Assembly: GCF_004010195.1 (NCBI RefSeq)
Contig: NC_057718.1
Coordinates: forward strand, 74,992,289-75,044,879
DNA length: 52,591 bases
Direction of reading: 5' to 3'
Source of the DNA: Chiloscyllium plagiosum
Taxonomy: Eukaryota
A program made the translations under genes and the position numbers. Positions 1 to 52,591 of the stretch are shown here, piece by piece (within the stretch, counting starts at the first letter, position 1; each line of letters opens with the position of its first letter). A model generated the notes under the pieces. The model did no database searches and was not told the DNA's origin. It saw nothing but the letters and a program-made list of their open reading frames with translations.

Positions 1-354
1 CATTTGCCACCTTTCTGCCCAGCTTTGCAGCTTATCTATATCCCGCTGTAACCTGCCAATTCCTTCCTCACTGTCAACAACTCCACTGACTTTCGTATCA
101 TCCGCAAACTTGCTCACCCAACCTTCTAGCCCCTCCTCCAGGTCATTTATAAAAATGACAAACAGCAATGGTCCCAAAACAGATCCTTGCGGAACACCGC
201 TAGTAACTGCCAGCATCTTGCCTAATTGCATCGTAATTACCTTTCCCTCAGCTGTAACTCTTGCCCATTGGTATACACCTATCCCTTTCTATCACTAAAG
301 TAAATATAACAGAATTGTGATCGCTATCACCAAAGTGCTCACCTACTTCCAAGT

Positions 355-921
355 CTACACCTGGCTGGGTTCATTACCCAGTACTAAATCTAATGCGGCT
401 TCGCCCCTTGTTGGCCTGTCTACATACTGTGTCAGGAAGCCCTCCTGCATACACTGGACAAAAACTGACCCATCTATAGTACTCGTACTATAGTGTTCCC
501 AGTCAATATTTGGAAAATTGAAGTCCTCCATGACTATTACCCTGTCTCTCTCACTCCTATCGAGAATCATCTTTGCTATCCTTTCCTCTACATCTCTGGA
601 ACTATTTGGAGGCCTAGAGAAAACTCCCAACAGGGTGACCTCTCCTTTCCTGTTTCTAACCTCAGCCCATACTACTCCACCTGACGAGTCCCCAAATATC
701 CTTTCTGCAACTGTAATACTGTCCTTGACCAACAATGCCACACCTCCCCCTCTTTTACCATATTCCCTGTTCTTACTGAAACACCTAAATCGTGGAACCT
801 GCAACAACCATTCCAGTCCCTGCTCTACCCATGTCTCCGAAATGGCCACAACATCGAAGCCCAAGGTACCAACCCATGCTGCAAGTTCACCCACCTTATT
901 CCAGCATTGAAGTAGACACAC
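355..921 (-). pseudogene. CR1 ORF2 apurinic-like endonuclease domain
   Basis: FDVVAISETW, GGGVALLVK, EDFNFPNIDW, PTRGEAALDLVL, followed by EHFGDSDHN. Confidence 0.92.
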
Positions 922-959
922 TTCAAACCAACCTCTTGCTTGCTGGTGTCATTTTGTGT

Positions 960-1973
960 CCCTGAAGCTTGATTTTGGACCTCCCTACTCTCAACCTTTT
1001 CTATACTCGAACTACAATTTTGGTTCCCATCCCACTCCTGGATTAGTTTAAACCCACCCCAATAGACTTAGCGAATCCCCCACCCCAAGATATTGGTACC
1101 CCTCTGGTTCAGATGAAGACCATCCTGCTTGTAGTGGTCCCACCTACCCCAGAAAGAGCTCCAATTATCCAAGAATCAAAAACCCTCCCTCCTGCACTAT
1201 CCCTGTAGCCACGTGTTCAACTTCTCTCTCTCCCTATTCTTCGCCTCACTAGCATGTGGCACGGGCAACAAACCAGAGACAACAACTCTGTTCGTCCTAG
1301 CTCTAAGCTTCCATCCTAACTCCCTGAATTTCTGCCTTAAATCCCCATCTCTCTTCCTACCTATGTCATTGGTGCGGACCACAACTTGGGGCTGCTCCCC
1401 CTCCCCCTTAAGGATCCCAAAAACACGATCAGAGACATCATGAACCCTGGCACCTGGGAGGCAACACACCAACCGTGAGTCTCTCTCGTCCCCACAGAAC
1501 CTCCTATCTGTCCTCCTAACTGTGGAGTCCCCAATGACTACTGCACTGTTCCTCTTCCCCCTTCCCTTCTGAGCAGGAGGGACAGACTCTGTGCCAGAGC
1601 CCTCTACCCCACTGCTTTCCCCTGGTAAGTCATCCCCCCCCAACAGTATCCAAAACGGTATTCTTATTGTTGAGGGGAATAGCCACAGGGGATCCCTGCA
1701 TTGCCTGCCGGTTCCCTTTCTGTCCCCTGCTTGTAACCCATCTGCCTTTTACTTGTACCTGAGGAGTGACTACCTCCCTGTAACTCGTCTCAATAATCCC
1801 CCTGCCTCCCGAATGATCCGAAGTTCATCCAGCTCTAGCTCCAGTTCCCTAACGCGGTTTTCGAGGAGCTGGAGTTGGGTGCACTTCCTGCAGATGCAGT
1901 CAGCAGGGACACTAGTGGTGACCCTTACCTCCCACATTCTGCAGGAGGAACATTCAACTGCCCTAACCTCCAT
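960..1973 (-). pseudogene. CR1 ORF1 (zinc finger, coiled coil, SGNH/GDSL esterase), frameshifted
   Basis: MEVRAVECSSCRMWEV..CICRKCTQLQLLENRVRELELEL and SAVVIGDSTVRRTDRRFCG..VCCLPGARVHDV lie in different frames. The 3' end is approximate. Confidence 0.88.
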
Positions 1974-2184
1974 TCCCACTATTCTAAATTCCCTAAGAGA
2001 CTGTTGAAAAATAAGGAATAAAAAATAAACTTGTTACCTTACCAATCTGGTGCACAGAACCTTTTGTTTTGGTTAGAGGAGGAGGATGGGTGGGAGACAC
2101 TACCCGAGTAGTGTTTTGGGTAACACAACCACACAAATATATGACTTAACAGAAGTCCTTCGCTCCTCCCTTGCACCCCTTGGC

Positions 2185-2456
2185 AAATGGTTCAAATTGC
2201 ACACTTAAGATAAAGGTAAGGAAGCATTTATTCTCTCAAAGGTTTGGGAATTTTAACAGCAGAAGCTGTTAAGACTGGCATGTTAAGGTATATGCAAGGT
2301 TGAGATAAACAGAATTTTAATCAGTAAGAAAATCAAGGATTATGGGGAAAATACAAAACAACTGGAGTTGAAGATTATCAGATTCATCATGATCTCATTG
2401 AATGGCAGAGCAGACTGGCTGAATGGTCTATTTCTGTTTTATGTTTTATGGCTTTA
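2185..2456 (+). mobile_element. Old CR1 3' end fragment
   Basis: Degenerate ORF2 end and CR1 3'UTR motif catgatctcattgaatggcagagcagac..gaatggtctatttctg with a (TTTTATG)-type tail. Confidence 0.75.
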
Positions 2457-2639
2457 ATTGGAATGCCATAGATGTCCTATGTCTTCTACCTTTGAGCTCA
2501 TTCTACATCTAATGGCTAATCCTTCACCACCTATCAAAGATAAAAAAAGACCTTTTGGAGAAAAAGAAAGACTGACATGTTGCTTAAAGATAGTAATAAA
2601 GAATAAAACCATCATAGATGGACAAAAACACTTGCAAGC

Positions 2640-3435
2640 ATGAAGTGGAGTTTAATTTTGATAAATGTGATGTGTTGCATTTTGGAAAGGCAAATCAGAG
2701 CAGCACTTAAATGTAAGGTTCTCAGGATTTTGCTGAGCAATGAGATCTTGGAGTGCAGGTTCATAGTTTCTTGAAAGTGGAGTCACAGGCGGATAGAATA
2801 GTGAGAAAGGCACTTTCCTTTATTGGTCAAAGCATTGAATATGGGAGTTGGGAGGTCATGTTGTGGTTGTACAGGACTTTGGTTAGACCACTTTTGGAAT
2901 ATTGTATGCAATTCTGGTCTCCTTCCTATTGGAAGGATGTTGTGAAACTTGAAAGCGTTCAGAAAAGATTTACAAGGAAGTTGCCAGGGTTGGAGTATTT
3001 GAGCAATAAGGAGATGTTGAATCGGCTGGGGCTGTTTTCCCTGGAGTGTCGGAGGCTGTGGGGTGACCTTATAGAGGTTTATAAAATCATGAGGGGTATG
3101 GATAGGATAAATAGACAAGGTTTTCTCCGGGGTGGGGGAGTCTAGAACTAGAGGGCATAGGTTTAGGGTGAGAAGGGAAAGATATAAAAGGGACCTAAGG
3201 GGCAACTTTTTCATGCAGAGGGTGGTACGAGTATGGATTGAGCTACCAGACGAAGTGGTGGAGGCTGGTACAATTGCAGCATTGAAGAGGCATCTGGATG
3301 GGTATATGAATAGGAAGGGTTTGGAGGGATATGGGCCAAGTCCTGGCAAATGGGACTAGATTAGTTTGGGATATCTGGTCAGCATGTACGGGTTGGATTG
3401 AAGAGTTTATTTCTGTGCTGTACATCTCTATGACT
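2640..3435 (+). mobile_element. 5'-truncated CR1 LINE (RT C-terminus and 3'UTR)
   Basis: LYRTLVRPLLEYCMQFWSP, SRTRGHRFRVR, GNFFMQRVVRVW, ending ctgtacatctctatgact. Confidence 0.95.
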
Positions 3436-3664
3436 TGATGATTCTAAGTGCAGTTACTAGCTTTTGCACAATAGCCAGCATGTAGAAATCCAGCAATCTT
3501 TCTGGGAAATAGTCTGTCCAACCCATCATGAATCTGTGCTGCATTCTAACACCTTTGCAAATCATGTAGTGCCAAAGGACACTGAGCCCAGCTGTGCAAA
3601 CAATCTGGTTCCAGCGATACAACCAGAGCTTATAAAATGAAGCAATTAAACAAAAGTATGTCAG

Positions 3665-4120
3665 CAAACTGGCATCAACAACAGGGACTGTGCCAGAGAC
3701 CTGCAAAAAAAACACAAGCATCAAGAATAGCAGCAAGATCTTCCAGTACAGTTACAACACTGGCATCTACCTGACAATATAGAAAATTGCCCAGCTGTGC
3801 CTATATGCAAAGCCAGTTACCATGCCAGGAAACTGTTCTTGATCATCAGTAAAGTGTTGGAAGGTATCATTAAGTGCATTATCAAGCTGCACCAGCTCAA
3901 CATTATCCTGCTCAGTGATGCCCAGTTTGGGTTCTGCCAGGCCACTTAGCTCCTGACCTTATTACAGCCTTGGTTCAAACAAGGACAATATTGTTGAAGC
4001 AAGAGGTGAGGTGAGAGTGACAGGCCTTGACATCAAGGTTGCATTCAAGCAAGTATGGCATAAATGAGCCAGACTGCCCAAAATGGAATCGATAAGTATT
4101 GGAGGGAAAATTCCTGAACT
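3665..4120 (+). mobile_element. Degraded non-LTR retrotransposon RT fragment (CR1/L2-group family with DIKxAFxxVWH motif)
   Basis: FQYSYNTGIY, DAQFGFCQ, LDIKVAFKQVWH. Closely similar to 21690-22800. Confidence 0.8.
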
Positions 4121-4147
4121 ATATGTACTTGTATTGTTGTAAGTTAA

Positions 4148-5165
4148 TGATCCAACCTACAACAATAAAGCTAATTACTTATAATGGAACATCCATCCTG
4201 TGCACGTGTATGTTGACAATGAAATGCAGCTGTGGAAATTCTGCCTTGAAACCAAAATTATTATACTTGGTGTACACAATTAGACCAGCAATATCAGAAC
4301 TACCAGCATGTTTGGAACTCAACAATGTGACCGCCCAGGAGATCACCAAGATAGCAATTGCAGCAGAAAAGGACAAGAATGCATGTAATCATACACAGAA
4401 ACTTCAATGCCATAAGGAACTTCAAAGCTTGCACCTCAGGGGAGATACAATTCCATCAAACTAACCTCCCAGAAAGTGAAGTGCTCTCATGTAAGAGAAG
4501 CTTAAGAGCAAGCTGTACAATATGAAAAATAATGTCATGATCAGTTGTGTCTATCAGCACACAGCCTGGAGCAGTTCTAGTCCTAAAAAAAGGCACAATT
4601 AGAGTCGGTTTAGAAAGGATAGATAGATGCTCCCATAAAATTCCGAAATTAGAAGAATTGAATCCCAAATTCAGAGGAGCTAAATTATTTTCCAAATTGG
4701 ATGTTAAGGATTGATATTGGTTTGTTCACTAGTCAAAGGAATCTCTGAAAACCATAACTTTCAGAACATCATTTGGAAAATATTGCTTCCAGAGACTATC
4801 TCTCAATCTAGCTGTCAGTCAGAAAATGGATAGAATTACAGAAAGTATTCCTGCATGTGAATGCATTGCTGATGATATTGAGGTGATGGGCAAAATCAAT
4901 TGCTTTTTTGAATTTTTTACTTTCAGACTTTAGGCTTCAAAGATACTTCAACAAGTGAAATATTCAATTCTTCAGTTCACCTGAATGTATCATATCTGAC
5001 AAAAGGCCACAACATAAACACAGCCCTTTTCAGGGACATGTGTGCCAAATGGGAAATAAATTATGTGACAGCCTCACCACATTGTCCCAGATCCAAAAGT
5101 CTCACTGACTGAATGATCTGAGCCATCAAAAATTTATCATAAAGTACAGGCAATGATTTTCACCA
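4148..5165 (+). mobile_element. Gypsy-type LTR retrotransposon pol remnant (post-protease, RT and integrase pieces)
   Basis: IQPTTIKLITYNGTSI..PAISELPACLELN (protease tail); QKMDRITESIPACECIADDIEVMG (RT DD motif, ~4820-4890); PECIISD and DMCAKWEINYVTASPHCPRS (integrase core, ~4980-5130). Confidence 0.75.
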
Positions 5166-6129
5166 TCATACAAACTCTTTATGACTTAAATTTTTCTACC
5201 CTTGATTCTACGTAAGTAGCTTTACAACTACTCTACTCTATATATATATTTTCACTCAGTGCATAGATTTTCACACAGATATTCTGATAGCTAGATCGTC
5301 ATTGAGGCAGCATAGACTGAAATTGCATTTTGGGGCAGAGTGAATTTCCTGACGTAGCTGACTCTGAGGGAAATTGAAGATTCCAAACAGAAATTCCCCT
5401 ACATTTGGAATTCTCTGAAAAAGCCCCTTTAACTCAGAGACAGACAAGGGCTCCAACTCATTTCAGCTTAATAGTTAGAATTGTGGTTTCCAGCACACAT
5501 CTTGATCAACTGTTGGATTGCAGAGTCATGGAGAGTTGATCTCACAAACAGTCAGTCTCATTGCCTGCCTGTATTTCCTTGCCATGCGCATGTTGATTAT
5601 CACGCTGATGCATGATTTCCACTTCAGGAAGTTGCATGGCTAGAGAAAAGTGCATGCTCTTAACTGGCTTTGTCAGCTTGGTACATCTTGTTTCAGTTTG
5701 GTCCAGGTGGGCTACCATTGCAGGATAAAGTAAGCTTTGTGATGGCAATGCAAACACATGAATAAGAAATAATGCTAGCTATTGATTTGTGAAGACAGTA
5801 TGTTATAATACTCGAAACATAGAAAGCTATCATGTCCATGTGGACTCTCTGCAAGAGAAGCTTAACTCATCTCATTCCTGCAGCTTTTTTTCTTCAACTG
5901 TTTACAAGTCAATGCAGGAAAATGAAAAATTACAAAAAAATGCTGCCACTCCCTACATCCAATATGCAAACAACACAAATCTAGTAAGGGTTCCTGAAAC
6001 AAATCGTGACAACGGAAATGTCTCCAATTTCAAAGCAGCCATAAATATTCTGATGTTTTTGAGGGGCAGGTCCAGAGGCTTACCTGCAGAGTGACCAGCA
6101 GCAAGGTGATGTTACAAACTGCAAGGTGA

Positions 6130-6880
6130 AACAATGATGATGACTGTTGAACCTGGACCACCTAAAAAGAAACTGAAAACATACAACTTTCACAAGATAA
6201 TACACTGCTGTTTAAATTGAAAAAAGACTGTAAAAGTATTTGCTTTATTTGTCGCCAAAGTATATCAATAAGTAAAAAGGGAAATTTGGAACAACAGCAC
6301 AAAACAATGCACAGTGAATTCAAAGCTAGCTTTCCCTTAAACAACATGGCTTCAGAAAAAGTGAATTGTCATTTTTTTCAAAACAAGCAGGAGAAATTAA
6401 GTCCTGCACCGAAGAATCATTTTGAATTTGTTATCTTCTGGTCAAACAAAAGATATCATTCATTGATGGCGAAGCAATTAAAGATAAATGACGGTGTCCA
6501 CTGACTCTTTATGAACAAAAGAAGAAACAAAAATGGCATTCAGATCATGTTTTTTTTATGCTTCCAGAATACCAATATGAATGGAATCTTTGTCTGAAGA
6601 TGTCTTTCATTAACTATAGCAGGATCTGAAGGACTGTGAATGCTTCTCATTAATGTTTGATGAATCTATTGATAAGACCAATACAGTCCAGCAGATTTTC
6701 GTTTTTTTTGCATGGTTTTTAAAGAAATAACTAAAGAAGATCTTCTCATCCCTTTGCTCTTAAGGAGAGAATCATGGGTAAGGATATTTGCAATGAACTC
6801 AAAAGCTACTTGTTTGAGAAAAACATTCTCGTCAAAAACTGGTTTCCATCAGAACAGATGGTGTACCAGCCATGTTTTGT
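6130..6880 (+). mobile_element. hAT-Charlie-type transposase fossil (GTF2IRD2/EPM2AIP1-like)
   Basis: PPKKKLKTYNFH, SICFICRQSISISKKGNLEQQHKTMH (BED-like finger), DCECFSLMFDESID (first catalytic D), LVSIRTDGVPAM (second D). Multiple frameshifts. Confidence 0.85.
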
Positions 6881-7011
6881 TGCATTAACTTTACTCAACT
6901 AATGAAACTTGTTGTTAAGATTGAGACTCCAAGATCCTTGGCCATTAAGACTAGCCATCGTGGCTGCGAGATCAGACCATGCCAACCTTGCCACCAGAAT
7001 GCACAACACAG

Positions 7012-7432
7012 TACACAGAAACAGGAGCAAGCCATCCAGCCCCTTGAGCTATTCAGTGAGATCTTTGCTGATCCATGGCATAAGTCCATAAACTTGCCTT
7101 TGGCCCATATCCGTTAATATCTTTGTTTAACAAACAATTATCCATCTCAAATTTAAAATTAACAACTGATCTAGCATCCACTGCCATTCATGGAAAAAAA
7201 GTTACAAATATCTTTCTTACATCTCTCCTAAACTGTCTGGCCTTAATTCTCAGAATATGTCCCAGTTCTAGAATCCCCAGCCAGTGGAAACAGTTTATCT
7301 TTGTCTACGGTGTCTTTTCCTGTTAATATCTTGAGGATTTCGGTCAGACCAGCTTAACCTTCTGGATTTTAAATAAAACAAGCCTAATTTGTATAATCTC
7401 TCCTCATAACTAAATGCCTGAGGTCCGGGAAT
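7012..7432 (-). mobile_element. Old CR1 3' fragment
   Basis: Antisense CR1 3'UTR (ccatccagccccttgagc..ttcagtgagatc) and ORF2 end. Confidence 0.8.
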
Positions 7433-7599
7433 AAGTGCCACCATCTCCCCTCACATTGACTCTATCTCTGCGACTGTACCCACCTCCTAATCAAGGATCA
7501 TGCTCATGTGGCCTGCAACATGTTCCCCACTTGGTGTCACCCACCCAAACCCTGACAGCACTACCCCCACATGTCCACTGCATTGCCTACTCACTCATT

Positions 7600-7765
7600 C
7601 ATATCACCTCTCCACCATACCAACAAGTAACTGCTGTTGTCACCACTTTAGTCTTTCATGATACCTGCTAGTCTCTTATTCCAGGAACATAACAGGCCAC
7701 AAAAGGGCAGAAAGTGTCAAAACGGATGATGCGCTGCTCATCTTTGGCCTCCTCTACCCTTGTCT
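7600..7765 (+). mobile_element. Possible Harbinger Myb/SANT-protein remnant
   Basis: After an acceptor-like tcttattccag, ITGHKRAESVKTDDALL..LLYP weakly resembles the AHNRxERxKTGGG segment of Harbinger Myb/SANT proteins. Confidence 0.25.
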
Positions 7766-9374
7766 GTATAGCACTCTTTCTCTGACCACTTGAGCAAGGC
7801 CTGGACTGGTATTGACTTTGACTAACTGTAGTGTGACATACTGAGCAAAAGCTATTCCTTGACTAGATTAAGACTGGCTCACAATCGTGTCAAGATTCTT
7901 GACTTTGTTTAAGCCCTACATGGCACAGCAAGACCAGTAATATGACGATGGTATTGTTGGCTGAGGGAGGAAGAGCAAAAACCAATACAAGCCAGGGATG
8001 CCCTGAGTCTCCATGGAGGCTCAGAGTAAGTAATCACTGTGAAAGTGGGTGAAGAGTCCAGAGATGCAGCCTAATCAAGTCAATGAGCTGGGAGCATGTC
8101 TCTGAGTGCAGTGTCCTTCTGCAGCATTACAATGACAGTTGCTAGCGCAACCTGAAATGCATCATTGAAGTGCAGAGGTAGCCTCAAAGTGGATCAAAGA
8201 TGTGCGACAAAGGTTCATAGAGACTGGTAAATGTCAGAAAGCAATGCTCATGGATGGAGGTTGTTCATGGAGTCTACCCAAGATGTTGGTGTGCAGTGTG
8301 CATGGGGGTCTTTTGAAGCAAGAACTAACAAGAACCCAAGCTAAGTTCTGAGAATGGGTTCTAGGAAGAGAGGATCACTGGTGAGCTGGGGGCCCAGTTT
8401 AATATTTACTCATGAATTAGAGACAGGCTTTAATTCTCTAACACAGTGGTGTCCAATTTCTTAAGCACAAGCTCACTTTTTGAATTTCAGTACAACCCAA
8501 GATGAACCCCAAAGAAAATATAGAATAGCAGTTTTTATTTAGTGGTATAGAAAACTGAGCCATGGTGAGTCAGACTATTAACAAGATGCTTAACAAGTAA
8601 TAATGAGGGCTTGCTGCTGCCTAGCAAGAATCTAATCAGACCGCTTGAGAAATGTTTGCAAGATTTGATGAAATGAGCCTTGCCGAAGTAGGCCTTGCCA
8701 AACAGCTCACTTGATTTTACCACTCATCTTGCCAGAGCCCACTTCACTCAAAGCCTGATGTGATTCTGCTCAAAGTCTTATGTGTGAGAAAATTGCAGGA
8801 AATGCATTCATCATTTCAACTGCAAATTTCAGCTTTTAAAAATATACTTCTGTGATTGCATGATCTTTGAAGCAGACTACAGTAATTTGCAGGTATCTTT
8901 AAAATCTGAAATGCAGAATGAATAGAGAGACAAGTTTCAGTTCATAGAAGTAAGATGCCCCGATAGAAAAGCTGTACTTCTATCCTGTGTTGCATAATGG
9001 TCATGAGACAATAAAATTATGAGGTTAATTTGGTTCAGAAATAGTCAGCTTTAGATTGTGATGCCCTCCTTTATTAAATTAGAGAATGAAAATTGGAGCC
9101 TTGTTGTCTACAATCTGCAGGCAGATTAGTATTTTGTAGATTGACAAGGATGCAGAAACATAATTCAAGATGCTAACTCTTTGCTCCTCTTTGAGAAAAA
9201 AAAGTGATTTGTAATGCAGAAGCTTATGCAAGGATTCTAAGCATTTTTAAAAGTATTGGCAAGTGATAAAGGTGAGTTATGGGATATTTTCTTTATATTT
9301 GAGTAGCTGAACCATCAAAGGAGATTTGTTCCAAAAGTTCAAAATATATATTGCTCAAATCATTGATAGTTATA

Positions 9375-9492
9375 GATATTTCTTAAATCAGTCTGTTCAG
9401 ACATGTTAAGATGCATCTTTGGAGCATGTGGGGCTTGAGCCCAGGTCATCTGACCCAGAGAAAGAAGTACTACTGCAGCATCAAAAGCCCTC
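9375..9492 (-). mobile_element. Short (~110 bp) tRNA-derived SINE, old copy
   Basis: Reverse complement has A-box/B-box-like gctgcagtagta..ctgggctcaagcccc and matches copies at ~16450, 24480, 24708, 26165, 30140 and 30452. Confidence 0.6.
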
Positions 9493-9859
9493 ATAGGTGG
9501 GTAGATAGTTTTGATCAACTTGTTCTGACATGTTGGGAATATATTCATAGATGAGCTGAAAAAGTGTTGCTGGAAAAGCGCAGCAGGTCAGGCAGCATCC
9601 AAGGAGCAGGAGAATCGACGTTTCGGGCATGAGCCCTTTTTCAGGAATGACGAAAGTGTGTCCAGCAGGCTAAGATAAAAGGTAGGGAGGAGGGACTTGG
9701 GGGAGCTCATCTATGAATATATTCCCAACATGTCAGAACAAGTTGATCAAAACTATCTACCCACCTATGAGGGCTTTTGATGCTGCAGTAGTACTTCTTT
9801 CTCTGGGTCAGATGACCTGGGCTCAAGCCCCACATGCTCCAAAGATGCATCTTAACATG
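9402..9859. repeat. Perfect 156-bp inverted repeat (9402-9557 / 9704-9859) with 146-bp spacer
   Basis: Checked base by base in 10-nt blocks with no mismatch. Confidence 0.97.
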
Positions 9860-10012
9860 CAGGTCCTTGGACTCCTCCATCGCTAGACCATAGCACTCCA
9901 CCTTGGTGGAGTGGGAGGGGGAGTTGAAGTGTTGAGCCACGGGGTGGTTGGGTTGGTTGGTCCGGGTGTCCCAGAGGTGTTCCCTGAAATGTTCCGCAAG
10001 TAGGCGGCCTGT
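9558..10012 (-). mobile_element. Rearranged Penelope-like element insertion (pLTR piece and GIY-YIG-region pieces)
   Basis: 9558-9703 is antisense pLTR (gctggaaaagcgcagcaggtcaggcagcatcc..cgacgtttcgggc). 9901-10012 antisense encodes GRLLAEHFREHLWDT..PVAQHFNSPSHSTK. 9856-9895 is a sense-strand piece (MQVLGLLHR). Confidence 0.9.
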
Positions 10013-10592
10013 TTATATAGCAAAGAAAAGGATCATCAACCCATCGAGTCTGCATTGTCAAAACTGCCACTAACAGTGTGCTCATCCCAATTTCCCACAC
10101 TTGTTCCATATCCTTGAATGTTATGATATTTGAAATATGCATCCAACTATTTTTTAAAGGTTGTAAGGTTTCCAACCTCCTCTATCTTCCAAGCAGTGCA
10201 TTCTAGATTCCCACCAACCACTGAGTGAAAAATAGTTTTCTAAAATCCCCTCTGAAACTCTTGCCCTTACCCTATGCCCACTCATAGACCCATCAATCAA
10301 GGGGAACAGTTGCTCTCTATTCATCCTGAACATACCACTCATAATTATAAGCCTTACTAGTCTGTCCATATAGCTCAGTTCTCCATCCCAAGCAACATCC
10401 TGGTGACCTTCCTCTGTATTCCCTCTAGTGCTATCACATTCTTCCTGTAGTGGGTTGACCAGAACTGCGCACAATATTCCGCTGTGACCTGACCAATAAT
10501 CTGTACAACTCCAACATTACCTCCTTGCTCTTATACTCTATACCACATCTGATGAAAGCAAGCATTCCATATGCCTTCTTAATTATCCTATT

Positions 10593-10897
10593 AGATTACT
10601 TACAGTGTGGTACTAGACCCTTCGGCCCAACAAGTCCACACCGACCCTCTGAAGAGCAACCCATTCCCCTACATTTACCCCTTCACCTAACACTATGGGC
10701 AATTTAACATGGCCAATTCACCTAATCTGCACATTTTTTGGACTATGGGAGGAAACCGGAGCACCTGGAGGAAACCCATGCAGACATGGGGAGAATGTGC
10801 AAACTCCAGACAGACAGTTGCCTGAGGTGGGAAGTGAACCTGGGTCTCTGGTGCTGTGAGGCAGCAGTGCTAACCACTGTGCCACCGTGCCGCCCAC
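10593..10897 (-). mobile_element. HE1 SINE (V-SINE)
   Basis: tRNA-like head gggcggcacggtggcacagtggttagcactgctgcctcacag, V-domain ggagtttgcacattctcccc..ggtttcctcc, AATCT tail. Confidence 0.95.
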
Positions 10898-10992
10898 AAA
10901 GCAAGGAGCAATCTGACAGATCCGTTTTACCACAGAATGAAAACTTTATTTCCTCGATTTATCCCAGTGCCTTTCCTTTCAAACCACATTAC

Positions 10993-11055
10993 TGCGGTGG
11001 CCGGGAATCGAACCCGGGTCAACTGCTTGGAAGCTCACCACTATACCATCATCAC
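10993..11055 (-). pseudogene. tRNA-Gly(TCC) pseudogene
   Basis: Reverse complement reads TGGTATAGTGGTGAGC[9-nt deletion]TTCCAAGCAGTTGACCCGGGTTCGATTCCCGGCC, matching vertebrate tRNA-Gly-TCC. The 5' strand of the anticodon stem is deleted and the acceptor stem is mismatched. Confidence 0.92.
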
Positions 11056-12177
11056 CCTGCTATTGACACGCTCTACCAACTTCAGAGATCTGTGAATAAT
11101 TACCCCAAGATCCCTCTATTCCTCTAAGCTAACCAGGGTCATGCAATTCATCAAATACATCTTCATCTTGTTTCATTGTCCAAAGTGCATCACATCTCAC
11201 TTATCAGGGTCAAATACCATCTGCCAATGGTCTGCTCATCTGACCAATCCGTCTATACCTTACTGTAGCCAACAACCATCTTCTTCACTATTAGCCACGC
11301 TATCAATCTTGGTGTCATTTGTTAATTTGCTTAACATTCCCCCCACAGTTTTATCTATACCATTTATGTATATAACAAACAATAAGGGTTGCACTGGTAC
11401 AACACTGGACATTGGTCTCCAGTCATTCAAACAACCTTCTACCACTACCCTTTGTGTCTTTTTCCTAAGCCAGTTTCTGATCCATCTCACCAAGTCTCCA
11501 TCAACTCTATGTGCTTTAACCTTCTCAATCACTCTCTCATCTGGGAGCTTGTCAAGACCTTTGCTAAAATCCATAAAAACTACATTAACTGAACTTCCCT
11601 CATCCACACACACGATCACATTTTCAAAAGATGCGAACAAATTTTGTTGGGCATGACCTCTCTCTGACAAAGCCATGCTGACTATCCCTAATTAAGCCAT
11701 ACCTTTCCAAGTGGATATTAATTCACTCCTTCAGAATTTTCTCCAATTTCTTTTCCTCCCACTGATGTGAGACTCAACAGCCTGTAATTTCCTCATTCAT
11801 CTTTACCACCTTCTTAAAAAGTGGAACCATATTAAGTGTCTTCCAGTCCTCTAGCACTTGCACTCTGGATAAAGAGGAATGAAAAATTAATGTCAGAGCC
11901 CCTGCAATTTCCTGCCTTGCCTTTCTGCTTGCATCTGGAATGCAATTCATGTGGGCCAGGGGTTTTGGCTGTTTTTAAGATGGATGGAACATTTCCTATG
12001 TTAAACTGTGCAAATTCATCACAGCCCCTTTTCCTGAATTCCATACTCATGTTCTCCTTTTCCAGAGTGAAGACTAAAGAGTACTTATTCAATACCTTTC
12101 CAGTATCCTGTGTTTTCACAATGTGCCCCACTCTTTCCCTGGTTAACATTTTCTCTTCAATGTATTTATAAAATAAA

Positions 12178-12470
12178 GGCAGCACGGTGGCTCAGTGGTT
12201 AGCACTGCTGCCTCATAACACCAGGGCCCCAGGTTCAATTCCAGCCTCAGGCAACTGTGTGGAGTTTGCACATTCTCCCCGTGTCTGCATGGGTTTCCTC
12301 TGGGTGCTCTGGTTTCCTCCCGCAGGTCAGGTAAATTGGCCATGTTAAATTGCCCATAGTGTTAGGTGTATTAGTCAGAGGGAAATGGGTCTGGGTGGGT
12401 TACTCTTCGGAGGGTCAATGTGGACTGGTTGAGCCAAAGGGCCTGTTTCCACACTGTAGGGAATCTAATC
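12178..12470 (+). mobile_element. HE1 SINE with 9-bp TSD
   Basis: HE1 head, V-domain and tail; TATAAAATA at 12167-12175 and 12471-12479. Confidence 0.95.
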
Positions 12471-13556
12471 TATAAAATATCTCAGGATTCTCATTAATCC
12501 TGTTCACAAGTAGTTTCTGATGTCACCTTTTTGTTCTAATTGTTTTAAATTCCCTCTTGTATTTCCTGTATTCCTTTAGGATCATAGCTGATTTGCTCCC
12601 TTTGAACTTGCTAAAAGCCCTACTACTCTTTTTTACCCAGTCCTGAATTGTTCAAGTCATCCAGGGTTCTTTGAACTTATTGTTCGTAATAATGTTGGAC
12701 CTGTACTCTCCCCACATACTTTACGAATGTCTCTATTGCTGCACTGTAGACCAACCCGTAAGGAACTGTATTCAGTCTACTGTAGCCAGATCCTGTTTTA
12801 TTTTAATAAAATCTGTCTTCCCCCAATCAAGAGCCATCTTTTGAAAGTCACCTTTCTCCTTGTCGAGAACAAATTTGAACCATACCATGTTGTGGTTTCT
12901 ACCACCTAAATGTTCCCCCACTGCCATTTTGAATACTTCTCTGGTTTCTTTACCAGAACCAGATCCAGCACTATGCTGTCCCTTGTTGGGCCTTCTACAT
13001 ATTGGTACACCCTGGATATATTTCAAATTCATTATTATTATATTGTAAATTATAAATTCACTCAATCTCAATACTTAATTCTATGATTATCCCAATAACA
13101 ATGGAAAAGCTGAAATTACCCAGGATAATTCCCCAATTATTATTCTAATCCACCTTTATGAACTGTCTACATATTTACTCCTCTATTTCCTGATTACTTT
13201 TTGGGGGTCGATAATATAGACCCAGTAAAGTGGCTGCCCTCTTAACTTTCACAAGTTCTACTCACAAAGACTCGTTTGAGGACCCTTCCAAGATATCATC
13301 TCTCCTTATTGTAATATTTGGCTTCTTAATTAATAGTGCTCCACCACCATCTTGTTTACACCTCCCTCTGTTTCACCTAAAGATCCAATGCTATGGAATA
13401 TTGAGTTGCCAGTCCAGCCTTTCCCTCAATTATGTTTTTGTGATGGTAAGAATATCATACTTTCATGTGTCAATCTGTGCCATCAACTGATCAGTCTTAC
13501 CCATTACACTCCTAGCATTAAAGACCATCTAGCCTTGCCTTACTCTCTTGACACTT

Positions 13557-14697
13557 ATAGAGTCATAGCGTCATAGAGGTGCACAGCACTGAAACAGACC
13601 CTTCAGTCCAACTCGCCCATGCTGACCAGATATCTTAAACTAATCTCGTCCCTTTTGCCAGCACTTGGTCTATATCCCTCTAAACCCTTCCTATTCATAT
13701 ACCCATCCAGATGCCTTTTAAATGTTATAATTGTACCAGCCTCCACCACTTCCTCTGGCAGCTCATTCCATAAATGCACCACGGTGTGCGTGAAAAAGTT
13801 GCCCCTCAGGTCCATTTCAAATCTTTCTCCTCTCACCCTGAACCTATACCCTCTAGTTCTGGACTCCCCCACCCCAGGGAAAAGACCTTGACTATTTAAC
13901 CAATCCTTGCCCCTCATTATTTTATAAACTCCTATAAGGTCACACCTCAGCCTCCGATGCTCTGGGAAAACAGCCCCAGCCTATTCAACCTCTCCCTATA
14001 GCTCAAACCCTCCAACCCTGGCAACTTGCATTTAAATCTTTTCTGTACCTTTTCATGTTTCACAACATCCTTCCGATAAGGAGGAGACCAGAATTGCACA
14101 CAATATTTGAAAACTGGCCTAACAAATGTCCTGCTGCAACATGACCCCCCAAATCCTGTACTCAATGCTCTGACTAAAAAAGGAAAGCGTACCAAATGCC
14201 TTCTTCGCTATCCTATCTACCTGTGACTCCACTTTCAACGAACTTGCATCCTGTCTGTTCAGCAACACTCCCCAGGGCCTTACCGTTAAGTATATAAGTC
14301 CTGTTCTAATTTGCTTTTCCAAAATGCAGCACCTCACATTATCTAAATTAAACTCCATCTGCCACTCCTCAGCCCATTAGCCAATCTGATCAAGATCCCA
14401 TTGAAATCTGAGGCAACTTTCTTCGCTATCCACTATATCTTCAATTTTGGTGTCATCTGCAAACTTACTATCTATACCTCTTATGTTCACATCCAAATCA
14501 TTTATATAAATGACAAAACAACAGTGGAGCCTGCACTGATTCTTGTGGCACTCCACTGGTCATAGGCTTCCAGTCTGAAAAGAAACCCTCCACCATCACC
14601 CTCTGTCTTCTACATTCAAGCTAGTTCTGCATTCAATTGGTTAGTTCTCCCTGTATTCCATGAAATCTAACCTTGCTAACCCATTTAACATGGGTGA
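13557..14697 (-). mobile_element. 5'-truncated CR1 nested in the older CR1
   Basis: SRTRGYRFRVRGERF, YCVQFWSP and KFADDTK. Same family as 2640-3435. Confidence 0.93.
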
Positions 14698-14895
14698 ACT
14701 CACTGTGAACTTGCTTCCTTGGTCGTAGCATAATGTGTCACTGTTTCATCGATGTTCTGTGTCCTCTCCCCCTGCTGGATTAGCTTGAACTCCTCCCAAT
14801 AGCACTAACAAATCGACCTATATAGATGTTAGTCCCAACGTGGTTCAAGTGCAGACTGTCCTGTTTGTACATGTCCCAATTTCCCCAGAAATACT

Positions 14896-15234
14896 TAATT
14901 AGATTAGATTAGATTACTTACAGATTAGATTACTTACAGTGTGGAAACAGGCCCTTCGGCCCAACAAGTCCACACCGACCCGCCGAAGCGTAACCCACCC
15001 ATACCCCTACATTTACCCCTTTACCTAACACTACGGGCAATTTAGCATGGCCAATTCACCTGACTTGCACATCTTTGGACTGTGGGAGGAAACCGGAGCC
15101 CCCGGAGGAAACCCACGCAGACACGGGGAGAACGTGCAAACTCCACACAGTCAGTCGCCTGAGTCGGGAATTGAACCCGGGTCTCTGGCGCTGCGAGGCA
15201 GCAGTGCTAACCACTGTGCCACCGTGCCGCCCAC
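14896..15234 (-). mobile_element. Young HE1 SINE
   Basis: CpG-rich HE1 with expanded (AATCT)n tail; ATACT duplicated at 14891-14895 and 15236-15240. Confidence 0.96.
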
Positions 15235-16449
15235 TATACTCCCAGTGATTCAGGAAACTTAAACCCTCCCTTTTGCATCAATTCTTGAGCCATGCATTCA
15301 TCTGTCCTATTTTCTATTGCTAAACCTGCTAGTTTAGCACCAGAAGTAATCCTGAGAGTACAACTATTGAGGGCCTGCTTTTTAATCGACTGTCTAGCTC
15401 CCTGAATTCTTGATGCAACACTTAATTCTTCACTTTGCCCATATCATTGGTATCAATATGTACTATGACCTCTAACTCATCATCCTCCACTTTCAGGGTG
15501 TCCTGCAGCCATTCTGTGACATTCCTGACCCTAGCACAAGGGAGGCAATGCACCATCCTGTTGTCATGTCTTCGGCAACAAAAATGCCTGTCTGCTCCCT
15601 TGACTAAAGAATCCCCTAACTCTATTGCTCTTCCTTTCTTTTTTCTCCTCCTCTGTACAGTCAAGCTGCTTGTGATGCCAGAAGTTTGTCATTTGTTGGA
15701 CTCCTTCGCGGTACCAGCATCCTCATCAGCTTCCAAAATGGAATACCAGTTAGTGAGTGGGACCTCAGGGGACTCCTGCACTACCTGCCTGTTCTCTCTG
15801 TTCTGTATGATGGTCACCCATTCTCTTCTTTCCTGTAGTCCCTTTGTGAACACCTCTCCATGTAATTCTCAGTTTTGTGAAGTGTTTGCAAGCGCTGCTC
15901 AAACTCCAAGACCGCGACCTCCAGCTTTTGCAACTGAGAGCACCTCCTGCACATGTGGTCATCTCGAACCCCGCCGCCCCCCACATGACAAGTTGCACAT
16001 TCCACTTGGTTGGCCTCTCCTGACATCTCTTAAACTTACAATTTACGCTTCAGTTTAGAATTAATAGTCTTATTTTATTAGACTTTCTACTCTATCACTA
16101 AGATTATGAAACGGTTAACTGTAACAAAGTTCTCATTGCTCTAAAACTGTAGGTTAAGAAGGGGTTAACCAGGAATAGTCACCTATCAGTCTGGAGCGTT
16201 TCTCACCTTTTAAAGTTATGACATCAACAGGAGCTGCACTGAAGATTGTCGTGGTGTCTTTCCCGACCTCCTGGCTGCTGCTGCTCCTCTGAGATAAGTG
16301 CCCTGTAAAGACTAGGCCTGAATCTGCACTATGTTGAATTTATAGGCTTAACAGTTACTGTGTTTTTCTCCACCTCCCAGCTGCTGCTGTGGGGTTTCCT
16401 AACTGCTGTTCCAAGATAGGTGCCCTCTATAGACTAGTCCCCAAAATGA

Positions 16450-16510
16450 CAGTTGAACCCAGAACCTCTGGCCCAGAGACAAGACACTTCCACTACACCA
16501 CAAAAGTCCT
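16450..16510 (-). mobile_element. Head of short tRNA-derived SINE
   Basis: Reverse complement gtggtgtagtggaagtgtc..ctgggttcaac (A-box and B-box). Confidence 0.55.
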
Positions 16511-17160
16511 CACTGCAGATAGAACAAAATAACTAGACATTAATTTTCACCTGCTGAATGGTTTCAAAAGAAAACCAATTTTCAGGACTTTGCCGTTTAC
16601 ACATGTAATGAAATTTGTACTACTGATTCAACTTGTAACGGTCTGACCATTGGGAAGAGTTCATTTAATTATCCTCTGTAAGTGTCCGGTTTGGTATTTG
16701 CTATTGCGAAGCAGAGCTATGATCTCCAGTTTCCGATGTGACATTTTCTAAACTGTATAAAGACATCTTTCATGTGATATCCAACAAAAGATGCAGTGAA
16801 ACAGTATTTGAAATGTATAAATTTGGGCCTTTGTTACGTATTGTATGTTTCAAATATTGCATGATTGCTTTCCTCCTTTCTACTTCTTTGTCATACCTTA
16901 TAATGAATTTGTTAGTTTTATCTTGAACATAATCATGTGACGTAATATTAATTATCATTCTATGCTGACAGAAAAATGTGTTGGTTTTCTTATATGACTT
17001 CTGACACACTGTTTTCAAAGACGATGACTTGAGATGTAGCACGCCACCTCAATCAGATTGCATGGGGCACAGACTTCAGATTCTACTTACAGAATTTGCG
17101 TTTCACTGTGAGGGAATGTGATCATCAGAAAGTAACACGACATTTGAATATTTTGAATAT

Positions 17161-17452
17161 ATGGAGTCAGCTATTACGAGGGGGCATAGCTTTAAATTAA
17201 GAGGTGGTAGGTATAGGACAGATGTTAGGGGTAGGTTCTTTACTCAGCGAGTCGTGAGTTCATGGAATGCACTGCCAGTAGCAGTGGTGGACTCTCCCTC
17301 TTTATGGGCATTTAAGCGGGCATTGGATAGGCATATGGAGGATAGTGGGCTAGTGTAGGTTAGGTGGGCTTGGATCGGCGCAACATCGAGGGCCAAAGGG
17401 CCTGTATTGTGCCGTATTCTTCTATGTTCTATGTTCTATGTTCTATGTTCTA
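17161..17452 (+). mobile_element. Young 5'-truncated CR1 3' end
   Basis: MESAITRGHSFKLRGGRYRTDVRGRFFTQRVV..WNALP and a (TTCTATG)n tail. Confidence 0.95.
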
Positions 17453-18249
17453 TAACAGGATAAATGTAGGAGAATACTTAGGAGGAATGGATTTCCTGGT
17501 TCTGATGTAGACTAATTAATACAGATTGCAATGCTCCAAAATAATTACATCATGCGACCTTCAGAATATTACAGGCTAACTAGAAGACCATGGGCCTGTT
17601 TGTTCAGCAATTCCAATTCAATTACTTGTAATTAGCTGAACATATCAATGGGCAGGGGTGAGGGCATTACCATGAGTGACTGGTTCCAGTTAAAAACCAG
17701 CTTTTTCAACTTAAAACTAATTGTACCTCTTAAAGGCAAAATGCTGGAATTATGGCACAGAGAAAATTTGATGAGAAAATATTGAAGAATGGAACAGCAA
17801 AGGAGAAAGTGAATTCTAAGTATTCTAGTTGCTGAACTGGCTGCTTTTAATGAAGGAATTGAAAGAGGTAAGCAGCAACCTAGAAGGCCTCAGGACATTG
17901 ATTTCTTATGCTGGGAAAAAGAAACTTCACTTAACATGCTAGGGGATGCTAATAATGGAGAATAGAACACATTTTTTGTGTGCACCAAGTGCCAGCATCA
18001 AGATTGAAGGTTCTTTTGTTTTGATTCCTTTTCACCTAGTACTGGTAGAACGTACATCTCCGTAACACTTGTTATGACTGTTGGACATATGGTGGTCATG
18101 TTTTAAACTATCTAATTTAATTCAAGGGAACATTGAGTAGTGGGGGAATGGGATCCCCTATTAAATCTGCACAGACAAACCAATGTAACCCGCTTATCAT
18201 TAAGGTAGCAATTCAAATTGAAGTTTATTCAAAGACAGGTGCACATTTT

Positions 18250-20725
18250 AATAGAGTTGTAGAGTCATGGAGATGTATAGCACAGAAAAGTCCCATTTGC
18301 CAGCACTAGGCTCATATACCTCTAATCCCTTTCCATCCAGATGCCTTTTAAATTTTGTAATTGTACCAGCCTCCACCACTTTCTCTGGCAGCTGATTCCA
18401 TACAAGCACCACTGTATGTGTGAAAAAGTTATTCCTTAGGTACATTTTATATCTTTCCCCTCTCACCTGAAAGCTATGCCCTCTAGTTCTGGACTCGTTC
18501 ACCCCAGGGAAAAGACTTTGTCTATTTATCCTATCCATGCCCCTCACGATTTTATAAATCTCTATAAAGTCACCCCTCAGCCTCCAAAGCTCCAGGGAAA
18601 ACAAACCCAGCCCATTCAGCCTCTCTCTGTAGCTCAAATTGTCCAACCCTGGCAACATCCTTGTAAAATTTTTTCTAAACCCCCTCATGTTTCACAACAA
18701 CCTTCTGTTAAGAGGGAGACCAGAATTGTATACAATATTCCAAAAGTGGCCTAACCAATGTCCTGTTGCAACATGACCTCCCAACTGCTATACTCAATGC
18801 TGTGTCCAATAAAGGAAAGCATACCAAATGCCTTCTTTACTATCCTATCTACTTGTAACTCTACTTTCAAGGAACTATGAACCCGCAATCCAAGGTCTCT
18901 TTGTTCAGCAACAGTCTCCAGGACCTTACCAGTAAGTGTATAAGTCCTGCTATGATTTGCCTTTCCAAAATGCAGCACCTCACGTTTATCTAAATTAAAC
19001 TCCATCTGCCACTCCTCAGCCCATTTGCCCATCTGATCAAGATCCTGTTGTATCCTGAAGTAACCTTCTTCGATGTCCACTACACCTCCAATTTTAGTGT
19101 CATCTGCAAACTTACTAACTGTGCCTCTTATGCTCTCATCCAAATCATTTATGTAAATGATGAAAAGCAGTGGAAAAAGCACTGATCCTTGTGGCACTCC
19201 ACTGGTCACAGGCCTCCAGTCTGAAAAACAACCCTCCATCACCACCCTCTGTCTTCTACCTTCAAGCTAGTTCTGTATCCAAATGGCTAGTTCTCCCTGT
19301 ATACCATGTGATTTAACCTTGCTAACTAGTCTACCATGAGGAACCTGGTTGAACGCCTTACTGACGTCCATGTAGATCACATCCACTGCTCTGTCCTCAT
19401 CAATCCTCTTCGTTACTTCATCAAAAAATTCAATCAAGTTAGTGAGACATAATTTACCAAGCACAAAGCCATGTTGACTATCCCTAATCAGTCCTTGCCT
19501 TTCCAAATACATGTACATCCTGTCCCTCAGGATTCCCACAACAACTTGCTCAGGTCAGGCTCACTGGTCTATAGTTCCCTGACTTTTTCTTGCCATCTTT
19601 CTTAAACAGTGACACCACGTTAGCCAACCTCCAGTCTTCCGGCACCTCACCTGTGACTATCGATGATACAATTATCTCAGCAAGAGACCCGGCAATCACT
19701 TTCCTAGCTTCCCACAGAGTTCTGGGGTACACCTGATCAGGTCCTGGGGAGTTTTCCATTTTTATCTGTTTTAAGACATCCAACACCCCGTCCTCTGTAA
19801 TATGAACATTTTTCAAGACGTCACCATCTATTTCTGCACATTCTCCACAGTAAATACTGACACAAATTACTCATTTAGTATCGCTCCCATCTCCTGTGGT
19901 TCCACACAAAGGTTGCCTTGCTGATCTGTGAGGGGCCCTATTCTCTCCCTAGTTACCCTTTTGTCCTTAATATACTTATAAGATCCCTTTGATTCTCCTT
20001 AACCCTATTTGTCAAAGCTATTCATGTCCCCTTTTTGCAGTCCTGGTTTCTCTCTTTAAGTATATTTCTAATACCTTTATACTCTTTTAAGGATTCACTC
20101 AATCTCTGCTGTCTATACCTGACATGTGCTTCCTTCTTTTTCTTAACCAAAACCTCAATTTCTCTAGTCATCCAGCATTCCCTACACCTACCAACCTTGC
20201 CTTTCACCCTAACAGGAACATACTGTCTCTGGGCTTTTATTATCTCATTTTTGAAAGCTTCCCATTTTCCAGCTGTCCCTTTATCTGCCCCCAGTCAACT
20301 TTTGGAAGTTCTTGCCTAATACCGTTAAAATTGGCCTTCCTCCAATTTAGAACTTCAACTTTTAGATCTGATCTATCCTTTTCCATCACTATTATAAAAC
20401 TAATAGAATTATGGTCACTGGCCCCAAAGTGCTCCCCCACTGACATCTTGGTCACCTACCCTGCTTTATTTTCCAAATGTTGGACAGGTTTTGTACCTTC
20501 TCTAGTAGGTATATCCACATATTGAATCAGAAAATTTTCTTGTACACACTTAACAAATTCCTCTCTAACCCCTTAACACTATGGTAGTCCCAGTCTATGT
20601 CTGGAAAGTTAAAATCTCCTACCATAACCACCCTATTATTCCTATAGATAACTGAGATCACCTTACAAACCTCTTTCTCAATTTCCCGCTGACTGTTGGG
20701 TGGGTCGATAGTAAAATCCCTATAC
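18250..20725 (-). mobile_element. CR1 LINE, ~2.5 kb of disrupted ORF2 (endonuclease end through RT and 3'UTR)
   Basis: [70 protein letters not shown]. Confidence 0.96.
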
Positions 20726-20792
20726 AAAGTAAGAAAGCAGCTCACTTTACTTTTGCCCATGTCCTTAAGGTCAGAATGAGAATTTTGAGGAA

Positions 20793-20895
20793 GAAATGGG
20801 TCTGGGTGAGTTCCTCTTTGGAGGGTCGGTGTGGACTTGTTGGGCCGAAGGGCCTGTTTCCACACTATAAGTAATCTAATCTAATCTAAAAAAAA
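20793..20895 (+). mobile_element. HE1 SINE 3' fragment
   Basis: gggtcggtgtggacttgttgggccgaagggcctgtttccacact..(AATCT)3 followed by an A run. Confidence 0.9.
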
Positions 20896-21023
20896 GTCAC
20901 AACAAAATGCTGTTAGGCCAGGAAGAAACAAAAACTGGCTTGGGGGTAACCACTGAGGAAACCATCCATGTGGACAGGATTCCTGTTTAAGGAAGCAAAA
21001 ATTGTGAAGGACTTAAAGACTAC

Positions 21024-21259
21024 TGAAATAACTCCACGGAGATTGGTATCCCGTCACCAAGTCAGCCTTTATTTATATGTGGAGAGTCAATGACACTGAT
21101 CCAACTCCTTCAGAGCCAGCCATTAGAGTCAACAGAACCTCTGACACTCCTGTTTATATCTGTCAGCCAGGGCTCCCTGATTGGACCAGATTAACAGCCC
21201 CAACTAAGGAACTCATATTTTATGATGTCCACATGGCTGGCCTTGTTACAATCATTGCA
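21024..21259 (-). mobile_element. Solo LTR (236 bp)
   Basis: TG..CA termini. On the minus strand CCAAT, GATATAAA and AATAAA occur in LTR order. A partial related copy lies at ~48580-48640. Confidence 0.7.
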
Positions 21260-21302
21260 GCCATAAAATCATCGTGGGTATCTTGCAATGGAAAATCCAC
21301 TG

Positions 21303-21606
21303 ATTATAGATTCCCTACGATGTGGAAACGGCCCTTTGGCCCAACCAGCCCACGCCAACCCTCTGAAGAGTAACCCACGCAGACCCATTTCCCTCTGACT
21401 AATTGACCTAACACTATGGGGCAATTTAGCATGACCAATTCACCTGACCTGCACATCTTTGGACTGTGGGAGGAAACTGGAACACCCGGAGGAAACCCAC
21501 ACAGACACGGGGAGAATGTGCAAACTCCACACAGACAGTCACCCAAGCCTGGAATCGAAAGTGAGACCCTGGTGCTCTGACGCAGCAGTGCTAACCACTG
21601 AGCCAC
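21303..21606 (-). mobile_element. HE1 SINE
   Basis: HE1 head, V-domain and tail. Confidence 0.94.
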
Positions 21607-21689
21607 AATATTCAAAGGATTGAGTGGCCTATTAAGACACCTTCAGTTCACTATTGACCATTAAAGCAATGGAAGATATCATTAATAGT

Positions 21690-22800
21690 CTTATCAAGCA
21701 GCAGCTGCTCAGCAATAACCTGTTCAATGATGCCCAGTTTGGGTTCTGCCAGGGCAACTCACTTCCTGTCTTCATTACAGCCTTGGATTACACATAGATA
21801 AAAGAGCTGAATTTCAGAGTTCAGGTAAGAGTGACAGCTCTTGACATCAACACTGTGTGGCATCAAGGAGCCCTAGCAAAACTGGAAGCAGTAGGTATCA
21901 GGGGACAGACTCTTTAGTGGTTGGAGTGATATCTGGTGCATAGGAAGTCATCTCAGCTCCAGGACATCTCCGCCAGAGTTCTTCAGGATAGTGTCCTCGA
22001 CTCAACTATCTTCAGCTCCTTCATCATTGACCTTCCCCCATCATAAAGTCAGAAGTGGGGATGTTCGCTGATGATTGCACAATGTTCAGCACCATTAATA
22101 ACTCCTCAGATACTGAAGCAGTCCATGTTCAAATGAAACAAGATCTGGACAAAATCCAGGATTAGGCTGACAAATGGCAAGTGATATTTGTGTCACACAA
22201 ATGTCAGGCTATTACTATCACCAATAAGAGACAACCTAACTACATTCAATGGGGTGTTATCATCACTGAAACCCCCACTACAACATCATAGGGGTTATTG
22301 CTGACCAGAAACTCAAATTGACTCGCCACATAAACACAATGGCTACAAGAGCAGGTCAGAGGCTAGGAATACTATGGCGAGTGACTCACCTCCTGACTCC
22401 CAAAAGCCTGTCCACCATTTATAAGGCACAAGTCAGGAAGGTGATGGAATATTCTCCACTTTCCTGCATGAGGGCAGCTCCAACAACATTCAAGAAGCTT
22501 GACACCATCCAGGACAAAGCAGCCTGTTTGATTGATATTAAATCGACAGGCATCCATTTCCTCTCTCATCGAAGCTCAGGAACAGCAGTGTGTCCTCTGT
22601 ACAAGATGCTCTGCAGAAATTCACTAAAGATCTTCAGACAGCAACTTCTAAATCTTTGGTCACTTCCATCCAGAAGGACAAGGGCAGCAGATACATTAGA
22701 ACACCACCTCCTTCAAGTTCCTCTCTAAATCACTCACCATCCTGACTTGGAAATACATTATCATTCTTTCACTGTAGGCCAGCCAGCAATGCCTACAACC
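21690..22800 (+). mobile_element. Non-LTR retrotransposon RT and 3' end (CR1/L2-group)
   Basis: DAQFGFCQG, QDSVLDSTIFSSFIIDLP, GMFADDCTMF, STIYKAQVRKVMEYSPL. Confidence 0.88.
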
Positions 22801-23494
22801 CACAAATTTTTTTTTACACTTGAACTCTGTTTAAATGCACACTAGAAGTTCCACCCTCAAAAAGGAAGAGATTCGCTCCAGCAAGAGAACCGATCCTTTT
22901 CGAGTTGGGCTTTTAATTTTAAGCTCAAGAATACACTGTCCATGAAGAGTGGCATGTAACGTTTAAATGCAGAGCTAGGTTTGTGGTTATATTAAAAAGT
23001 TTCAAGTAAATGCCTTTTCTCTAATTTAATTTATTTGATCCATACTAAGTAGTGTTTAGTGTATGATTGCTTCAAAGTATTTGTTTCAATAAACATTGTA
23101 AAATGTGAAACTTTGAGACGGTCACTGAGAAATGCATGCTTCTTTTCAGCAGTCAACTGTCTAAGTGATTATTTACATGCTTCTAATTCCCGTACTAGTC
23201 AGTGTGTTTCCTTGTTAATCATTTTGTAAATTAGTCATTCATCGAGGGATGTTTGTTTTTCTGAAAGCTAATAACAACCAGGAACTGTTTGACACATCAC
23301 ATTGAATCTTTACACTTAACAGAAAGATGTTCATCCCACCATTTTGGTCTGAATTTATATTAAGGTGCCAAAGATGAAAGCTGCTCTATTTCCTGCTGTT
23401 GCACCTCCAGCTTTGATCTTGAGGGCAAATCAAGTAAAATACAAAGTTTTATCAGAACTTATTCACTAAATGTACTGCTAGAACTACATTTATT

Positions 23495-24050
23495 ATGCAT
23501 CCTCAACTGTCTTTGAGAAGAAAGTGATAAGTTCCTTTCTTAAACCACTATTGACTATGTATACCCGCAGTGCTGTTAGAAAGTGAGTTTCAGGAATTTA
23601 ACCCCAAAATAATGAAGCAATGGTGATGCAGTTCAAGTCATGACTGAGTATGACTTGGAGAGGAACTTGCAGGTGTTCACATGCACCTACTGCCCTTATT
23701 CTTTGCGCTGGTAGAGATTGTACATTTGTGACATTAGAGATTGTACAGTTTTGGAACATGCTGTCAAAGGAGCTTAGGTGAGTTGCTGCAGTGCAATTTG
23801 TAGTTGGTACACTGCTGCCATAATGTATCAGTTGTGGAGCAAGTCCATATTTCTTCGTAGCTGGTGTTGAGCTTCCAGATTGTTATTGGAGCTTCACTCA
23901 TTAGGCAAATGGAAATCATTCCATCACTTTTCTGACCTGAGCCTTACAGATGGATATGATTTGAGGAATTATGTGTATTGAATTCACCATTGAATTCCTC
24001 AACTCTGACCTACTCTTGTGATGATTTAAGTATGTGGCTGGTCCAACTCA
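23495..24050 (-). mobile_element. Old 3' fragment of the same LINE family as 21690-22800
   Basis: Antisense similarity (gacttggagaggaacttgcaggtg..tgttattggagcttcactcattaggcaaatgga). Confidence 0.75.
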
Positions 24051-24469
24051 ATTGGTAGTTAATTATACTTCCAAATAAATACTTGCAATTATAAATAATA
24101 TCTGCTGAACATAATTTGCAAATATGAAAATACAAATAATTTCATTGACTTATTCCAAAAGTACCTAAAGCCATTACTATCTGCTACATTATCATGTACA
24201 AATATGTGATCAGTGATTGCATCCAGGAAATTGTAGCCACAATAAATAGCTTAACAGGATATGCATTAACTTTGATTTAAATCAATAGGTCCAATTACCA
24301 ACATCTGGCATTTCCATAGGTACAAATTACCTTTATATATTCGCTTTTCTGAGGCTCAATGAGGTAGAATTTAATGTTCAAATTGAATAATCTGGTTGTT
24401 GGATGTTCCTCAAGAGGCCTAAGCCCTTTCTGTTCTTCTGTTGAATATTTTCCTAACCACGCTGTAATG

Positions 24470-24562
24470 CAATGTTATTACACAACTCTGGAGCAAGTGG
24501 CAATTGAACTTGGGTCTCTTGGCTCAGAGGTAGGTATACTACCGCTGCTTCCCAACAGTCCT
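24470..24562 (-). mobile_element. Short tRNA-derived SINE
   Basis: ttgaacttgggtctcttggctcagaggtaggtatactaccgctgc is the reverse complement of the family head. Confidence 0.6.
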
Positions 24563-24707
24563 GTCCTCTTCCAGTTTTCTGAAACACTATACACCCCAAA
24601 TAAGCATTATCACTGCAGTAACTGGCACAGAGAAGATCAGCTATCAGCTGAATCTGATGCAATTGGATTATCCCGCATTTGATTTTACTTTCTAATGTCC
24701 TCAGAAA

Positions 24708-24801
24708 GGCCTTTTATGGTGCAGTGGTAGTATTCCTACCTCTGAGCCAGAATGTCAAGAATTGCGTCGTAACCTGTCTGAATAGCTTAATTAGAAATAT
24801 C
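24708..24801 (+). mobile_element. Short tRNA-derived SINE (internally deleted)
   Basis: atggtgcagtggtagtattcctacctctgagccagaa..acctgtctgaatagcttaattagaaatatc. Confidence 0.6.
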
Positions 24802-25019
24802 GTTGATGACCTCAGGTTGGCAGTACTTCAATGTGAGGTCAGTTTATTTGCTCATATCAGTTATGACACATTAGGTGGGAGACTCCTAAAAATAAATGGA
24901 TGTCAGCAGAACTTAAAAAAAGCCACAGGTCATCTTTAAAGCTGTCTTATTCCTGGAGTAAAATTGAAATGGATTGCAGCTAGCATCTATGGCGGAATAT
25001 AATATTATTTGAGGAATCA

Positions 25020-25205
25020 ATATTTTCCACGAGACTGGAGTAAACATTTACTGCTTTGGAAGTGGTGCCATCAATCTATCACATCCACTTGCAAGATCAC
25101 ACTCCCTCAGTGTTCCATTCAAATGTCAACCCAGAATTTATGCACAAGTCCCTAGAGTGAAACCAATCCTCACAGTCTTCTAACTCAAGTGTGCCATGGC
25201 AAAGC
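25020..25205 (-). mobile_element. Ancient DeuSINE-like (SacSINE1/AmnSINE-related) remnant
   Basis: cactccctcagtgttccattcaaatgtcaacccagaatttatgcacaagtccctagagtg resembles the antisense DeuSINE 5' region as I recall it. Confidence 0.55.
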
Positions 25206-26164
25206 CGCAGCTTATACTTCAGAATGGGTATCAATCATTAGACAATACACAGAGAGGTCTGAGAGAGATAACTCAGCACTTTTTATACTACATGAACTGT
25301 ACTATAAACAATCCAGTAAATACTGATGCTGATTGGGTGCAGTCAAGCAATCATGAGAAGATTATTGTAATGTTTCCGCTGTTGTGCATAAAATACCTCA
25401 AGCCATATTAAGAAATCTCAGACAAATACTGAAACAATTATTTAAACTTTATTGCATGTAGCAACCAAAATAAGATCTGACAAATAAGCATGTTAAGCCA
25501 CATAACTCAACTTAACTGTAATGTGATTAATGGTAGAATTTAGCTATGTTTCTGACCAACAGTGTCTATATCTGGATGTCCAAGGTTTGATCATTATGGA
25601 GTGTGGTTCTCCGGAATTCTGCTCTCAAGGAATGCTGGAGTCAAATTCTTATATAATTTTCTATCTTTCAAGTTTGTGGTGTGGCATTATTGATCCCTCG
25701 GAAACCATCAAGTCTGCAGTTCTTATTAGAGGTAGCTTCCCTGTTCGTTTTTACATTTGGCATTGAGTGTCTGTTCGAAGGTACAATTTTCCTGCAGTTA
25801 ACTCCTTCAATTCTTCAGCAGGGCATTCGGTTGTCCTTGAGCTTAAGGCAGCCATTTATCAAGCAATTGTTAAAACAGCTCTGTTCAGGTAGCTTCAACT
25901 CCTTTGTCTCCCAGATATGGCTAATTGCCTGTGTAACAGTTTGTCCTTGTGCCTTAACAGTTTATTTCTCTCAGAGTGTGAGAGCTGCTTCTGTCAGTCT
26001 ATGAACGGTTATTAAGGTTCTGAAGTTTCCACTGTCATACCTCTGAGGGGAAAATAATGGAGGAATGAGAAAATACAAGTAGCAGCAAGTGTTTTACAGG
26101 GAACAGATACATTTATTATTCCAACAGCAGTTTGTTTTTGCATGACTTCTCCACACGCTTGCAA

Positions 26165-26255
26165 TATTATTAGATGGGCTTTAACACAGAACTCTGGTGC
26201 AGCTGAGTTTCAAACCCAGGCCTCCTAGCTCACGATGGTACCATTGCACCACAAA
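26165..26255 (-). mobile_element. Short tRNA-derived SINE
   Basis: Reverse complement gtggtgcaatggtacc..gagctaggaggcctgggtttgaaactc. Confidence 0.5.
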
Positions 26256-26517
26256 CACCATTCCTCCAACATTTCTGCCACCTACAATCAGATCCCACCA
26301 CCTAAAAGATATTTCCCTCCCCACCTTTGCCTGCGTTCCCCTGGGACCGTTCACTCCGCGACTCTCTCGTCAACTCTACATTCCCCACCTACTTCTCCAC
26401 CAACCAGATCCCTTTACCTGCAACAGCAAGAGTTGCAACAACTGCCCCCACACCTTCCCCCTCACCTCCATCCAAGGCCCTAAATAATCCTTCCCGATCC
26501 AATAGAGATTCACCTGC
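26250..26517 (+). mobile_element. Penelope-like element fragment (linker before GIY-YIG)
   Basis: Similar to 29185-29447; encodes RSLRDSLVNS and CNSKSCNNCPH. Confidence 0.85.
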
Positions 26518-27247
26518 AGTCGAGAGTGTGGTGCTGGAAAAGCACAGCTGGTCAGGCAGCATCTGAGGAGCAGGAGAATTGATGTTTTGGGCTTAAGTCC
26601 TTCATCATGAATGAGGCTTGTGGGCCAAGATGGCAGAGAGATAAATGGGAGGGGGTGGGGCTGGGGGGAAGGTATCTAAGAGTACGATAGGTTGGTGAAG
26701 GTGAAGCCAAAGTTGATAGGTCGGAGAGGAGGGTAGAGCGGATAGGTGGGAAGGAAGATGGACAGGTCAAGAGGGCGATGTCAAGTTGGAAGGTTGGATC
26801 TGGGATAAGATGGCGGGTGGGGAAATGGGGAAACTGGTGAAATCCACATTGATCCCATTTGGTTGCAAAGTCCCAAGGCGGAAGATGAGGCGTGGTAAGG
26901 GCTTGGCGATGGAGGAGGCCCAGGACCTGCATGTCCTTGGTGGAGTTGGGGGAGGAGTTAAAGTGTTTGTGTACATGGTGGTAGGATTTCTTCGTGTGTG
27001 TGTCCCAAAGATGTTCTCTGAAGCTTTCCGCATGTAGGTGTCCTGTCTCCCCAGTGTAGAGAAGACCACATCGGATGCAACTGATACAGTAAATGAGGTG
27101 TGTGTAAGTACAAGTAAATCTTTGATGGAAGTGGAAGGCTCCTTCAGGGCCTTGGACAGAGGTGAGGGTGGAGGTGTGGGCGCAGGTTTTGTAATTCTTG
27201 CGGTGGCAAGGGAAAGTGCCGGAAAGGGAGGGTGGGTTGGTGGGGGC
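26518..27247 (-). mobile_element. Penelope-like element 3' part (GIY-YIG and pLTR)
   Basis: IYCISCIRCGLLYTGETG..FREHL, LIFRLGTLQPNGINVDF, and a pLTR with a decayed hammerhead core. Confidence 0.9.
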
Positions 27248-27249
27248 GC

Positions 27250-30082
27250 CCCTAGAGGTTCATCTGCAGCTCATCTAAACTCTCCCATAATTACCTCTAG
27301 ACACACATTTCTTCAACCATTCATCCCTGACCTCATCTCTGACCTTCTGTGGGATTGCCCCAGGCCATTGACTATATGGGTGGTCCTGCCACCCCCATGG
27401 ATCAAGTGGCTTCTGCTCATGTTGAGGACTATGTGACCGCTGCTGTTGCTTGTGTTAAGGACCATATGACTGCTGACATCATCAATGACCAGGTCACCTC
27501 CACTTCCACCCGGATAACCACTCCAGCGCACACACCCACTCCCAATGAAGTCCCCATCTCCACACTTGACCCCAGGTCTGTACACTCAGCCCCAGCTCTG
27601 CCAGGTATTAATCACCCTCCCTGGACCTCCCCGTTACTGAGGTTGAAGAGCCAATCCCCAGCAAAGAGCTCACCTTCATTGCCGTAAGTCCACACATGAA
27701 CGAATTCTGCACACATCATGATGTTGAGCTCTTTTTCCTTGTCTATGCACCTATTTCTTTGAATGGGAGTCCAACCCACCCTTTAACGATCCTTCCTCCT
27801 CCCTCTGGCAAACCCCATCCTCATGGACACCCCCTCCCAGCGTCCTACTCACCCTCAATTCCTTCATGTCAGCAGCCGTTGCAACATCAATGGATCTCTC
27901 CACCCTCACCTACTCTAACCTCTCTTTATCAGAGTATGCAACCCCCCACTCCCTTCTCTTCAATCCTAACCTCGCTATTAAACCCACCAATAAGGGGGGG
28001 TGATGATAAGGGAAGTGATCTCTACATCGCTGCGTTCAGACGCCAACTCTCTGATACCACCTTGTACCGTCTCTTGATTATGACCCCATCTCTGATCAAC
28101 AAGCCAACATTTCCCAGACCATCAACAACTTCATCACTTCAAGAGATTTCCAGTCTACAGCCCCCCAACCTGATAGTTTCCCAACCCCACACTGCTCATT
28201 TTTGTCTCCTACCCAACGTCCATAAACCTAACTGCCCTGGTCAACAAATTGTCTCTGCCTGCTCCTGCCCAACTGAGCTCATCTCCTCTTACCTTGACTC
28301 CATTCTTTCCCCTTTCATTCAGGAACTCCCAACCTACATTTGAGACACAACCCATGCCCTCCATCTCTTCCAAAACGTTCAATTCCCCAGCCCCCGACAT
28401 CTCATCTTCACTATGGATGTACAGGCCCTTTAAGCCTGCATCCCCCACACAGAGGGCCTAAAAACTCTCTGCTTCTTTCTCTCCTGTAGGCCCAACCACG
28501 TCTCTTCCACTGACACACTCATTCGCGTGGCAGAACTGGTCTTCACCTTCAACAATTTATCATTTGATTCGTCCTACTTCCTACAAACCAAAGAGGTAGC
28601 CATTGGCACCCACGTGGGCCCAAGCTATGCCTGCCTCTTTGTAGGATTCATGGGACAGTCCTTTTTCCACAACTACACCGGCAATATTCCCACCTCTTCC
28701 TCTGCTGTATCGATGACTGCATCAGTGCTGTCTTATGCTCCACGAGGAGCTTGAGCAGTTCATCAGCTTTGTCAACTCCTCCCACCCCATCCTCAAATTC
28801 CCAGGACCATTTTTGACACTTCCCTCTCCTTCCTGGACCTCTCTGTCCCCGGAAACTGGCTCACCAGTGATATCCATTTCAAACCCACTGACTCCCACAA
28901 TTATCTTGAGTACACTTCCTCTTACTCACCTTTCTGCAAAAAGTACTATCCAATACTCCCAATTCCTCTGCCTCTGCCGTATCTGCTCCTAGGATTAGGC
29001 GTTTCACTTCAGGACATCCTCAGTAATCTCCTACTGTAGGGATCATAATTTCTCCTCCACAGTAATTAAGGATGCCCTCAAATGCATCTGCCACACATCT
29101 GCCCTCAAACCTCCCTCTCCCCAGCAACAATAGGGATAGTGTCCCCTGAGTCCACACATACCACTACACCAATCGCCGAATCCAACACATCATCCTCTGA
29201 CATTTCTGCCACCTACAATCAGACTCTACCACCAAAAAGATATTTCCTTCCGCATCTCTGTCTGGTTTCTGCAGGGACCATTCACTCCAAGACTCCCTTG
29301 TCAACTCTACACTCCCCACCAACTTCTCCACCAACCCGATATCTTTCCATGCAACCACAAGAGGTGCAACAACTTTCCACACATCACGCCCTCACTTTTG
29401 TTCTCAGTCCCAAACAATCCTTCCAGATTTGAAAGAGATTCACCTGAACTTCATTCAACCTCCTCTATTACATCCATTGCTCCTGATGTGGTCAACTCGC
29501 TACCGGGGAGACCAAACACAGACACTGGGATCAGTTCACGGAACATCTGCACACATCAACCAACCCAACCTTCTAATTACCATCCATTTTAATGACCACT
29601 CCCAGTTTCCTGGCGATTTATCCATCCTTGACCTCCTTTACTGTCAGAATGAGATCAAACACAAACTGGAGGAACAACACCTTATATTTAGTCTGGGAAG
29701 CTTACAGCCCCATGGCCTCAATATCAACTCTACCAGCTTCAAAGTCTTTCTTCCCCCAGACTTATTCTATGTCTAGCAGTAACTCTTCTCCTCGCCTCCC
29801 TGACCTGAGCTGTCCATCAGTCTACTCACCTATCTGCTCCACCCTTCCCACTGGCCAATCACAATAATACCCTACCTGCATCCACCTATCATCATCTCTC
29901 CTACTTTTTCTCCAACCCCACCCCCTCTCTCCAAATATATCTGGGCTCCCCAGCTCTAACGAAGGGTTTCAACTTGAAATGTTAACTCTCCTGCTCCTCA
30001 GATGCTGTCTGACTTGCTTTACTTTTCCAGCTCCACATCTGCTCAGTCTGGCTTCCAACATCGGCAGTCCTTACTGTCTCCA
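27250..30082 (+). mobile_element. Long degraded Penelope-like element (RT, GIY-YIG, pLTR)
   Basis: LLPNVHKPNCPG..IVSACSCPTE, IFTMDVQAL, AIGTHVGPSYACLFVG, IDDC, KLEEQHLIFSLGSLQPHGLNI; pLTR at ~29950-30082. Confidence 0.93.
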
Positions 30083-30202
30083 ACTCATAGTTACACTTGC
30101 TATTTTAAGTGTACATGTTCACTTATATATGACACATATCAGGAGGAGGTAGGACTTGAATCTCGGCTTCACAGCTTGGAGATAGGGACATTATCATTGT
30201 AG

Positions 30203-30406
30203 GAGAAAGTGAGGAATGCAGATGCTGGAGACCAGAGTTGAGAGGTGTGGTGCTAGAAAAACACAGCAGGCCAGGCAGCATCTGAGGAGCAGGAGAATCA
30301 ACGTTTCGGGCATAAGCCTGAAGAAGGGCTTATGCCCGAAACGTCGATTCTCCTGCTCCTCGGATGCAGCCTGGCCTGCTGTGTTTTTCCAGCACCACAC
30401 TTCTCA
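30203..30406. mobile_element. Hairpin PLE-pLTR mini-element with ~15-bp TSD, inserted in a short tRNA-derived SINE
   Basis: ~82-bp inverted arms at 30237-30318 / 30327-30408. Flanks ACATTATCATTGTAG (30188-30202) and ACATTATTATTGTAG (30407-30421). Confidence 0.9.
30318..30345 (+). ncRNA. Minimal type I hammerhead ribozyme core motif (PLE-type)
   Basis: CTGAAGA-A-GGGC-TTAT-GCCC-GAAA-CGTC: conserved core, 4-bp stem II, palindromic ACGT in place of stem III. Confidence 0.65.
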
Positions 30407-30451
30407 ACATTATTATTGTAGCAAAAGTGCAATTAGTATTCATCCTGAATA

Positions 30452-30557
30452 TTTTTAAATCTATCTGTTCAGTTGTGTTGTGAAATGCTTTTGGAATAAG
30501 TGGAAATTGGACCTCCTAGGTCAAAGGTAGAGACATTACCATTGCACAAGAACCCTT
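30452..30557 (-). mobile_element. Short tRNA-derived SINE
   Basis: ggtcaaaggtagagacattaccattgcacaagaaccc plus the family 3' part aatctatctgttcag. Confidence 0.55.
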
Positions 30558-31241
30558 CACAATTTCTCCATAATGTACTATATCATTATCAATAGTGACC
30601 TCATCCCAATCAGACTCATATTGCATTTCATTACCTGCCATAGATCTTAATCTTATCACATTCACTCACGTATTTACTTTAAAGTATTTATCACATCGAA
30701 TTTCACAAAGTATTGTTTGTTTAGATTTTTACATGCAAATATTTACTCATGATGACATATCAGGTCCCTGAAGTACTTATAGCCCTATTAAACTTCTAAT
30801 TCACACATACTCTTTTTTCAAACGAAGACTGTAATAGTTAAACTGGACTTGGATTCAATGACCATCTGGTAGAGTTATGTGTGAACCAATGAAATGTCAT
30901 ACCAGTCCAGAGTCAGGGAAACTTCAAACAGCAAGTCTAAAGAAAGAAAAGAGATTGGGAATATCTAACCCAATCATCAAGAAACCATTTATGTCACACA
31001 TGTGTTTTATCCTTTTCAAAGTTGCACAAAATAAGAGAGTAAAACAGTGAATGTGACACTGGCCTGTGTGTATTTGTGCCCTGACGCTAGTGTTTAGACT
31101 AGTGTGCTGTGAAGGTCCCTGTTTGAGAGCAACAATTAAAATTCCTGCACTGCAGGGAAAGAGAAATAAAAATACACTCTCCCAGAAAACTACCATCTAA
31201 AGGAATCAGAAAAAAATAATTTCAATCAACCTACAAAGAAT

Positions 31242-31524
31242 TTAGATTAGATTCCCTACAGTGTGGAAACAGGCCCTTTGGCCCAACAAGTCCATACCAA
31301 CCCTCCAAAGAGTAACTTACTCAGACCCATTTCCCTATGACTAATGCACCTACCACTATGGGCAATTTAGAATGGCCAATTCACCTGACCTGCACATCTT
31401 TGGACCGTGGGAGGAAACCCACGCAGACACAGTGAGACACAGGGCAACTCCACACTGACAGTCACCCAAGGCTGGAATTGAACCTGGGACCCTGGGGCTG
31501 TGAGGCAGCAGTGCTAACCACTGA
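31242..31524 (-). mobile_element. HE1 SINE, slightly 5'-truncated
   Basis: HE1 tail, V-domain and partial head. Confidence 0.93.
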
Positions 31525-31559
31525 ATCTCAATATTGATTGCTCAATCACTAATGATAAT

Positions 31560-31690
31560 GGTAAGTGGAGTAAGTGGAGCTGAGTCCACGAAAAAGATCA
31601 GCCATGATCTTCTTGAATGGCAGAGCACGCTCGCGGGGCAAGATGGCCTATTCCTGCTCGTACTTCTTATGTTCTCATGCTCTTATGTTA
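31560..31690 (+). mobile_element. CR1 3'UTR fragment
   Basis: gatcagccatgatcttcttgaatggcagagc..ggcctattcctgctc with a (TTCTTATG)-like tail. Confidence 0.85.
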
Positions 31691-31779
31691 CTGGTACCAC
31701 ATAATGTAGTCGCCACAACATTAGTGTAATTTGCTCTTCTCAAATAACTCAAAGCCTGATCAGATCTCTCTTAACTTTT

Positions 31780-32067
31780 GTCTTTTTCTGACTAACATCT
31801 TCTTTCTTCACGCATTTATTAATTAATAAACTAACTTTTGTTAACTGAAAGCCTGGTCAAAATTGTTCAAATTGAAATCTAAATTAATTTGGTTAGGGAA
31901 AAAGGTATCCACAATGGCAAGGATTCTTTTCAATTAACTTTGCAGTGATCAACATTTGTGATGTAAATAAAAAAGGGAAGCCAGTTCATCTAGGGTATCC
32001 TAGCTGAGGAATCTTTCCTCGGACTGATCATAACAAGTTGGAGACTTATGTCCATGATTTGAACCCG
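31780..32067 (+). mobile_element. LTR 3' portion followed by a tRNA-Pro-type primer binding site
   Basis: AATAAA..TCATAACA, then tggagacttatgtccatgatttgaacccg (32039-32067), similar to TGGGGGCTCGTCCGGGATTTGAACCCG (complement of the tRNA-Pro 3' end). Resembles 39300-39510. Confidence 0.55.
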
Positions 32068-32195
32068 TAGATGAAATGAATAAATTAAAGTGAGTAAATT
32101 GTGTTTTTGAAATAGTGTTTTCTAAAAAAAACTTCAAAAGGCTTTTTTTGTTGCAGTGCAGAAATGTCCACATTCAGTGTCCATTCTTAACAGAA

Positions 32196-32499
32196 TTAGA
32201 TTAGATTACAGTGTGGAAACAGGCCCTTCGGCCCAACAAGTCCACACCGACCCGCTGAAGTGCAACCCACCCATACATTTACCCCTTACCTAACACTACG
32301 GGCAATTTAGCATGGCCAATTCACCTGACCTGCACATCTTTGGACTGTGGGAGGAAACCGGAGCACCCGGAGGAAACCCACGCAGACACGGGGAGAACGT
32401 GCAAACTCCACACAGTTAGTCGCCTGAGGCGGGAATTGAACCCGGATCTCTGGCACTGTGAGGCAGTACTGCTAACCACTGTGCCACCGTGCCGCCCAC
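32196..32499 (-). mobile_element. Young HE1 SINE
   Basis: Full-length, CpG-rich HE1. Confidence 0.96.
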
Positions 32500-32526
32500 A
32501 AATTATTTGAAGTTAGTTTCGAGAGT

Positions 32527-32798
32527 TTAGATTACGTACAGTGTGAAAACAGGCCCTTCGGCCCAACAAGTCCACACCGACCCGCAACCCATACTCCTAC
32601 GTTTACCCCTTTACCTAACACTACGGGCAATTAAGCATGGCCAATTCACCTGACCTGCACATCTTTGGATTGTGGGAGGAAACCGGAGACACGGGGAGAA
32701 TGTGCAAACTCCACACAGTCGCCTGAGTCGGGAATTGAACCCGGGTCTCTGGTGCTGTGAGGCAGCAGTGCTAACCACTGTGCCACCGTGCTGCCCAC
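32527..32798 (-). mobile_element. HE1 SINE (tandem neighbour with small deletions)
   Basis: HE1 head, V-domain and tail. Confidence 0.95.
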
Positions 32799-33379
32799 GT
32801 TTTCACGTACAGTTAAAAAAAAATAGTGAGATGCTTTAGTTCAATTTTTGTCTGAAAGCCAGCATACCTGAAATTTAATAGCTTACAAGTGAAAACGGAG
32901 GATGGCAAGGGTGGACAGATTAAAATTGTGACTAAAGGACAATAGGATTTGAAGAAAAGGACAAAGAGAGGATAGGGGGAGAGAGAGGAGGAAAGAGGAA
33001 TGCAGGGAGGGAGAGGTAAAGGGGAAAGGGATGAAAGGTAGAGGGAGAGGAAACTGAGGTGTCAGAAAGAGACGTCTATGACGAGACGAGCTCAGCCAAT
33101 GGAGGCTGAGATGGCATTGTGAACAGAAGACCCTCTGGCCTGTTTTTCTAGAACCTTTATGGAATACCAGAAGACCCAAGAAGGTAGTACGTTCATATAA
33201 ATAAAACAAAGAACAATGGGGACTGGAGACCTGAAATAACCAGAGATGGGAAGGAGTGAACGGTGATGAAGGAGTCCATACACAGAGAAAGAGTAAGAGA
33301 GAAACTTGGCAGACAAAGGGGTTGTAGATAATAAGCCAGGGAAGGCGCGAAGTTGGTTAAGTGATAATGGGGGCTATGG

Positions 33380-35450
33380 GTATTTGAAGATGAGGCTGAC
33401 TGTGCTGAAGGCAACCATTTGATGAAAGGACCTGGAGTGCAAGGGTGGATAATGTACATGGAAGGAAGTTTTGATTGATCTAAAGTTGTTAAACTCGATA
33501 TTGAGCCCTGAAGGCTGTAATGCCTCCAAATGGAAGATGAAGCATCGTTCTTCCAACTTGTGTTAAGCCTTTCTAAAGTAGACCCATTTCAAATGTTGGC
33601 ATTGGAACATGGTGGGATGTGGAAGTGGCAGGCAACTGGAAGTTCAGAGTAATTTTTGCAGGCAGAATGTAGGTGTTCTTAAAACAGTTGCTCAGTCTGT
33701 GTTTCCTCTTCGCAGTGGACAGGAGAACGATTTTGTGAGCAGCAAATAAGGTAGACTAAATTGAGTGAAGTGCAGGTAAATTGCTGCTTCTCCTGGAAGG
33801 TGGGTCTAGGGCCTTGGATTGTGAGGAAGGACGAAGTAAATGGGCAAGTGTTACATCTTCTGCAATTGCACGGGAAGGTGCCATGAGAGTATAGGGAGTG
33901 GAGGAAGAGTGAACCAGTGTATGCTAAAGGGAATGGACCCTGAGGAATGCTAACAATGGAGAGGAGGGGGAATACGTTTTTGCTGTTAGCAGCCTTCCAG
34001 AGGTGGCAAAAATGGCAGTTTATGATCCTTTGGAAGGGGAGGCTGATGGGGTGGAAAGTGAGAACCAGGGGGACTGAAGAAAGAGGTAGGAATTAAAGGA
34101 AAAATTGCTCAAAGTGAGGATAAGTTTGGCCAGACAATGAAGGTTGATGGTGGATGGGAAGGTTCAGACGTTCTTTCCAGGAGGAAACAGACAGCCCTCA
34201 ATCTATCCTGATGGAGAAATGCAGGTCCATGGTGAAGAAAAGGCAGCTCATGCTGGCAAACTGGAAACTTTGAAACCGACTGAAAGTGTCAGAAGAATTG
34301 CAGATGAAAGTGGGAAGGACTGGATATGAAGAGAGAAAATCAAGTCAAGGTCAGAAGCAATACATTCCATTGAGGCCAAAACAGGTGGAAACAATGGGCC
34401 TGCTGGGGCAGTCCCGTTTGTGGATTTTGGGGAGGAGGTAGAAGCGGGGCTGTATGGGGTTGGGGGAATACAAATTGGGAGGCTGATGAGGGGAGATTCC
34501 CAGATGAGATGAGGTTGGTAACAGTCATGGACACAATGGCCTGGTGCTCAATGGTGAGGATCATGGGCTAGATGAGATCGGAGAAGATTTCCCAGAGCTG
34601 GCACTCAGGGTCTGCAAAAAAGAGGTCAGTACACCAGACAACATCAGCAGAACCCTTGTCAGCAGTTTGATGACAAAGCCAGAACTAGATCTGAGAACAT
34701 AGAGTGCAATCAGTTTAGCGGGAGATAGATTTGCATTGGTGAGAGGAACAGAGAAATTAAGGCCACCGATGACACACTGATAGTTCTCAATGAAAAGATT
34801 AAGTGCAGATGAGAGTCCAGAAGGAGGGGTTCAGATGGAGGAATGGGGGTTGTTGATGGGTACAGAGGTGTGTGGGACAGTGAGAAAACTCTTGCCCAAA
34901 GAACCAAACATGGAGGTGAAGACAATGGAAGAGGAATTTGATGCTGTGCCATGTTAAAAATTTATTGAGTTGAGGGAGTAAAAGGGTAAAACTAAATCCT
35001 TTGCCGGGTGCAGACCATTTAGCACCAGACAGCAGAAGATCAGAAGGTAAGAGGTGGGCTTAGGAGAAGTGCTGGAGTCAGAGGGAAGGGGAAGAAGTTT
35101 CTGGAGTGGTGTGAGTTGTTGCAGCTTGCATTCCTTAATGCCTGAAAGAAAGAGCAAGGTTTCTCGTTTGAATGTCAAATGATCCAAAGCATTAAGTGGA
35201 ACTGACAGGCAGGATAATTCTGAGGTAGATGATGGAGACAGGGGTTGACAGTATTCATGATAGTGAGTACAGATCTCATGATGTGGTGAGAACAGCTGTC
35301 AAAGGAGCATTGTACACCATGGAGTTACTTGTGATCCGGGTTGGATTCAAAACACAAAGGAACAAATTTTAGTTGGAATCCATGTGGGATGACTTTGAGC
35401 CAGAGGCAATCACTGAGGAATGAAATGTGACAAATACATTGTTAAACACT
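33380..35450 (-). mobile_element. Old Penelope-like element, internally deleted
   Basis: EERCFIFHLEALQPSGLNIEFNNFR (GIY-YIG end), FYLLPKIHKRDCPSRPIVS (RT N-terminus, ~34380-34450), N-terminal region to ~35450. Confidence 0.8.
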
Positions 35451-36050
35451 AGGAGTGAGGTAATACACTCACTTTTTTGATAGCAACCCAACTAGCTGAA
35501 CCACTGTGACAAGCACCAGCTCAGATTGTTCACAATGAAGGTAAGGCTGAAGCAGTCCATTAACGTTATGATATTAAGAATGAGGTGCTGATGAAGAAAT
35601 GGAGACCACTTCACTGACCTGAAAGTGATCCACTGGGTAGTTGTGTTACCAAAGTGCCTTAGGAAATATTGTGGCTAGCTCATGAGATTCCATAGCCAAA
35701 TCCACATTAGTTAGCACTCAACTGATCACAACTCCTCAAAGATCTTAGTCAAGCTTTGCAAAACCTGCCACAGCTGCCAGTGTTGGAAAACTCCATCTTT
35801 CAGAAGGCTGTTCAATACAATATGGGGGTGTTATTGCAGGGATAAGTCAGGTTACATCACCCTAACACTATACTGTATCATGTTGTTGTGGGAGACACCC
35901 TTCCTATAAGACATTTCTCTATTGGCTAAGCCCAGTAAAGATTGGCCAGGTTCAGGAAGTGATGAATCACATGATGCAGCAGCAGCTGATACAGCCTCAT
36001 AGCTGTACCTGGAGTTCACCAGTTGCGCTCCTTAAGGGACCCTGTCTTCT

Positions 36051-36735
36051 GATTTGATTTGATTTATTGTCATGTGTATTTATTATGAAGACAGTGAAAT
36101 GTGTTTAATGTCACTACTCTCTGGTGCCATTTTAAAACACAGGAAATAAAGGAAAACGTAAACCATAAAGATAGAAAAAAAAGTTCATTGTAGTTTTATT
36201 TCAATCAAGTTAGGTGGTCTTTGGAACAGCCCTTGCTTTTAGCTCAATCATGGGCCTGGATCCAGGCTCCTCCACAGTGTTGCCTTAAGTCCATGCTGCT
36301 AAACTGACAACATTATTGCAACCATGATTTGCCGCCATTCCTGGAACAAAGAGCTGCCACTCTCTTACATCATCTTGCCACTGCCATGAGTTCACACTGG
36401 ACTGACCTCATCAATGCAACTGCTGGTGCCATATAGTCCTACAGTGGGAGCAAACTTGCCATCATCGCTGCCTCTACCATCAAGCAGCAGGGCCTAGCCG
36501 CGGATCTGGACCCTTGGATCAGCCTGCGAGACTGGACTGGGGGATTAAGCCCGAGACCTGCTCTTTGCTCATCAGGAGACCTCCGACTGGGGTGAAGCTA
36601 CATCTGTCTCGTCCTGGAGCTGCTGCAGCCACTGCCGGATGACTTCTCCTTCAACATTTACTTTGCCTTGCCGCTGCCCACCATTCTGCGCAGGGCCCAC
36701 TCTTACCGATACTTATTGTACAGGAGAGCAGCTCA
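36051..36735 (-). mobile_element. Putative non-autonomous element with Rex1/Babar-type 3' tail
   Basis: Tail gatttgatttgatttattgtcatgtg..acagtgaaa matches the Rex tail at 48641-48700. The body is GC-rich with no recognisable RT. Confidence 0.5.
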
Positions 36736-37254
36736 GAAATAGGATGTCATGGCCAATTCGTCAGCTGAGACATGACCCTTACAACTGGAGAACACCCTGC
36801 TGTTACACAATAGCTGTCTTTCAGAATGGAGCAATGTGATGACGAATGAAAATGGAATGCTGGCTTCGCCCCAGAGATGGGATAACTGACAATTGGACTC
36901 TATAGCACTCAAGCCTTTAATCACTCATCGTAAATGAATGAGAGCCCAATTAAATGATATATTGATCTATGTAGAGAGTAGGGAATAACAGCTTAATTAA
37001 TATTAGTAACTCAGCAAATCTGACCTAGATTTATTGCTTTAAATTCTGTACAAAATAAAGTTTTGATTGGCTGCCCAAATATATCAGCTGACTCCAGTTA
37101 TGAGGTATTAGGGCATACTATTTCTGATATTCGAAATCAGCTTTAATCCCTGAACACTTCAATGCACTTAACAGTCTGTTACACAGGGCAAGCAAATCAA
37201 ATACACCGGTTCTGTTTATTAAAAGATCATCTCTAAAAGGCAAAGTCTAATCTA

Positions 37255-38236
37255 TTTCCTACACAAATGCGGGATGGCTTCACAAGGCTCTGTATTGACA
37301 ATCAAAAAATTAATACAGTGACCAGAGCTGTCTCATACCTGAGATAAGTAAAGCCTACGTTGCCTACATGACCAAGATAGATTTACTCAAGACACCTGTG
37401 AAAAGAATATCACTGCCTTTGTAATTCTGGATGGGTTATACCAAATCATGCCATTTTGACTCTGAAATGCCCAAGCTACCATTCAAAGGCTGATGAATGA
37501 GATGGTAGCATTTTTTACCCAGATAAACCCAGTTTACTGCAGTGCCTAGGAAATGCATCAGAAAAAACAGTCAGCTGACCTTGCAGTCAATCTCGCAAAA
37601 AGTTATTAAGATGCAAGTGACTTATCTAGGGCATGTGGTGATTAAGGGATACGTCCTGCCCAGGTCCACAAATGTGCAAGCAGTAACACTACCATATCCA
37701 CGACCATATCAAAATGCCAAATTGTGAGGTTCTTGAGAATGAATGGGTTCTATTGAAAGTTCATCTCAAACTTCAACTCAGTGACTGTGCCACCAGCAAA
37801 GTTAGTATGAGCTGAGAAATGCTAAAGAGCTCTGAGAAAAGCTGAAGAACATGTTAATAAGTCTGTGCTTGAAGCTATGAACTTTGACTGAGCATTTAAA
37901 GTAGGCATCAATGCAAATGACATTGAATTAGGGGCTATTATCCTTAGGAAGAAAGGTTCAGAATAATGAAGCCAGTTGAATACAAATATCAGAAACAGTA
38001 CTCTATAGGAGAAAAGGAAAATCTTAATGTATTACTGGCTTTTAAACACGTTGAGAAATATGTTTGAAATGGGCAGATACACCACAATCTATTCTGACTA
38101 TAACGCATTAACTTCTGCTGAAAAGATTTAGATTGTCAGCTTATTCCAATAGAGTTTATTCCTTCAACTATACTGCACATCACACACATTGTCGGGGATT
38201 CAAATGTGATTGGAAATGCATTTCTTGGATCTTAAG
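37255..38236 (+). mobile_element. Gypsy-type pol remnant (RT and RNase H)
   Basis: DGFTRLCIDNQKINTVT, TAFVILDGLYQIMPF..NAQATIQRLMN, VTYLGHVV, FKVGINANDIELGAII, YSIGEKE, HIVGDSNVIGNAFS then stop. Confidence 0.85.
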
Positions 38237-38389
38237 AAGCGCTGGTCAGAACTGAAAATAAATACTGATCGAGGGAAGAGAAGGAATGGGTGTGAGATTA
38301 TGCTTATTTTGCAAAATTTTGTAACAAAATGAGGATGGGTTGATTTCCATTCATTTTGATAGTGAGTTTTATTCAGCCTGCTGGGGAAG

Positions 38390-39501
38390 TGTCATGATGA
38401 TAGGTTAGAACCCCAAACTACTTATAGACGTATTAGACTTTCAATTTCCACACTTGTTCTTCAAAATGACAATTGTGAATGAAAATTTTGTAGCTGGCAG
38501 AGTCCTGCGTAGACCCATGGAATGAGATACTTGTACAGATTCAGGGAAAGGTCAAATAGAAAGATTAAAAAAAGAAGTGATAATGTGAGGTGAGGCTGAC
38601 TTCCCACTTTTCTCTCAGCAGGAAAGGATCTCCTATAGACATGTTTGTGTTTTAATCTTCCAGGAATTATACAAGAAAAGTAAGTTAGAACTGACAGTGT
38701 ACGTATTAATGGCCTGAAAGACCTCTGCACTGTAGATAAAGAAAGGAAGTAGTCCCCTAGCATTAAACAGAATTTTAATTGAACTGCAGTCCAAGAATCT
38801 CAAAAGTGATTGCTCAATTGCCAACAGCCACACTACCAGGGTTGGCACAGTGGCTGAGTGGTTAGCACTGCTGCCTCACAGCACCAGGGATTGGGGTTTG
38901 GTTCCAGCCTTGGTTGACTGTGTGGAGTTTGCATTTTCTCTCCATGACTGTGTGGGTTTCCATCAAGTGTTCCAGTTTCCTCCCACAGTCAGGTTAGGTA
39001 GATTAGCCATGCTAAATTGCCCCATGGTGTATGGGCTAGATAGACTAGCCGGGTTAAATGTGGGGTTGCTGGAATGGGGTAGCGGTCCGGGTGAGATGCT
39101 ATTCGGAGGGTCAGTGTGACGATGGAATGAATGACCTCTTTCCCCACTGTAGGAAATCTATGGTCTAATGTAACAGCTGCAATTATCCATTATGTAGCCT
39201 TCAGGAATGATTCAGAGACCGATCTGTATTTTGTAAGTCTTTTTTTGGACCCTTATTCCTAATCCTTGTGTATGTTGCACTAATATTTCTTCTTGCATTT
39301 AGCAACAAATAAATTCACTCTTTATTAACATAAGAAAGCTTGGTTAAATTGGCTCTTTTTAAAACATAAATTGATTTAAGGGGAGAAAAATTAACCTGGT
39401 TGTGACCAAGTGGGGCAATAAGTGAATAAAGAAGGGGAGCCGGTTCACTGTGCTTCACCTAGAGCTCAATGATTTGGGATACCTTGTCTGGAATCATAAT
39501 A
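38390..39501 (+). mobile_element. Probable 3' LTR of the Gypsy element, interrupted by an HE1 SINE
   Basis: Purine run GGGGAAG then TGTCATGA; AATAAA at ~39308; the 3' part resembles 31780-32035. Confidence 0.55.
38839..39168 (+). mobile_element. Older HE1 SINE
   Basis: Diverged HE1 head, V-domain and tail. Confidence 0.9.
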
Positions 39502-39942
39502 AGTTGGAGGACCTTCATAATTAACTTTAAGCTGTGTGGCCATGTGATTGTGCAGTCATTAGTAAACTTCACACGTACTCATCTATGTACTGACGCATAG
39601 CTTCCACTTCCAGAAACTACTGCCTCACACGGGCCTGAGGTCTGGCAGCTTCAGGAAAAAAAATGACAGGGAATGCTGATTGTAACAATGTGTAATTGCA
39701 TTGAATGATGTGATATTGACTGGAAGTAGTAAACTTCAGTATCATACTCCTTATCTGAACTTGAGCTTGCAGAACAATAGGTCTCATTGTTCCAATCTTT
39801 AACATTTCTATCTTTCACATTTCTGGGTTTATCCCTTGAATTTTTCTTTGCTGTTTGGAATGTAATTATTTTATCTATTCTGAAATAACCCCTTTAATGT
39901 ATGCTACTGCATCTCTGTTGACCCTAATATTTAGCCACATTT

Positions 39943-40136
39943 AGGCAAAAATGAGGACTGCAGATGCTGGAAACCAGAGTTTAGACGAGTGGTGCTGGAA
40001 AAGCATAGAAGGTCAGGCAGCATCCGAGGTGAAGGCACCATTCCTGATGAAAGGCGTTTGCCTGAAACGTCGATTTTCCTGCTCCTCGGATGCTGCCTGA
40101 CCTCCTGTGCTTTTCCAGCACCACTCTGATCTAAAC
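39943..40136. mobile_element. Hairpin PLE-pLTR mini-element with perfect 14-bp TSD
   Basis: ATTTAGCCACATTT at 39929-39942 and 40137-40150; inverted arms at ~39979-40029 / 40084-40136. Confidence 0.92.
40040..40075 (+). ncRNA. Minimal type I hammerhead ribozyme motif (PLE-type)
   Basis: ATTC-CTGATGA-A-AGGC-GTTT-GCCT-GAAA-CGTC-GATT. Confidence 0.65.
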
Positions 40137-40169
40137 ATTTAGCCACATTTGTTAATTCACTTTAGCCAG

Positions 40170-40450
40170 CTCTGCCTTCATGCCCTCATTATTGCCCTTA
40201 TTTAAATTTTAAAAGAACAGCCTCAAATCCACGTCTTTCTCCCTCAAGCTCAATGTGAAATTCAGTCATATCTTGGTTGCTATATAGTTATGCCTTCGCT
40301 ATGTGACCATTACTTAATTCTATCATATTGCACAATTTCAGGTCTCATATACCTTGCACTCTGATCAGCGCCAAAACACAATGTTCGAAGGAAATAACCT
40401 GAAAGCATTCTAGGAACTTCTCATCGAGACTAACTTTGCTCATCTGACAT
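40170..40450 (-). mobile_element. Very old CR1 endonuclease fragment
   Basis: Degenerate FLEC..FEHCVLALIRVQGI*DLKLCN segment, resembling the CR1 FLEQxVxxPTRxxAILDLVLCN region. Confidence 0.45.
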
Positions 40451-40459
40451 TTGTCCATT

Positions 40460-41330
40460 GAAATACAAACAGAGAATAATAGAGAAACTCAGTCAACCTG
40501 GCAGCGTCTGTGGTGAGCGAATCAGAGTTAACCTTTCACTTGGAGTACGATATTTTGGAATTGAAAGGGCATAGAAATACAGAAATATAATAATTTTATA
40601 TTATTGGTAGAAAAGGGAGGTGAAGCAAAAACAAATATCTGGGCAAGGTTCCATAGATTAAATAGTAAAGACATAACTCAACACAAATCAAAGGGAGAGC
40701 TTTCGTGCTGAAACAAAGCACTGATGCAGAGAAGAAGTTAATTGCAAAATATTACTGTCTGAAAGCAAAAACATGAAAGCAAGGTATAGGCTGGCTCTTA
40801 TAGCAAATAAAAATTAAATTGAAGGACAGGCTTCATGATCTGAAGGTGATGAAGTAAATGTTGAGGCCAGCAGGCAGTAAAATACTTAATGGGAAATGAA
40901 GTGTTTTTCCTAAGGCTTGCAATGAGCTTTATCAGACCATTGCAACAGGCTAAAGATAGAAGGGAGGATGTTAATGAGTTAAAAGAGCAATCAACTGAAG
41001 TTGGAGGTTATGATGGCAGGCTGAGAGGAGAATTTCCACAAAGTGGTCACTCAGTCCACATTTATCCTTTACAGTGTAAAGGAGACTGTATTACGAGCAT
41101 AGACTGCAGTATACTCAATTTGAAGATGGCAAGGTGAAACACTGCTTCATCTGGAACAAATGTTTTGGCTATTGAACAGTGAGGAGAAAGGCGGTGTTAC
41201 ACCTCTTGTAAAGGTGGTCTGGAAAGGGGAAGGGATGTTGGGATGAGTGAAGAGTGGACAAGGAGGTTAAAAAGGGATTGATTCCTTTCAGTTGTGGAAG
41301 AAGGTGATGCACAGCTAGAGGCAACTCAAA
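40460..41330 (-). mobile_element. Old Penelope-like element 3' part
   Basis: pLTR-like gagaaactcagtcaacctggcagcgtctgtgg and a degenerate GIY-YIG end similar to 33480-33900. Confidence 0.65.
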
Positions 41331-41994
41331 CTAAAAGGAAGAGATAGGTTTGCTTACACATTCTGATCCTTGTGCTAGAGATCCTGCTGGCCATCATAGG
41401 GATGACTATTCCTGGGTTGTGACCATTGGTAGGACTGAAATCACTGAAGATGGTGGTATTGTCATAGATAATTACAGTTCTCACAAGCGACCTCCCTCTC
41501 ATTTCACTCTGTCCAGGTTATAGTCTGTACATGAACAGCAGCCACTCCAGATCTGAACTCTACAGTGGAAGCTCACATTGAGCTCATCATGTCTATAGAT
41601 TACAGTGTGCAGAGAAAATTGTAGGGTATCATAGCAGTCTAGCAATCTGTCCTCTAACAAGTTCCTAGTATTTCTGTGGTGTTGCATAAATCTGTAATTG
41701 TCCTCCTATCTCATTCTCTTGAAACTCACTAAGTATGTTCACATTCAAAGAATAGATACTGGACAAATATATAACCGAACAATAAATTATCAACATCATG
41801 AAGGGAGAAGATAATATAAAGGGAAATATTGACTTATTTTAACAGCCCCTAAACTTTCTAATTTATAAAACTAGGAAGGGCAACTTACATGCCAATTTTT
41901 CAGTAAGAACAGAATGATATCACATGAAAAAGGATTGTTTGTGACTTTATTCCCATTCCTATGGACAATCCATTTAAAAAAAACATTCAGGCAA

Positions 41995-42504
41995 TGTGGG
42001 CAATGCTGGCTGGGCCAATCACTAGTTACTCCGGAAAAGCAGTCAATGAGCTGTTTTCTTCGATCATTGCAGTCTATATGGTGCAGGATAGACCCACAAT
42101 GCCATCAGAATGTGAGTTCCAGGAGTTTGACCCCAAACCAATAACAAAGGGGCAATATAGTTTCAAGTCAGGATGGGGAGTGGCTTGAGGAGAGCTTGGT
42201 GGTGTTCACATGTATTGGACACTGTTTTCCCTATGGATGGTAGCAATCATTGGTTTGGAAGATTCTGCCTAAACAGCCTTGACTAAACCTTACAGTGCAT
42301 CATGTAGATGCTGATGCCATTGAATGTTAATGGTAGAGGGAGTTAATGTTTGTGGATGTAATGCCAAATACATGGGCTGCTTTATCCTACACTTTGTCCA
42401 GCTTGTTTAGTGTTTTTGGAGCTGCACATGGGAAACATTCCATCACATTTATGACTTGTACTTGCAATGATTGACAGATTTTCAGGAGTCAGGAGGTGAA
42501 TTAC
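41995..42504 (-). mobile_element. 3' fragment of the LINE family seen at 21690-22800
   Basis: Antisense similarity, including gagttccaggagtttgaccc and ggagtcaggaggtgaattac. Confidence 0.75.
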
Positions 42505-42829
42505 TGTTATGAAGTTGAAAGTGTGTACTGTACCTTTAAGAGAGAGTGAGTGCTATTTTGCACTGAGAGCTTATAAGCACCTGTCATATAACTAGCTACC
42601 AGTCTCAGGGTGAACTGGAAAATTGAAAATATGTAACATTTGGCTATGAAACTGATGCCTTGAGTTTTGGGTCCTACTTTGACAACACTTCAAATTTAAC
42701 CAGTTTAAATTATGCCCCAGGATACTAAAACTACATCAAGTTTGAATTTATTGTTTTTGCCAACCTTGAACCAATGACATGATCCAATGTTAGGGGTATA
42801 AAGAAGCAGGCATTTTGAAAGTTAGACAG
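42505..42829 (+). mobile_element. Truncated LTR (5' part), same family as 43858-44615
   Basis: Begins TGTTATGAAGTTGAA, contains CCAAT and GGGGTATAAAG, and is an inverted match to 44290-44615. Confidence 0.8.
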
Positions 42830-42849
42830 AGGTCTTATAGTCAGATTTT

Positions 42850-45110
42850 CAGGAGCTAGAGAAGAAGTCAAAATGTAGGCTCTGAAGGTACTGTTGTAAT
42901 GCTTCAAATATTCCTATTGCCACATTCTAACAAGAATAGAAAGAGGAAAATATTGAGGATCATTGTGCGGCTTGAGATATGATGTAGGAGATGGCATCAG
43001 ATTTCGGGAAATTGGGGCTTATTCTAATGGGACTGGTTTCACCTCAAAAAGGCTGGGACAATGTCTTCCAAGGGAGGTTCATGAGTGTGACTGGGGAGAG
43101 TTTCAATTAAATAGGCAGGAGGAACTGGCACCAGCAGAGAGGTAGCAAATAGGAATATAGGGATGCAAGTTGTTGTTTGTCAGTACAAAACTTAGATATT
43201 GCTGAAAAATAGACACATTTTATTGAAGCTTTTCACCACTCACATTTGCAAGAAATACCAATGCAAAGGGATAACAATCGTTGTATTGTATGATAACAGT
43301 AAAGCTTTGGGTGGTGCAAGAGAAGGAAGTAGTACCACATTACCTATCAGCAAACTAAGAATAAATAACTAAGTGAAATACCAGGACAGGTCAGGGTAAA
43401 TGCTCAAACAATGATGAATAAGGTTGTTGAGCTACAAGCACAAAGTTCTACATGAGAATATGAAGCAGTAACAGCACAGAAACGCGTTTTAAAAATGGTA
43501 AATGCTGGGTGATTGTGATTCAAGGATACAAAATGTTCACAAAATATAGGAAAGGAAAACAATGTAAATGGGATGGCAGTATTCATGAGAGAAGACTGTT
43601 GCCTTGAAAAAGGAGCGTATCAATTGGGGAGCAAGAATCTCTTTTGTTACATTTACAAAGCAAATTGGTATGATCATGATGTTAGGGGCATTCTGTAGGC
43701 CTCCAACTGATGAGAGAGATACAGAATCATACCTACAGGAAAATTGTAGAAATGCATAAGAACTATAGATTGGTGAACTTCAGCAACTATCATTGGAATG
43801 AACCTCCTGATGGAATGTCATGGCTCAATGAAGAAAAAGGTGTTGTTGGTTCTATTTTATGACATGAACCCTTCTGTTAATTAAACCAAACACCAAGAAA
43901 AGCTCACCTCGCCTCATAATCTGTTAAAGTATGAGTGACAGAGAACTCCTCAAATTCCATTGTTTACACAAAATGTATCAATTTATTACTTAACTCTAAA
44001 AGTGAACATTAAACAACAACTGCTTACAACTCTAAGGCTCCTTTCTCTTAAAGGTTTGTTATCTTCCTCCAACTCGATAACAATATACTGTTCCAATAAA
44101 AGCCCATCTTAAAATTGCATTAATTTAATTACAAAACCACTCAGTAGCTATCGTTGTCAGTGTCTGTTTTCTTTGAGCTACAGATCTCCGTGGGTCATCT
44201 TCAGTCTTTTACTGCAAAGATGTTTCATATGAAAAATGCACCTTTGATAGAGAGTATTTTGAATGGCAGTCTCTCAATGGCTGTTACTGTCTGGCTAACT
44301 CTCAAAATGCCTGCTTCTTTATACCCCTAACAATAATTATCTCACTGGTTCAATGTTGGCAAAACTGTAAATTCAAAGTCTATTGTGCTTTAGTATACTG
44401 GGGCATACTTTAGACTGATTGTTAAATTCGAATGGTTGTCAACATAGCAACCAAATCTCAGGTATTTGTTTCACAGCCAAATGTTACAAATTTTCAAATT
44501 TCCAGTACGCTCTGAGACTGCTCATCAATCACATAACAGATGTCTACAAGCTCTCAGTGCAAAACAGCTTTCGCACTCTCATTGAGGTACAGTACATGCC
44601 TTCAACTTCATAACATCAGGTGCTGGGGAATGAGGTGACGTGTGTGCCTGCATGCTGAACACTTGGGTAAGAGTGATCTGCGCAGTATAAGTTTTAGATT
44701 AATAATAGAGAGAGGCAAGGGAAAATCTAAAATGATACAACTAAATTGGGAGTGGAGTGATTTCAATGAGATGAGGTGGAATGTAACCAGCGCGAAATGG
44801 AAATCAAAGACTGACAGGAAAAATATAATGGAAAAATGACTGATCGATAAGGACATGTTGCAGGTTTACAATAGAGGCATTACAAAAAAAAGTGAAGGGA
44901 ACTGAAGGCCTGCTTCAGGGAAGTATATAGAAATGTGAGGGAGATAGAAAATTTGATGAAACATAAATACGTGTGCTATACACATCTTAGATGAAGTCTT
45001 CAAACAACAATCAGGCAAATACAATGAGTCAAGAGGGTAAATGAGGGAAATATACAATTAGCAAAGAATGAGTATCACAGCAGAATAACAAGGAACATTT
45101 GAAATGGAGA
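42850..45110 (+). mobile_element. Very old CR1 (ORF1 end, endonuclease, tether) interrupted by a solo LTR
   Basis: NAQTMMNKVVELQAQ, LGAFCRPP, EHLGKSDLRSISFRLIIER. Confidence 0.65.
43858..44615 (-). mobile_element. Solo LTR (~760 bp)
   Basis: Minus strand starts TGTTATGAAG, has GGGGTATAAAG and AATAAA, and ends ..GTCATA (decayed CA). Confidence 0.8.
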
Positions 45111-47262
45111 TACTGAATAGGTAGGCATATGTAGGTTGCTGATTTTCTTGTTCTGGGGCATTAGATTACATTGGTTGTGGTTCTGGATCCTTCAAGAGCT
45201 GTCTACTCTATGTAGTGGCTAACTCAGTCTTCTGATCAGTTTACAACTTTGAGTTACATACAGATTGAGTGTCTGCCTTTAGCTATCAAGGTAACTTTTC
45301 GGAACCTCCAATGCTCGCAGTCTTATCAGGTCTTTCAAGTCCTACATGCATTACGTTTGTTATCTGTAGTGGTTCAGCTCCAGGCAAAAGAGACATGCAT
45401 AGATAGTCCATCTCATTTACCCATAAATCCCGAGGATGAAACCATGCTGTAGACTTTGCGTACACCCCTTGCTTGGTGTTATGCTCCATGGGTCTCTCTG
45501 TGAGCATCACCATATACTCAGGTGCTGGAGAAATGGCATCACACCTGGCATAGATAGACATTGTTTCCTCATGGGACTGACCCGCTGAAGTGCTGACAAA
45601 TGTTCACAAATCTATAACTTTGATAATGATACCTGAGGCTTGCTATTTGGATGGAGAGGTATGTTGTTGGGACTCATCTCACTTCTCCAAGGGCAAATGG
45701 TCACAGCTTCATGAATTCCTTCTGTGGATCTATTAATGCGAATCAGATGGTGCCGTGAAATGAGTGTACCAGCTTTGATTCAGCGTGAGCTGGTATGAAG
45801 TGACACAGTAGTTTGAAACTGTGGTATATTCACAGAGGCTTCAAAAGTAACAGGAGCCCTGGTCAGCTGGACATCCTGCAGAGATGTGTGAAACAGCTAT
45901 TTACTCAACTGAGCTCCAGTGCCTCATCTTGATCAGGAGTTTCCAACAAAGACATACAGATATGCTCAGGCTCAACATGGTCCAGGATGTGATGGACCTA
46001 ATCATTACTTTACCAATGCTCCATTACTTCACAGTCAAGAGACCCTCAGTAACAGGTTGCCCTTCAATGACCAACCTCATTGCCATGGTCTTCTCCTCCG
46101 TCAGTGTCACTAGGGTGATGTCAGGTGATGATGCTTTCTGCTAATCATAGTGCAGATACAATGTCCTTCCTATCTAATGGTATATTTGTATTGGCCTAGT
46201 GTCACTCGCAAGCATATTCATTTAACCATCTCACACAGCATTCACCTGACTGATCATGGAGTTCAGGTCTGTGTGATGTGGGCATCTCAGTGTGGATATT
46301 GATACCATGTATTGCGCCATATATAGGGCACCAAAATAGCATCACATCACTTACGCAGCTTTTAATTCATGTTGGGCTTCCGGTTTGCAATTCTAATCGC
46401 CACTCATCTTCTCAAAATATAGCAGCTCCTTTAACCTCTTGCTGAACTATCCCTTGGATATTTGCACCCCCACCCATGCATTCTTGCCTTGGTTTGCTGG
46501 TCTCTTCCTTCCAACAGGACTTATCTTCTTTCTCCTTCTTCTTGTAGGAATACATCCAAGAAGACCCAGCTAAATTGTAAAGCCACCTGTGCTTACAGTG
46601 TAGTTACTCCTCCACTGACATTGTTGCTGAAGACCAACTGTTTACATACCTATATTGCAGCCTGCCTCAATGCTGCACCTGTAGGTCACCTTAGAGGATA
46701 CTGATGACACGATGGCCCTCCCATCACTCTTAACTGAAATTCTATTCTGCTTCTTGATGCTAAATTGCCTCTTCCTTGTAAAATCACTGAACAGGTCCCA
46801 TTGTTGGCCATTAACATCCCTAAAGATGGACAATTCTCTCCCTCTTCTCCCCCACCACAGTTTTTGGCCCATATCTGGTCATCCACTATTAGTAAAGCTC
46901 TGTCTTAAGTATCTGAGGTTATAATCGCTACAGGAGAGGAATGATGGAGAAATAAATTGTTATGAAACGTACTGAAAGAAATGAATATACTCGGAAGTGA
47001 TTGCGGGGATGTGATCTAAGTGACAAAATTTAAACAAGTCATTAACACAAAACTCAAATGGCTTTGAATTGACAATCAAATGAATTATTCTTGAACTCAG
47101 ATTCCGATATCTGTTATTCCCCAGTATTCTGCATCTGTTTTGTGTGCTGTTTTATTCAGCTTCTGAGCAAATTTTGTCAGAGCAACACTGCCAGTGGTGT
47201 TTGTGGCATTATGTAAATATGTTCCTGAGAGAATCAATACGTGTACTGTGATTACAGAACAT

Positions 47263-47951
47263 TTCAGGTTCATAGCTCCTTGAAAGTGGAGTTGCAAGTA
47301 GGATAGGGCAGAAGGCGTTTGGTATGCTTTCCTTTATTGGTCAGAGTATTGAGTACAGGAGTTGGGAGGTCATGTTTCAACTGTACAGGACATTGGTTAG
47401 GTCACTGTTGGAATATTGAATACAATTCTGGTCTCCTTCCTATCAGAAGGATGTTGTAAAACTTGAAAGGGTTCAGAAAAGATTTACAAGGGTTGGAGGA
47501 TCTGAGCTACAGGGAGAGGCTGAACAGGCTGGGGCTGTTTTCCCTGGAGTGTCGGAGGCTGAGGGGTGACCTTATAGAGATTTACAAAATTGTGAGGGGC
47601 ATGGATAGGATAAATAGACAAAGTTTTTTCCCTGGGATTGGCAAGTCCAGAACTAGAGGGCATAGGTTTAGGGTGAGAGGGGAAAGATATAAAAGAGACC
47701 TAAGGGGCAACTTTTTCACGCAGAGGATGGTATGTGTATGGAATGAGCTGCCAGAGGATGTGGTGGAGGCTGGTACAATTGCAACATTTAAGAGGCATTT
47801 GGATGAGTATATGAATAGGAAGGGTTTGGAGGGATATGGGCCAGGTGCTGGCAGGTGGGACTAGATTGGGTTGGGATGTCTGGTCGGCATGGACGGGTTG
47901 GACTGAAGGGTCTGTTTCCATGCTGTACATCTCTATGTCTCTATGACTCTA
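47263..47951 (+). mobile_element. 5'-truncated CR1 LINE
   Basis: LSYRERLNRLGLFSLECRRLRGDLIEIYKI..SRTRGHRF..WNELP; tail ctctatgtctctatgactcta. Confidence 0.95.
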
Positions 47952-48119
47952 AGTAAACTGTAGTAGGCTGCTTCCAATTTCTCAGAGTCTTTCTATGCAT
48001 GTATGACACTCAGTCAGTCTTTAGTGCATCAAAGTTTTGTCCTCTACCGCCTTTTATATCACAGTAGCCATTGTGCACATGTTGTATTAATATAAGACCA
48101 GTCAGTCACAACTAAGTGT

Positions 48120-48572
48120 TGATGATGGTGAAAGGTCAGAGTGGAGGGTGGAGCAGATAAGTGGGAAGGAAGATGGACAGGTAAGACAGTTCAAGAGGGC
48201 AGTGCCGAGTTGGAGGGTTGGATCTGGGATAAGGTAGAGGGAGGAGACAAAGAATCAATGTTGATTTCACCAGTTTCCTCATCTCCTCTCCCCCCACCTT
48301 ATCCCAATTCAACCCTCCAACTCAGCACCACCCTCTTCAACTGTCCCACCTGTTTATCTTCCTTCCCACCTATCTGCTCCACCCTCCATTCCGACCTATT
48401 ACCATGACCCGCCACCTTTTCCGCCTATCACATTCCTAGCTACCTTCACCCCTGCCCCACACCTTTAAGAAGAGCTCCTGCCCCTCAGATGCTGCCTGAC
48501 TGGCTGTGCTTTTCTAGCACCACACTTTTTGACACTGATCTCCAGCATCAGCAGTCCTTTCTTTCTCCTACT
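48120..48572. mobile_element. Penelope-like fragment with internal inversion
   Basis: Imperfect ~115-bp inverted arms (~48134-48247 / 48283-48396) followed by a sense pLTR (cagatgctgcctgactggctgtgcttttctagcacc). Confidence 0.85.
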
Positions 48573-48640
48573 CAACCTTTTTATGTCAGTCCAGTTCCCT
48601 GACTGGACCAGATTAATAGCCCCAATCAGGGAACACATAT

Positions 48641-51600
48641 GATTTGATTTGGTTTGATTTGATTTATTTACTGTCACATGCACCTAAGTACAGTGAAAAG
48701 ATTTGTTTACGAGCAGTGCAGGCAGATCATAGAAAGCAAAGACATACAGATCATAGGGTGAAGAAAACCTTAGATGGAGGCATACACATTACATCATACT
48801 GGGAGAGTACTGGAGATCAACATAAGCAAGATCAGCATTATTTGGAGTTAGAGAGTACATTCATCAGTCAAATAATGGTAGGGAAGAAGCTGTTCTTGAA
48901 CTTTCTGGTGCGTGTGTTCATGCCTCTGTATCTCCTGCCCGATGGAAGAGGCTGTAGGAGAGCATTACTGAGGTAAGATGGGTCTTTGATGATGTTGGCA
49001 GCCTTTCTGCGGCAATTAACAGTGTAAATGGAGTCCATTGATGGAAGGTTGGCTTCCATGATGGGCTGGGCTGTGCACATATCTTCTGTAGTTGCTTATG
49101 GTCCGAGGTAGGGCACTTGCCATGAGACCATTTTGTACCCTGACAGTATGCTTTCAATGCTGCATGTGTAAAAGCTGGTGAGGGTCCTTATGGAGACGTC
49201 AAATATCCTGAGCTGCCTGAGGAAGAAGAGGTATTGCTGTGCCTTCTTGAACATCGCACCTATGTGAGAAGTCCAGGGCAGGTTGTCAGTTATTGTCTCT
49301 CTGAGGAACTTGATGCTCTCCATCCTCTCAATCTCAGCTCTGTTGATATAGATGGGGGCATGTTCTCCTCCTTTCTTTCTGAAGTCAATGATCAGTTTTT
49401 TAGTTTTGCCGACATTGAGAAAGAGGTTGTTATCATTGCATGACATCACCAAGCTCTCTTTGCCCTTTCTGTACTCTGACTCATTGTTATTAGATATCCA
49501 TTCTACCACAGTGCTGTTGTCAGCAAATTTGTAGATAGCGTTCATTCAGAATTTGGCAACAGAGTCTTGGGTGTACAGGGAGTACATAGGGGGTTGAGAA
49601 CACATCCTTGGAGGGCTCCAGTGTTGCGTGTTATTGTGGAGGAGGTGCAGTTATCTAACTTCACTGATTGTGGTCTGTGGGTCAGGAAGCTGAGGATCCA
49701 GTGCCAGAGGGCAGAGCCAAGCATAAGATCTCAAAGTTTTGAGATCAGTCTGGAGGGCTAATGGCGTTAAAGAGTGGAGCTGTAGTCAATGAGCAGGAAT
49801 CTGATATAGGTGTTCTTGTTCTCCTGATGTTTCAGAGCTGAGTGCAGGGCAAGGGATATGGCATCCACAGTGGAGCTGTCATGTCGGTAGGCAAATTGCA
49901 AGGGATTGAGGCATGCTGGGAAACTGGAGTTGATGTGGTCCATGACCAGCCTCTTGAAGCACTTCATGATTATGGAGGTCAGAGCCACTGGGCAGTAGTC
50001 CTTTGGTACATTCTTTGGTATGGGGATGATGGTGATCTTCTAAAAGCAGGTGAGGAGTTCAGATTGTAGGAGAGAAAGGTTAAAGATGTCGGTGAGTACC
50101 ACCTGTTGGTGCACGCAGGATCTAAATGCTCACTTGGGACTCCATTTGGGCCTGTTATAGAACATAGAACATAGAACATAGAACATAGAAGAATACAGCG
50201 CAGTACAGCCCCTTTGGCCCTCGATGTTTGTCCTATACCTACCTCCCCTTAATTTAAAGCTATGCCCCCTTGTAATAGCTGACTCCATACGTGGAAGAAG
50301 ATTCTCACTGTCGACCCTATCTAAACCCCTAATCATTTTGTACACCTCTATCAAGTCACCCCCAAACCTTGTTTTCTCCAATGAAAACAGCCCCAATTGC
50401 CTCAGCCTTTCCTCATACGATCTTCCTACCATACCAGGCAACATCCTGGTAAACCTCCTCTGCACCCGTTCCAGTGCCTCCACATCCTTCCTATAGTATG
50501 GGGACCAAAACTGCACACAATACTCCAGAGTCTTATATAAGTGCAACATTACCTCAGTACTCCGGAACTCAATTCCTCTACCAATAAAAGCCAGTACGCC
50601 ATATGCCTTCTTCACCGCACTATTTACCTGGGTGGAAACGTTCAAAGATTTGTGTACATGGACACCAAGATCTTTCTGCTCATCCACACTACCAAGTATC
50701 TGACCGTTAGCCCAGTACCTCATCTTATTATTACTCTGACCAAAATGAATCACCTCACACTTAGCTACATTGAACTCCATTTGCCACCTTTCTGCCCAGT
50801 TCTGCAGCTTATCAATATCCTGCTGTAACCTGCCACATCCTTCCTCACTGTCTACCACTCCTCCGACTTTCGTATCATCCGCAAACTTACTCACCCAACC
50901 TTCTAACCCCTCCTCCAGGTCATTTATAAAAATGACAAACAACAATGGTCCCAAAACAGATCCTTGCGGAACACCGCTAGTGACGGCACTCCAAGATGAA
51001 CCTTTGCCATCAACTACTACCCTCTGTCTTCTTCCAGCTAGCCAACTCCTAATCCAAACCTGTTGCGTTCTTTGAGTTGATTCTCAGGAAGACTGATCTA
51101 ACATTTGCAGTGTGACCGAGGGAACAAGTATGCCAGGGGCTGTTGGAGCAGGTGGCACCATGCTGTTGGCATTCTGCTTAAATCGAGCATTGAGCACATC
51201 AGGCAGGGATGTGTTTTTGTCTGCTATTTATGTTCTGCTTCATTTTGTATCCTGTAAAGTTGTTTAGGCTTTGCCACAGGTGGCAGGAGCATGTTTGTTA
51301 GGTATGAGCCTCTAGGTATGGTCCGGTACTGTCACTAGGCATCCCTGATAGCTTTGCAGAGGTCATAACTGGATTTCCTGTTTTGGTTTGAGTTGTGCAA
51401 CTTGAATGCTGCATGCCTGGTGTTCAGTATGGAGTTCCTGATTCATCCAAGGTTTCCATTTCGGGAACACTCAGATTTTTCTTCTTTGGTACGTGGTCCT
51501 CTACACACTTGCTAATGAAGTCCATGACAGTGGTGGCCTATTTGTCCAGGTTTTCCGATGAGTACTTGAACATGGTCCAGTCCACTGATTCCAAGCAGTC

Positions 51601-52410
51601 CCGGAGATGGTCTTCCACAACCTTAGACCAGCATTGTACTTCCTTTTGTGAAGCGTCCTCCTATTTCAGCTTCTGCTGTAAGCTGAGAGGAGGAACACAA
51701 TGCTGTGATCTGATTTTGTGTGGGCAGGGAATGGAATGGTTGGTGTCTTTGATGGTTGTGTGGCAGTGGTCCACAATGTTCAGTCCTCTGGTGTAATTCT
51801 ATGAGGTCCAGTCTGCTGACCTCATTATAGTCACTACATCTCTCCCCCTCTGAGTCGAAGGACATAGGCTGGTCAATTTACATGGAGAGTCTCTTGGGAC
51901 ATTCTGGTACAGGGTCAGATTCCTCTGACTTGGTGTCCAGCATGAGTAGTGTGTAACATACGGAAGCTCGCCTCTTGCTCCAGAAGGACCTCAGTAGAGT
52001 TTCACTCCCTTCATCAGCTGACAAAGGCATTGCAACAGCTACTTCCATCCTGTCAAGCTCTGATTTCTGTGGTTCTTACAACAAACTTCATCTCCTGTAT
52101 CAAACTGTTTCTCTTGCTTGGCAGAGTCTTGGGTCCACATTGGAGTTCCTGATGCCATTTCATCCTCTGTCCCAGGTCTGCAATGATCAGACTTAACCTG
52201 ATGCAGAATCTTCTACCCATTAGCAACTCTACCTGTGCTATTGCCGTAGTTGCATATAGGGTAGTCCTATAACCAAACAAGAACCATGACAGCTTGATGT
52301 CTCATGAGGCTATAGGCTGTTTCTTCAATCCAGCCTTCAAAGTTTAGATTGCCTTTCTGCCAGGCAATTGGATAATGGAGGTTATGGAGCTGTCCTTTTA
52401 TGTCGAATCC
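48641..52410 (-). mobile_element. Rex1/Babar-type LINE, degraded, interrupted by a CR1
   Basis: VALTSIIMKCFKRLV..LNPLQFAYR..DAISLALH..LLIDYSS, WILSFLTHRPQSV..TGALQGCVL, IYKFAD, (TCAAA)n tail. Continues beyond 51064; the 5' limit is approximate. Confidence 0.88.
50157..51058 (-). mobile_element. Young 5'-truncated CR1 with 6-bp TSD
   Basis: Open RT C-terminal frame ([19 protein letters not shown]..), (TTCTATG)n tail, CCTGTT at 50151-50156 and 51059-51064. Confidence 0.96.
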
Positions 52411-52412
52411 CA

Positions 52413-52591
52413 TTCAATGCAAGGAGTATCAGAAATAAGGTGGGTGAACTTAAGGCGTGGATCGGTACCTGGGACTACGATGTTGTGGCCATCACGGAAA
52501 CATGGATAGAAGAGGAACAGGAATGGTTGTTGGAGGTTCCTGGTTACAGATGTTTCAGTAAGATTAGGGAGGGTGGTAAAAAAGGAGGGGG
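52413..52591 (+). mobile_element. CR1 ORF2 endonuclease start, running off the window end
   Basis: FNARSIRNKVGELKAWIGTWDYDVVAITETW..GYRCFSKIREGGKKGG. Confidence 0.92.

What the first reader, a model, noticed from the sequence alone, without database searches (positions are those of the whole stretch)
9402..10012. Penelope insertion containing a perfect 156-bp inverted copy of its own flanking DNA
Seen: 9402-9557 (an old SINE plus unique DNA) is repeated with no mismatch in reverse orientation at 9704-9859, between two PLE pieces. The copy rejoins PLE sequence through a shared ACATG. The two outer flanks (..attcatag / ttatatagcaaag..) join into a plausible CR1 tail, which suggests one insertion site. 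Inference: during integration the PLE reverse transcriptase, or a repair polymerase, switched template from the element onto target DNA and back. PLE self-inversions are established, but inverted copying of the host flank is much less familiar to me. The result is a cruciform- or dsRNA-capable structure, and the identity of the arms implies it is recent or homogenised.
Basis: partly seen in the sequence, partly recalled or inferred. Interest (0 to 1): 0.72.

Follow-up and report, generated by a model that had tools for sequence, protein, structure and literature searches.

The report
Backwards flank copy inside old retroelement
A 156-base stretch of shark DNA was copied backwards into the middle of a neighbouring dead jumping gene, most likely by a later DNA-copying or repair slip rather than when the element landed, which makes it a clear example of a known kind of scar.

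Summary
The inverted repeat is real in the window: 9402-9557 and 9704-9859 match at 156 of 156 bases. The arm is not part of the Penelope-like (PLE) family. It holds a 41-nt piece turned to sense and a 9-bp snap-back hairpin, so there are four internal switches with 2, 5, 2 and 2 nt of microhomology.

Timing argues against copying during integration. A related species about 5% diverged has a contig that fits the same left PLE junction, so the insertion is old. Arms that old should differ at about 3-7 sites; they differ at none. Both carry one base that looks derived in this lineage.

Best reading (0.6): a recent, probably polymorphic, complex microhomology-mediated templated insertion (MMBIR/FoSTeS or polymerase-theta type) replaced the middle of an old 5'-truncated PLE copy. 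Rivals: snap-back at integration with later homogenisation (0.2), assembly artefact (0.12), re-cutting by a PLE enzyme (0.08). No read evidence confirms arm 2, and no empty site was seen. Inverted flank copying is already described for L1 and R2. Unchecked scan notes list similar local captures elsewhere in this genome.

The parts
9386..9493 (.). Old SINE-like fragment in the left flank, largely inside arm 1
   Evidence: 64% to 24455-24562 and 77% to 16453-16512; SINE label recalled
9402..9557 (+). Arm 1: 151 nt of original left flank plus the first 5 PLE-derived bases; template of the copy
   Evidence: Joined to further sequence in single contigs of 4 of 4 runs (records 1, 10, 17, 25)
9553..9705 (-). 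Piece A: 3' end of a Penelope-like element; its left border is the likely priming site of the original insertion
   Evidence: Family loose ends at 9553 and 9705 in 4 of 4 runs; 77-90% to window paralogs
9620..9645 (-). Degenerate minimal-hammerhead-like motif inside piece A
   Evidence: Seen in the sequence; the label is recalled; no Rfam match at gathering score in the window
9704..9859 (-). Arm 2: exact inverted copy of arm 1; enters through 2 nt (AG) and leaves through 5 nt (ACATG) of microhomology
   Evidence: family borders
9855..9895 (+). Piece C: 41 nt of the PLE endonuclease region in sense orientation, inverted relative to A and B, with an in-frame stop
   Evidence: Matches paralog 26934-26906 in the opposite direction to B; translation; opposite-strand joint 9855/9901 in 12, 10, 6 and 27 family contigs
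9894..9913 (.). Snap-back mini-hairpin: 9894-9902 is the exact reverse complement of 9905-9913 (9-bp stem, 2-nt loop); 2-nt microhomology at each side
9901..10012 (-). Piece B: 112 nt of the PLE GIY-YIG endonuclease region; 10012 is the 5' truncation point
   Evidence: Translation; search hits, of which 5 of 10 scanned have a Pfam GIY-YIG match, 3 at or above the cut-off; alignment; family loose ends
10013..10580 (-). Right flank: old LINE 3' end (the name CR1 is recalled)
   Evidence: 59-64% to window LINE ends; RVT_1 hit below cut-off further along at 11260-11691 (E 2.8e-4); junction spanned by X15 record 14 with 29 letters on the PLE side

Best explanation
Two events. First, an ordinary 5'-truncated Penelope-like copy inserted between an old SINE and an old LINE tail before the lineage split from a species now about 5% diverged. 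It probably ran A, middle, C, B without a break (inferred). Second, much later and perhaps in one haplotype only, a stalled fork or broken end inside this dead copy went through four microhomology switches. Read on the + strand, synthesis left A at 9705 and folded back on its own strand 146 nt behind (AG). It copied the junction and 151 nt of flank, jumped through ACATG to the opposite strand of piece C, and copied 41 nt. It then jumped through CA to the end of B, copied 9 nt, and returned through CC to the normal template. The middle of the element (at least about 224 nt by a paralog) was lost. Shown: the pieces, borders, microhomologies and arm identity. Inferred: sharing of the left junction (from contig end points), the order of events, the ancestral allele and the polymerase. 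The product is a probably neutral hairpin-capable scar.
For: (1) Four internal junctions with 2, 5, 2 and 2 nt of microhomology; every template lies within the old insertion or its flank. (2) Old insertion: the organism C contig (X6 record 25) matches through the 5 PLE-derived bases and ends 25 letters later, which is where the last 31-mer holding a flank base would end. Organism A contigs behave alike (X1 record 1, 23 letters left; X15 record 10, 52 letters left, fitting 9528-9579). (3) Organism C differs from the window at 7 of 156 sites in the arm and 21 of 433 in the right flank. Expected differences between arms of that age are 7.2, 4.3 or 3.4 under three rate choices, so P(0) is 0.0008, 0.014 or 0.034. 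(4) At 9799/9462 organisms B and C and one of two window SINE paralogs share one base, while both window arms carry another. (5) The 3 of 3 other PLE fold-backs with short spacers in the window have decayed to 94%, 90% and 85%, so homogenisation is not the rule here. (6) Piece C has a stop-making base absent from the family loose-end consensus of 4 of 4 runs and from the window paralog, which fits copying from an aged local copy. (7) Contigs run unbroken from flank into arm in 4 of 4 runs and past the arm end in 3 of 3 that reach it, where a second arm would fork the graph (weak, see against).
Against: Arm 2 begins within 5 nt of the flank-PLE junction. A later random event explains this only as coincidence. 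The ancestral allele was never seen whole. The letters left over in the contigs were not printed, so junction sharing is inferred from end points. Only one site is polarised, and the second SINE paralog has a third base there. Organism B contigs cover neither junction. Logan contigs are simplified graphs (PMC12424806, passages), so forks can be pruned, and only 84% and 87% of X1 and X6 were read. The lay tables hid 75 joints and 1304 loose ends. Piece C and the mini-hairpin could be older than arm 2, which would make it three events. Decay in the other fold-backs may partly reflect arms that differed from the start. Unchecked scan notes report several other PLE copies in this genome with local captures, which could point to a PLE-linked cause.
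Confidence: 0.6

Rival explanations
1. During integration the cDNA end snapped back onto its own junction and copied the flank. Recurrent intra-strand template switching between the arms then kept them identical within each lineage.
For: The copy starts almost exactly at the insertion junction. Snap-back onto cDNA or nearby target DNA is described for R2 (PMC11371274, passages), and inverted duplications with 2-bp microhomology for L1 (bioRxiv 10.1101/2024.12.14.628481, section 9). Conversion of near-perfect to perfect inverted repeats is known (PMC7954356, passages). The X6 arm contig is deeper (40.4) than its right-flank contig (23.7), though contig depth is a poor measure.
Against: It needs complete conversion of 151 nt, including a lineage-derived base. 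Three other fold-backs in the window with shorter spacers are not homogenised. It needs templates of both polarities from beyond piece A at the moment of insertion. Contigs pass the would-be forks unbroken.
Confidence: 0.2
2. Arm 2 and the inner scramble are an artefact of the assembly or of a chimeric library molecule. The real allele is a plain truncated PLE.
For: Perfect identity. No independent read evidence for either arm-2 junction was obtained. PLE inverted structures are said to trouble assemblies (PMC8557442, passages).
Against: A fold-back read artefact mirrors the whole read and does not return to the forward path (own knowledge). Here four switches each carry microhomology and the sequence resumes in register in piece B. 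The window has no N. Outer parts match X1 without a difference in 4 of 4 listed contigs of unique sequence (records 1, 6, 7, 8).
Confidence: 0.12
3. A later PLE enzyme re-cut the old copy near its terminal repeat. The PLE reverse transcriptase or host repair then produced the fold-back, so old PLE copies would be hot spots for copying neighbouring host DNA.
For: All breakpoints of the second event lie in or at the PLE. A purified PLE protein cuts both strands of DNA at its own ORF-pLTR junction (PMC11167929, parts 1-2 of 4). Unchecked scan notes describe other local captures inside PLE copies.
Against: No fresh PLE sequence was added: piece C carries a private stop, and no new tail or target duplication is seen. 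PLE is so abundant (summed contig depth above 1e7 over piece A) that random scars will often fall in it. Similar scars outside PLE are noted in the same genome (unchecked notes).
Confidence: 0.08

Closest known systems
Complex germline MMB-TI events (microhomology-mediated templated insertions; Osia et al. 2021, PMC8421209; passages and part 1 of 2 of section 10 read)
   Same: Insertion copied in inverted orientation from a nearby template, flanked by microhomology; several templates in one event; in-place inversions; seen as germline variants (33 of 103 and 26 of 99 events were complex).
   Different: The 156-nt arm and the jumps of several hundred bases exceed the 100-bp search range used there. 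Here the event sits in a retroelement of a shark-like genome, and the pre-event allele is inferred, not observed.
L1 insertions with inverted duplication of target DNA (bioRxiv 10.1101/2024.12.14.628481; passages and section 9 read)
   Same: Self-annealing of a 3' end through 2-bp microhomology primes an inverted copy of flanking genomic DNA beside a retrotransposon insertion.
   Different: Those arise at integration, on the reciprocal end, with small hairpins. Here the copy is of the priming-side flank, the loop is 146 nt, it lies inside the element, and it appears younger than the insertion.
Snap-back 5' junctions of R2-mediated insertions (PRINT; PMC11371274; passages read)
   Same: The cDNA 3' end primes synthesis on cDNA or, less often, on nearby target DNA.
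   Different: Occurs at the 5' junction during insertion. Here more element sequence follows the flank copy.
EN+ Penelope-like insertions with inverted 5'-truncated copies and captured host DNA (PMC3846280, PMC8557442; passages read)
   Same: 5'-truncated copy with a C-terminal GIY-YIG region and inner inversion; host DNA between PLE parts and microhomology deletions are described in Adineta vaga.
   Different: The usual inverted part is a copy of the element's own end. An exact inverted copy of the adjacent flank inside the element did not appear in the passages read.
Short-range template switches of the four-point model (PMC7954356; passages read)
   Same: [quoted passage not shown]
   Different: That model has one out-and-back switch. 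This locus needs four switches and a deletion.

Membership tests
EN+ Penelope-like element | GIY-YIG endonuclease region near the 3' end | tested here: met
   Piece B aligns to proteins of which 5 of 10 scanned have a Pfam GIY-YIG match, 3 at or above cut-off. The Atlas gave GIY-YIG clusters at 0.95 for the window paralog (11-33% of members). Direct Pfam scans of B and the paralog gave nothing.
EN+ Penelope-like element | Telomerase-like reverse transcriptase in the same ORF | not testable with these tools
   The copy is truncated inside the endonuclease region. Homolog searches with the paralog found nothing.
EN+ Penelope-like element | Pseudo-LTR with hammerhead motif; head-to-head inverted copies in the family | tested here: inconclusive
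   Three fold-back copies of related sequence in the window. No Rfam hit at gathering score. The motif label is recalled.
Complex MMB-TI / FoSTeS-type templated insertion | Insert matches a nearby template in inverted orientation | tested here: met
   156 of 156 at 146 nt distance; 9 of 9 for the mini-hairpin
Complex MMB-TI / FoSTeS-type templated insertion | Microhomology at the switch junctions | tested here: met
   2, 5, 2 and 2 nt at 4 of 4 internal junctions; a single 2-nt match is weak alone
Complex MMB-TI / FoSTeS-type templated insertion | A pre-event allele that holds all templates and lacks the insert | tested here: inconclusive
   X15 shows both outer junctions on a haplotype that differs from the window at 10014 and 10023; its interior is not resolved
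Integration-time snap-back (L1/R2 type) | Flank copy is as old as the insertion | tested here: not met
   Left junction inferred shared with a species 4.75% diverged (28 of 589) while arms differ at 0 of 156; P 0.0008-0.034 without homogenisation
Integration-time snap-back (L1/R2 type) | Empty target site with a duplication or small deletion | tested here: inconclusive
   No empty allele in the tables shown for 4 runs
PLE family transduction (arm is part of the mobilised unit) | The 156-nt segment accompanies family copies at other loci | tested here: not met
   Family contigs diverge at 9705 and 9855; depth over 9780-9851 is 10-40 against 1e6-1e7 over PLE parts

The most novel reading that the evidence does not exclude
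Penelope-like copies in this shark drive inverted duplication of their own flanks. Either the element's enzyme re-cuts old copies and repair folds back across the junction, or the fold-back forms at integration and the arms are then kept identical by concerted evolution over about 5% sequence divergence. Either would be a recurrent, PLE-linked source of perfect hairpins in host DNA.
Probability: 0.25. Interest if true: 0.58.

Novelty: new member of a known kind. Interest (0 to 1): 0.3.

Why it matters
Under the best reading it is a well-resolved germline record of serial template switching in a slowly evolving vertebrate, with no sign of function. Its main lesson is about method: a perfect flank copy inside a retroelement need not date from integration, and related species can separate the two events. 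If the novel reading held, PLE copies would be a recurrent source of local inverted duplications. That bears on how PLE integration is completed and on how short inverted repeats persist. One long-read comparison across three species would test it.

Tried and rejected
No whole genome is held for this window, so no genome-wide screen and no family reference were possible.

Exact-pattern scans for family copies found 0 matches in metagenome contigs and 0 in viral contigs.

Missing cover, not counted as evidence: no contig with an arm-2 junction shows in the tables. Depth at 9841 equals the arm contig alone in 4 of 4 runs. Bin 9708-9743 is fully explained without a junction contig in X1, X15 and X5, with 264 letter-depth units left over in X6. 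Contigs show presence, not absence, and single-copy junction pieces beside the PLE are also missing at 10013-10032 in X1 and X5 and at 10023 in X6. The lay covered 9528-10580 only (arm 2 whole, 30 nt of arm 1) and 4 of the 24 runs listed; no raw-read run was laid.

No empty site was found. The X6 contig is not an empty allele, since it matches the 5 PLE bases and does not continue into the right flank.

Host gene search: 148 of 166 non-repeat frames of at least 55 aa were scanned against Pfam. 4 had a hit at E up to 0.01, and 1 passed its cut-off (ALKBH8_N, probably a LINE piece; recalled). The Dynactin_p62 hit was rejected on reading the translation. Rfam gave 0 hits. A host transcript is not excluded, since short exons and long introns would be missed.

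Homolog searches with the paralog frame and against solved structures gave nothing significant. Of the 39 hits, most are short matches in long repetitive proteins; I scanned 10 that cover most of the query.

A decayed target-site duplication (6 bases alike on both sides in the X15 haplotype) was considered and left open; it could be the LINE's repetitive tail.

Folding (-234.9 kcal/mol, z -27) only restates the repeat.

Literature searches for PLE-specific flank copying listed 6, 5 and 4 papers. None showed such a case by title or abstract start; three PLE papers were read in part, no supplements.

Full report
Observation. The repeat is exactly as stated: 9402-9557 and 9704-9859 are reverse complements at 156 of 156 positions with a 146-nt spacer. 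The next-longest exact inverted match in the window is 46 nt. The window has no N and is 43% GC. It looks like a shark genome from its repeats (recalled; an unchecked scan note on this genome says bamboo shark). No whole genome was available.

Anatomy. Laying public contigs of four runs on 9528-10580 fixed the borders of the repeat family through its loose ends: 9553, 9705, 9855, 9895, 9901 and 10012. On the + strand the order is as follows. Left flank; piece A (9553-9705, element 3' end, antisense); arm 2; piece C (9855-9895, sense); a 9-nt snippet (9894-9902) that mirrors 9905-9913; piece B (9901-10012, antisense); then an old LINE end. In the family, B and C are contiguous. The paralog at 26934/26935 shows this, and so does an opposite-strand joint 9855/9901 in 12, 10, 6 and 27 contigs of the four runs. 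The four inner junctions share 2 (AG), 5 (ACATG), 2 (CA) and 2 (CC) letters. By the paralog, at least about 224 nt between C and A are missing. The last five bases of arm 1 are element-derived, so the copy spans the flank-element junction.

Identity of the element. B translates to an open 37-residue piece. A search of 1.84 billion representatives gave 39 hits. Of 10 that I scanned, 5 have a Pfam GIY-YIG match and 3 reach the cut-off; they align with B and the paralog. The Atlas placed the paralog near GIY-YIG clusters at 0.95. Direct Pfam scans and two homolog searches were blank. With the fold-back copies elsewhere in the window, this fits an endonuclease-bearing Penelope-like element; its reverse transcriptase could not be tested. 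The arm is not part of the family: family contigs leave at 9705 and join at 9855, and depth over 9780-9851 is 10-40 against millions over the element.

Timing. The run search listed 24 runs, 18 holding some of the stretch, from three organisms. I laid four: two samples of organism A from two studies, one of B and one of C. The organism C contig (record 25) matches the arm with 7 substitutions and 1 gap, includes the five element-derived bases, and stops 25 letters later. That is the point at which the last 31-mer holding a flank base would end. The organism A contigs leave 23 and 52 letters that fit the same junction. Those letters were not printed, so this is an inference from end points. One organism A contig also spans the right junction, with 29 letters on the element side and two differences from the window (record 14). 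Organism C differs from the window at 28 of 589 sites, B at 13 of 457. If both arms dated from the insertion they should differ at 7.2, 4.3 or at least 3.4 sites; the chance of none is 0.0008, 0.014 or 0.034. At 9799 (mirror 9462) B, C and one of two SINE paralogs agree on one base while both window arms carry another. Piece C has a stop-making base that the family consensus of all four runs and the paralog lack. The three other short-spacer fold-backs in the window match at 77 of 82, 53 of 59 and 106 of 125 columns. Together these say that arm 2 was made or overwritten well after the insertion.

Limits. No independent evidence for arm 2 was obtained. Contigs pass unbroken where a second arm would fork the graph (4 of 4 at the outer end, 3 of 3 at the inner end). 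But Logan contigs are simplified with SPAdes-like heuristics (PMC12424806, passages), and the tables were cut. I treat this as a weak hint that the other samples lack arm 2. The X6 arm contig is deeper than its right flank (40.4 against 23.7), which leans the other way. Arm 2 starting within 5 nt of the junction is the best argument for an integration-linked origin.

Mechanism. The best-supported model (0.6) is two events: an old 5'-truncated insertion, then a complex microhomology-mediated templated insertion inside the dead copy. With both parental strands present, every template is local. The polymerase (replicative, or polymerase theta) cannot be named from sequence. The rivals are snap-back at integration with later homogenisation (0.2), assembly artefact (0.12) and re-cutting by an element enzyme (0.08). 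The strand folds into one long hairpin. No host exon was found in 148 of 166 frames scanned, so a double-stranded RNA role has no support here.

Comparison with what is known. Complex multi-template insertions with microhomology are common germline variants in humans: 33 of 103 and 26 of 99 events (PMC8421209, passages and part 1 of 2 of section 10). Short-range switches that create perfect inverted repeats are described in great apes (PMC7954356, passages). Inverted duplication of target DNA at L1 insertions through 2-bp microhomology is described (bioRxiv 10.1101/2024.12.14.628481, passages and section 9). So is snap-back onto nearby target DNA for R2 (PMC11371274, passages). Penelope-like insertions are known for inverted truncated copies, captured host DNA and microhomology deletions (PMC3846280 and PMC8557442, passages). 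A purified PLE protein cuts and extends both strands (PMC11167929, parts 1-2 of 4). Three searches listed no paper on an exact inverted flank copy inside a PLE, judged by title and abstract start; the library is partial and no supplements were read. Unchecked scan notes from this genome describe other local captures inside PLE copies and backwards copies outside them. One of them gave me the term MMB-TI; none was tested here.

Verdict. A real feature of the assembly and a new member of a known kind, interest 0.3. The most novel reading not excluded is that PLE copies drive or preserve such flank duplications (probability 0.25, interest 0.58 if true). Long reads from this animal and from organisms B and C would decide it.

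Noticed in passing
window 30237-30408, 39979-40136, 48125-48405: Three head-to-head fold-back copies of PLE-related sequence, arms 94%, 90% and 85% alike; used as controls for homogenisation.
   Followed up: partly
window 26412-27259: Older PLE copy with the endonuclease region in an open frame and an inverted partial copy of its own 5' part at 26412-26516 (76%).
   Followed up: partly
window 10014, 10023, 10480-10482: The X15 haplotype differs from the window at two sites within 11 nt of the right junction. All four runs have a contig with one extra base at 10480-10482, which may be a window-specific deletion or an assembly error.
   Followed up: no
window 9727-9759 (mirror 9502-9534): A 33-nt stretch matched by extra contigs in 4 of 4 runs, some with another base at 9741; probably a low-copy repeat, so this part of the arm is not strictly unique.
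   Followed up: partly
window 42505-42660 and 44460-44615: Inverted pair, 156 nt, 79% alike, 1.8 kb apart.
   Followed up: no
window 49099-49545 (-): Open frame with a Pfam ALKBH8_N match above cut-off (E 6.5e-11); probably the end of a LINE ORF2 (recalled), not a host exon.
   Followed up: no
window 10590-10894 and 12178-12469: Two copies of a short interspersed repeat in inverted orientation 1.3-1.7 kb apart, 76-94% alike.
   Followed up: no
window 9564-9635: The PLE 3' end is extremely abundant in all three organisms (summed contig depth above 1e7).
   Followed up: no
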